Source: Podospora anserina (taxonomy: Eukaryota). From it: 64,000 nucleotides of DNA. The notes under the pieces were generated by a model. The model was not told the DNA's origin. It saw only the letters and a program-made list of their open reading frames with translations, and searched no databases. This document shows, one piece after another, positions 1 through 64,000 of the stretch (positions are counted from its first letter, which is position 1; each line of letters begins with the position of its first letter). The stretch lies in assembly GCA_017654855.1 (NCBI GenBank), contig CM030333.1:1674001-1738000 (forward strand). The letters run 5' to 3'. The position numbers and the translations under genes are program-made.

Positions 1-650
1 AAGGAATGTCTATAGTTCGATGTTGCTGGACCAGCCGGGACAAAGGAGCGTCGGTAAATATGTGTATCGTAAGGAGCGTCGTGCATGAAAAATGCAAGTA
101 TTAGGTAAGTGTCGTTGCAGTCGTAAAGGAGCGTCGTGTGCATTGAGAAAAATGCCGTGGGATAAGCTGCGTTGTGAAGATCAAGGTTGTGATCGCCAAA
201 CGAGTGTCGTGTACATTTGCGTCTGTGTTGAAGCGTGGAAAAACAAGCGAGAGTGCGCTCCGGAAAAAAGAAAACGAGAAACGGAAAAGCGAAAGTGGGG
301 ATAAGGATGGGAGGTTGGGGGCAGATCATGGGCTACATCATCTTTCCCTTTCCCTTGATGTCATCCTGAGGAGCCGTGAGGGCGGGAATCACGGTGTTGT
401 CGAGACTTGGAAACCTGGAATGTGCTGACATCACTGGCGTGGCAAGCAGCGGCGTGAGGGGTGATTCTGGAAGCGGAGGGTATTGAGCGGGTCCGGGACT
501 CAGATAGGGCGAGTGAGCAAAAGACGAAGACGGAGCTGACATCCATGGCTGCTGGTCCTCCTGTGGCGTGTGGTCTAATGTTGTGCTCGAGTAGGAAGGC
601 CTGGTCGTCATCTTGTCAATCACCTTTGACTTGTGGATTTCCAGAGGCTC

Positions 651-2620
651 CTAGGCCCACGTGGACTGGATTGGAGAAGAAACGAACCCGACACTGTAGC
701 GGTGGCTGGCAGGACCCATGACGGGAGAGGCGGCTGAGTAGGGGACCGTCCAGTTTCCAGAATCTTCGAAGTCGCTGTGGCCGGCGTCGCCAAAGTCGCC
801 ATAGACGCTCGAGACGGGACTGTAGGCGCCGTAGGGGCTAGGGATGTTAAGATACTGCTGGTTGCCAGAGTGAGGGAACGGGGATGACAGCTGCAGAGGG
901 CTGACAGCGCTGTTGGGAACAGACAGGTCCTCGGTGCTGTAGCTGAATGACACGCTGTCTCCATAGAAGTACTCTGGAGAAGCAGCGGGAACCATGGCCG
1001 GTGAACCGTCGTTCATGTAGAAGGGCGGCGCCGTGTACTGATGGAATGCGGGCGTGTCAACAGGATGGGCCCAACCCATGCGGGAGCGGAACTCGTAGAC
1101 TGTGCCGAGGGGGTGATCCATGAAACTGAGAGAGGTCTGGCCCCTCTCCGAGCAGCTGAGACGTTGATGGATTTCCTCGATAGGCTTGACGGTAAGGCTT
1201 CCAAAGTAGGCTGCACCAATGTCGGGGAAAAGACGCTCCATCAGCAAAGCGGCCGTGTAGTAGTGAGCAATCACGACCAACGAGTTGGGGGAGCAACTGC
1301 TCTGCTGCAGCATATCGACAGGAAGCCAGAACAGCCAGGTGCGCAACGCCCTAAGGCGCTCAAACTGCTGGTGCAAAGGCTGGGTTAAGACGATCTTGCG
1401 AGAGCCCTTCATGAAGGCAATGAGCTGCGTGATGGGCTTGGGGCTCTCATGGCTCTGCTTCAGATGGTGCTCGAGCTTCTGCAGCTGCTTCAGAGTCCGC
1501 TGGTAACTGTCCATGTCGGCAGCGCATGGCTGGCTGGGCTGGTGGTCCGGGGTGGGCGACGGAGGGCCGGTAGGGAACGTGCTGCTCTCGGCGATGAAGT
1601 CGCCAAAAAGGGACTCGTGTTTCCAGGATTCCATGGCATCGATAATCTATTTCGTCCGAATTAGTCGGGCGGTCGCGGGGGCTTGGCACAACCTTTTTTA
1701 CTCACCGTTGAGGTTCCTTGCATGAGTTCGGTCCAGCTCTTCCTGTATCGAGGTCAGCCCTGGTCGGTTGTAGCCCGGATAGCTGCAGCATATTGCTTAC
1801 CAATCCGTAGCTTGCCACGACAGCACGAGCGAAGCCGCCAGGATGGCGTCGGAGTTCTCCCTCGAGAAGCAGCCGATGGCTTCCTGAAGGCGGTTCAGCG
1901 CAATGCCCCGGTGCTCGTAGGCCATGTTGCCCACCAATGGGCAGTCGGTCAGGTGCGCAAGGTGCGTGGCGGAAAACGCCAGCAGCGCATGCAAGACATA
2001 GTCGTAGGTAGCACCGATCTGGATGATTCTAGAAAAAAAAGAGAAAAGGGGCACTTGGTCAGCAAGGACGACATGGGATGGCATGTGTCAGGGGTCCAGC
2101 CTTACGTGGGAATCCGCCGCGTCCAAAGCGTGAAGCCATTGGCATTGAGGCTCTCCATCTGCTCGCTGATGGACGCAACATGGTGGATCAGCCTGAGCTG
2201 GTCCAGAGTCAAGTCACAGGGTGTCGGTGCAGGATAGATGTGCGGGAATGGGAACACCCCGGTAACCTTCCACTGGTTGATCTCCTCCTCAATCTGAGGG
2301 GTCCACATGAGGTCGGGCTTGTCAGGCGAGCAAGACCTCTCATCAGGCTGAGTGATGTCGTTGTACGGGCAGCGGACCTTGTGCTTGGTGCAGTTGCGGC
2401 TGAAGATAGAGTTAGTCATTTGTCTCTGAATTTTGAGGGATAAGCCAAGCGTACCATTGAGGGAAGCTTTCATCACATCTGATGTGGCGGCGCTTGCTGT
2501 GAAGGTTGTTAGTGAAAACATGCCTGACTGCCAGCCTCTCGACTCAGCTTACCAAGATTCACATCCCTTCCGGGACTTGGTGTGGCTCCGACGAGGAGGA
2601 CCACCACCGGGACCGGCCAT
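651..2620 (-). CDS. Zn(II)2Cys6 transcription factor with fungal-specific TF domain (Upc2/Ecm22-like architecture), ~554 aa, 6 exons
   Basis: Exons 2620-2553, 2496-2455, 2399-2106, 2028-1801, 1742-1706 and 1646-651 are joined by canonical GT..AG introns and total 1665 nt. They read MAGPGGGPPRRSHTKSRKGC-ES-C-KRRHIR-C-DESFPQ-C-RN-C-TKHKVR-C (CX2CX6CX6CX2CX6C), followed by the middle region HALLAFSATHLA...DAILAASLVL. Confidence 0.93.
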
Positions 2621-5600
2621 TATGAGAGATACTTTGGAAGATTATGAAAACGAAAGAACTGAACTGGCTGTTAGCCTCCAAGCCAAGATGGAAAAACGAG
2701 AGACACCTGAAGCCAGGCGGAGGAGGTCAAGAAAGGGTTGGGAGTTGCTGACATTAATCAGAACACACAGTCAGTGCAGTGCGTCCTGGATGGGATAGCG
2801 AACGTCGTGAGATGCGGTTGGGGAGAGGCGCACAAAGTAGTGTAAGGCTGACACTATATTGATGTTGAAGGACAGCACAAGGCTATGTCCCCGCTTGGCG
2901 CAGACCTGGAGGCGGAGCTTGGAGAAGATGGGTAGCCGAATGAGTCAAAATGCCGTGCGAGAGAGAGCCTGGTTCCTGAGTGGAGATGCGTCGAGGAGGC
3001 AAAGGCTACTGCTGCTGCTACTTGCTGCTACGTGTGATGATGGTACGGTAACTACTGGTGGCGGTGATAGAGTTTGGTTTGGTTTGGTTTTCGAATCTTT
3101 TGGAGATTCTCTTCCTTTCCGGGCCGTTTTCCTTCTTCTTCCTCTTCTCTTGGTGTCCTTTTCTTCCTTCCCTTTCCTCAACAGCAGTCAGTAGCGATCG
3201 TGTGGTTGGTTGGTTGGTTGGTTGTATGCTTTCTAGAGTGTGTTTTTGAGAGAGATATGCTGGCTGGATGATGATGTTTCGGGATATTGTCTCAATCCTC
3301 CTCTTCTCTTCAACACAACAAAATAAAAACAAAAAAGAAACAAGCGAATGACAGGAGTCGACGAGGACTTCCTTGGGGTGAGTGCAAAAAGCGAATGTGA
3401 GTGGTGGAGATGGGCAGCGACGAGGGCTGATTCAGCGATGGTGATTGTATCTGGAAGATCAAAGAGAGGCGGAGGATGGGGCCGTCGGGGGGACTGCAAA
3501 GTTAAATAGCACCCCAATGCACGTCCTGGCTGGGGACAGGACAGGCCGCCCTGTCTGCGGGCTGCGGGCCAGCACCTGCCCACCTCCTCACCCAAGAACA
3601 CCCACAGCAAAGCGCGCGCATTGCCCCATCGGGAAAGGAAGCCTGCCAAGCCAAGACATCAGGGCTACACCATGTGCTGGCACCCCACCATCTGGCTTCC
3701 CTTTCCAGCTAGACCGTCCATCCATTTAATCGCTTTATTCGTTAATGTCTCCCCCTCCGTCCCATCTCCATCACGGCTCTACCTTAGCTCCCCCAGAGCC
3801 CTCTCCCGAACGGCGTCCTTGTTGAAACCGACGACAGCACGCCCCGTTACCCGTCAACTGGACCTCCGACGGGAGCCAAGGCCCGTTGCTATCAACCACA
3901 CCTCACCCACTGGACTAGACGCCGGGGCAGCGGACACTTGTGGCGGTTGTCTTTTGTTGAGCACCTTAATTCATGCCAGCCAAGAGTAAGTAACTTACTC
4001 TGTAAATCCTAACCCATTTGCCATGCCTCGAATGGTGCTTAGAAATTTAGAATGGTGCTGAGAAACCCATTCGACCTGGGCCCGTGCAGCATCTCCTTGT
4101 GCCATCGAAGCGCTGTGGAAGCTGCCAGCGTCCAGCAGCAATGCCGGGCTCATGCGAGCGCCGTTAACCGGGTATGCTCTTGTGTATTGTTTCTCTCCCC
4201 TCTGTACTATAAAATCCCCAAGAGGCAAAAGTGTGTGCAGTAGGTAGGGGCCATGCTCAGGCCATGGCTCCCCCCGCCCAATCCATGCTACGTTAACTCA
4301 GAGGTCCAGTTGTGCGGGAGGATGGCCCAGCATGACGACAGGCCAGACGGCAGCCGGCCCCAATGTCAGAGCAGTGAGTGACAATGAGGGAAGCATTTTT
4401 TGTGGGATTATATTAGCGGCGGGCACTAAACAGACAGCTTACAAGACGGTTCCGCCGGGACAGGCCGGAGAGTCTGTTTGAAAGGAGGCGATGAGATGAT
4501 GGAGAGATTGAGTTTGGTCACCTGCCAGGGCAAAGCTGCTGTGACAGATGGGATGCTCCTTTTGGGTCGAACTCCGCTTGGTGCTTGTTCACAAAACCAC
4601 AAAATCGTCCCAGCACAAGTCCCAGTGAAAGAGATGGCGAGCCTGCGAATGGGAGATAGGCCGGGGAAATGGCCGTGCTGACTGCTGCTGTCGTCGGTCG
4701 ACACTCCAAAGAGCGCTCTGACTAGCCGCCATGGGGTTAGCGCCCCTTTGCAACAGAACACGAACTGAGGCGGAGCAGCGGCAGGTCGGCTTGCCTCCTT
4801 CTCCCTTCAATATTACTTTTGTACCCTTTCTTTCCACCATTGGTGATGCTCCTTTTTCAGGTCACTCCTATGTTTTCTTGACTGCTTGTTTGGGTGTGGT
4901 CTGCGCAGCAAATGGTGAAGCTTTTCGTCAGGTGTGGCCCACGTGGATGTCTGTGAATGTCCCTGGCCGACGCCTAGCCTAGGTATAGCCGCGGTATTCG
5001 CTCCAAAGAGCAACTTTGACGCCTCCTCCCCCAGCCAGTCGACCTGCAGCATTACGTACTTTTCACACCCCATCTCCGATATTTTGATCAGAGACAGCAG
5101 CGGCATCTTACCGTTCTCGTGGCCTCAGTCCTGTGGCGGGGTTTGATTGCTCTAAACACAATCAATCTTTTCTTTGCTTCTGTTTTCTATGAGATTATCA
5201 GATTGCAAGGAGGGGGCGGGAAGGGCGTTGTTGCAGCAGCCATTGTCAGCCATCACCATGGATGACTGACTGTCTTCCTCTGTCCTCGTCCGCCCCCCCC
5301 CCGCACCCACTTACTCGATTTTGGTCTGTGGGATTCCTCCTGCATAGTTCCTAGCAGCAAGAGGTTGGGACTTGCAGTTACAGCCAGTCTCGTGCAGCGC
5401 GCATATTATGTAGCGCAGGGCCCTTTTTGCTTTCATCAGAAGAGAAGTCGTCTGGTGTGGTGGCATGCGTACTGCAGGACGTTGGCTTTTTCAATATTTC
5501 ACCCGTTCTTTCAGTAGAAAAGAAGCATGTAAAGTCTTTAGGGAATAGGGAAAACACCACCATGACCACAATACCCGTACGAGGACTTTTGCAGACGAGC

Positions 5601-8600
5601 ACCTGTCCACCACCCAACGTTCAACCCAACCTATCCTGGCGCCAAGCATCCGGCGAGGATCATATCATAGGCTAAGAGGCTCTTCCTTTTGGCATGCCCA
5701 CCAGGGCAGCAACCATTCCCCATTTGACGCTGGACCGGATCGCGGTTGACATTGGTTCTGGCGGGGGCACTTGGGGAGGCTTGGGGTGCACGCCGTCACT
5801 GTCACTAGCATCCCTCGGCGCACTCCTCGCTCTGTCTGATGATACCTGATACAGTAGCGTGCTGTTCCGATGTTGGGTGACCCCCATTGCCAGTTGAGTT
5901 TCAGGTGCTTCGTAACTGGGCCTTTGGGACTCGTGCCCAGCCCACACTGGCTGCAACGTCAACTATCGGTTGATGCGCTGATCTGATTTTTGTGATGGAG
6001 AAAGAAGAAGGTGAGGAGAACAAAGATGACGGCGGAGAGAACTGCCGGTTTCCCCTGAACCCCACGAAAGGCCGCGTTGCCGGACGACGACGGTGAGCGG
6101 ACGACTGGGATGTGAAGAGGCAGGTGTGCTTCCGAACCCCCCGTTTCCGTGCCTCGCCTCGGCGGTGTTCCCCTCATGAACCATCAGTTTGCATTATGTC
6201 ATTGCCCGATGCTGTGGAAAGCAAAACTCTCTCGCTAGTAACGGTGTCGAGCTTTCGAGCTTCCATGAACCTGGGAACAGCAAGAAGCCAAAGGAACTTT
6301 GATAGCTCCAGTTTCCACTTCGGTTTTCCCGGAGCGTCCGCCAGTCGGTGGAACTCCGGTTCAAAGGCACGTCTTGCGTCGGGTTAGCCAAAGAAGAAAA
6401 AAAAAAAAAGGCAAACGCCTCGCTCCGAAAGCTTGCAGCCATCATGAGCAGATCAGAAGCCAGCGTTAGCAGCGATACCGCAGTAATACCAACGTCGATG
6501 ACCCTCGTCTAAACACGTGGACCCAAGAACCTAGACATTACCCAGGATGACGCAGCACATCGCTTGGAAAGGTGAGCGCAACGACGGTGAGGGTGGAGAT
6601 GGGCACTCGGTGTCGTGCAGGACCCTGGTTCGATCGGGGGTTATCTTGTTGAATTGCTGCCCTCTGGTTGGATGAAACAACCGTTTTCTCGTGTCCATTT
6701 TTGGCTGCCCGTCCCTGCCGCTTCTTTGGTCCCTGTCCATTTGAATGTTTTCCCCTCATCACACACCCCTTCCCTTCCTCTTGCTGATGACCCTTTCTCC
6801 ATTCTCCAACTTTCTCAATCGTCAAAGTGGCTGTACACCTCGACGCTTACCGGTCACTTTCTTTGTTGTTCATGCTACTGCACTGCAGTACTAAATGATC
6901 TAAGCAGTTGTTGTCCCGAACATTGGCTCGGTAATGAATGGGGGGGCTAGGCAGCAAAGACTCCATTCTCTGGTTCTCTGGATGAACAGGCCAGGATCCG
7001 AACTTTGGGCTGCCTTTAGGTTGTTCCCGGCGCCAAGAAAACAGGGGACTTTTCTCGCCGGGTGCACCCATTCACCGCCTCATTTTTGGTGGTAGCAAAA
7101 CAGCAACAATCACCAAAGTCATTCATTCATCAAACGCCTCGGTTTTCCCTTTTGCGCTTCCCTCGGCCCCCTTGTCCGCTTCCACCGCGCCGTATGGGTA
7201 ACATCACAGAACTGCGACCGCGTGGCCCCATGGGTTCTTGATTCGGTAGGTATCTGCTCTTTGCTTGCTTTGAAAGCTCATTTCATTGTCCGAGGGCAAC
7301 AACAGCATCGAAAGATGTTTGCTTCCTTCCTGATGCTCGAATCCCAATTCCCAACTTTTTTTGTGGTGGATGGCTTTTCTTGTTTGGGGATAGCGCTGTT
7401 TCTAAATAAAAAGTTAACCTTTTTTTCCTTCTTTCCCTCTTCCGGCAGACGTCTCCACACTGACGTTCTTTGCTTGCCACATTCGGCCGAGCTGTGGTCC
7501 GCTCGTCCAATGACATTGACGGCACGTAGATCCTCGCTACTAGCAGACGAAACGACACTGTAGAAGTAATAATTTTCTGGATAATACTTATCAATCTGTA
7601 CAACGTTCCATGCCTCTACAGTTATTCTTTTCTCTCTTGTTCTTTTATTTCCCAACGGAAAAGCCGAACATTTCGGTCTCCTTTTGCCTTGATGTAGCAC
7701 ACAGACACACACACAACTCAGCTAACAACTCACACCAGCTTCCACAATCGACGCCTTACCGCCGGCCTCCTCTATTTTTTTTCGGCTCCCGGCAGCACCG
7801 TGTGTCCAAACCCCCGGGGCACGCGCGGGGGGCTTGGCTAGGTACCTATTAGCTCACTCCGTCATCACGGGTAGTGTGTTGTCGTTTCTTATCAATCTAT
7901 TTGTTTTTAGTTGACCAGATCAGAACCAAAAAAAACCAAGGAAAAAGCTACTTCCCCAAACCCCCAACGGACTGGGCGATTGGCATCGCGGAATTATGGC
8001 CGCCTCCTCCGATCCAGATTGCAACGGTTGGGGTGATCAGCCCGCATACATACTATAAGGACATTCCATGCGCGCTAATGACACTGGAGAGGTTGGAGAA
8101 AACCTCTGCTTTCTCCAAGTGATGAGGAAGTACCTAGCTGACCCCGCGTTGATAGCCGATTGTCCTCAGGCGGGCCGGCAATAACGTTTACGCGATGATC
8201 ACCTACTTACCCTACCCTACCATGATATGATCTGATAATTTATGGAGACCCTTTTACCCTCAGCTGTATGTGATCGTATGGATCTAGATGCTGAGTGGCT
8301 GTCTTTTTGCTCTTAACGCATGGGCGGAGGAGGATGGATCCAGCGGGGAGTCGGGTCATAGCTTGCAGGGCGTTGGCAGAGTAGGTAGGTAATTAATTCC
8401 CTTTTGTGTACCTTTCCTAACACAACTTGCAGCACCAATGAGAACAAGAGGCAGGATGTATGATCCCTGCTCCCTGTCGTCGGATCAAGGTTTCTGGTGA
8501 ACGTTGAAGAAAAGGGTAGTAGAGGAGGGAGATAAGCGAGGATGGGGGTAGTTTACACTGGGTAGGTACCTAACCCACTACTCGATCCTCGGTTTCTTTT

Positions 8601-11600
8601 TTGCTGTTGGTTTTTTCCCGCGGGTTTTTTAGCATTTTTTTCTTCCTTTTTTTCTTTTTATTTCCGTGGATTGTGATTTGACGGGTTTGTGGTTAGGGTG
8701 GTGGTGGGTTTGGTTCGCTGACTGGCTGGCTGCATGCTGTCACAGCCCATTTTTCCACACTCAGCTCCAGAAAAGCAGCAGATATGGTTTGCCCCGCGGA
8801 AAGGTCAGGTAGGTAGGCTGTCCACATTGCAGTGAGCGTAACTTCTGCAGAAGGGTCTGCTGCTTTTTCTTTTGCTAATTATAGCTCGGTGTGCGTGCCC
8901 GATCTTTGTGGGGGTGGTGGTGGTGGTGGTGGTGGTGGTGGTGTACGGACCTTGAAGCAGCCACAGTGGATGGGGAGAGTGCCATGTGATGATTTATGGT
9001 TCTGGTTATGACCGGGTGGGTGGGTTTTGGTTCTCAACAAGTACACCACCCGGAGTCGTTTCCGAAACCAGTAACGGGCGGTACCAATGTTGAGGGAGAA
9101 GAGGGTGGGTGGGTAAGAAGCCTAACGACAACATGATGGAAGTGTGACTGGAGGGTATTGTCATTTCTCCGTGGTGGCCAACGGGTTTGTGTCACGTTGG
9201 GAGCCTAAGCTGTTGAGGGCATCACGTTATCTGCTGTCTGGCACTTTTGCTTTCAACGGTCGGGACATTTGCTTGATGTTGGGTTCTCCACAACCATACA
9301 CTCAAAACACACGATCGATGACCAGTCCAAACTTGGTCAAAGGTTGGTGAAGGGTATCACCAGGCTGGATTTGCAAAGCATGGTATTGCATAAGGTACCC
9401 TTCCGACATGCCCCAGAGTCCTCGGCACGGCCTTCATTCGCTCTCTCTCCGCCTTTGTCTATTGAACCTGATTAAGGTTTGGTCGATCTCATGCTGTCAG
9501 ACTCCAAAATGCGGTGAGGATGGAGGCCACTGATTAAGAGGCTTGAGACGAGCCAGTTATCTTTCCAGAAGGAGGATCTTGTTCGGTGTCTTATGCTGTA
9601 TCACCGGTGAAGCTCACCACCCGCGCATATTCGGGGGATCGGGGAGGGTAAAGAGGGATACAGAGTCAGGGGTAAGGTGGGATGCGGAAGGGGAGAGCCG
9701 ATCTGTGTCGGGTGGGTGCTTTGATGGAAAGGGGGAGGCTTACTGCCAGCGTTGGGGAGCATATCGACCAAGTGCAAAAGACCGTCCGGTTTTGACGTTG
9801 TTATTGATGGCTTCCGGTATGGCATCGGGCGTGATGCTCGACCACGATGGGGTCAAAGAGGGGCCTTGGCATGGCCACCACCGTGTTGGTGTTGAGGGTC
9901 AATCACATCATGGCGAGAATGATATCTGACGCAGGGTCAGAACATCCTCTTTCACTCCTTCCATATACACAGCAGATCGTGTCCGGCACGTGCCTTGCTT
10001 CTCATGTGCTCACCCAGCTGGCGAAGAAACACAACTATCGCCCCGTCTGGGGTGTCTCACATCTCAGGATATCATCTGAACATGGATCAACCACGTATCT
10101 CGAATCCCACAAACTTAAGCTTCACCGAAACATGCATTTGACACTCCCGAGCGGTGGACGTCTGGGCTTGCTTTTCTGGGGTTGGCTGACAACACCGTTG
10201 TGTTCAGGAGAATCATCGAGAAGCCAACATGGATGAGCCCTGGGGGTGAGACTCCAATGACTATTTTGGTTCTCTTCTAGAAATTAATTGGCTTCCATAC
10301 CAGCTGGGACTCGGGCCTCAAACGGTTGACGATGTTGAAGATGTCTGAGATGAACGCCCTGGATTGGCCCGAGCAAAGACCTGGGGAAGACTCCCCAGGA
10401 ACGCTTCGGTGGCACAACAAGCCTTTCAGGTTTTGTTCGTGGCAGGCAGGTTCAAGCTTCTTCCCCGGTGTTCTCGGCGGAATATTTTGATCTTCCTTGG
10501 TGATATCAGCTCGTGTTGCAGAGCTGAAGCCGAAATAGAGGATTGGGCTACCTCTCTTCTTCGTCATGTGCAACGTTGGCATGAAGCTCGAGAGCTGGAG
10601 AGCCAACAGATGGTTGTTACTATCCCCGGGGTTGTCAGCGGTGGAGTTCAGGATCGGACCCGGAAGCCACAGCCACGGCCTCGGTACGTTTTTTCTTCTT
10701 CGTATGTGCTACACGATGCTAGTCTGTGATCTCAAAAAAGAAAACAAAAAAGCACAGGGCACATCTCGTGAGATCTGCTCGGCAAGGGGATCAAGATGCT
10801 GATTGGGTGTTTGTTGATATTGGCATTGGCCCTTCATCAAGTTTCGTGAGGCTTTCTGCGTCTCGACTAGGTTGGTGATGCTCACAGGAACGCTTACGGC
10901 GGTCCAGGAAGGTGAAAGCGTCACTTACACCGCTCTCACGCATCAACTGTGGTAGTCTTGTGTTTACTTCTGCTCCAGCGGGCCGACTTGCCCTTTCGCC
11001 CTGCTTTGTGTCGTCCAACGGTGATGTTTGATCCAAGGGGGGCAACGGGCAAGGGGCATCACTCAGCTGCGGTCCACCGGATAGGGATCAGAATGTCAGG
11101 GGGCAACTTGCCAATCAGAGCCCAAAAAGCCCAAAGGTTCAATGCATGAAAGGCTGACCAATGGCTGACGATGCCACAAGATCAAAAGATGCCCGAAATC
11201 GGCCGAATATGGGGGGATGTTACTCATCTTCACCTTGTTGTCGATTTTTTCTTTGCCTCGGGATGCGCTGGCTCTGTAACATCGCCATCAATATCGAAGC
11301 CAACAACAGCTGATGGGAGAAAGGCAAGGAAGGAACATGACAGTGAAGATGACCGCATGCATTTGCCTTTGCATTTGCATAACTCAATCCAGTTCACAAT
11401 AGGCAGGCGAGTTGCTCTTTCCTGGCCTGGCCCCCCCAACTTCAGATTCTTGTCAGTGGTGCTTTCCCAAAGTGTCATCCCGCTCGAGCACATGCCCCTT
11501 CCGTCTGTCTCCCTACTTGACCCCAACCTCAAAGCGAGGCGCAGTCGTCAAACAACCCACCTTTTTAACCTACCACCAAATATGCACACAACATCGCATT

Positions 11601-14600
11601 TTATTGTAAATTCCGTAAGAACCACGGAACAACAACTCTCAGTCCATTCGCTTCCCAATCCCGATTCAGGCACAGCGCATAATGTGCCCGCCGCCGCACG
11701 TCATCTCTGGTCGGTACCTGCTGAGCTTAACAGAGTCCTGGTAAATAATAATCATCAAACACAGCCTCACTCACCCTCACCAACAGCCAAACCGCTATCC
11801 CTCAACTCCTTTACCGAGTGACGCGTCTCAACTGTCAATGCCCCCGCAGGCGACAGGTCCCTACATGCTGACGTGCATTTGTCACGTTGCTTGTTGCTCC
11901 CCATCTCATCTCCCTCATCAGAACTTTGTTGGTCTGTTGTTGGCGGCTGTGAGTTTAGCATGGGTAATATCTAAGTTACACAAGAATATGGCCGATGTAA
12001 ACCCATCTTATCACAGTCGTCTACATGATCAGATACTACAATCCTCAAACCTCATGTATAGAACTTGTGTTTATTCCTCTCTACCATCTTGTTGTAACTC
12101 AGCCCTCTTTCTCGAACGCCCCCCTTATCATCCGATTTGACACTTTGCGAGGTTTGATACCTACCTCCATTTTATCTACCGGTCCACGACGAAACGGGGG
12201 TACTGGACGGGGGCTATCCCGGAGTCGGAAAAGGGAACCGAGGCATGACAAAGAGATATGTATCAAAGCTTGGTTTCTTTTTTTTTTTGGTGTACCGGAG
12301 ACCCGCGAGACCCGCGAGACCCGGCGGATGCCGAATTGTTGTTTTTTTGGGAAACCTCCTCCCACTTCCCGGACTACCTGGATGCTTGTCCACCCGCCCG
12401 CCCTACTGCCGGATCTCGGCATGGGACGGAGGGATGGTCCTTGAGGGTAAGGGGGTCCGGGGTGATGGTAGAGAAAGTGGGGATGGGTGAGGTAATATGA
12501 AATCATCGCCGGTAGGGAGAGATCCCCGGCATCAAAACAGCACATCGGGAGGGAGGCTGGCTGGTTGGCTGGCTTGCTTCGTTTCTTGGAAAGGGAACGT
12601 TAACTTGGGCCTTGAAAGCATGGTCAGCCTCCCTCGGTTTCTTTCCGGTTATTTCGATTACTGGTGTACCTAGGCTGGGTTCATGTATAGGGAACCAACA
12701 GACTTTTGGGGGTTTGAATAGTGATCCGGGATTGATAGGCAGTTGGGGATGTTGTCAAGGGTGGGTCGGGGGCGGAAATACTAGGGATGAGGGGCCGGTT
12801 ATCTGGTTCGACACTTTTGTGAACGTGGATATGGATGGGTTTGGGGGAGATCGGCTATCTGGCTTGAAGAACAGGAAGAATAAAGTTATTGGTGAAGAAT
12901 GGAACTCGGGGCGGGGATCTGAGCTAGGTGTTGTTGTTGGTCATGGACCATGGGCATGGATTTCATCTCGGCTCTACGGTTGTTCTACCTGCCATGTTCG
13001 CAGTCAAGGAAGAGGCTGAGCTGGCCGGGAGGGGAGATCACGGCTATTACGGATCCTTTTTGGAACTTGGCGGTTCCAGTGTTGGGATAACCTCGTTCCT
13101 TGGATGTATAATCAAGAGTACTTTCGCATTACATCTGATGATCTACGAAGATGAGATCCCTGGCAGCCTCCTCAGCAGTCCGCATTGGTCTCCGTCTGGA
13201 CTTTCTTGGTGGAGTATCAGAGTCTTTCGGGGGAGAGGGAGTGAGGTGGCCGATGTTGAGTACTCACTGGTGCTGAGAGATGGGCGAGGTTGACTTGAAC
13301 AGAAGATTACACGGAAACCCAAATGGAAGAGCGTCATCCGGAGTAAGAGTGGTTTGAAGGCCGCCTCAAGTTCTCGCAACCGAAATAACAGTGAATCCAA
13401 GGCCATGATATGCTAGACTGAGAACACTCTTAGGTATGCTAGAGTCAATTCTGGAAAATTAGTCTACGAGGAGATCTGTCGGAGATGGTTGTTTCTGAAA
13501 AAGATCCACCAAGGGGGGACGTGAACAGAAATGAGGATTGAACCACAAAGAGATCTATCTCGAAGAAAGGTTCACATATGATTCCAGCTCTCCAAACAAG
13601 GCCGATCTGAAGATGAGGCCCATGTGGCATTGCCTCTTGAGCTGATACACATCGCAGGTGTTGACGATGTATTTCGCTCAAGCCCTCGTGTACTTATTAT
13701 AATCTACCTAAGATGCCCATCTCATACAAAAAATCTCCAGCACACCATCGTCCCCGGCTCCAAAAAGTCTCGGCCACTCTCCAGATATCTCTTGCAGGAT
13801 TTAGTAAAACATCTACGCCCCCCCATTATAGACGAAACTGAGTAGTCACCTGTCTACAGAGATATTCCATCACCAAAAACTACTAATTGTTCCACTCCCA
13901 CACAACCACTGATGCTTGCACCTTCTGAGACTCAAATGCTAGGTTCAACTCATCAGAAACCTTTTTTCCTTATATCGAGGTTGAGATTGAGATCGAGATT
14001 TTGGAGCCCGGAAGTGAGGGGGATAAACAGCAGAGACAAATATCTGGACATAAGAGTTCATGAGGATCTCTAGGCCAGAGCAGAATAGGGGTCAGATCAA
14101 AACAGAGGTCAGATCAAAACAAAGCTCAGAACAAAACAGAGCTTGGAAAAGATCCCCCCAGGAGTAACGAGTGATCAGAACACAACAAAGCTTTTTTTTT
14201 TTTTTAAAAAAAAAAAAGAAGATCAAATCTCAAGAGAATACAAAGAGGCTTATCAACTAATAACATGATACAAGAAGGGATCCGAATAACCCCAAGCCCA
14301 ACCAACCAAAAGAAGCCACCACCAGCAGTTCTAAACACTGGATTCATCTTCTCCAAAAGCCCACCCAGTGGTCTAGCTGCATCAATGAGTAGTAACTACA
14401 GACCCACCAGCAAGAGGCGATGAAATCCGGATAAAAAAAGAGTTCTGAGCCGTGACACTAATGAACTGAGAAAGGTCAAATCTCCGTGTACCTGTCGTCC
14501 TCACACTCAGGCAAACATACCCTTTCCAGATCCCCCTCATCACAAGTATTATCAGCTGTGCTTGACCCTAGGCACCTAGACAGCAACATCTCAAGAACCC

Positions 14601-14936
14601 ACAGCACTCACCAACCAAGGTCTCCAAAGACACCCCCCATAGTACCACATCACACACAGCAGCAAAGTGAACAAAACCACCGCTTCATTTTCCGCTTTAT
14701 ATTTCCACTAAAGAGACCCCCCTTTCCCAACCCAACCGTATCCCTTTCCTCCCGCCCAGTGTATTTATCTAACATAAATCTCTCCCACCCTCCAACAATC
14801 ATAGCGAAAAAACAAACCATCCATGTAGAAGAAAAAAAAACCAAAAAGGGTCATTCCGCTACCCATTTAATGCCAACCTCGCAGCAAAAAAACAAGGCAA
14901 AAACCTGATACCCACCCCTTTCCCGCACTCATCCCC

Positions 14937-16091
14937 TTAAGCAAACCTCTTAGCCCTCGCCTCCCTCTTAGCCCTCTCCGCCGGATCCTCCTCCCTTTGC
15001 GGCAGCTTCGTCGCAGCAGCAGCACCACCACCCCCCCCATTGCGCTGCTGCCGACCAGCACCACCCGGACCACCACGCACACGACCGCCCCGTCCCTGCT
15101 GGTTACGGCCGTTATTGCTGTTGTTCCGGACATTGGCACTAGGCTGCTGCTGCTGCGGCCGCTTGTTGCCGCCCTCAGCACCCTTAACCTTGCTCCCATC
15201 ATCCTTCGCCTCCCTCCCCCTCTTCCTCGGCCCCCGCTCAGGCAGCGCGCTGTCCAGAGCCGAGATCTGGTTATTAGCCACCCCGAACTTGGCAGCCCTC
15301 GCCGCGGCCTTGGCCTCCTCCGAGTTTTCGTCTAGCGTGATGCCGAATCTGGCGGCGCGAGCAGCCCGCTTCTCTGCTTCCGTCTGCGCGTTGGTCGCGG
15401 CTAGGTTCGCTGAGAAGAGAGGTGCAGCTGGGGCAGCGGCGGGTTCCTCTGTGGCGGTGGTCTCAGCTGGCTTGTCTTCTTTGGTGGAGGTGGTGGCAGG
15501 GGCAGCAGTCTCATCAGCCTTGGTTTCGACAACGGCTGGCGCATCCTCCGACTTCTTCTCCTCTGCTGGCTTGTCTTGAGTGGCGGCGGGAGCGGCATCA
15601 GCCTTCTTGGCCATGGGAGGAAAGTCATCGTCGTCGTAGTCGATCTCATCCTCCGCCGCGGCGGCGGGCTTGGTGTCTAGACCGAGATCGAGTTCGATGT
15701 CAGTGATGTCGAACAACATGATGAAATAGAAGAGGAAGCGCTTCGAGGTTTGGAATGCGACAAGATAGGGGCTGATGCGATCGAAGGAGGTGATGAAGGT
15801 GCGACCGCAACCGATGTGTGTGATTGATCGCTTGCGCAAGAACAGATGGAAAATTCTCGACGCGCAATCCTCAGGTAGAATAACCCATCACCGCAGTCGC
15901 GATCGCATTCGCAGGGAGGGGAGAGTAATGGTAGGCTTACCGGCCTTGGGCTCCGCAGCTTCCGGGGCCTTCTGATTGTCGTCCTCCTGGAGACGGGCAA
16001 TCAGGTCGGCCTTGTTGCCGGTCAACGGTAGGCTGCGCTCCTGAAGAACCTTCTTCAACTCGGGGACCTTCATGCTGTTGTAGTCGGCCAT
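14937..16091 (-). CDS. THO1: SAP-domain nuclear mRNP / mRNA-export protein, Tho1/SARNP(CIP29)/MOS11 family, ~296 aa, 2 exons
   Basis: Exon 1 16091-15941 encodes a SAP domain (YNSMKVPELKKVLQERSLPLTGNKADLIARLQE). Intron 15940-15677 is GTAAGC..CTAG. Exon 2 15676-14937 has the repeated KRAARAARFG / ARAAKFG / ARAKRF motifs typical of the Tho1/MOS11 C-terminus. Total 891 nt. Confidence 0.88.
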
Positions 16092-16279
16092 TGTAAAAAA
16101 AAAAAAAAAAAAGGGGGCAGCTGGCAGCTGCGAGTGGCGCAAGTAGGAATTGATGTGTAGAGTTGGTAGTGTAGGGAGACTGTTGATGCTTTTATCGCAG
16201 TACTTGATGGCCAGAGATGAAAGGAAGTTTGGTGCAGGGCGGTGATGAAGTTCACTGGGAGGCTCAGAGGGCTGCCGTC

Positions 16280-16292
16280 ACGCGAAACGCGT
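16280..16292. promoter_or_regulatory. Overlapping SCB-like (CGCGAAA) and MCB (ACGCGT) elements ~190 bp upstream of the Tho1-like start
   Basis: The sequence ACGCGAAACGCGT is present. Function is inferred only from the yeast SBF/MBF consensus sites. Confidence 0.3.
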
Positions 16293-17236
16293 CGCTCCAA
16301 GTTTCTGCGCTGCTAGCGCTGTCAACAGGGGTCAGTGGCTAATTGTCGGCAAACGTCACAATGTGGACTTGCGGCTTGGCATCGTCGCTGCTATTCGTAC
16401 GATAGAGAGAGGATACCTATTGTATAGCTTTGGTGATTGAACAGTTATTCATTGTCAATAGACAGGCTTTATCGTCAGTAGCAACACTCTCCAACTCGCA
16501 CCTTCCTCCTCATCATCAGTAAGCCATGTCAACGCAACTTCTCCTCCTAATGCCAACAGGGGTTAGGGTTTAGCCGCAACCCCCAAGAAACCACCAGCAA
16601 ACTGACGTCATCTCCAAGACCATCTCCAAGACCACCTCCAACACCACCACAACTCAGCTCCAGAAGCAAAACACAAGGTGTAGCAAATACTCAAGAGTCA
16701 ATTCTCCAGATGACAATGAAAACTTCTAACCTCTCACCAACTGACAGAGAACGCAAAAAAACAAAAACACTGTATGCCTTTTGCCCGTTTGTTTACCCTT
16801 CCCCTATGCGCCATATCTCGAATAACTCGGATGCAGAAAACCCTCATCCACCAAGGGAAAAACCCCAAGCCCTCCTTCCCCCCTTGCCCAAACTTTGCAT
16901 ATAACAACATGCTGATGCTCCGGGTATTGCCTGTAGTGAATAACGCGGTGAAAGAAAACAAAAGAAACAAAAGGAAGCCGCCTCCGCCCATTTTCTACAA
17001 GTTGACCGTTTTGTCTTTGGGTATCTCGGCTGGAATTCTTGGGAGGTTGGTGGTGCCACATAACCCCTTGAACCCGTTGTTTGTGTAGCCAAAAAGAAAA
17101 GAAAAAAAGGTCTCGAATCCGCAAGGTTGATGGTATCTCGTGATGTGATGTGATGTGATGTAATGCAGTGTCACGACAACAAAAGGCAGCCTCGTCTGTG
17201 CGCCCTTTCCCACTCCCATCTCCCAAACCTTACTAT

Positions 17237-18907
17237 TTACCTCCCGGTCCTTCCTGATCTCGCCGATCTCGACGACATGGCGCTGCCGCTTCTGTCACGC
17301 CCAGCTCCTTGCAAGATGGCATCCTGATAGCTTGGAATGGGAGGACTTGGTGACGAGCGCTGTTGAATGGGCCGACCCTGAGCATTGCTAGTGCTCCTCG
17401 CTCGAACAGTAGCCAGGGAGCCATTACGGCTCCTGCTGATGTTGATCAATGGCCGGTTCTCATCGTCACTGTCATCGCGCTCGGCATCCGAGTGTTCCGG
17501 GCTCGTGTACTCCGGTGGGGGCGGATGGTTGGGGTCGTGAACACCAAGGCCTGCATTTTGCGCCCCCTCCTCGTTGTGTGTTTCAGCTGCCGCGGCGCTG
17601 CTAGGCTCTCCGGCGTCTTCTGTAGGAACCAAATGGGAAAGGGAGATATCGGTTGGGCTGCGCTGGGGCCCTGGGCTGGTGGGTGGGAGAACTCTGAAGT
17701 TACCAGATCTCGTACGGGTATGACCGGGATCCAAACCGGGTCCGCCTTGCCTAGGGTAAAGCTGCACAGACTGGCTTCCGCCATGACCACGAGTGTATGA
17801 CCCTGTGTATCCGTCCTTCCGTCCCGTTTCGAGAAGAATGCTGCCTTGCTCAGAGCCGTATGGCGGAGGTGGTGCCAGTGAGCCCGTCATGGGGGCCAGA
17901 CCCCACTTCTTCACGTTGGCCTCGATGAAAACAAATCCGGCCTGGCCAAAGTTGACGTGTACGATGCATGGGCCATTCGCTCCGACCGAGGGGAAGAAGT
18001 TTTGCGTCTTCATGCCATGGGCGGCTTCTTCCAGCTTCTTCCCGTTTCTTGTGAAGAATATAGCGCCGGTCCGAGGTCGGTACCCAACGCCAATAACGTC
18101 ACCTTGAACGATTTGGGGGCCGTAGTGGTTGCCCTTGAACGGTTGGTTGTAGCGGCGAGAACCATTGGAAAGATAGGCAACAGAGTGTTTGTGGAAGCCT
18201 AGCAGATCAGTTAGCGAGATCTGAACGCAAACGTCAAGAGAGAGAGGTCTCTATCCTACCTGGTAACCGGAACAGCGGATAGGGTTTCGTGCACATGCCG
18301 ATGCTGACCAGAGTATTGTCTGGCTTCTCGTAGATCTTGGCTTCCCAGTAGTAGACTTCGTTCTGTTTTGGTACCGGCAGATTGCTCATGACGGTGCATT
18401 CCGAATCGAAGAACTCAATCTCCGTACGGGCTTCAACAAAGCAGTTGGCAATCTCCAGCTCCGGCTCAAACTCCCAAGCAGAAACACCCTTCTCCTGAAT
18501 AGCCAGATACTGCGATAGCGAGATGTCCGTCTGCACAGACTCGGGGGGGTTGGCAGCAATGAAGGCTAGAATAATCAATGTCAGCGTTCGGATCCGGCCT
18601 TGCTGGATAGAAAATACGTTAGGGCCGGGCACGTACCCTTTGCTCTCAAATATTCCGTCCTCTGCATGTCATCCATCGTCTCCAATGCCTCGGCCTCCTC
18701 CCGTGCAAACGCCTGCTCGTCATCGTACTCGCCGGGACGACCGATCCGGTCGAGGAAGATGCGGCCCGAGGATGTGTACTTGAAATAGTAGATGATGAGA
18801 AACACGCAGAGTATCACGATGGCCGACCCGAACGACGACAGCAGGCCGATGATGATGCCATTCGGGGCCGGGTTTGGATTCGAGGGGTAGTGATCGTAAC
18901 GATCCAT
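17237..18907 (-). CDS. SSH4: Ssh4-like single-pass membrane SPRY-domain protein (Rsp5 adaptor family), ~512 aa, 3 exons
   Basis: Exons 18907-18637, 18565-18260 and 18198-17237 total 1539 nt. N-terminal TM helix (IIIGLLSSFGSAIVILCVFLIIYYF), SPRY motifs (NLPVPKQNEVYYWEAKI, TKPYPLFRLPG, FFPSVGANGPCIVHVNFGQAGFVF) and PPPPY/PPEY/PSY motifs. Confidence 0.92.
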
Positions 18908-19277
18908 TGTGTGGAAAGAGTGGCGGTTGTTGGTCATGTTGGATATCACCTCTCACGCACTGCGAACAACCGATTGCCGGCAATCACGGCTGGACCACAT
19001 GCACCCGCAACACCCTTTCAGATAAGGCCAACTCTGGCTCTCCTTGATGTCCACAGTTGTCCTGTTCTGTTCTGTTTCTGTCCCTAATCGTTCCGCTCAA
19101 TCCCAGCGGGCGAGCGACCTGTAGCGAACTACCCAAGAACCAGGCGTCGGCGAATGAAAGAGAGACGGGCGGGCCGTTCGAGTGATGATGTCGCAGCGCA
19201 GCGGTCGATGGCTTTTTGCGGTCGACGCGGGGTTCGTTGGAAAAAGCAGTAGACTTTTTTGCCCGGCTGCACAAGGC

Positions 19278-19309
19278 GATGGATGGATGGATGGATGGAT
19301 GGATGGATG
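19278..19309. repeat. (GATG)8 microsatellite
   Basis: Direct tandem repeat upstream of the SSH4-like gene. Confidence 0.9.
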
Positions 19310-20800
19310 GATAGATCAGGAACGTTTGGGGTGTCACGTTGACTTTGGCGCAGGACGAACGCCGAGATGACGAATGACGAAAGCAGGCCGATAAGCAACG
19401 GGGAAGTGGAATCGAGGCACTGCCCACTCGTCGTCGAGGTTGCGCAAGGGGTGGGTATACGGCAAAAGACAAACGCAAGAAACGAAAAAAAAAAAAGATA
19501 AAAAGAAGAAAAGAGACAGACGAGAACAAGTTCGTCTGCGTATGTTGAGACTGGAGAAAGGACCAGTTCAGATCAGTTGACCCAAGACCTGAGGAGGAGT
19601 GGTGGGAGAAAAGATGGAGTTTGTGAATGATGATGGATGGATTGGATGGGGCTGGCCCGGAACAAGTCACCACACCAAAAGGCTGGGTTTACCTGCCACA
19701 GTCTCTGGCGCCAAGAGGGACGTGGGTGTTGGCGCGCTATCAGGCAGCCGCCTTTCCCCCTCGGCCAGCTGATTAGGCGCTATCAGGTGGCGGGGAACTC
19801 GGCAAGCATTGGAGGGTGGTGACGCTGAGGGGTTGCCTAGGGGGTCTGTCCCCTCTTTTCGCTGATGTGTCTTGCAGTGGTTTTGCAGTTGGGTATCTAA
19901 ATCCAAACCACAAGGTCTCTGCAGTATCTCTCTTTTGAAGGAGAAATGGAGTCGTCGAACGAATGCATAAACTCAGCAGACCCTGCGCCGCCCCAAGTCT
20001 CTGAAACCTGAGACAGCGCCTGAATGCGGCGGGTGCGCGTTGGCGAGGGACCATCTGCCCTGGCCGAGTTTCAAAGCCGCTGCTGCCCTGTGCTCGGTGC
20101 CGTGCTCACTGATGATGTAAACCACAACCACCCACCTGTTTCGCCAGCGCGCAATTCGGACCATCCTCTTGGGCCGGCCGTTGTTGGTAGTCTGATGGAT
20201 AGCCAGGAAGCCACGTGGAGGTTGCAGGTTGCGACAGATGGATGCATCGAAATAGAACGGCCAACCTACAAGAGCCACCGCAAACATTGAGACTTTGTGA
20301 TGCTCACGCCCGCTCTATGTCCCGCCGCCTTCGAGTCCTAAGGGGAATTGGACACTGAACAAAAGGACTGGAATGGAATCCCCATGGAACACCCAACCGA
20401 GACAATTTTCTGGAAGCCCAAAAAAGACGGTCCGCTCTCAGACAGCCGGGTCCTGGAATGCCGGAAACGAACGTCTCTCGGGCCTCATGGATCGGACAAC
20501 CTCCGAACCGGCCATCGATCGACACAGGGATGAATCTCATCTTACGATAACGTCTGAGGCCAGGGTCAAAGTCTATGTAATGACATTTATTGATCTGATC
20601 CGTCATGATAAACTCTACATAATCCCAACATGAATGACAGGCTTGCTTCGCAAGTAGGTAAAATAGACCGCCACCGGTGAGATAAACAAAATAAACAAAC
20701 GCCTGCTCTCATAGCCGGTCCAATCCTGTTCCAAACATCATCCAACATCATCTCGTCCCTCCATCCGTGGGTCCCAAATCCATCCCTTCCTGAACAACTC

Positions 20801-22234
20801 TTAATCAACGCTGCTGGTATCATCCCGTCTAGTCCTCTCTCTCTCCCTTCTGGCTCCGGCACCACCGCGTCTCTTCCTCTTGTCCTCGGCATACGCAAAG
20901 TCGCTCACGGAAGAGGCAATGGGGATGTGGTGAGAGTGCGTGTAGACCTTGGTGCCCGAGTCGTCAGTGCTGGCAGTAGCGGCGCTGACCTCACTCTGAG
21001 CCCATCCACCCGGCATGCTGCTCGAAACCTCACTCGGTGGCGGCCTAGGTCTGGACTTGGACCTAGCCCTCGTGTAATCAGAGTAGGTGTTCGCCGAAGT
21101 GCCCTCACCCGCAATCTCATTCCCCTCATCAATCCTCCTCAGCGCAACCGCCTCCTCCGCTCCGGCAGTAAAGCTGAAATCTCTCTTAATCCTCCTCGAC
21201 TCCCTCGGCTGCAGCGCCTTCTCCTGCGCAGCCGCCCGTCTCCCCTCCTCCCTCAACTTCCTCGCCTCGGCCTTGATCTTCTCATTCTCCCTCACAGCAT
21301 TCTTGTCGGCAGTGCTGTAAACCTTTCTGATACCCCTCTCCTTCTTCTCCTCCTTCTTCGGCGTCCTCTGCTGTCCAGCCATCAAGCCTTCGGTAACCTC
21401 GCTGCCCCCATCGACTGTGCTCTCCGCCATACCCCTCCCACTCGGGCTCACCTCCGACCAAGAAGGATTCGTGCTCCCATCCCACTCACTCCCATCCGCC
21501 TCCCGATTAATCCCCCCCACCCTCGCCGCCTTCTCATGTCTATACATCCTCAGCTGCTCCTCAGCCAACCTCTCCGCCTCCTCATCCACCACCTCCCCAT
21601 CCGTCCCAACCTTCCTCCTCGACTTCCTCTCCTTCTCCCGCCTCTTATCCTCCCTCTTCCTCTCCTTCTCCCTCTCCTTCTGCTCCCTCTTCATCCTTCT
21701 CTTCTCCCTCCCCGAGAAATCCGACACCCCCCCGGTAATGCCCGTGATGCCCGTCGTGGCCGAAACAACAGTAGTCAAATCATCATCCCTTCCCCCGCCA
21801 TCCCTCGTCACCCCCGTAACAACAGTCCTATCATCCACATCCTTGTACACACTCCCGCCGCCCAAAACAGTGGACGCAGTCACATCGCTGTAAACCGTAC
21901 CGTTAGGCCCGATTTTAGGACGCCGAAGAACGGTAGACTTGTAATCCTCCCAATCCCCCTCCTTGAAGTAAAACCCCCCGTTCTTGGCCCAGAAGAAGAA
22001 CCAAATCCCGACGATGACGAACCCGGCGCCTAGAAGACCGAACACGGCGAAGATGGCGTTGTTGTTGACCTCGTTGGGGTGGATCACGCCGGGGTGGGTG
22101 ACCTTGACGGCGGGGTCGTCTTTGGTGTCGTCGCCGTCGCGGGCGAGGAGGATGGTGTGGGCGGCTAGGGGGCCGAGGGATTGGATGTCGGAGGGGAGGT
22201 GACGGCGGAGGAGGGTGAGGATTGTTGGTGCCAT
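20801..22234 (-). CDS. Uncharacterised fungal single-pass membrane protein, 477 aa
   Basis: Intronless ATG ORF. One hydrophobic helix (AIFAVFGLLGAGFVIVGIWFFFWA) is followed by KNGGFYFKEGDWEDYKSTVLRR and a charged, coiled-coil-like tail. Confidence 0.85.
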   Translation of the reverse strand: MAPTILTLLRRHLPSDIQSLGPLAAHTILLARDGDDTKDDPAVKVTHPGVIHPNEVNNNAIFAVFGLLGAGFVIVGIWFFFWAKNGGFYFKEGDWEDYKSTVLRRPKIGPNGTVYSDVTASTVLGGGSVYKDVDDRTVVTGVTRDGGGRDDDLTTVVSATTGITGITGGVSDFSGREKRRMKREQKEREKERKREDKRREKERKSRRKVGTDGEVVDEEAERLAEEQLRMYRHEKAARVGGINREADGSEWDGSTNPSWSEVSPSGRGMAESTVDGGSEVTEGLMAGQQRTPKKEEKKERGIRKVYSTADKNAVRENEKIKAEARKLREEGRRAAAQEKALQPRESRRIKRDFSFTAGAEEAVALRRIDEGNEIAGEGTSANTYSDYTRARSKSRPRPPPSEVSSSMPGGWAQSEVSAATASTDDSGTKVYTHSHHIPIASSVSDFAYAEDKRKRRGGAGARRERERTRRDDTSSVD

Positions 22235-24224
22235 GGTGACTATTTATTGACTGGAACGTGATGATGATGTCAAGCCTGATGGCTGACCGGCTAAAGGTTG
22301 TGTGTGGTCAAGTCTCGGATGAGGTTGGGTTGGGGTTGTGAAGGTGAAAAGTCGCTGGTATGTTTTGTCGACAACAACCTCCCCCACTCAAAAATCCACG
22401 ATCGTCCAAAAAAAAACCAAAAAAAAACAGTCGATAAATTAGCAGATTCCGTGGGATGTGTGTGCAACTGCAAATGCAGGAGAGAGAAAGGTGCAGCGAA
22501 AAGTGGGTGTTGTTGGTTTAATCGCACACTTGCGCACCCCGGTTAACCCAGAAACGGAGGAGGTTGGGGTTGCAGCTTTCCTTCCTTCCTTCCCAGCCAC
22601 CCAGCCTTCCAACTCCACTGAAAATCAATCCAAGCCTCTTCCTTGCAGAACACACAATCAAGTTTCAGCCTTATTTCTTCGTCATCATCATCAAAATCAC
22701 CAGGGAAACCACCCTTCCTTTCTTCAACTTTTATGCAATCTGCATATCTGCCATGCCGCCCTGTCAATAACCTGTGTTTGAACTAAAGTAAACAATCCTC
22801 ACCCAGCAACCACCCACACAACCTCACCCCCTCCAACCCTCCAACCAATCCCACCCCGCATCCTCGCCAAGCCCCATCTTCCTTGACACTCGGTCACAAC
22901 CCACTCAGCTGGTTCCTCCCACCCCACACAGTGTCCGCCTTTTCCCACCGTCCCTCTCACTGTCCTCCCCCCTCAACACCAACCACCAATCTCCAAGCTG
23001 ATATCAACCCGCATGTTATAGGTCAATAACCTCCTCATGCCGTGTCTCTATCCCTTCTCCCGAGCACTCCCGGCTTGCTGCAAGAAAGAAATTAATTGGC
23101 CATGTTTAATTTGGGGGCTCATGCCTCTATCCCCCCCCCCAGTGAACGATGTCTGACAGTTGTCCTGACTACCTGACCTTCTCATCCGCATAGCAACGCG
23201 ACCTATTTGGAATTTTCACACTCCGTTTCGTCCTACTGGTACCTAACTGGCAGTACGGATAATAGTATGATGATCCACAATCATCCCCTTTTTATAATCA
23301 GGCACAGCCAAACGTGTTCGGCCCCAAAAGGGGGGTAAACCAAACTCTCATTGGCAACACGTGTACAACGCCAGGTCCGAGAGTGGCAGAGAGGCAGTGT
23401 CGATCTGCAGATTTTACAACAAGGTAGCGGCGAATCTAATTTCTTCCAAAAATCATGAGATCAGCATCCCAATTGCACAGCATGGATACCCCTCATCATT
23501 CAATTCTCTCTTTCATTGTTAACTCTCCAAAAACAAAGGTTAATGATATCAATCTGGCTTGAAACGGCTTGCTCAAGGAAAATAATAATGAGATGGAAAC
23601 TTCAGAATTAGCCCCGGTAGAGAAAACAAAGAAAACACCCTATACAGTTTCTTCCCAAAAAGCAAAAAAAAAAAAGCCTCCCGATATTAAACCTTAACCC
23701 TGTGCCCCTTTCAAAGTTTCCAAGGTCCATACCCCCTCCCCTTGATCAAAAGGGAGCATGAAACCACATCATAGTACATGACAATATCTTTGAGCCAACA
23801 ACGCAAAGACTCAACTTCTAGAGTCACCACCCTGCCGCAAGCCGCCATGGTATTTTAGTAGCACAGGATTAAACATGGACATAAAAAGTCCCCAAGAAGA
23901 AAACAGAATGGTGTAAGGAAAGGTTCCCCATCATGAATTTCTCTGCAAACTTGTCCACCAAAAGGAACGAGGGGGTATAAAGCCCGCGCCCAAACAGTTA
24001 ACCCAACTGAGAAGAGTATCCAAAAAAGAAATAAATAAATAAAAAAGCAAAAACGCTCGCTCATATTTCGCCCCAGTGAAACAAGAGTTATGCACACATA
24101 AACAAAAACATCATCGTCATCGTCATCATCCTTTTGTTGGGGTTCATCATCTTCATCATCTTGGATCGTCTCGGGGTCGCCATTTGGTTGGCCGTTGGCC
24201 GCTCCAGGCGTTCCAACAGGCCGT

Positions 24225-26066
24225 TTACCGACCAAAGTAGTGGTCGTCAGGTCGGGAGGAGGAGTACGAGGTAGGGTATTGGGGATAGGGTGGGATGGAG
24301 GGGGCGTAGTCGTCAGCACCGACGTACTCATATTCGGGGCTGGCAGCATCGGGGTAGGCGGGATAAGCCGGGGCACGAGGAATGGACCTGGCGCGGGAGG
24401 CTCCGCGGGTGCGTGGCCGGACAGGGAAATCGACTCGGGTTCGGCGGTCATCGAGGTCAACCCGGGTGTGGCGGTCATCGTGGTCGCCATAGCTCGCGTC
24501 GCTACCACCGCCTCGGTAGCCTAGCGTAGCACCGTTCTTAGTGATGTTGATCTCGGCGCCATCATGGCATTCCATTTCGGCACCGCCAATTTTGAGCGTC
24601 GTATTACCCTTTACCCTGATGGTGAAGTCTTCGTCGTGAGCACTGGTGTGCGTGGTCCTCGTCGTGTATGACTGTCGGTAATCGCTCTCGTCGCGGCTGC
24701 CTGAGCTTCTGCTGCTTCCTCCGTTTCGGGCCTTTGCGAGAGTTTCAGCGGTTAGCGGGAGCGGGGACCCGCCCATGAGTTCTTCCTGATAACGGGTGGC
24801 TGAACGAACTTGATCCTCGTATGCGCTGCTGGAAGCCGCCGATTCGCCAAAGTATGAGCTCCGTCGCAAATGCTTCCCGTAAGGCTCCACCGGCATTGGG
24901 TTGTAGTCGTAGTCGCCGTACGCCTCGTCCGCCAGTCCGCTGCTCATTCTAGGTGGCTTGGGACGGAAGGCTAGGTTGGTGCTGTGGCCGGCGTTGTTGT
25001 AATCGGCAGGGCCCATGGGGGAGAGGTTAAAGAGGTCATCCTCGGTTCGTTCAATATCATCATAGAGGGTTCGCCGCGAGATTGGCGTAGAGGGCGCAGG
25101 GGGTTGGAACCCACTGCTTGGGAGTGGCCTGGCAGATTGGGGTCTGCGAGGAGGTGGCGGCATCATGCGCTTATCGTCCGTCTCAACCTTGGACATCCTC
25201 CTGTTGGTGGATGGACGCCGAGCTAATTGTTTGCTGGGAGGCGCTTGTGGCTCTTCCCACTCGTTACCATATTCAATGGCAGGTGGCTGCTGAGGGCGAT
25301 AGCCCATCGCTGACTGTGGCCGGGTGTAGCTGCCGAAGCGAGACTCAAGTGGCCGCGAAAAGTACTCTGGTCCTGGTCCGTTCATGACCACAGGGGACGA
25401 TCCTGGTTGAGGATAAGGAATCTGCATGGGCGCTGACATGGGTGCCGGTGGTGGGGGGGGGCCGGGAGGGGGAGGACCGCTCCATTGAGGTGGGTTCGGA
25501 AGAGGTGGTGGCGCAAAGCCCGAGTTCATCTGCGGGCCTGGTGTCTGGCTGTAATACCTGTTCTGGTGGGTTAAAGGTGGTCTCGAAGGTGAGCTGCCAT
25601 AATAGGCACTGGTCGGTCTCGTGGTCTTGGAGCGGGGACGAGTGGCAGCAGGCGCCGGGGCAGGTGCTGGCTCATTGACGCCGAAATATTGCGCATCGTG
25701 TGCGTCTACAGACTTGCGTGAGTAACGGGCGTCGGGCGGCGCCGTCCTCGTGGGCTTCAGAGCAGGTCTTGAAGTCATGAGTGCTTTTTTGCTGGCCGAA
25801 GTAGACTTATCCCTGTGAGTGCTGGGCTTCTTGGTAGAATCTCTCTCTCTTCGAGGGAGCGTCGAGTCCGAGTCGGTGTGGGCGTTGATGGGCGAGGTCT
25901 CGCTCTTCCTGCTCTTTTCTCTCCGGACACGTCCGGTGTTTGCTGGCTGCTTGATGGGACTGCCTGGGGCACAAGATGTAGCGTAGCGTGCGGTGCCTTC
26001 AAAAACAGTTCCGGCGTCGTCGGCGTCCTCGACGCATGCAGCAGATGGTCGATTCCTCCCAGACAT
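24225..26066 (-). CDS. Uncharacterised Pro/Ser/Tyr-rich protein, ~613 aa
   Basis: Long open frame with likely start MSGRNRPSAA (ATG at 26066). Mostly low-complexity, with a small beta-rich segment (FTIRVKGNTTLKIGGAEMECHDGAEINITKNG). Confidence 0.8.
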   Translation of the reverse strand: MSGRNRPSAACVEDADDAGTVFEGTARYATSCAPGSPIKQPANTGRVRREKSRKSETSPINAHTDSDSTLPRRERDSTKKPSTHRDKSTSASKKALMTSRPALKPTRTAPPDARYSRKSVDAHDAQYFGVNEPAPAPAPAATRPRSKTTRPTSAYYGSSPSRPPLTHQNRYYSQTPGPQMNSGFAPPPLPNPPQWSGPPPPGPPPPPAPMSAPMQIPYPQPGSSPVVMNGPGPEYFSRPLESRFGSYTRPQSAMGYRPQQPPAIEYGNEWEEPQAPPSKQLARRPSTNRRMSKVETDDKRMMPPPPRRPQSARPLPSSGFQPPAPSTPISRRTLYDDIERTEDDLFNLSPMGPADYNNAGHSTNLAFRPKPPRMSSGLADEAYGDYDYNPMPVEPYGKHLRRSSYFGESAASSSAYEDQVRSATRYQEELMGGSPLPLTAETLAKARNGGSSRSSGSRDESDYRQSYTTRTTHTSAHDEDFTIRVKGNTTLKIGGAEMECHDGAEINITKNGATLGYRGGGSDASYGDHDDRHTRVDLDDRRTRVDFPVRPRTRGASRARSIPRAPAYPAYPDAASPEYEYVGADDYAPSIPPYPQYPTSYSSSRPDDHYFGR

Positions 26067-26734
26067 TGCCGATACGAGCCCCCCGCTCGTCTGCAGGCGG
26101 GCTGACTCCAAGTCAGATGGTTGAGTTTGGTGTTGTTGCGAGAGGCAACGATGCCTCGACAAAGAGGCCGGCCAGTCTCGAGTGGATGGGATTGTGGGTT
26201 GATGTGGCAGGTTGGGCAGCGGCGGTAATTCGAGCGTTGAGGACAAGGCGGTTTGTGGGGTGCGAGGGCAGCGAATACCAGTGACAAAGTGATCGACTTC
26301 GGATGGCAGGATGGTAAATTCAGCGGTGGTGGCAGAAAAGTCGCTCGCCTAGAGACAGAAAATGGGATGGGTTGTCCTAAGGAAACAAAAAAAGGTGGAG
26401 GAACGGGACAGTGACGAGTTTTATTCACTGCGGGGGGGTATGCTGTGAGTGGAGGGCGGCAAGGAAGACCGCTGTCTCGCTTGCCTGGAGCAGGCTCTGG
26501 GGTTCGCTGGGGATTGGGGGAGAGCCACTGACAACCACAGGAGGACCAGACGGGAGACGACAGGGGTGTGAGAATCCCCCAGACACCAAAAGACCAAGAC
26601 CACGGTGGGGACGGCACCTGAGGAGGGGCACCCCAGACAAGAATTATCGATAACAAGTCGAGACGAGACGAGACGATGCGATACCGAGGGAGCAAACACT
26701 CTCCTCCGTTCCGTTATCGACCAGGTGACGGCTT

Positions 26735-26735
<1 letters not shown>

Positions 26736-26765
<30 letters not shown>
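26736..26765. repeat. (AC)15 microsatellite
   Basis: Direct tandem repeat. Confidence 0.9.
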
Positions 26766-26767
<2 letters not shown>

Positions 26768-28524
26768 GTTTTGGTCGCACCAGATATCTTTTGTGTTGAT
26801 GTTGGTGTTGATATGCTGGTCAATGCTAGTTGAATGCTGATCCTGATTCTGAGGCGGATGATTGTCGTGCCCTGCCCTCCACTGCCCTGCCCAGCGGCTT
26901 GGATACGTTGCCCGATGGGTCCAATGCTTTTTTTTCTCTTTCTTTTTTTTTGTCCTCCTGATCGTGGGGGGGAAGGCTATGGACGGCCTCACCTTGGAGC
27001 TCCAGAACTACGGATTCTGGCTTGAGCCTCCAAGACTTCAGATGCTGCGTGTGTCTCGCAGATTACAGGCAGATCGTCTGGCAGACTCGGGCAGATGCGG
27101 GACACGGAGCAACAGTGCCCGGCGCAACACAAGACTCTGCTTCTGCTGAAGAGCTATCAAACGCGATGCGATGTCGCTGGTTGGGATAGTTGGGCAAAGA
27201 CGACGGGATACTTGTGCTCTGTGGCGAACCAATGAGAGCCTGCAAGTCGCTTGCACGTATGGCAACTTGGGAGCATGTGTGTGGTGGACTGCTTGTGCCA
27301 GTGTGCGTAAGGCCTCAACTGAGTGGGTTTTTTTTTTTCGGCGGGGACCCTTCTCAGCGGCTGCCGAGACACAATCGTGACGAAGCTGAGCACTCGTTTC
27401 GCGCCTTTAATGCCCGATACTGTTTTGGGCAGCGATTGAGAGGCACGGCCGAGTGCCGGTCTCGCAGTGATCAATCAGCGTTGAACTTCTGTCCTGGATG
27501 GACATCAAAAACAGGCTGTGCCAGGCCTAAGCGATATCTAGCCGTCTGATCATGAGCTTTTGGCAGAAATGCGATGAAGACTCGAGAATGCGTGCGAAAA
27601 AGAGGATCAACTCGGTTGAGCCGCGGACCACCGAACGATGCTCTCTTCATGCAGAGAGAGAGAAAAATGCGAAAGGCAACCACCGTTCATCCCTAGGCAA
27701 CGGCAGGCAGGTCGCCAGCTCACACACCATTTCTGTCAACGCTTGCGCGGGTTTCGACCCTTATTATTGGGAGCCGTCGGGCCTGGAATGGAGAATGCTG
27801 CAGGCCGGTGCCGCCTGACGCCTCTCATAGGGCAGGACTGCGACGAGCGCCCCCAACAATCTTCTACTTCGTTATCTGTGTCTTGGTCTTGCCGGGTCCG
27901 CATTTTTGGAGTCACCGGCCAACTTCAATTATATGTACTGCACCCGTATTTCGATATCAAATCTTCAAGACACGGACTGGCAACGTCGTGATCGGAGCAC
28001 ACTTGGCGTATGGCAAGATGCTTTTCAGGAACCGATACGGCCTCTGGTCTGGTGACTGGTTCCGTCAAACATTCTCTTGATTGCTTACTCGTCTCGCCAG
28101 CGGACCGTCCGACGACAATTCAGCCGTTCCTTTCCACAGCCATGTCGTGGAAGCATCCAGCAGACGATCGTCTCATGCGGCATATTTTGCAAAGAGCCGC
28201 AATTCAATAGGTCGAACTGCTGCGGGTGAAACTGTTGCCCTCCACATATATACCAAGGAACAGACCAGAACCGCGCTCGCATATAAAAGTGTGTTTTGAT
28301 TTTGATTTCGCCTTTGCCTCATTGGTGCTTCGAGCATACAGATGAGCATCGGGTGCCCAATGATCACGTTCTTATACCCTCCTCAAAAGATGCTCGACCG
28401 AATGTTGGGGGTTGCTTCTCCACAGAAATCGGTATCGTCGACGAAACAGAGGACAGCCGCGCCGGACCTTTTCGGATTTGATTGGACGGCTTCTTTGTAA
28501 CAATGGCTGTTCCCACCGTCGCAA

Positions 28525-29160
28525 ATGCGCGAGAAGCGCGAGTATCTGCACATCATGCCGTATCGCCATGCTCAGGCGATCCCGTCCACTTGGGTGCCGT
28601 TGAACGGGCATCCACAGCGGATTATCGGCTGTTTCGTCAAGCTTTTCGAGAACACAGGTTCCCAGTCTCATTTCCATCTCCCTCCAGATGTGAGTCAATT
28701 TGGGCAGTGGGAGGATGGCCAAGCCAATCCAAAGACGGACTGGTCCGGATACTCCGCATCCAATGCATTGAAAGCAGGATGCATGCAGGGGGGTCCTACA
28801 GAAAGTCATTGACCTCTTGGGCAACGCTGGCGCCATTTCCTCAGATAGACTCCATGAAGCCTGCACGCAACTCTCTGACGCAAGCGTTCGAGACGATCCC
28901 GTGACACACCGGCCAATGCAGCTTCTAGGTATGTGACGTGAGAGCTCATGAACTATCCCAGATGTAAAAGAAAGCCAGCGTCTTCCTCTGGGCTTGGAAG
29001 GCCCTCCGAAAAGCACGCTGCCGAGCACAACCGGAAGTCAGGTCCGTTTGGGGACCGAAAGATAGCAGCCTGACCGGAGCTACTCCGGAATCCTGTCCAT
29101 GCCGCCGTTTGTTGAGGGCCCAAGATCGACCGATTGCCGCATGCCCTATCTTTGCTGAAT
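28525..29160 (+). pseudogene. Possible degenerate spliced gene relic
   Basis: Donor-like GTGAGT (~28690) and GTATGT (~28928), acceptor-like CCCAG (~28961), and protein-like fragments (VLQKVIDLLGNAGAISSDRLHEACTQLSDASVRDD; DVKESQRLPLGLEGPPKSTLP) interrupted by stops and frame changes. No family recognised. Confidence 0.2.
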
Positions 29161-29703
29161 CTTCACAGTTCGAGGGCGAGAACTTTTTCATGCATTTCCG
29201 GAGGGGCACCTTTTGTGAATCCTTAGACAATCACCATCATCGTGCATTGAAAATCGATGGCAACCCGGACCTCTGCGGCGAGTTGATTCATTCGACTCCT
29301 CACCGCCTTTTGGTTCTGGTCTCCCTCTCTCCCGGCACTATATCCTGCATCAAAGTATCGACGCCACCGTTCCATCGCTGTGCGCACTCCCACCAGCCGA
29401 ACCTTTTGAGCCGGCAGCTAATGACATGAAGAGTGAGGGGGTGGCTGATCCTAGGGAGGCTTAGATCGATCAGTGATGGCAAGCACTTGTCCTTCCAACC
29501 ACGAAGCTGAGACATCCGGGTATACTCAGCGAGTGCCGTCGGCAATGTAGGTCCTCTCTCTGTCTCACATGGCCGAGTCTGCTCGTGTCCTTGGCCGGCT
29601 GTCTGAAGCAAAGACGGGCCGTCACGTCACTCGGCTCGATCCCGATGCAAATCCAGCGTGGGGTGCAGGCGACATACAGCTCTGGGTCTCAGGCGCATGA
29701 CTC

Positions 29704-30588
29704 TCAGGTCGATATCAACTCCATGTCGGCCACCACAGCTCTATGATCCGAGAGGTAGACCATGTCATCGAAGCGATTTGGCAGAATCCCAAAGTTGCGA
29801 CTAGTTAACTGTTGCGATTCCCGAACAAAAAGAAAGTCAATCCTCTTGGGCGTCTCTTCTGGCTCTCCAAAAGAGGTGTAAGTGATATCCTGGTTGCCGT
29901 ACCGATCATCTTGTTGCACAAGCTGAGAGATATCCGTCATGCCGGAATCAGGGGCGGCCAACACCTTGTAGGCTCCATCACTTGGTGTGCTGTTGAAATC
30001 GCCGCCGAGAAAAGCTGGTACTTGTGTCCCTCGACTGGCCGAGGCCGTCCATGTTCGAGATATCTCCAGTAGCAGCTTGGCGCTTTCTTCCCGAGCTACT
30101 TTTCCGCGATGGTCGAAATGAGTACTCATGACTACCACACGAGCTCCAGTATCCTTGTGCCGGAATAATCCCACGGTAACAACTCGTTCCAAGGCAGCAT
30201 CCCAACCTTTGGACGGGAGATCAGGTGTCTTGGAAAGCCAATAAGTCTTTTGGCGTTCGCATTCCCAATGATCCACTCGGAAAAAGATGGGAGAGAATTC
30301 GCCAGCCTGTTTACCATCCTCCCGGCCTTGGCCGATATGACGCCAGGCATTCCCCAGCCTGTCCTGGATATCCGTGAGCTGAGAATAAAGAACTTCCTGG
30401 AGACATATGAAGGGCGAGTCTTGACCCGAGGTGATGAACTTCAACTGTGAGCAGAGCTTTGGACAGCGAATAGACCATGGCTCCTCACCCGGAACGGGGG
30501 TCTTGGTGGCATATCGAACATTGAAAGTAATGAGACGAATCGGAAGGGGGCCGCGTGTGGCGATGCCGGTTGAATTGGTGGTGCCCAT
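29704..30588 (-). CDS. Endonuclease/exonuclease/phosphatase (EEP) family hydrolase, ~294 aa
   Basis: Complete EEP motif set: ITFNVRY, ICLQEV, STHFDH, GGDFNS, RIDFLF, SDHRAVVA. The start may extend upstream. Confidence 0.92.
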   Translation of the reverse strand: MGTTNSTGIATRGPLPIRLITFNVRYATKTPVPGEEPWSIRCPKLCSQLKFITSGQDSPFICLQEVLYSQLTDIQDRLGNAWRHIGQGREDGKQAGEFSPIFFRVDHWECERQKTYWLSKTPDLPSKGWDAALERVVTVGLFRHKDTGARVVVMSTHFDHRGKVAREESAKLLLEISRTWTASASRGTQVPAFLGGDFNSTPSDGAYKVLAAPDSGMTDISQLVQQDDRYGNQDITYTSFGEPEETPKRIDFLFVRESQQLTSRNFGILPNRFDDMVYLSDHRAVVADMELIST

Positions 30589-32370
30589 CACCACTGCCTA
30601 GAGCAAATTCCTGGAACTGATGCAAGCGGTCCTGAATGAGTGAGTGGTTGCCTAGAAGGAACGGGCTCTTCACTGAAGAGGCGTAAAAGCGATAATACGA
30701 TAGTGAATAAAAGAGATGAATGAAGATTGAGTGAAATTGAAGCCGAATCGATAGCCGTCTGGAAGCTGAAGGCTACGTTGTCAGAGCATGTTCACAGTTG
30801 AACTTTGAGAAAGAAACGCGTCGTGGAAAAGAGACAAGGCCAACAGTGACAGGCAGCTGTCGCGTCAAGCTTTGTACTACGTCATTCTAGATAAGCTCTT
30901 ATTATGTAAGCAAGAACCCCGCAACCATCTGACCTCAAGTCCTCGACCGCCGATGACCTTTTTGGTCACAGGCCACCAAATTCAGAAACCACGGCATTTA
31001 TTTGCACGACCATTTTGAGCTGATTACGTGCTTCGATCGTGTAACTTTGACTTCTACATCCCGTATTTCCAACAGACCGAGATCTCCAAGTGGAAAAGTG
31101 CGGGAAACTGCAGTGTAATGCAAAGTGCAGAACTTCTTGCAGCGTTCCTGCTTCGAGGCTGACCTCCCACGAGCTGTGACTCGTCAGCATTTGCCCGTCG
31201 TCTCGATCTTTTTTTCTTCGATCGATTCATGGGAAAAGAACCTTGATGATTTGCTCCGATCATCTGCCCCCCAAAGGGTCTTGGCAGAGATCCTGCAGGT
31301 ACGTTCTGCCTCACCTTCATCGCCCCCCTCATCTTGTATGAGACGATCAGAAGCCTGTATATCCTCTTCCAAATACTACATACTATCATCCTGACGGGAT
31401 TTAGAAAATCACCGGTGTTCTCGGCATCTTTCTGATATCTCCGGGAGGGTGTGCTCGCTGGACAATCAGATATCGAATCCCACTACTAACCTGGTCGGTG
31501 TCTCAGCTCAGCCGGCTGAGTTGTATGTCACAAGCCAATCTATGACAACCTTCACGAAAGTAATTCCCCGCCTGCTCGTAATCTACTTTGGCATTTCCAA
31601 GGCCCAAATCCCATACATGCCGGTTTCGAGTCACCATTCACGCCATTCTCGAAATGTTCCAAGTTTAATCAACCCACATGGTGATCCCCGTGATGGTCCG
31701 CATAGTCTTGGTGTCTCTGAACCTCTCACCAAAATCGGCAATCTTCTTCAGACTAGCCATGGTTAATTCACCCTAGGCCGCGAAAGGCGCAGCCACACCT
31801 TAGAGCGAATGGGCGAATGACCCCACTCACACACGGCCATCGGCCGAGTTCGAAGTTGGTGTGTATGGCATCCTGTGGGTGGCCGTCAAGAAAACAGACA
31901 GGTCACTTTTCACTCCACAAGGCAGCATCTAAGCGGTAATCATCACTAGGGAACTTTGACCGGTGACTCTGCGTATACCCGACCATCCATGGCTTTTTTT
32001 TGTTATTATGTCTCTCATGGAAGATGGTGGGCATGTAAGGAACACCAGCTGCGGTCATTTGGACTTTTGGGATAGTATATATCAACTGCGGCGTTGCCGC
32101 CTTTTGGGGACCCATCCACTCATCTCTCTCTTGTTTCGTTCACTCTCTGTTGATCGAGTTCCACGGCAGTTGGGGACAGACACACAGACCGTCTGTGTGC
32201 GGCCTCTCTCGTTTCGGGAAGTCTATTATTTGATAGGACATCGACTCGTGTCTTTCTAAGCCAGTCGACACACAAGGGCGGCTCGACGGCAAAAACGAAG
32301 AATCTCATGCTTTGATCGGGTCAGACGAATACGCGGCCGGGGGTATATATCTACCCTCATTTGAGACATC

Positions 32371-33195
32371 ATGTCTTCCTCCCGATACTCGACGACAACC
32401 AGCTCAACCAACCCATCAAAATACTCCTATTCTCCAGCAGCACAGTCTAGCTATTCCTCTTCCCGCCCAGGTCAACGCCCCTCTCCATTCCAACCACCCT
32501 CCCAACCAGCCCTCAAACCAACACACCTCTCCTCCCCCTTGCCAGACGACAACGACGACGACTTCTCCCTCACAATGCCAGGCATCGATCCCCTCTCCTT
32601 CTTCCTCACCCCCCCAACCCCCTCGGCCCCCTACCCACAGGACGACGACACGGCCATGCTCGACTTTGACTACTTTGACTACTCGGCCGGCATCGACGAT
32701 TCTTCTTCGGCCGACGTTAGGAGCGTCAGCCCCTCCAGCCTAGCAGGCTTCTCCCGCCCTGACGGCCCGCGCCCCCCTACTCCCCCTCGGGTCTCCTCCC
32801 CTGCTGTGAGCACCCCCGATTTGGAGTTTGACTACGGGAGCTTGGGAGCCAGCCCGGAAGGTGACACGCTCATGGAGGAATACTACCGCCATCGGATGGG
32901 CGGTTACGGGGGTGTTCCGCTTTTGTTGAAGGACTTTACCAATGCTGCTGGGGGGAACAAGAAGAGGGGGAAGTTTACCAAGGGGAGTGGGGGGGAGAGG
33001 CATGCGGGGCATCACCATGTCTGGAGGGAGCCGAGTCCGGATGTTTGGAGTATTGAGGAGGATCCGAGGGAGGAGGAAACGGGGGTGGTGGATGTTAAGA
33101 AGAAGGGAAAGGGGACTACTAGGGGGGGTGGGAAGGGGAAGATGGTGAAGAGGGTGAGGTTTGTTTTGCCTGGGGAGGAGGAGGGGGTTTACTGA
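32371..33195 (+). CDS. Uncharacterised, largely disordered fungal protein, 274 aa
   Basis: Intronless ATG ORF preceded by a TATATA box at ~32344. Motif islands DPLSFFLTP, VRSVSPSSL, WREPSPDVWSIEE and a terminal KRVRF. Confidence 0.8.
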   Translation: MSSSRYSTTTSSTNPSKYSYSPAAQSSYSSSRPGQRPSPFQPPSQPALKPTHLSSPLPDDNDDDFSLTMPGIDPLSFFLTPPTPSAPYPQDDDTAMLDFDYFDYSAGIDDSSSADVRSVSPSSLAGFSRPDGPRPPTPPRVSSPAVSTPDLEFDYGSLGASPEGDTLMEEYYRHRMGGYGGVPLLLKDFTNAAGGNKKRGKFTKGSGGERHAGHHHVWREPSPDVWSIEEDPREEETGVVDVKKKGKGTTRGGGKGKMVKRVRFVLPGEEEGVY

Positions 33196-35712
33196 TTTGT
33201 TTTTTTTTTGAGTAAACATGTATACTGCATCTTTTGGTGGTTTGTTGTTGCATTTTGAGATGCATTTTTCTTTTCTTTTTTTTTCTTTTCTTTTTTTTTT
33301 CTTTTCTTTTTTTTTTCTTTTTCTTTTTTCTTTCTTTTTTTTTTTGGAAATCTTTGGAATAGGATTACCCCCTTACTTAGAATATTGGGTTTGCATTAGG
33401 AGGATTTCCTTGAGTGCTTGTATGGAGGTTATCTGTTGCATTGTGTCCGGTTTTTGAACTTCCTTGGTTGTCTACTGCATCTCATCCGGTTTCATTTTTC
33501 TCCTGCTTTTTCCTAACCGCATGTTTGGTGTTGGCTGGCTCTTTGGCTCTTCGGGGTAAGGGATTCTCATCATCATCCCCGTTGTAATTGCATTGATCAT
33601 CATCATAGGAGGATACATTCATACAGGTTGATACCAGGTTGGCATTTTCTGATCTCCATACCTCCCGTGGTTTATTTCTTGGGGGTTCTTACATCTATCT
33701 ACATGTTTGCAAGATACTTTTTGCTTCGCAGCACAAAATACGAGATTCTGCAGTTTTTCCCCCTTAAGAACATGGATGTCTGTCGTATGAATTATATGTC
33801 TCAGCCCTCTGAGGGAATTATATGCCCGTGAAGAGGTCACCGAGTGTTACCTTTGCACCTGGCTTTTTGTACAAAACCATCGAGATCCCCCCCGCCCCCC
33901 CCTATATCTTCCGAAAAGCCACCCGGAATGATGAGTTGTGCAGTGCTACATGGGCTGAGAACAAGTGTGTGTATGTGATACAGAGGTCCGGGATCAGATG
34001 AAATCTTGAATGTCGAGCTTGGATCTTGATTTTTATCAGAATTTCAGATGAACGCGGTGGTGCTGTGTGTTTCCTTGGTTTTACGAGAGTGATTGTAACA
34101 TATAACTCGGCCATGCTATGATTACGAAGACATCCTTTTTCTCTCCTGGTGGGGGTGGGTCTGTGTGGTGTTGTGTGGTCACCACCAACTTGTTTTGAGT
34201 GTGTACCAAGGTGAGATGGGGCGGTTCACCGCGTGAAAGATGCTTACGACTTGCGATGACTTGTGACCTTTGAATGTGATACGGGATTGGAATGGGTGTT
34301 AGTAAGGGGAGGTGAGAGAGAGAGGGAGGCTTATCGTTATCATCGGGACTTGTTGGTCGTCGGCAGTGGTTGCATTTATTTTTATCGCGGCAGGCCGGCG
34401 GCGGCATTTGGCTGATCCCGGCATCCGATGGTGAGTTTGCTGGCCCCACTGCCCGCTGTCCTTGTCCTTGGTTCCCTGTCTGCGGGAACATCGCGCAAAC
34501 ATCGATGGGCCCGGGAACGGAGAGCATCGGCAAGGTCCACTCGAGGATGGCTTGGAAAAGGGTTCATGGGTTGATGATGATGATGTCAGGGCCACGTTGA
34601 AAGGGTTAGATATGGGCGATGCGGGGGGGAGGGACAGTGAGATATCGGACTATAGTCGGAGAGCCTATTACTGCTCTGTGATATGTGCCAACAAGACTGT
34701 GACACGGGGTCTGATAGAAGATGAGATGGGATGGCATCGATAGGTATCAGATGAAAGCGCCAATGCGCACTTGCCGAAGGAATATTCTTCAAGACATCGA
34801 TGGTCTGCGAGTTTGCGCAGCTGACAGGTTGGACAGGGAGCTCCGGGTCATTTGACGCTGATTGGTGCATTGAATCCCGACTGAGGTGGGTGTGGGTGTC
34901 TGTCAGACCAAGGAAAGCTCTTCTGCAAGGGTGGAGCGATGGGGCGCTGAGAGGCTGCGATTTGTTTATGTCTGAGACGATTGTTTATCTCGATTGGCCC
35001 AGCTGACGGCGGCGCTGTATCTTGCCTTGGAGGAGCTTGCTTTGGACCGCAGGCGGCGCGGCTTTCCTTTCCATGATCCATCGATTGAATCCTCATTCCT
35101 CTGCTGTTCTTCACGCTGTCGCTGTCACTGCTGCCCCACGGGTGCTTGCTTTCCACTACCGCAGTAGACGCTGTCTCGCAGCTAACCCCGCCGTCGCCGC
35201 TTCTCAGGGTCCCCCTAAACTGCAGCGGCCCGCCAGGCCAATCCATCCGTCCTTGCTGCTTTGCACAACGTCACTGCATCTCTCCTCCGGTCAGGAACTC
35301 CCGACGCTGCCGTTCCAGGCTCACGGCCGGCTTCACTTCTCGCCCTACTAGGTGCGCGAATTTGAATTTCTCTTCGAGTGGCAGAGGGTCAGGATGAGCT
35401 CATCAAGGTGAAAAGCGGTAAAAACCACAGGTGGGTTGCCCTGGTTTTTGTTTGTTGACTTTCCACCAAAATCGTCAGGCCCAGCTTGGGACATGCATCA
35501 CCCGATTGGATAGCTGCCAGCTCCGCTTCGATAGTTCAGTTACGAGTGGATGCTTGTTTTGGCCCATCTTCCGATCAACAAAATTTATTTCTGAATCGGC
35601 TCATGTCATGATCATTGGGGAAGACCTTGAGAGAATGCTGTCTCATCAGAGTCATAGCTGTTGTTGCTGCCATTGCTAACAAACACTCTTTCACCCCGAC
35701 AGAAGCGGAATC

Positions 35713-38700
35713 ATGACGCCGCCGGCCAAAGAAGAGGAAGAGGATCCCTCCAACACACCGATTGCTACAGCGGCGCGCCGCCATTCCACACCCGCCAAAC
35801 CAACAACCACGGCAAAGACACCAAAGAGCGCACCCGCTACCTCGAACAATGCATCGACACAGAAGAAAAAGCCGGAGCCCTCGCTGCTCACGGACTTCTT
35901 CCTGGGCCGCCCCTCACCAGCCCGCCTCGCCGCAATGAAACAGCGCCGGAAGAGTATGGCAGCCGACGCTGCGCATGTACGGGAAGAGTTGCGTCAGGAG
36001 ATGCGGGCCGCTGCTGTCCGGAGACTTCAACAACCCAATGGCGTAACAGACAGAGTGAAGGCCTGGCAGAAGAAGAACGCGGCCGCTATGAAGGAAGCAG
36101 GTGGACCGCCACGAGCCGAGAGCGTTGCGAGCGAACCGACCGAATTTGCTGCCAACCTCCCCCCTGAGAGCGTGACTGAAGAGGACCGAGAACGGATCAA
36201 GTGGCGGAAAAAGGCCAAGAAAAAGAAACCAAAAGACGACAAGATTGAGGTGATCGAAGACGACGACGACGACGACGATGATGATGATGATGGCGATGGC
36301 GAGGAGACAGAAAAGGAGCAACAGCCATCCGGGACCAAGGCTGGTCCATCGGCATCCAAACCGATCCCGGCCAAGGACGCGCCCAAAAAGCGGATTATTA
36401 GTGACGACCACTGGATGAAGCGTAGGCAGGGCAGGAGTCCGCCACGGACAGGTGCTCCGAGGACCAAAGCCGAAGGGAGCCCCACGCCAATTCCAAAGGA
36501 TTTCCTCCAAAAGACGGCAAAGAACCCAACAATTCAAAGCAAAATAAAGGACTGGGCAGCGAGGGTAGAGCCACCAGATCCCGGACAGGCTCCACCGCCA
36601 ATTCCTCGAGTGAAGCACTACCGCCATAAATCCGGGGCGACTATAGCAGTAGAAGAGGATATTGCCAGCATGGCCGCTTCAGAGCCATCATTCCGACCCA
36701 AATCCATGTCCTCATTCGACGACGGTATTCGAGTCAAGCCTTTGAACATAAAAAAGCAAACCAACGAAATCGACGACGGGATTCGTGTCTATCCACTTCG
36801 GAAAAAAAGGGACTCTGCCGATGAAGCGTCTCAACCGAAAAAGAAGGAGCCCGACGATGACGGGATACGTGTACGCCCAACAAAAAGCGACAATGAGGAG
36901 GGTGTGCGGGTGAAGCCAGCTGAAACCAAAAGCGAGTCATCTGCGCGTAGTAAAAAGAAGGAACCTGCGGACGACGGGATCCGTGTAACGCCTTCTGAGG
37001 GCAAGGAAGATGAGCCAAAGCGCACCAAGAAGAAGGATCTCGATGATGATGGGATCCGTGTGAGGCCGGTCACAGATGATGAGATGAAGCATCCCAAAAA
37101 GAAGGAACCCCCTAGCGTGGGAATGCGTCTGAAGCCGGCTGATAGCTTGAAACTGAAGCGCAAAAAGAAGAAGGCACCCGAAGACGACGGCATACGGGTG
37201 CGGCCGGTGGAGAGCAACGATGATGGCATCCGCGTAAAGCCCGTTGTCAGAGATTCATCGCACCCAGACGACGGCATCCGTGTTCAGCCGAGCGAACCAT
37301 CGTCCTCTGAGGCACCCATCCGTCGAAGCAGACCTTACTCTAGTTCTGCTGAAAAGTTAAAGAGAGCGCAAAGCAAGCGAAGAGAGGAAGCTCCTGAGGA
37401 TGTCATTGAGGTTATCGAAGAGGCTGAAACTGAGCTATCTGTCGAGCCGCCTCTGAAGAGGAAGAATTCCCTCCGAAACTCTAGGCGTAGAAAAAGCCAG
37501 AGTCCCCCAGCCGGCACCAAGGCTCGGTCTCGAAATGGACGAGACTCGCCGGAAGTGGTGCCCATTCCCACCTGGCCAACGGCAGAATCCGATGAGGAGT
37601 CAGACAGGGTGCCCCCGACTGTCCTTGGCAACAAGTCTTTGGCTGAGATTCCGTTCGGGTACTCGGCATTCAGCGTGCTCGATTTACCATCCAGTGGCAA
37701 TCCTGATAGGAGCATTCCCAAGAAGCCAAAGGCTCAGCGCAACCCCAGTTTCAAGGCGGTGCCAAAGGTGTTCAAGAAGGTTGTTGAAGGAGCCAAAGAG
37801 ATCATCCAAGAGAGCCTCGAGCCACCACGGCCACCGCCGGCGGCTAACAAACCGGCCAGCATAGAGTCCTGGCTGAACAACACGGTTGATCCTTTTGTCC
37901 AGGCTTCGCCAACAACAGAAACAGCAACGGTCGCCGATACACAAATCAGCAGCGAACCGCCCATAAGGGAATCGCGTGAGACACTGGAACCACCGGTAAA
38001 GCCCGAAAGTCGACCAGCTGCCGAGAAGCGGCCAAAGGAAGAAGGAAAGAAGGCGAAGGAAAAAGAGGCAGCAGCACCGGCCCCTACACCATCTTCGAAA
38101 AGGCCAAAGACCCCAAAGTCAGACAGTAGCAAGGGCAAGGCAAGCTCGCAGGGCGAAGACAGCGATGCGACAGCGAAAAAGACGAAATCACCGGTCAACC
38201 AGGAGGGTCTGAAGAGGAGGCGGGCCACCAGAGGAGCTCCAGTTCCTGCGAAATCTGGAGGGAAGAAGCCTCTCAGAGAAATCCTCAAAGATGCCTTCCG
38301 CGGTGAATCGGGCGGTTACAAGCTTCCCCCTGCAGTTTATCCCAGCTGTGAGGCTTCCGAGTACGACGATGAGTACTCTGAGTACACGGAATCAGAAGTC
38401 AGCACAGAGCGCCCTGGGTCTTCCCACAAAAGGCCTATCTCGGACTACTCGTCATATTACTCGTCTAACTACGACTCACTCTTGTCTTCGGACGTGTCTG
38501 CTCAGGAGCCACCACGCAGAAGACCCCCTCCCGTCAATGGCGGCGGGCATGAATTGTCAACTATCATTTCCGAAGAGGCTAGTACCGTGAGCGCGACGGA
38601 TACCATGTCCGAGATCTCTCACACCACCGTTACGCAACCCACAGCAACACCACTCACAGAAAGAACTGAGCTCTCTCGTCACCGAAGTCACAGGGGAAGC

Positions 38701-41700
38701 CGGAAGGGCGGGAGCTTGAAACGCCGCCTCACCAAACATTCGGACATGATATCAGTATTATCACTGCCTGACACGGGCGAAATCGTCCCGCCCAGTCGAT
38801 CAAGAAGCGTAAAGTCCTCCCGCAGCCTCCACCGCAGGCCAAGCAGGGTGGACAGGGGCAGGATTGACGAGCTCCTAGACGAGTTTGCCGACGATGAGTA
38901 CTTTTACCAGCGCGAGCTGAAGACCTTGGTGGACGGTGTGATTCCGGTGCTGTTGACACACGTCCTTCGCGGTGACAGCCTCTTTGGCCGTTCCGAGGCT
39001 GGCAGGAACAAGGCTGATGCCATGGCCAAGTCTGTGGTCAACATGGGTGTGGTGCTGGAGAAACTCAAGAGCTCCCATAAGCAGGTGCCGCTCGAGAACA
39101 TTTATCACCTCCTGACGTGGGTGGAGGATGTATCGCCGCTTTATGACAGTTATGTTGACGTTTGGCGGCTTGGGTTTCAGGGTCTTATTATCAACCTTGC
39201 GCCCAAATTGAAGGGCATGAATGATAATGATTCGCTCTTGAATGCGCTGCCCATCAATGAGGATGGTGATATTATTGGGGAGAATGGGGAGAGGGTGGAT
39301 GTGGCGTTTTTGTTGAAGAGGCCCCTGATTCGGCTCAAGTGGATGACAAAATTCCTTAGGGTAAGTTGATACTGCTATATAGCTCTGGTCCTTTCAATTG
39401 TGAGAGGTGGGTGGGGGCGAAACTTGTTACTGATGTTGCCATGTCTAGGCTGCTGTGCTTGTCGTTAATACGTCTGACACGGAGCATCTGCTCTCGGTAT
39501 TCGAGTCCCTCCAGGAAAAGGCTCGCAAGCGGCACCGAGAGGAGAATGCTCGTATCACGGACGAGGATGCAAGAAATACGGACACCACTCGTGCTCGAGA
39601 CCTGCGCACTCTGATGCCTCTTGATGGGGTGGGCATTGAGCAGACGCGCCAGGTCGCTGCGCTGGATGTGTTCGCGCTCGATCTGGACCATTCTACCGGG
39701 CAACGACTCGAGTGTCAAGTTGAGATGATTCATCGAGATAAGCCCGATGTTCCTGCCGATAAAGGAGATGTTTTGATCAGGGAGATTGGCAACGATTCTA
39801 GATCGTGGCTACTGTTCCCACCTGTGCCCATGGCGTACATTTCTGCTCGTCCTAGCGAGACGGACCAGGCTCTGGTGGTCATGATTCGTGGAACCCACAA
39901 TGGAGTGGAGTGGTATGAACTATTGAAGCTATCCACAAACAGTGAGGAGCAAATTACTTTTTGGCTGGATGTTCTGGGAAGCAGCCCCATGCCGCCACTC
40001 ACTCGCCGGCGGCCAACAAGTGCTGTCATGGGCAGCACTTCGCCCAAGCCAGAAGATATTCCAGTTGGCGAACGCAAGCTTGGGTCTGATAGACCTACCA
40101 CCCCTTCGCGTTACCGCCCACGAAAGGTGGTGGAGTCTCCTCCCACCTCTCCTGCTCATGATGATGCAGATGTGTCGCCTGGGCGGACACCTACCAGAGC
40201 CACATTTGCGCAGCATCACCCGCCGGAGGAGAGAGATGAAGCTCGCTGGGAGGGCCCGTCGTCCTACGACACCCCAAAAGCCTCGAGGCCGGCACCCAAC
40301 ACGACCCCCTTTCGCGAGGATGGCGCCCCTCCTCCGCCTATCCACCGGACTCTTAGCGAAAAGTCCAACAAGCTTGCTCCCCCGGTTGATCTCAAGGTCA
40401 CTGGGGTCAAGCGCCGAGGGTCGTCGCCGCTCAAGCACGAGTACCACCCGTCCGATGTGTCGTCTGACAGCTCGACCGAGGTGAGCGAGGATTCAGAGTC
40501 TTCGTCGTCTTCCAGCGATGAGCTTGATGAGGATGAGGTGCCGGACACGATCCCTGGGTACAGCATCAAGACCGCGCCGCAGGTCGCTTCCGTCGAGACG
40601 GTGGTGTCGGATGATAATAGTATCACGCCTGATCATTCCGCTTCGCAGGTCGGGGTTTCGAGCCAGGCGGCTGAGAAGCAAGAGGGGGAGGAGGGGCAGA
40701 AATTTGTGGCTTCTGTCTCGTATTGGTCTTCCAAGAAGGGGATGTGGAAGGATATTGTCAGCGGTGGCATGACGTCTATTGTTGTGCGTCCTGGTGTTAT
40801 GGAGGTTCACCGGCTGAGCAAGGAGCAATCCAAGGCTTATCCTCTGCAGTCGTCGGGTACTTCAGAGGTGGACATTTCCCACCAGGACGCTGGGAGCAGC
40901 GCCCCGCTTATCGCGCTGATTCTTACGCCGGTGGTTATGATCCGCCGCAGCACGGCGCTGGATCTGGAAGTCAGGAGTGTGGCTTCGCCCGAGTCGAGGC
41001 TCAAGACTGACAGCACGATGTATCGGTTCCGCGCTGGGACGCAGACGGAAGCGCACAGTTTGTATGAGGCGGTTCACTTGAGCAGGTTGAATAATGCTAG
41101 GTACATTCAGCTTGCCGAAGAGGCAAGAGTCAGATCGTTCGGCACGGCGACGGGGGTTCCCGGGGAGGGGAGTGCGGATGGGGACGGGAGCAGCAGGAGA
41201 CGGAGCTGGTTCGGGAGGAAGAATTCTTACCGGGCGAGCACGCGGGCGCCGAGCGTGTCGCAGCATAGCATGTCGAGCACCATCTCGGCGGGGAGCTTTT
41301 TGAGGAGGCTGCTGGGAGGGGGGAACAATACCTTTAATATTGAGGAGTCGACGTTGGATAAGCCGCCTAGGATGAGCACGGGCACTGTTGGGTACTCGTC
41401 TGGTGCTTCTTCCGGGGAGGGGGCGAGCACGCCGCCCAGGAGCGTCAACATGTCGTTGTCGGGGTCTGCCTCCCGGGCGTGGTCGACGGGGTTGGCGAAA
41501 CCTTTCAGTCCTGATCAGCCGTTGGAGATTCGCTGTCATCTTAATGTGCAGAATAATCGGTGGTTGGACAAGGGGGATTGCATCCTGCACATCTCGCGCC
41601 CGCCTCCGGGAGTCAGGCAGGAGCTTTCGCTTTATCACGGGTTGGAGAAGAGGATCATTGTTACGCATGCGAGCAAGAAGGTGGGGGATAAGCCGTTGAT

Positions 41701-41932
41701 ACTGCTGGATGCGGTGCTGGGGAGCAAGTGCTTCAGTCTTTTGGGGAGCAAGGGGGTGATGTGCTCTGTGTGGGAGGACTTGAGGGATGAGGAGGGGAAT
41801 GTGGGTGTTGCGCCGAGGATGGGGGGTTTGAGCGGACGGGTGACGAAGTGGTGTTTTCAGTGTAGGAATAGTCAGCAGGCGGATTGGATCATGTGGCTCG
41901 TCACGGCTGAGGTGGAGGGGTTGGTTGTTTAG
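35713..41932 (+). CDS. Large (~2043 aa) protein with disordered repeat-containing N-terminus, degenerate Dbl-homology (RhoGEF-like) region and probable PH-like domains, 2 exons
   Basis: Exon 1 35713-39360, intron 39361-39448 (GTAAGT..CTGAT..CTAG), exon 2 39449-41932, in frame. DH-like helices (IDELLDEFADDEYFYQRELKTLVDGVIPVLL ... FLLKRPLIRLKW) are followed by beta-rich segments. Confidence 0.85.
36718..37290 (+). repeat. Coding repeat: 10 copies of (D/E)DGIRVxP
   Basis: DDGIRVKP, DDGIRVYP, DDGIRVRP, EEGVRVKP, DDGIRVTP, DDGIRVRP, SVGMRLKP, DDGIRVRP, DDGIRVKP and DDGIRVQP in the translation, encoded with varying synonymous codons. Confidence 0.9.
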
Positions 41933-42824
41933 GGGGTGGCGGGCCCTTTTGCCTCTGGGGGTGGTAAAGGGAGTGCGAACAAGGAAAGGGGGAGTGTGGA
42001 TGGGGCGAGCTTGGGGAGGAGTAGTAGCAGTGGTGGGGGCGGTGGGAGCATAACGCTTGTGGGGAGTGGAGGGGGGAGTAGTGGTATTACCCTTGTTGGG
42101 AGTGGGGGTGGGAATAGTTTGGGGAGGAGGGTTAGTTTGAGCCGGAGTAGGAGTGGGAGTGGGAGTAACAAGGGGAGGGAGGTGTTGCTGATGGGGATGG
42201 AGAGGTTGAGGGGGGTTAATAGATGGAGTGTGAATTGGTGAAAGTTAATTACATATTATGGGGTGGGGGAGGGTTTACTTGTTTATAATCATGTTAATCG
42301 AAAGGGGGGGAGGAGGCATGCGCGCATGGTGGGTGTGTTTGGAGGGAGTTTATTACGGATTTTTGGGATACCCATACACAGGCAGTCATGAAAGCATTAG
42401 GAAGAGGGGGGGGCGGTCGGGGTTTCTCTGTTTAGTTTGATGGGCATTGCATGCGTGGCTTACATGAACATACCCGAAGTTTTTAAAAAGTTTTGGTTGT
42501 ATTTTGAGGGTTAAGTTTGCTAGATGTGAGATGGTTGTGATTGTGATTGGGCAAAGTATGGAAGGTAGTTGAGGTAGTCATGAAGTTGAGACGATGATCG
42601 AAGTGTTCAAAGTGTCTGAGGTACCTTTTATCGTCTCTCATATTCAGGACGAAAAAGGGACAAGGCACCGAACAGTTGAAGACAAATAATACCAAGATCT
42701 CACTTGCTCAACGAGAACTGATTAACCTGGTCAAAATTACCATCACACACCACACCATGGCTATTAATTACATTACATGACAGGGCATCTCTGTCTGCTT
42801 TTTCTGCATCTCAGTCCCCCCCCT

Positions 42825-44653
42825 TCACCACCAAATACTAGCCTTGCACATCCTCCCATCCGTCTGCTCATTCACCTTCCACCTCTCACTCCCCACCGCG
42901 TTCCTCGCGTAAAAGAACCCCTCGGGGTCATACCTCAGCTTGATGGCCATCAACCTCGCGTAATTGGTCCCAAAGAACTCCCTCTGGAACCTCGGCTGCT
43001 GGAAGTCGGCCTCGTTCATGTACGCGCCCGAGTTGGGGGTGATGCTCTCAATCGCGGGCATGATATCCTCGGTCATGAGCTTCTGGTTGGCAATCATGTC
43101 GTTCCACTTGGCAGGGTCAAAGCTCCAATCGGTAGTCAGAGTGGCGTGGACGAGCGTCTTTCTCCAGGCGGGGAGGACGGCGTTGGCCGAGTTGCGGCCA
43201 AAGGAGGAGACGTCGGTGCCGACGCCGATGAAGGTGACGCCCTTCTCGGCGATGTAGCGCGAGGTCTGGGAGAGCTTGGCGGGGGTCTTGGTGAAGGTGT
43301 CGCGGGGGATGAGGCGGCCGCCGTACTGGGCGATGCCGATCTGGATGGCGCCGATGGGGAGGGGGCCAAAGTATTGGTCGTAGTGGTCGTAGTAGTTGAC
43401 CGACTGGGAGTAGGCCGCGTTGAAGTTGACGCCGAGGGAGGTGAGGTTGGCGAGGAAGGGGGCCATGATGGTCTCGACTTGGGCGGCGGTCTTGTTGTAG
43501 GCGGTGACGGGGGCGATCATGAAGAAGTTGGAGGTGAAGTAGTAGACCACCATGGTGCCGGCGTCGACCATGGCGGGGAGGGCGGCGTGGAAGGCGTCGA
43601 TGCCCTTGTAGAAGGTCTCGGTGGGGTTGTTGGCGGCGAAGAAGGAGACGGTGGCACCGCCGACGTAGCTGTCGGGGAAGGTCTTGAGGGTGACGCTGAC
43701 GACGACGCCGTAGTTGCCAGGGCCACCACCGGAGAGAGCCCAGTAGAGGTCCGAGTTTCTGGTACGGGACGCGGTGAGGAGCTGGCCAGAGGCGGTGACG
43801 ACCTCCCACTCGAGGGTGTTATCGGCGGAGAGACCGAAAGATGTGCTCAGGGCGGAGTGACCACCACCCTGTGTATAGCCACCAGCAGGGCCAACAGTAG
43901 GACATTCACCACCGACAACGATCTGGTTGACCTTGAGGCCTTCGTTGAGGAGGTCAAAGCCTTGGACACCGGCTCCGATCTTGACGGCAGTACCCTTGTA
44001 GTACTTGTCATTGTAGTTCTTCCACTCAATGCTCTTCATCTTGTGGGTCCAGACAGACAGAGCACCGGCACCGGTAGACCGGGCAAGGTAGTCATGACCA
44101 GTGTTGCGGACGACGAAGCGGATGTTCTTTCTCCTGGCAAAGTTGATGGTAGCAATGATGTCCTGAGCAGTCTCAGCAGCGACTGCATATCTGACATAGT
44201 TGCCCAGTGTGCACGGCTTGCCCTGAGCAGTGAAGGGGTCACAGCTCTGGTTGGCAAAGAAAGGGGCCATGATGGAAGCCGAGTCATTCATGCTGCCAGG
44301 GGTGTCAGCAGCGTCAGCAGCACGGTGGTTGTTGGACGATCGACTTACTGAATGTCGGGCATCTGCCAGCCATCACGCAATTGTTGGCATCTGACGGGGT
44401 CGTAGTTGGGATCATGGCAGGCCTGGGCGAGTGGGACCGTGGCGATCAGCTTTCCACCGACGGTCTGGTTGAAGTTGTTCCACTCGTTGGTAGAGGGCCA
44501 GCACGAGTCGCCTGGGAAGCACTTGCACCGAGGGCCGAAGAGGAAGGATTCCAGAGAAAAGGTGGCCGAGTTGGGGTCCAGGCCGAGGATGCTGTCGTCC
44601 TGGGCCAAGGTGCCGGCAGCCAAGAGGCCAGCGGCAAGGAAGATGGACTTCAT
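42825..44653 (-). CDS. Secreted FAD-linked oxidoreductase, VAO/PCMH (berberine-bridge-enzyme-like) family, ~590 aa, 2 exons
   Basis: Signal peptide MKSIFLAAGLLAAGTLA and CKCFPGDSCWP in exon 1 (44653-44349). Exon 2 (44292-42825) has RNTGHDYL (FAD-binding His), GECPTVGPAGGYTQGGGHS and the BBE-type C-terminus GAYMNEAD...YDPEGFFY. Total 1773 nt. Confidence 0.95.
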
Positions 44654-47087
44654 GTTGTTGTTTTTGGTGGAGGAAGCGAATGGACAGAGGTGGCAGTCAA
44701 TCGGGAATTAAAGAAAGACAGAAGTGACTGAAGTGGGGGGAGGCGAAGATCTCCTGAGGGAGAAAACATGTTGCAGGAGGACAGCAAGCCAGCCATCAAG
44801 ACTTTTAAAGAGATCTTCCATCTACAATGGAGCGTCGTAAATCACGGCCGGGCTATCGGGACAGTCCGCGAAAGGGGTTAGTAATTCGTAGACTGGAGAA
44901 TAGTTCATCTGTTGGTCTGAATTCGTGGGGAAAAGGCCTGAGGTGTGTCGGGGTACCATGGAGAACGCATGGACCAAATCTCGGCCAGCTGCTTCTCTGA
45001 CGGGGGGCCATGGCTGGGGTCAGTGGTTGGTTCCGACTTGGCTTGATCTCTGCTAGTTTGCGCTTGATGTTTATACTATCAGGCTTGGTGATGGTCAAGA
45101 CGTCAAACTATCTTGCAGCTGAGAATGTCTGGAGTGTAGATTAGAGACGAGTGCGATACTGAGGCGAGGTGCATGCTTGAAAGGGAGGGTGTTCGGTTAC
45201 ACGTTCGATGCCACATGGCAAATGGGTGAGATGAACCATGAACCAACAAGCTCAGGCACGACCAGATCTTGGGGACGCTGCGGTGCTTTCATCAACCGAG
45301 GCCTCGGCACATTCCGCTGTAGCTGTAATCCGTAATCATATAACGAGCCCGCTGCCCACTTCTTTTGTGATGAATCGCATTTCGTTATGGTCAGCAAAAA
45401 ATGTTGGGCTGCGGCTTCCTCGGAACCCGTTAAGTCTTATTGTGACCCTGCCGTCAAGGACAGGGCTATTGTTTTACAACGTGGAATCAAAAAATAGACA
45501 CAGTTTCTTCTAAGACGCCGGCGTCGACCCCCACACAGAAGCGATAGACTTTTTCTTTTTCTGCGCGCTGAAGAGGCTGGCCAAGGGTCGTCATTATGCG
45601 AGGGATGAGGATGAATAGGATTGGTGTGCCTACCCAGGGTTGATAGTGGGAAAGACCGGCCCCCACTGAATGACCCTGGTTTTCTACGTAGCTTGTTTCC
45701 GCCTGGATCGTGGAGCGCCCGGGGACACTGGGGGCCGTTCCTAGCCTCGCTAGCCTCAGCCGCAAGGGTTCTTTTGTTCTTTGCCAAACGGCGCGATCCA
45801 ACGTCGTCCATATCACGTCACACACGATATTGCAACCTGCGGTGCCAGAACACTCGAGAAAAAGCAACCGTCAACCAGAGAGAGACACTGTTCAACATTC
45901 GAGGAGAATGCCTCTCTCCTATCAGCAATTCTCTCGCTGCCTTCAATAGTTCACAATATGCAGCCAAATCACCCAGCAGTCACCCAGTCACCCAGTCACC
46001 CAGTTTAGTGAGAGACAGGGAAGGGCCCACCATCTTGCAGTTTGCCGGGGGCAAACTCAACTCTAACCATGCATCATCCCCCGAGCGAGCGCCGCACCTG
46101 GAAACAAACCCCGCAGTTGCCCGCCCTTCTCGTCCGCCAACACCAACGGCGTCGTGAGCGTCCAATCCACTCTGATCGTGGCAGCTCATCGCCATCATCC
46201 AAAGTGGAGGCCCGAGGCGACGATCCCGCCTTCCGGAAGGGGGCACTTCCCCTCGGCCACCTTCCCGGATGAGTGATTTTTGATTAATGGCCCTAATTTG
46301 GGGGCGTCGAGCCCGAGCCTGCTAGTTGCTGCTGAGAGGAAGGAAGAGTTAAAGGGCAGAGGAGACAGAAGGAAGGGGCAGAAGGACACTCCCACCGCCG
46401 GCACTTCAAAAAGATTCGCTACCATACCATGGAAACCCTGACTCGAACACAAAAGAAGACGAGGCGATCGGATGGATGATCCCGTGGCATTCTTCTCAAC
46501 CTCCATGGGCCGATCCTGTGATAGAAACTCGGTGTACTCCACTGGCCACAACAACAGTGTGCCAATCGCATCAACTGTGGCAGCCAAGCAGCCATGCTCA
46601 CTGTTTCTCGAAAAAAACACCCCCCCGTGATCCCCTACACGCACATCCCGCGCAGTGGTATCTGAGGTGGCTCTCCTTGATCTTCGCGGCCTTGAAGAGC
46701 CCAGCGTGTGGCACACCCTCGGCCAACGCACCGATTGGTGAATAGACAAACACCCCCAGAGCAAGAGACCCGAAACCCCTGCCAAGTGACCGACTTCTCT
46801 TTCCCAGAGAGCATGATGCAACGCTTTCTGCATGGTTTCTGAATTCGATTCGGGCCTGCCGTTACAACAGTGGCAGAATTCCCTGCCCGCTTGGTGCGTT
46901 GCCTTGACCTCTCTCCTAAACCTGCTACCTAGCATAGATTGTATAAGTCCAAGGGGGCGTCAATATTCGTCTCTGATACAGAGAAACATGCACATACCAC
47001 CTCGAGGATAGCACGGCTTGTACGGTGTATATCCCTCCTCCTGCCTCCCCCGAGACGTCGTGGGTTTCGAGGGCCTTGTCTGAACTT

Positions 47088-47118
47088 TCGTCTCGTCTCG
47101 TCTCGTCTCGTCTCGTCT
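47088..47118. repeat. (TCGTC)~6 pentanucleotide repeat in the leader of the Pth11-like gene
   Basis: Direct tandem repeat. Confidence 0.8.
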
Positions 47119-47198
47119 CTGGTTCTCGACGCTCTCCGTCCGACGTGCAGATCAACCACCATCTCTGGTTTCGAACCCTCCCGAAATCGTCAGTCAAC

Positions 47199-48529
47199 AT
47201 GGGCTGGACATTCAACACCAGGGACCCGGATGCCCCTACCATTGGGCCGTTGATCACTGGAGTTTCAGCTGCTCTCACCTTTGTCTCTCTCGTGACGGTA
47301 TGTCTCCGGGTCTATGTGCGGGCTGCCATGATCAAAGCCTTCGGTGTCGGTAAGACTCCCACGCGAGATTTGGGTGTGTCGATATCGCCTCTAACCTAGT
47401 TGTCCACTCACAGATGACTACCTAATTCTCATCACTTGGGTGTGTGCGGCTGGCTTTGCCGTCGTCACCATTGTTCGTGAGTAACCTCGAAGAAGAAACA
47501 CCAAGCAGCGAAGAAGAAAAGAAAAGCACTAACATCTCGGCTGTCCAGAAACAAAATGGGGTCTTGGTCTACGGAACATTGATGACTTGCCCCCCGAAAA
47601 TATTTATAACTTTGGGCTTGTCAGTGTGCCACCATCAACCTAGCAAAGAAAATCATCATGAGGCTAACCGCCATCACCAACAGATTCAATACATGGGCGC
47701 ACCATTCTACATCAGCAGTATCTTGGGCTTCAAACTAGCCCTGCTGTTCTCCTACCTTCGCTTCATCCCCAAGGGTATCTACCGATACATGACCATTGGC
47801 GTCATCGTCGCCTGCTGTCTCTTCCACCTTTCTTTTCTCATCGTTCAGATCAACCTCTGCCAGCCAATCGCTTTACAATGGGACCCAACCATCACAGAAG
47901 GATCCTGCATCAAGGGAGTGCCCTTCTACACCAGCATGGCCTCCCTCACCATCGTCTTTGACGTTATTGTGTAAGGCCCTCTTCCCTCCAACCCAGCCTA
48001 GACCCGTCACTGACTGATTTTCCCCTGTAGTATGCTCACCCCCTTCCCCGTCCTCGTCAAATCCCGCATCCAAAACCGCAAAAAGCTCGTCCTCCTCGGC
48101 CTCTTTGGTCTCGGCCTCTTCATCACCGTCATCCAAATCATCCGCATCCAAACCGTCAAGCAACTGGCCAACTACCTCGACTCGGCCCCGTTGATCCTCT
48201 GGTCCGCCGTGGAAAACAATCTCGGTATCATCGTCGCCAACGTGCCCACCCTCGCCCCGCTGGTCAAGTACTACAATGAGAAATCCACCGGTGGAGGAAG
48301 TGGTCTCCGCTCCAAGAAGACTGGTTACGCCTCCCAGGACGTCGGCTCGAGATATGCGATGAGGACGTGGAAGAGCAACAGGTCCAAGGCGTTGGAATTG
48401 GGCAGTGTGCATGATGCTACGGACGGGAGTTTTGAGGGGCATGTGATGAAGGGGAATACCAGCACCGAGATGATTTTGGATCATGAGGGGATTACGAAGA
48501 AGGTGGAGGTTGTTATTACTCGCAACTAG
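47199..48529 (+). CDS. Pth11-like (fungal rhodopsin-domain, 7-TM) integral membrane protein without CFEM domain, ~356 aa, 5 exons
   Basis: Exons 47199-47349, 47414-47476, 47549-47619, 47684-47970 and 48031-48529 total 1071 nt. Family motifs LRVYVR, GVDDYL, WGLG, KLALLFSYLR, CQPIALQWD, DVIVMLTPFP and WSAVENNLGIIVANVPTLAPL. Confidence 0.9.
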
Positions 48530-49933
48530 GGGACTGACAATTTGTGGGGGGTGGGGGGGGGGGGTGTTGCTGGATATACTGACGAGTGGGGGAGGGAAAA
48601 TGCAATGACGAGGATATGTGTGCATGACTTGGACTGGATTGTTAAAGAAAATTTTGGTTATGGCTGTTTGGTGTGTTTTCGCTTCAGGATAGAGAGGGCA
48701 CCGGTCCCTGTAATACATACATAGAGTGGTGTACAACAACTTTTCCAATGGTCATCATGACGGTTCTAGTGGTGGTCTAATGAGAGACGTGGTGATGGCC
48801 TTGACACTAAATGCCGCACAGGTGGTGGGCACATGGCACTGTTGTCTTATAGCACAGGACATCTATATTGACGAGATGATAACAGGTAATCCAACACCAA
48901 GGCATGACGAGTCGCAAAGTAAACAACATATTATTCATCAAGAAGAATCACAGCAATCGTCGGTCAAACATGACATTTATTAGACCAGATATCTACGAGT
49001 CTCGCGGGTCCCCTGACCTATCGTAGATTCGTCGCCTCATTAAAACCTTCCTGGGCTTTTTTCTTCACGGGTCAAGGAAAAAGAGCGGCCACCACGATCG
49101 TCCAGTCGGTCATCTCTCCACCCAGTCCACCTCGGGTAGCCCTCCATAGTATATACACTCCAAAACAAAAACCAAATTACATGATAACCAGCGTTTCCAA
49201 ACCGAGACTGTATAGGTATCATTGTTGTATGTTTGATGTCGTTTCTGTGTCGTTTCCACATCATTTCCATGTCGTTTCCAAGACTCCAAAACTTCGAGGG
49301 GGTAATCATGCAAGTAAATCCAACGCTGTCCTCATTCCAAAGAACAAAAGCCCAAAAACAAAAAAGATCCTCCCCTCAGACTGGGGGTGGTCAATGAGAT
49401 GAGCCAAGATAGCCTCATTTTTGCGTGAGATCAGCCAAAACGACCCTCCGTCTTATCTTACGTCTATGGGATGAAGGGTGTATTTTTGAGCCTTTTTTGG
49501 CTGTTGAAAAGTGGTGACGTTTGGTTTTTTTTTTTTTTTTTTGGCGGTGAGGATGTTGTGTGGGTGTCCGGTGACGGTTGTGGCCTGGGTGAGGGTGACC
49601 TGGGTGATGGTGAAGGTTGTGGCTCTGTGGCTACTAACCTTGCCAAGATATCGGGCCGAAAAAACTACCAGAGGTCTCATGAGCCGGTGAGATGAGATAC
49701 ATCGTGTGGGCCGTGGGATGAGCCGAAGGTCTGAGTCCGTGGGATGAGCCAAGATGAGGGTCATCTCGTCTCATCTCATCTCACTGACTACCCTGTTCAT
49801 ATCCGTCCATGGAAAGCCAGTCCGCGTTTGGATCAGATGCCCTCCAGGACCCCAAGACCGTAAGGATCAGATGTCCCCATCCGCTCCTCAAAATGACTTG
49901 CCACTGGCGCCTGGAGATCCTCCAGCCCCAAAC

Positions 49934-50987
49934 TCAAGTCCACAGACTCCTCACCCGCCTGCGCAAGCTGCTCCCCCTCAACTCCTCCAAAATTCCCGTT
50001 TGAGAGCTCTGGGTCAACCGCTCCCAAACCCCGGGGCCACAACGTCGTCCTCCACTTGAGCGAGCTGTTGCCCGCCAGGTTGTTGCCCGCTTGCTAACCA
50101 CCTCTTCAACCCGCGCTCTCCTCGCGTTTTGCTCGGCAATGGCGGCCTTCCTCTTCTCTTGCCCAATCGTTTTCTTCGCCGCCGTCAGATATCTCCTCCT
50201 CCCCCAATCTGTGAGCTTGTCCCAAGCCAGAGGCTTATCCCCTTCGGCTTGAGCTTTCGCGTGCAGCTCCATTGCCATGACGCGTTTCTCTATACACACA
50301 TGTGATCAGCACACAACCGGGGATAGCAAGGGGGGCTACGTACTGTGCTCCTGGTGGGGGGGTAGAGGTTAAAGGCGAGGGGCGGGCTAGGGGAGAGAGT
50401 GGGATCTAGACATCATATTAGTATGAATAAATGAGCTCGGATGAAAAAAAAACATGGGCGTTTGTAAACGAGTAACCACGTTCGCCAACGCTGGCCTGTT
50501 GGGAGAGGAGACGAGGGGACAAATCGTTGAAGACATTCGCAAGCCCTCAGTATGTTTTGAAAAAGAGTATAAGCAGACGTGATGATAAAGTCGATGAAGG
50601 TATTTGCAAATTTCAAGAACGGAATCCCAAAACTATTCGTAAGCCCCCGCCTTGACCGTTGAAATAAAGGCACAAGCAAATGTAAGGACAAGGTCCCCAG
50701 AGCCATTGCAGATGCTTTAAAATCAAAACTATAAGGCGAGCAGATGTAGGAAGAAAACAGTGAAGGCATCTGAAAACGCTTGAACAAACAGAAAAAGAAA
50801 TAAAGAAAAGTAAGAAGAGGAATTAATAATAGGGAAAGATAACTTACATGCTTGCTGGACACCGCCAGCAGGAAGATTACCCAGCGCGAGGCGGGGAGGG
50901 GTTGCTGATAGGTCACGAAACTTTGCATCGTCCTCTTTGGCTTCTATTTCTTGGGCGTTCAGTGTGCTGGTGCTGGTCTGGTGCTGG

Positions 50988-51044
<57 letters not shown>

Positions 51045-51050
51045 AATTCC
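49934..51050 (-). pseudogene. Probable orphan gene or relic with polyQ tract; exon structure unresolved
   Basis: Protein-like segments 51049-50848 (ELQQQ...IEAKEDDAKFRDLSATPPRLALGNLP, ending at GTAAGT) and ~50290-49934 (AMELHAKAQAEGDKPLAWDKLTDWGRRRYLTAAKK...GVWERLTQ). Splice phases do not join cleanly and no start codon was found. Confidence 0.35.
50989..51042. repeat. (GCTGTT)9 hexanucleotide microsatellite (CAACAG, polyQ, on minus strand)
   Basis: Direct tandem repeat. Confidence 0.9.
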
Positions 51051-52564
51051 TATCTCTTGAGGATTCAACTTGCTGGCGCAATGAGAACACCTGCCTGCCC
51101 TAGGACTACCCCCAGAACCACCCGGAGAGCGCTGAACCCACCTACCCTTTTTACCACTTAGAAGCGTAATGGACTTCCTCACCTGTCCACCGTCCTGGTA
51201 ATTGCGAACAAGCACCGCCAGCTCATTTGAAGCTTATTCCCCATTTCCCACCTGACACTCAGTCACTATTAGCGCGTTAATTCGATATCCTGCAAAACCC
51301 CCGAATCCGATTGTCCATCTCGCTCAGAAAATCAAAGAACCAACAACCAAAAGCCAGCATTTCCAACCCGACGACTGCAACCACGCCATCACTCACCTGT
51401 CAACCCTCTGCTATCCACACGGACATCGAAATCGAGACTTTCATCATCTCTATCGCCATCTCCGTCCCCAAAAAATATCACACACCGAAGCAATAACCGT
51501 CGATTACGATCCCGACCGCAAACCTCACCCCCAGCATTCCAAACCCAACGATGATCTCAACACTACTCGCCAGAAGCACCCCTTGATAGACATCGCCAAC
51601 GAAGAGATATCAGTATCATTGTCACCTCTACCATCATCACCTCTACCACCCTCTTTCCCCTTCCCGACCGACCCTGCTGCCTAGGTAGATATCTCCCTTA
51701 CAACCAACGCCACCCCCACAGCCACATCCCTGGCCCTCAGCATCTACATACAACGCGAACTCCACCACAGCATCTACCTCTACTCGCCGCCCGAGTAGGA
51801 GGGGGAGGAAGGAATATCCAAAAAAGGAGAGGCCTGATTCCCCCGCCAACGTCAATCCGCGCAGTCGCTGGTCCCCCTTTCCCGTGCGCGCACGCTCGCT
51901 TGGCTGGCCTATACGTTCACAAGATCCCAAGCATCGCGAAGGGGGTGTTATGGTGATGAAGGGGGGTTTTTTTCTTTCTATTTTTTGGGGAAAATATGCG
52001 AAAATGACACTGTTTTTGGGAGTTGCCTTGTGGAATATGGGTTTTATGCGGGAAAAGCAGGGGTTGCAGCACCCCTTTTTCGTGCATATGCAGAGGATCG
52101 TGAAGCAAACAAATCAGGGGTTGCTTTTGCTTGGGAACTTGAGAAGATCGAGATATATCATTTCTGGTCATAAAAACACAGGGAAATGCTCTTTTGACGG
52201 GAAATCGTCGGAAACATTGAAATTGACGGATTTATCGTCGGTTTTTCGTTGCAAAAATGCCATTTTCGTAGAATTTTCATGATTTTATATGCTGTCAAAT
52301 CATCAATATCAAGCGCTGGTCTCTCAGCCTCTCCAAAACGCGCTCCCAGTACTAAAACACGCTCTCAGCACTTAAATGCGCTCTCAATAGCAAAACGCGC
52401 TTCCAATCCGTCAGACGTTGTCAGTGCCCCTGAAACTTGATTCACCGCCCTCCCCACCCGTCATCACCTGTCAAAAGCTCAGCTGTCCCAAAACCGCTGT
52501 CATTTGTACACAGTATGTAATATCTCGCCCCGTTACGTAGGTACACTCCCCACGGCAGTCGTCC

Positions 52565-54911
52565 TCAGCCCTGCATGGGCGCCACGACCTTCCCCCCATC
52601 GACAATAATCAGCTCGTCAATCTTCTTGCCCACATCCTCCCCCCATTCTGACCTCTTCCACGTCGTGATCCTCGCCTCGTTGGTGTTGAAATCGAATATC
52701 CTGATCTTTCGGTGAAACCCACCGTAACCGGCGTACCCGCCAAAGCCAGTCGCGCCAGCGTAGCACATCCACAGTGCGGGCTTGGGCTGCTGGCCCTCGG
52801 CGTTGATGGATTTCAGGCCGCAGTACTCGTTCACGTGGTCACTGCCAAAGCGGGTTAGCACCAACTAACCTTGTTACCGTGGTAGGTTCAAGGCTGGAAC
52901 AGGGCGGAACGGCTGTTCGGACGGGGTGGGCCGTGGAGCTGAGCGCTTGGCGAAGCCTCACGAGCACAGGCTCCGGACCCAGTGACCCAGAACGCCTTGG
53001 GCATGCAAGCCTCAGGCTGGACTGGAGAGAGGCTGGGCCATGCGTCAACAGAGCCCGCCAACTGCCCATGAATGGCTTAGACTGGATATGGAGGACATGC
53101 CATCACTCAACGACAGAGCCACCAACTATCCATTAGAGACTTCAGACTGGTCATGGAAGCGCCACATCAGTTGATACGACAGAGCCCACCAGCTGGCCGC
53201 GAAAGACCGACCCAAACTGACAGGAAAGACACCTCGCCAGTTGAGGACAGGGCCCACCAGCTGACCACCCAAGACCCAAATCGGCCATGAAAGATAACCG
53301 CACCACTCGGCATGGTTCATCTCACACCTCGCCCTGCCCAAGCCCAACCCATCCCTCTTCCAGCAAGCCAACACATCAAATGAACAAGGTATCACTTACT
53401 GCCCACAACTAACCATCATCACCCCCTCCTCAACCAACGCCCCGTAGAACCCCGAATTATACGCCGGCGCCGTACTCGCCTCCCTCATCCACTCACCCAC
53501 AATCGTCAGATTCATATCCCTATACTCCGGAATCGGAATATGAATAAACGCAACATCCATATGATGCTTCCTGTACTCCTTATGCGCCTTCTTCAACCCC
53601 TTCGCCGTCTGCCGAAACCAATCGATCTGGTTCTGCTTCAACCAGTCATACCCATGGTACTTCCTCTCGTTCGGACTATACGCGTGCGTGTCAAGCAGAT
53701 AGACCGTGATGGCTGAATGCCCCGAGCTCCCCTGGGCGAGCACTTCGATGTAATAGTTCCCCACACCGTCGACATCCACTGGTCCGGCCTTGGAGAGGGA
53801 ATACGGCAACGCCTCGATCAGCTCCATCTGCGCAGCCCTCGACATCGACCCCTCGTCGTCGTGGTTGCCAAAGATGGAAACATACGGGATCTTGTGCTTG
53901 ATCAACAGCTGGGCGTACTTGAAGATGGCCGACTGCGTGTCGGGCGACGTCTCCCCGTTAACCTGATCCCCTGACAGCACCACCAGATCAGGGCTTTCTT
54001 CTTCGATAACCCTCTCGATAAAATCAATCGTCCTCGTGTCCGCCTCGCACTTGCCCCCATGCTTCTCATCCCACCCACCAGGCAGGCTATCCCTGCACTT
54101 CCCCACCCCCGTCGAAAAGTGAATATCAGCCAACTGCATGATTTTATACCGTCCATTATCCCTCACCCGCGGCACAGGCTTGGTGATCTCGACCGGCGCC
54201 CCCCTCCGAACAGTGATGTGCGCAGCATGGAACTTCCTCCCTCCGTCGAGAAGCAAAGCCGTCGAACCAGTCAGCATCCACCCGGCCCTCGCCTCGATGG
54301 CATCGTCCCCGAAAAGAACATCAACCGCCGTGACGGCCGATTTCGAGTCTGATACCCCCCGTTTGGAGGAGCGCTTGATCCAGAGGCCGCCAGGGCGGGA
54401 CTCCCACTTCTCTTCCGAGTCTAAGTTCTCGGACGACTTGGAAGGGTTGAGTCTCCCGACTGTTACGTCGATGACAACCTTGTCTTCTGAGGTCAACTCC
54501 TCTTCTCGCTTACGCTGGACGTGGAGGTAGGCGCTGCTGAGCACCGACTGTTTGAGATACAAATCCTTCTCTACCCTGTGCCATTTTTTGGGATCAAGCT
54601 TGCAGCTTGAGAAGGGGTTTAGAGAGGAGCAAGTGGTGAGGGTGATGTCCGTGATGACGGAGCCGTGGTGGTGCGTGGGGAGATAGGTGTGGATTGCGTT
54701 TGGCAAGACGCGGTAGTGCCGGTCAAGGAAGAAGATGACGATGAAGGTGAAGATGGCGGCGGTGGAAGTTTGGACTATTGTCCGGACCTGGGAGAGGGGG
54801 TTAGCGGCGGGTCGGCAAGCCGGTGGTAGGACGTGTATGCAGGGTAAATGAGATCACAGCCAAGCTAGGCAGAGAACAAGAGAGAAGAGCACATACAATT
54901 CGTCGTGTCAT
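52565..54911 (-). CDS. DCR2: Dcr2-like calcineurin-type metallophosphoesterase with N-terminal membrane anchor, ~559 aa, 3 exons
   Basis: Exons 54911-54897 (MTRRI), 54787-53400 and 52841-52565 total 1680 nt. Motifs QLADIHF, SGDQVNG, FGNHDDE, FIHIPIPEY, CGHDHVNEYC (across the 558 nt intron) and GATGFGGY. Confidence 0.92.
52891..53295. repeat. Degenerate ~65-68 bp tandem repeat inside Dcr2 intron 2 (4 clear and 2 decayed copies)
   Basis: ACAGRGCC(C)RCCARCT at 53048, 53113, 53179 and 53247, with weaker copies at 52966 and 52899. AGRCTGG recurs at 53014, 53079 and 53144. Confidence 0.7.
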
Positions 54912-55291
54912 TGTAGCTGTTGGATTTCTGTACTGAAAAAAAAGCAAAAAAAAAAGCCAAAAGCTAAAGTGTTGGAAAGGTCTCCAACTGTATCGATAGG
55001 TCTGGCCTATGGACTTGTAGACAGAGCTTCCCCCCCCCCGTCGGGTATTATGTGTTATATACTGGATGTATCGCTTTCGTCCGTCAGATCGATCTAAGAT
55101 ATTTCTACCTCGACGCAAACACGAACTTGCAGGAAAAAAGATCTGGGACCGGCCGCGCAGCAGCAGCAGCGTCGTGGAGGGTAGACAGCAGCAGCAGCAG
55201 TGGTCGAGGGTCTATGCCCATCTTTCTACCATGCCGGTCGCGCCACACACAAAGAAGAACCCTCAAGCTTCCTCTCTTCTTTTCTCTCTTG

Positions 55292-55331
<40 letters not shown>
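55292..55331. repeat. (CT)n microsatellite
   Basis: Near-perfect dinucleotide run upstream of the Dcr2-like gene. Confidence 0.85.
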
Positions 55332-56750
55332 GTATTTACCGATCTTGATCGTCGTCGCCGTCGCCGTCGCTCGAGGTTCGGTCTCTGTGGGTATGCCGAA
55401 TGTCGAATTCGTTGGACGCAGCAAGGAGGGTGATGGACTCGCTTATTAACCCGTTGGAGATGCTCTCGAGCGCGTGTGATGCGAAGCGTAAGGGTGAGCC
55501 ACGAAAGCTAATGTCGTCGGCGTTGCAATGATAGCAATGGAGCTCTAGGTACCTCGATGGGTAGGTCGTTGAACGTGGTGCTGGCAACAGAAAAAAGTTG
55601 AGAAAGGGGATGATTTGAAGTTGTCCAAGACAGGCAGGCAAGGGGCTTGAGGCGGCGGAGTGCCGACAATCCGGGGTAAGGTGAGCAGCCGCCCCGCCAA
55701 GATCCTGGTGTTAGGTGGGGTGGGGACGGTTAAGGGGTGAAACGTTCTGGAATCTTTCTTGGAGGGACATTTGAAGACGGTAAGTACACATCATTGGTGT
55801 AAATACGCTGGCAAATAGATAGACAATACATGAACGGAACGATAATTCTCTCGGTAAAGATATTTTGGGTTCTCGACACAACCGTGACATCAACTCTGCC
55901 CTACCCAAACTCCTGGATCACAACCACGACCACGAGAATGTAACCAACGCTGTGGTAGTGGTGACGTTCGGTGTGGTTGAATGAAGGCGTAACTTAAATA
56001 TGGCCGTCTGAGTGGGCTCCAGAACACGAGCAGATGGCGTAAACGCCTAGTCTCTCAACAACTGATGATTCCGATGGTGTGATCACCACCGGCCTGGCCA
56101 GCAGGAAAGATAAATATCTCTCCCGACGCACATGCAACTCCATATTCACAATAAAATTCAACACACAAGTCGTTCATTTTTAACTTCTTTCCAAATTCTT
56201 TCCTATCAATATGTACAGCCAGCTATCCAATATCTCCCTCTTCCTCTCCCATCTTATATCTCCTGCACAGCAAGTAAAGACCGACCGGGGGTATCTCATC
56301 CTCATCTCCATCCTCTCTCCCCAACAAACAAACAAATCGCTCAAACGATGCCCAAACTAATGATACCCCAAAAAAAATTCATAACTCCATAACGTTCATT
56401 GTCTTCATCTCCTCTTCCTCCAATGTAATCCATCCATCCAGTGGGTGTTCCATATCATAGTGCGTGTACTCTTCCCCTCGTCGAACGTATTATCTCCAGG
56501 GAAAAAAAAAAATGTTGCCTATTAATAACCATGTATGTCCCTCCTCGCTCCTGTCGATTGTGAAGACATTTTGTCGAAGCGAAAAAGATGATGATGTCGC
56601 CGTGCTGTGTTTACCGGCCGTGAGTGATGAGAGGCGAAAATAAATGTCCAAGTTGTACAGAATGGTAAGTAAAAGATGGGCTTGCGCCCTCTTGAGTCTT
56701 TCTCTTTGTTGTCTTTCTTATAGGTCTTCGGAAATGTTGACAGAAATATA

Positions 56751-56751
<1 letters not shown>

Positions 56752-56823
<72 letters not shown>
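56752..56823. repeat. (GTT)24 microsatellite, i.e. (CAA)n in the probable 3' UTR of the methyltransferase-like gene
   Basis: Perfect 72 bp trinucleotide run, 44 bp beyond the stop codon at 56868. Confidence 0.95.
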
Positions 56824-56825
<2 letters not shown>

Positions 56826-56867
56826 GCGTTGCTTGGTGGTGGTGTCGTAAACCTTCTTTGTGGGAGA

Positions 56868-59800
56868 TTAAATACTCGCCACCCTCGCCCTATTCCCATC
56901 CGGCACTCGTCCATAACACACCATCAACTTCAAACTCGTCCCCCACTCCTCGCACTCCTTCACCAACATCCTATCCCTCCACATGCTTCCCTTCGACCCA
57001 GGCCACCCCATCCCCGGATTGGCAACTCCCGCGCTCTCATAGCACCTAGTATACCACCACCTCCCCACCTTGGCCACCATGCTCGTGATACTCTCATCAG
57101 CGACCGGTCCCTCCTCGCTCATCAGCTCTGGCAGGCTACGTTCATCCTTCTTGTTGGTGTTGGTCTGGGTAAAGGAGACTCTTGAAGATCGGGTAGCTGG
57201 GCTTGCGACGGGGATGCCGACTCGGCAGGTCTTGATGTCGGTGAAGCCCTTCCTGTTGATGAGACGCAGCATCAAGTCCGAGGTGGAACCAAGACTGGTG
57301 TCAGGGGTGCGGGCGTGGATCCTTTCTTTCAAACGACGAACAGCCCTCCGACCACGGTTGCCCATGTTGTTAAAGTCAACGTCGAGAATGGACAGCTCGA
57401 TGAATCCGCCTGGCTTGAGAACGCGGCGGGCTTCTGAGATGATGTTGCGGTAGTGGGACTCAGGACCGGCGGCAGGGAAGCGAAATACAACTGCTGTGAA
57501 GGATTGGGCACCAAAGGGAAACTTGTCGAGATGCGAGCGGTACTGAATTTGGTGGTGGTTGGGTGGGCTTAAAGGGATGGTGGTGCTGGAGGAGGTTGAG
57601 CTGCGGTTTTGATGCTCGGCAGGCAAAGGAGCCCGAGGAGAAAGGTTGAAGAAAGTTGCGGCGGGATACGTCTCGGCAGCATAAAAAGACCAGTCGTCGT
57701 TGCCGAGGCCGTCAATCACCAAGATGGAAGGACGTTTCAGGGAGCCAACTTCAGGAATGAGCTCGTCGCGGATGGGACTGAAAAGCACATGGCCAAAAGT
57801 GAGCCACTTGGAGACTGTCATGGAGCCCACACGGAGGTTGACTTGAGAGGTTGGTGTGATCTCCTCAGAGCTTTGGCTACTGCAGCTGCCGGACGAGATG
57901 CGGGTCTGTTGAACTTGTGCTGGTGTGCTGTTGACTTGCGGTGCCGGCTCCGGTTTCTGAGGTTCGGCAGCCGTGGTGGGCATGTCAGCAGTGGGAATAG
58001 AGACGCAGATAGACATGCCAGTATCCAAGGCACGTCGAACTTCCTCAGCCATTTCCGTTGTGTATACACTGGAGCTAGTTTGCTCCATGCCCTGACGCAA
58101 AGCCTGCACCAAACTAGGCAAAGGCGGAGGGCTGAGAGTAGGCGACTCTAAAGCCGGCTCGATCCGTTTGGTAGCCTCTAGACGAAGTGGTTTCGGCCAG
58201 GCCTTGCCTCCAATGGCAGAGAACCTGGGAGTATCCTCCCCAAGCAGATCGTTATACTCGTCCCAAATCTCATCCTCTGCAAGAGGAGCGCTGGGGTCTG
58301 GGACAACTGCAGTGGCTTCCGCATAGTTGAAGAAGCCACCCGAGCTGCTCGAAGATGTTGTCGTGCACTGGGAGTTCTTCCGTGGCGAAAAGCAGAGGAA
58401 CTCGTGATGAGAGCGACTGGGGTCGACAGGAGACAACCTCGGGATACCATAGATCAACGCTGAAATGTTGCTGATGCTCCGTTCCGTCAGCTCGTCCTGA
58501 ACGAGCTCAGGCGTCAGGTCCTTGGGAGACATGGGCGCAGTGGCCATTGGTTCAACATTCTGGACAATGGACTTCACTGCTGGTGCTTGGATGCTTCGTC
58601 TGTTGAAGGGTCTCGAGAAACTGGGAGGCGAGAGTTGTTCTGTCCTGGCGCTGACAACCTTTGGAATCCGACCAACTTGCGGGAGTCTGCTCGGTCGAGG
58701 AGGAGCCTGTCGTGGAGGCATGGCCTGCCTCTCAGGTGGCGACATTGGTACTGCAGACATCGGCGCAGGGTTGATAGGAGAGATGACGGTACGTTTTGGG
58801 ATGATAGACGATGGAGTCATATTCGCCTGGGGCACTGGAATTTGCGTCGAGCGTCTCTTATCTTCCGTAACCTTCACTGGCGGTTGAGCTGGCGGTGTAT
58901 CTGCCCGTTTGGCTTCTCGAAGCACTTCATCGAGGTCTGGGGTTTCTGCATCCTCTGCCTCTGACGAGTCGATCAAGGTGTAGAAGGCCACAGGCTTGCT
59001 TGGAGGTGCTTCGACGGCGGCCACAGTGGGCTTCTCTGGTTCTACCTGTTTCTCCACGGCAGGTTGGCTATGGGATCGACCAAAGAAGTTCCACTTGCGG
59101 GGAGATCGAGAACGTTTTATGAGCTTCTTGGGGCCGAGGTTGGTCGAGGTGGCCGGTTCCGGTTTGGCCTTGGCCAGGCCTACCGAGGGGTCAAAGACAG
59201 AGTCATCCGACATAATGCTGGCGTCCAAGCTGGTGAGAGAGGGTGACACAACTTGCGGCCTGGTGACGATCGGCTTGGGCAGTCTCGGAGGCTCTTGTTC
59301 TCCAGATTTGAGCCGCTGTATAGATCTCCGGAGGGCGAGGGTAGGCTTCAACGTTTGTGCCTCGGAAACACTGCTTTCAGATGGGCGACGAGACGAAGGC
59401 GCAGGGGATGGTGTAACTCCGCGTGGAATAGGTGACGGCCACAGGGTATTGCGTGGTTGTTCGCGAGAGAACAGCGAGATTTGGGAGCTATTCCTGGACT
59501 CAACACTGGGGCGTCGAAGAGACATGCTCTGGCTGCTCTCGGTGCGTGTCAGTTCGGCACTCGCGTTTCTGTTTTCGATAATCTCGCCCCCGGCAATGAT
59601 GACGGGTGCCATCCGCTCCGCAAGAAACGAATCGCCTGGCTTGCCCTCCTGCGAGGACATGGTACCAGGTATTACACGACCAGGGAGGGTGGTGCTGCTT
59701 CTCCGACGTGCATGTCCTAACCGCCCATAGCCCTCGTGTCCAGTGCCAGCCGCAGGTCCTTTCCTCGCCGTCTTATCCTTTTTCTCTTGCTCCTGGCTTG

Positions 59801-61397
59801 GCTCCGGTACTGTTTTGGTTCGCCGGCCAAAGAGCGTGAAGCGGCTCTTGAAGACTGATACACCAGGACTGGGTGTCCGGGTGGTCCTCCCAACTTCTGG
59901 TTTGGAAGAGGCCGGCACATCTCCAAAGGTCGCAGCCCGAGGTGCTGGAGTAGCTTCTCGAACAGGGGGCCGCCGAGAGAGATAGCTCGGTCGATCCGGA
60001 AGAGATGACGAAGGGGGAGGTCGACTTGCAGGGCCTTGGGTCGCCAGGGCACTATGTCTTCGGTCAGACAACGAGGTAGATGATAAGTTGCTATGAACGA
60101 CCGGGATAGGTTGGCCCAATGGCACTCGAAGATCGGGGGTTCCATCTCGACTGGGTCTGACAGGTGGCGTCGCCTTGGGCGAAGTGACAGGCTGCGCAGC
60201 CTGGACATGGCGAGGGCGGGAATTTGATGTGGCTTTGGCGGGAGGAGGAGAGGCCGTCCGTGGTTGGCCAGCCTCGCGTGCGGGTTGAAATGGCGACTGG
60301 CCTTCATCTCGGCTACCGTTGGACTTGTGCGACGACTTTCGAGGTGGGGGGGTCGGTGGAAGCACAATCTTCTTCTTTTTCTTCTCTTTCCCATCTGCCC
60401 CTGCGCGAACTGTCGAATTGGACGAAGACGAATTGGACAGCTCTCTTACCACCGGCAACCCCTGAGGATCAACGCTTGCACAATCTACCTCATTTGATAT
60501 GCTTCCGTTCCTGCGTTTGGTGACTGGAGGTCGTGTCTGAACAAGCTCGGCCTGTCGTAGTCTGCCGGTAGATGGTGGTGCAATCCGGAACGGAGCCACG
60601 AGGCCAGGAGATTGAGAGCACATCGACGTTGGTGTGGTGTCACGGCTGTAAGGGCCAGGCCCCGGGGATTCGGACCACCTGGTTGAGGGGCTTCCGCTAA
60701 CTTGACTGCTATTTCCCGAGAACAAAGGCGTGGGGGGGGGAAGGTCATGAGTAGCAAGTCGGTGGAGCACAACATCTCCGTATCTGTCCAGTTCCGGGTA
60801 TATTGTCACTGGCTGGGCTGTGGTTTTGGCAATCTCAACCTGGTGAGCAACATGTATCTCCATCGGGCTCTGGGTGAGCTCGCGATCAAGCTGTAAGCTC
60901 GACAAGTCGGGTGAAGCCAGCGAGAATGGGTCCGAGTCTGAGGAGTTGGTCCTGGTCGACTCCTCGTGGAGATCGGAACGGTTGGCCGTGTCTTGGACCA
61001 GGCCTGAGCGTTTTCTCCGGAGAACATTTCGTGGTTTGGAGCTGGGGGCCGGAAGCCTGCTGCTGGTTATCGTCGTAGTCACAGTTGAACCTGTTAACCC
61101 CAAAGTGTTGGGGCTGCCGATCGAAGCCCGGAAATGTGACTGTTGACCGAGACGAGAAGGCTCGAGCTGACCATCGGACGGTCGTCGATGTGAGAGAGCC
61201 ATTGGCAGTCGGCTGGACATCTTGGGTTGCGGGATGGCCCGCAACGCTTCACGGCGGGCATCTGGACCTTGTTTGGTCTTCGAACTCGTGCCGGACCCTA
61301 TCGTAGCCCTTGGGGTTTCCATCTGAGCTCCTGTGTTTCTGACCCCAATATCACCTGACCGGCCAAGAGCCTTTGGCCCTGGCCTTCTTGAAGCCAT
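56868..61397 (-). CDS. Large Ser/Pro-rich protein with C-terminal class I SAM-methyltransferase-like domain, ~1509 aa
   Basis: Intronless ORF with first ATG at 61397 (MASRRPGPK). The C-terminal region has ILVIDGLGNDDWSFY, FPFGAQSFTAVV and EARRVLKPGGFIELSILD, resembling methyltransferase type 11 motifs. Confidence 0.88.
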   Translation of the reverse strand: MASRRPGPKALGRSGDIGVRNTGAQMETPRATIGSGTSSKTKQGPDARREALRAIPQPKMSSRLPMALSHRRPSDGQLEPSRLGQQSHFRASIGSPNTLGLTGSTVTTTITSSRLPAPSSKPRNVLRRKRSGLVQDTANRSDLHEESTRTNSSDSDPFSLASPDLSSLQLDRELTQSPMEIHVAHQVEIAKTTAQPVTIYPELDRYGDVVLHRLATHDLPPPTPLFSGNSSQVSGSPSTRWSESPGPGPYSRDTTPTSMCSQSPGLVAPFRIAPPSTGRLRQAELVQTRPPVTKRRNGSISNEVDCASVDPQGLPVVRELSNSSSSNSTVRAGADGKEKKKKKIVLPPTPPPRKSSHKSNGSRDEGQSPFQPAREAGQPRTASPPPAKATSNSRPRHVQAAQPVTSPKATPPVRPSRDGTPDLRVPLGQPIPVVHSNLSSTSLSDRRHSALATQGPASRPPPSSSLPDRPSYLSRRPPVREATPAPRAATFGDVPASSKPEVGRTTRTPSPGVSVFKSRFTLFGRRTKTVPEPSQEQEKKDKTARKGPAAGTGHEGYGRLGHARRRSSTTLPGRVIPGTMSSQEGKPGDSFLAERMAPVIIAGGEIIENRNASAELTRTESSQSMSLRRPSVESRNSSQISLFSREQPRNTLWPSPIPRGVTPSPAPSSRRPSESSVSEAQTLKPTLALRRSIQRLKSGEQEPPRLPKPIVTRPQVVSPSLTSLDASIMSDDSVFDPSVGLAKAKPEPATSTNLGPKKLIKRSRSPRKWNFFGRSHSQPAVEKQVEPEKPTVAAVEAPPSKPVAFYTLIDSSEAEDAETPDLDEVLREAKRADTPPAQPPVKVTEDKRRSTQIPVPQANMTPSSIIPKRTVISPINPAPMSAVPMSPPERQAMPPRQAPPRPSRLPQVGRIPKVVSARTEQLSPPSFSRPFNRRSIQAPAVKSIVQNVEPMATAPMSPKDLTPELVQDELTERSISNISALIYGIPRLSPVDPSRSHHEFLCFSPRKNSQCTTTSSSSSGGFFNYAEATAVVPDPSAPLAEDEIWDEYNDLLGEDTPRFSAIGGKAWPKPLRLEATKRIEPALESPTLSPPPLPSLVQALRQGMEQTSSSVYTTEMAEEVRRALDTGMSICVSIPTADMPTTAAEPQKPEPAPQVNSTPAQVQQTRISSGSCSSQSSEEITPTSQVNLRVGSMTVSKWLTFGHVLFSPIRDELIPEVGSLKRPSILVIDGLGNDDWSFYAAETYPAATFFNLSPRAPLPAEHQNRSSTSSSTTIPLSPPNHHQIQYRSHLDKFPFGAQSFTAVVFRFPAAGPESHYRNIISEARRVLKPGGFIELSILDVDFNNMGNRGRRAVRRLKERIHARTPDTSLGSTSDLMLRLINRKGFTDIKTCRVGIPVASPATRSSRVSFTQTNTNKKDERSLPELMSEEGPVADESITSMVAKVGRWWYTRCYESAGVANPGMGWPGSKGSMWRDRMLVKECEEWGTSLKLMVCYGRVPDGNRARVASI

Positions 61398-64000
61398 TTG
61401 GATTCTATGTTTTGGAATCAAAGTAGGTCGTGTAGACCATAATCACCTGTGGCTCATTGAATACGGCGTGAGGTGGCGCAAAGGGAAGCTGTCTCGGGTG
61501 GTCCCTAATACGATGGAGGCGAAAGTGGCGGCCGCGTATCGAGGGGAGCTTTTGGGGGCAAATCTGCAACCGGGCAATTATGTATAACCTCAAGCAACCG
61601 ACACTCGGGTCAAGTCTCCTGTTGACCAGAACGCCTTCGATATCAGGCCGCCTGGTGGTGAGGCCTTGGTGACACAAGGCGCAAAGAGCCTCGTGGTGTG
61701 TGTTGATATCAAGAATTCGCCCCGAAGCAAAAAGGGGCCAAGAGTAAAGAGATGACTAAAAATTAAAGATGGCAAAAGACCGAAGTCAGAATAGAAAGAA
61801 ACGTAAAAAGGGTGGGAGTCGTCGCCGGGACAGGGGATATCGATGTAGGTATATCAACAGTCGAATGGGTAGAGGGGTCGCTAGGGTAGGTAGGTAGTGT
61901 CCCGCGAGGTGTAGGTGGGTGGGTGTAAGCTCGCGGACGCGGGTAAGAGGTGGGGTCGTGAGAGCGGAAGCGCTTGCGCTGTCTTGGGTCTACCTTAACT
62001 CGACCTGTCCTGGTAAGGCCGTTCAACGGCTGGTCTTACACGGGTTGCCGAGGAGAGGAGCCGGTGAAATAAGATGAGAAGCTCGGGAAGTCGTAATTAG
62101 AAGAGAATAGAAGAGAGGCCCACGGCACAGTTGATCTTTGAAAGAGAGACGGTGAGAGTTTTCCCCAGACAGCACAGAGGTGTATGTCTAGCTATGCCAT
62201 TGAAAATCCAGGGCTTCCTGGACCCTGTTGGACAGGATGGATGGAGAGCCAGGCCGATGTACACTTGTATCCCGAGCTATCTTTGACCTGAGTGGCGTAG
62301 ACGCCGTCGTCCAGACCTGCATGCGACCCCTTGGAGGATGTCGGCAAAGTCATGTGGGTTCGTTCTAAATGGACATGGCCGACAAATGGCAGGATTGGGC
62401 AGAAAGAAGATGCAAGAGGGTCCGTTGAGAGAGCTCAGTTGCCAGTCCTGCTGCTGACTCACGAGGGATTGTGGTATTGACTGCAGGCCCGTTGAGAAGA
62501 AATGGGTCGAGGCAGCCCAGCTCTGACGAAGCAATGCATTACATAGAGAGGGAGAGAGGTACTTCGTAGGATGGCAAAGTGCCCTGGGGTTGTGTTGCCA
62601 GTGGAGTCGCCGGGCCGGGGCAGGGCAGGGCGAGAAAGGCTCCACTAAAGACGGCCCTCGTTCACCTGAAGACTGCATGTCGCTGGGCAGACTGCGCCGC
62701 GATGCGCGCGAGACAGCCCTGGAAGCTGCATGACCCTAATGCCCTATGAGCGTCTGAAAGGCAGATTTTTCCCTACCATTGGGCACCGGAATCCCAAATA
62801 CCCCAGTCCCATTCTCCCAATCCTCTCAATTCTCCTCTCAAAGCCGCATATCTCCTCTCTGCAGACCGACGTGGTTTTTGCCCATCTCATGACCGTTCCT
62901 GAACAGAAGCGAGGGAGAAAATCCTGCAAGTAATATAGCAGTCGTGGACGCTCTTAATGCTCTTAAGACCTGGGATCAGGCCCGAACTCTCCCAAGACTC
63001 GCAAAGGCGGCTGGAGACGGGAAACCGTTCGCCGCCACCGGTCTCGAGCGGCGTCGAGCGGGACAAGCGGGAGTTGAGCGGCGTGAGTGGTTGCTATGGT
63101 GGGCTTGCGGGGTGTGGTCCACGGTTCAACGTTTAGCGGTCTATGATCTCGGGTAATTGTGGTCGCTAGGGTGAAGTTCAACAGACGGAGAGTGAGGTCC
63201 CAAACTTGCGAGTCGTTGATGGGCCAGCAAGGGTCGCAAACTGGTCGCTGCGTTTCGAACCCGCCAGCCGTCCCAAGACATCAAACCGGGGCTACGTCTG
63301 TTCGTCCGAAAGTGCCTGTCTGTCAGTGTCAGTCTAGCAAATCGGTGCTCTTGATGGCCATCAAACTCCCAACTCTCGCGGATCACCATTCGAGACATCA
63401 CACCAGCAGGCTGTCAAAACTCCCAAAATCAATTGTGTGCTCTCACCTGGTGTAAGACAATCGAGACCCCGCACCACCCATGTCGTCGATCACCAGGGCC
63501 CTAGACAGCTCTCCACCCACGAGGAAGACGCCACTCTTTCCTCCGACTTCACGTGCTCAGACAAACAACCTCGCGTCTCCTGTAGTCAACCGCCATTGCA
63601 ACACAGACGAACACGATGGGGGAGCACAGCATCTGCCAAAATGGAGTGTTCCAGAAGACACAAAATCAACGGATACGAAGAAGAGGAAGACGTAAACCAC
63701 CCAACCGAGACGCCGTGGTTTGGCCAGCCGCCGTGCACGTGCGTCCCTATTCGTCGCCAAAACTGTGGTTGCCCCGCTATTTATTCTGATTGGCCAGAAT
63801 ACCATCTTTTCCAACCAATCGTAATTCTACTCTCTTGACTTTCCCGTCTGGACTTTTTCAACGTCCAGCCAAACATCATCACTCATTAATCAAAAAGAAA
63901 AAACTCTTTCCTGACTCCTGTTCGAAGTGGAGTTTCACTTATTTACTCCTGGAGTCATGGAGATATCATTCGGCCGTTCTCACGGACTTTGAAAATGACC

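What the first reader, a model, noticed from the sequence alone, without database searches (positions are those of the whole stretch)
41909..42241. DH/PH-like gene continues 102 codons past its UAG: second stop-loss editing candidate
Seen: GTT TAG GGG GTG (A at 41931, context UUUAGGG). The frame stays open to TGA at 42239-42241 and encodes GVAGPFASGGGKGSANKERGSVDG...SITLVGSGGGSSGITLVGSGGG...LLMGMERLRGVNRWSVNW, with an internal ITLVGSGGG duplication and a distinctive non-repetitive end. GAGGTGGAGGGG (41909-41920) can pair with CCCTTTTGCCTC (41944-41955; 12 bp including 4 G-U), placing the UAG in the loop region. Caveat: G-rich sequence is naturally poor in stop codons.
Basis: partly seen in the sequence, partly recalled or inferred. 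Interest (0 to 1): 0.7.

Follow-up and report, generated by a model that had tools for sequence, protein, structure and literature searches.

The report
Hidden tail behind a fungal stop
A large, uncharacterised Podospora gene ends in a stop codon that sits in an RNA hairpin loop and is followed by 102 codons that look and evolve like protein-coding sequence, which fits a known fruiting-stage RNA edit that lengthens proteins, although the edit itself was not seen.

Summary
The TAG at 41930-41932 is the ordinary stop of PODANS_2_3700 (2043 aa; DH and PH-like domains); 112 of 120 homologues end there. The 102 codons behind it are not a G-richness artefact: 0 stops in frame, 15 in the other frames (shuffle P=0.002), with a coding score above all 81 background gene ends. 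An internal duplication differs mostly at third positions (10 of 14). A Triangularia verruculosa gene model carries the same tail in one frame (56% identity, same SVNW end). All 7 non-Chaetomiaceae lineages examined end in TAG; 5 have a significant stop-enclosing hairpin with unrelated 3' arms, against 0 of 8 Chaetomiaceae loci. The genome has an Ame1-like editing cofactor, and the Neurospora orthologue's mRNA is edited at 17 coding sites. Against: no edited RNA was seen, RNA contigs stop at 41973 or earlier, tail motifs are not kept beyond close relatives, and one relative's tail evolves neutrally. Best reading: stop-loss A-to-I editing as in FgDBF2 (0.62), a new member of a known kind. This scan noted similar candidates at other genes of this genome, not at this one.

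The parts
35431..35702 (+). Intron in the 5' UTR of the gene
   Evidence: Joint 35426-35699, GT..AG read with the cut 4 places to the right, in 4 of 4 RNA assemblies
35713..39360 (+). Coding exon 1: long low-complexity N-terminus, then DH_2 domain (about 38857-39360)
   Evidence: Pfam PF24340, E 1.6e-66; joined CDS is identical to PODANS_2_3700, 2043 aa
39361..39448 (+). Intron
   Evidence: Joint in 4 of 4 RNA assemblies
39449..41932 (+). Coding exon 2: PH_23 (about 39575-39997), PH_24/EVH1-like (about 40673-41128), and a conserved C-terminal domain (41480-41929) that may be PH/RanBD-like
   Evidence: Pfam PF24344 and PF24345. C-terminal domain: no Pfam hit; ESM Atlas feature score 0.91 to Ran_BP1 clusters, a lead only
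41909..41955 (+). RNA hairpin, 14+3 bp, 11-nt loop (41927-41937) holding the UAG
   Evidence: -23.4 kcal/mol at +-30 nt; own 3' arm ranks 1 of 15, shuffle P=0.008
41930..41932 (+). Canonical TAG stop; A41931 is the candidate editing site (TTAGGG, 5 of 6 letters of the preferred TTAGGA motif)
   Evidence: 112 of 120 homologues end at this position; motif from PMC13431901
41933..42241 (+). 102-codon in-frame tail (29 Gly, 21 Ser, 10 Arg, net charge +9) and second stop TGA at 42239-42241
   Evidence: homologous to the last 88 residues of T. verruculosa model P0006
42027..42118 (+). 36-nt-period duplication encoding ITLVGSGGG twice
   Evidence: 10 of 14 mismatches at codon position 3 (P=0.004); 5 of 5 synonymous in the 9-codon core. 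Both TLVGSG copies are present in P0006
42164..42241 (+). Non-repetitive end of the tail (KGRE...SVNW stop), shared with T. verruculosa
   Evidence: Score 49 for the last 25 residues, reached by 0 of 5000 shuffles
42368..42373 (+). Conserved sense-strand 3' UTR motif ATACCC, downstream of the second stop
   Evidence: Found in 14 of 14 loci tested against 14 of 81 background gene ends

Best explanation
The TAG is the normal stop, and vegetative cells make the 2043-aa protein. During fruiting-body development the Tad2-Tad3-Ame1 deaminase edits A41931 in the hairpin loop (UAG to UIG, read as Trp) in part of the mRNA. This gives a 2146-aa isoform with a 103-residue Gly/Ser/Arg-rich, probably disordered tail. 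By analogy with FgDBF2 the tail most likely lowers the protein's level; its conserved TLVGSG repeats and end may add a specific signal. Shown here: stop position, coding-like tail, synonymous-biased duplication, a homologous tail in one relative, hairpins in several lineages, an Ame1-like gene. Inferred: the edit, its stage, translation of the tail and its function. TAG plus hairpin looks ancestral in Sordariales and lost in Chaetomiaceae, with each lineage carrying a different tail.
For: Frame: 0 in-frame against 15 out-of-frame stops, P=0.0018. Three-base periodicity chi2 60.6 in phase with the CDS, against 4.9 in the next 306 nt. Coding score 21.0 (upstream CDS 24.8; other frames -38 and -25; next 306 nt -36), reached by 0 of 81 background ends. 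Duplication: 10 of 14 mismatches at third positions, with boundaries set on DNA alone. P0006 leaves the canonical C-terminus after WIM and ends in the same tail in one frame across 4 internal indels, 56% identity, score 159 against a shuffle maximum of 106; invented introns over edited stops are a known artefact (PMC4817773). Hairpin: own 3' arm ranks first of 15 with P at most 0.03 in 5 of 7 non-Chaetomiaceae lineages, all 7 TAG; 0 of 8 Chaetomiaceae loci. One of 3 DUF726 loci has MV where a paralogue has the ancestral KN. N. crassa orthologue NCU03685 has 17 edited coding sites in perithecia, 12-73%.
Against: No edited RNA seen: contigs of X1 and X4 cover the TAG with no other letter, and no run shows any A>G in 10 kb. 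Contigs of two studies stop at 41973 with no loose end, a weak hint of a shorter 3' end. The tail is less conserved (56%) than any 100-aa block of the canonical protein (68-99%). A neutral simulation gives such identity at 0.2-0.3 substitutions per site with a 20-34% chance of staying stop-free, indels not modelled. P0006 is a protein model only: its stop codon and the phase of its tail are unseen. In L004 against L010 the tail has 5 missense, 1 nonsense and 1 synonymous change, while their CDS has 7 synonymous and 0 nonsynonymous. The hairpin contrast is one phylogenetic event. Li and Zhang argue stop-loss editing is mostly non-adaptive (PMC13684035).
Confidence: 0.62

Rival explanations
1. 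The tail is G-rich, repeat-derived 3' UTR. Slippage of 3- and 6-nt units gives periodicity and keeps stops in one frame. [quoted passage not shown]
For: 5 of 81 background ends have tails of 102 or more codons, and TAG ends are not significantly longer than others (P=0.08). The tail is rich in GGG/AGT codons. Identity to P0006 is compatible with low neutral divergence. The L004/L010 tail evolves neutrally. PMC13684035.
Against: Third-position bias in the duplication, including Ile, Thr and Val codons outside the simple repeats. The non-repetitive last 25 residues and the stop position are shared with P0006. Hairpins are built from unrelated 3' arms in separate lineages.
Confidence: 0.2
2. Most mRNA ends near 41973, so the tail is not on the transcript, or only on a rare long isoform. 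An edit would then give a non-stop mRNA rather than a longer protein.
For: Contigs of X1 and X4 (two studies) both end at 41973 with no loose end, while 6 holders of unrecorded kind, taken to be DNA, hold all sampled words of 39500-42400. This is a weak hint only; no DNA run was laid.
Against: X11 and X13 stop inside the CDS (41758, 41717), so G-rich RNA drops out here anyway. The tail is 53% G with strong G-quadruplex potential. A+T-rich sequence begins only after 42220, and the conserved ATACCC motif lies at 42368. The downstream FAD-oxidase neighbour is not seen in L002-L020 (up to 1.5 kb of flank), so the motif is unlikely to be its.
Confidence: 0.07
3. The tail is translated by ribosomal read-through of the UAG, with no RNA editing.
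For: It explains the coding-like tail equally well, and no edit was seen.
Against: The stop lies inside a hairpin loop, the geometry preferred by fungal editing (PMC11156358; PMC4817773). UAG-G is not a known leaky context (recalled, not tested).
Confidence: 0.06
4. A real alternative intron removes the stop and joins the CDS to the tail, as models P0006 and the old N. crassa model P0135 suggest.
For: Two gene models skip the stop.
Against: None of the 8 GT sites in the 70 nt before the stop reads like a consensus donor, and the in-frame acceptors at 41932, 41983 and 42172 have no branch site. X1 and X4 run unspliced to 41973 and no joint is listed there.
Confidence: 0.05

Closest known systems
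Stop-loss A-to-I editing of FgDBF2 and 403 F. graminearum genes (Du et al. 2026, PMC13123824; abstract, two results sections and Dataset S1 read)
   Same: Canonical TAG in a hairpin loop, TAG bias across relatives, a conserved pre-stop region, and a low-complexity tail conserved only among close relatives.
   Different: Editing and destabilisation are shown for DBF2, not here. TAG is lost in Chaetomiaceae for this gene, whereas DBF2 has TAG in 94% of Sordariomycetes. This tail shows residue-level constraint on a duplicated motif.
Stop-loss extensions with peptide evidence in Sordaria macrospora, e.g. white collar 1 plus 131 aa (PMC6794485; passages read, supplements searched)
   Same: Sordariales gene with a long tail behind a UAG.
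   Different: SMAC_02548, the orthologue, was not found in the searchable supplements, and there is no peptide evidence here.
PSC (premature stop correction) editing, e.g. PUK1 (PMC4817773, PMC11156358; passages read)
   Same: UAG to UGG, and gene predictors invent an intron over the stop (as in P0006).
   Different: Here the stop is canonical: 112 of 120 homologues end at it and none continues through it into a shared domain, so this is not a PSC gene.

Membership tests
Fungal stop-loss A-to-I editing site | UAG is the canonical stop (homologues end there) | tested here: met
   112 of 120 homologues end 25-29 residues after the WCFQ motif, as here (7 of them counted by eye because the anchor slipped)
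Fungal stop-loss A-to-I editing site | A>G in sexual-stage mRNA at the stop | tested here: inconclusive
   No A>G in 4 RNA assemblies of unknown stage, none with edits elsewhere in 10 kb; only 2 cover the stop; contigs drop minor variants
Fungal stop-loss A-to-I editing site | Preferred context: U at -1, purine at +1 and +3, stable hairpin loop | tested here: met
   TTAGGG; -23.4 kcal/mol, A unpaired 0.99 at +-30 nt; preferences from PMC11156358, PMC4817773 and PMC13431901
Fungal stop-loss A-to-I editing site | Open in-frame tail carried on the mRNA | tested here: inconclusive
   Frame open; RNA contigs do not cover 41974 to about 42240; conserved UTR motif lies beyond the tail
Fungal stop-loss A-to-I editing site | Editing machinery (Tad2-Tad3-Ame1) in the genome | tested here: met
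   11 matches to deaminase family PF00383, Tad2 and Tad3 not singled out; 3 DUF726 loci, one with MV 30 and 29 residues before the catalytic Ser (31 and 30 in the paper's numbering) where a paralogue has KN
Fungal stop-loss A-to-I editing site | Restriction to the sexual stage | not testable with these tools
   Run descriptions are not given
DBF2-type degron tail | Tail lowers protein level when fused to a reporter | not testable with these tools
   Needs an experiment; composition is Gly/Ser/Arg-rich
PSC pseudogene | Homologues read through the position into a conserved domain | tested here: not met
   Homologues stop here; the tail has no Pfam match and no other relative among 50% cluster representatives

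The most novel reading that the evidence does not exclude
An ancestral edited stop (TAG in a hairpin) has been kept across Sordariales, lost once in Chaetomiaceae, and used as a platform on which each lineage built its own tail from 3' UTR. In the Podospora-Triangularia clade that tail has become true coding sequence: a duplicated TLVGSG motif and a fixed basic SVNW end under purifying selection, acting as a specific localisation or binding signal for a fruiting-stage isoform rather than a generic degron. That would be de novo birth of a protein module gated by RNA editing, and a clean test case in the debate on whether stop-loss editing is adaptive.
Probability: 0.2. Interest if true: 0.6.

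Novelty: new member of a known kind. Interest (0 to 1): 0.38.

Why it matters
Hundreds of stop-loss edits are known in Fusarium and Neurospora, so one more site is not surprising. The value lies in the quality of this candidate. Whether such edits are adaptive is disputed (PMC13123824 against PMC13684035). This gene offers sequence-level signs of selection on both the hairpin and the tail, plus a natural loss in Chaetomiaceae. It would also correct the T. verruculosa gene model and give a first handle on an uncharacterised DH/PH protein conserved across Sordariomycetes.

Tried and rejected
RNA: no holder was on record as RNA; 14 holders guessed to be RNA hold 0.79-0.88 of the words. Four were laid. 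They are spliced and show no other letters. The listed contigs leave 41974 onward without cover; X1's next contig starts near 42240, worked out from bin depths and not listed. A hole proves nothing. Searches for the tail as a protein found only its own ORF and P0151, P0151 plus a hit to the canonical end, nothing among 511-1628-aa proteins, and a single copy in the own genome. P0151 is the tail after complete C-to-T conversion (99 of 99 residues), so it is an artefact and not a relative. Editing lists: SMAC_02548 and NCU03685 were not found in supplements of PMC5381528 (one file, about 4.0 million characters, possibly cut) or PMC6794485 (file 9 unreadable). In PMC13431901 Data S1 the expected stop position was absent. 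That file is cut, and NCU09071 (recalled as N. crassa dbf-2) shows no stop row either, so the blank is uninformative. The N. crassa editing paper of 2017 was not held; bioRxiv supplements were closed and may bear on this. Gene ids gave 0 papers; Podospora plus editing terms gave no report of this site. Both AlphaFold models were unusable (mean pLDDT 32 and 35). A first background run kept only 19 gene ends and was replaced (by 65). The neighbour test used a wrong frame and was redone. PSC status was rejected.

Full report
Observation. The window reads GTT TAG GGG at 41927-41935, with 102 open codons to TGA at 42239-42241. The tail has no stop in frame but 15 stop triplets in the two other frames; 0.18% of 20000 dinucleotide shuffles leave the frame open. 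Base use by codon position matches the upstream CDS (A at position 3: 5% against 2%), with periodicity chi2 60.6; the next 306 nt give 4.9. It dominates in 7 of the 8 window sizes that hold it whole but not at +-40 nt, and the 41890-41970 fold is not unusually stable overall (z -0.98).

The gene. Two coding exons (35713-39360, 39449-41932) give a 2043-aa protein identical to PODANS_2_3700. Both that intron and a 5' UTR intron are seen in 4 of 4 RNA assemblies. Pfam finds DH_2, PH_23 and PH_24. The last 150 residues have no Pfam hit and only a feature-level lead to RanBP1-type PH folds. Of the 120 best of 296 homologues, 112 end 25-29 residues after the WCFQ motif, as here. Six end 32-43 residues after it, one is a fusion with a SAP-domain gene, and one (P0006) is discussed below. 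The TAG is therefore the canonical stop, not a premature one.

Background. From 75 spaced 10-kb stretches of the same genome plus the window I drew 81 crude gene ends (no annotation; some are antisense shadows or internal exons). Five have in-frame tails of 102 or more codons, so length alone is not decisive, and TAG ends were not significantly longer than others (P=0.08). None of 81 reached this tail's coding score (21.0; upstream CDS 24.8). None had the stop in a hairpin loop at -20 kcal/mol or lower, although 32 of 81 had it in some loop.

Selection on the tail. The 36-nt-period duplication, bounded on DNA alone (42027-42082 against 42063-42118), has 14 mismatches, 10 at codon position 3 of the TAG frame (P=0.004). 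Other boundaries give P 0.004-0.058, and the ITLVGSGGG core has 5 of 5 synonymous. The T. verruculosa model P0006 leaves the canonical C-terminus after WIM and ends in 88 residues that align with this tail. Identity is 56%, both TLVGSG copies and the terminal SVNW are kept, and 4 internal indels stay in one frame. The score is 159 against a maximum of 106 in 5000 shuffles; the other frames score 32 and 28. I infer an invented intron over the stop, an artefact described for edited stops (PMC4817773, passages). Limits: no DNA of that species was available, so its stop codon and phase are unseen. The tail is less conserved than any 100-aa block of the canonical protein (68-99%). A neutral simulation reaches 53-64% identity at 0.2-0.3 substitutions per site with a 20-34% chance of no stop, indels not modelled.

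Wider relatives. Nineteen metagenome loci end at the same place: 13 TAG, 3 TAA, 3 TGA, with tails of 0-89 codons, none resembling this one. After dropping 5 near-duplicates, a tree puts all 6 TAA/TGA loci and 2 TAG loci in the Chaetomiaceae clade (support 0.84). The window and the 6 other loci lie outside it and all have TAG (L017 stood in for L016). In 5 of those 7 the own 3' arm pairs with the coding 5' arm better than any of 14 foreign arms and better than shuffles (P 0.002-0.03); L006 ranks 2 (P 0.14) and L003 ranks 6 (P 0.23). The 8 Chaetomiaceae loci rank 9-15 (P 0.28-0.95). The 3' arms are unrelated in sequence, so pairing seems to be what is kept, but the contrast rests on one loss. 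Against function in every lineage, near-identical L004 and L010 differ in the tail by 5 missense, 1 nonsense (codon 45) and 1 synonymous change, and in the CDS by 7 synonymous and 0 nonsynonymous.

Is it on the mRNA and edited? Not shown. Contigs of X1 and X4 cover the TAG unedited and end at 41973; X11 and X13 end inside the CDS. No run shows any A>G in 10 kb, so they may all be vegetative, and contigs drop minor variants. The shared end is a weak hint of a short isoform. The early ends in the CDS, the G-quadruplex potential, the A+T rise only after 42220, and a sense motif ATACCC behind the stop in 14 of 14 loci (42368 here) favour a long UTR with technical drop-out.

Machinery and context. 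The genome has three DUF726 loci. One has MV where a paralogue has KN, one residue off the spacing given for F. graminearum Ame1 (bioRxiv 10.1101/2023.10.18.562923, passages and section 16). The N. crassa orthologue has 17 edited coding sites in perithecia (PMC13431901 Data S1), so its mRNA meets the editor; the stored file could not show its stop. The context TTAGGG matches 5 of 6 letters of the preferred TTAGGA. A preprint on P. anserina sexual transcriptomes mentions ADAT genes but showed no site list in the passages seen (10.1101/2024.12.09.627484). Unchecked notes of this scan report edited stops in RNA of this genome.

Mechanism. Most likely (0.62): perithecial A-to-I editing turns UAG into a Trp codon and adds 103 residues. 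By analogy with FgDBF2 and six other tested tails (PMC13123824, sections 13 and 15) this probably lowers protein dose. Rivals: neutral UTR with incidental editing (0.20; PMC13684035, whole text), short mRNA (0.07), ribosomal read-through (0.06), a real stop-skipping intron (0.05; one search finds no consensus-like signals).

Comparison and novelty. It works like FgDBF2-type stop-loss editing and meets the sequence, structure and machinery criteria; the defining edit is untested. It fails the PSC test. F. graminearum has 403 such genes (Dataset S1, all three parts read), and S. macrospora has 47 stop-loss sites (PMC5381528, passages) and 15 with peptides (PMC6794485, passages). I found no report on this gene, within a library that lacks most subscription papers. 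Verdict: a good but unconfirmed new member of a known kind; interest 0.38.

Noticed in passing
window 42368-42373; L002-L020 at 174-424 nt after the stop: A sense-strand ATACCC (TATACCCAT-like) motif follows the stop in 14 of 14 loci of this gene family tested (one matched as TATACCA) against 14 of 81 background gene ends: a likely conserved 3' UTR element of unknown role.
   Followed up: partly
L025, minus strand, stop near 7977 (own genome, contig C1): Another gene end in TTAGGA context with a 106-codon, protein-like in-frame tail: a further stop-loss or PSC candidate.
   Followed up: no
window 48014-48529 +: ORF ends in TAG with a 64-codon in-frame tail that does not score as coding.
   Followed up: partly
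P0135 (old N. crassa model of NCU03685): Also leaves the canonical C-terminus just before the stop and ends in a different tail; it may hide a Neurospora-specific extension.
   Followed up: no
PMC13123824 Dataset S1, row FG2G07580: A stop-loss site at CDS position 5930 (25%) in an unnamed F. graminearum gene of about this family's length; identity with this family not tested.
   Followed up: no
P0151: A database protein that is this tail after full C-to-T conversion (99 of 99 residues), consistent with a bisulfite library being gene-called.
   Followed up: yes
window 42825 to about 44650, minus strand: Convergent neighbour: FAD-binding, BBE-type oxidoreductase with an RNA-confirmed intron at 44293-44348.
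   Followed up: partly
L096 (G000:C4, about 2292641-2293714): Probable Ame1 orthologue with the MV signature; L097 carries KN at the same place.
   Followed up: partly
window 36700-37300 +: The N-terminal half of the protein has about ten DDG[IV]RV-type repeats.
   Followed up: no
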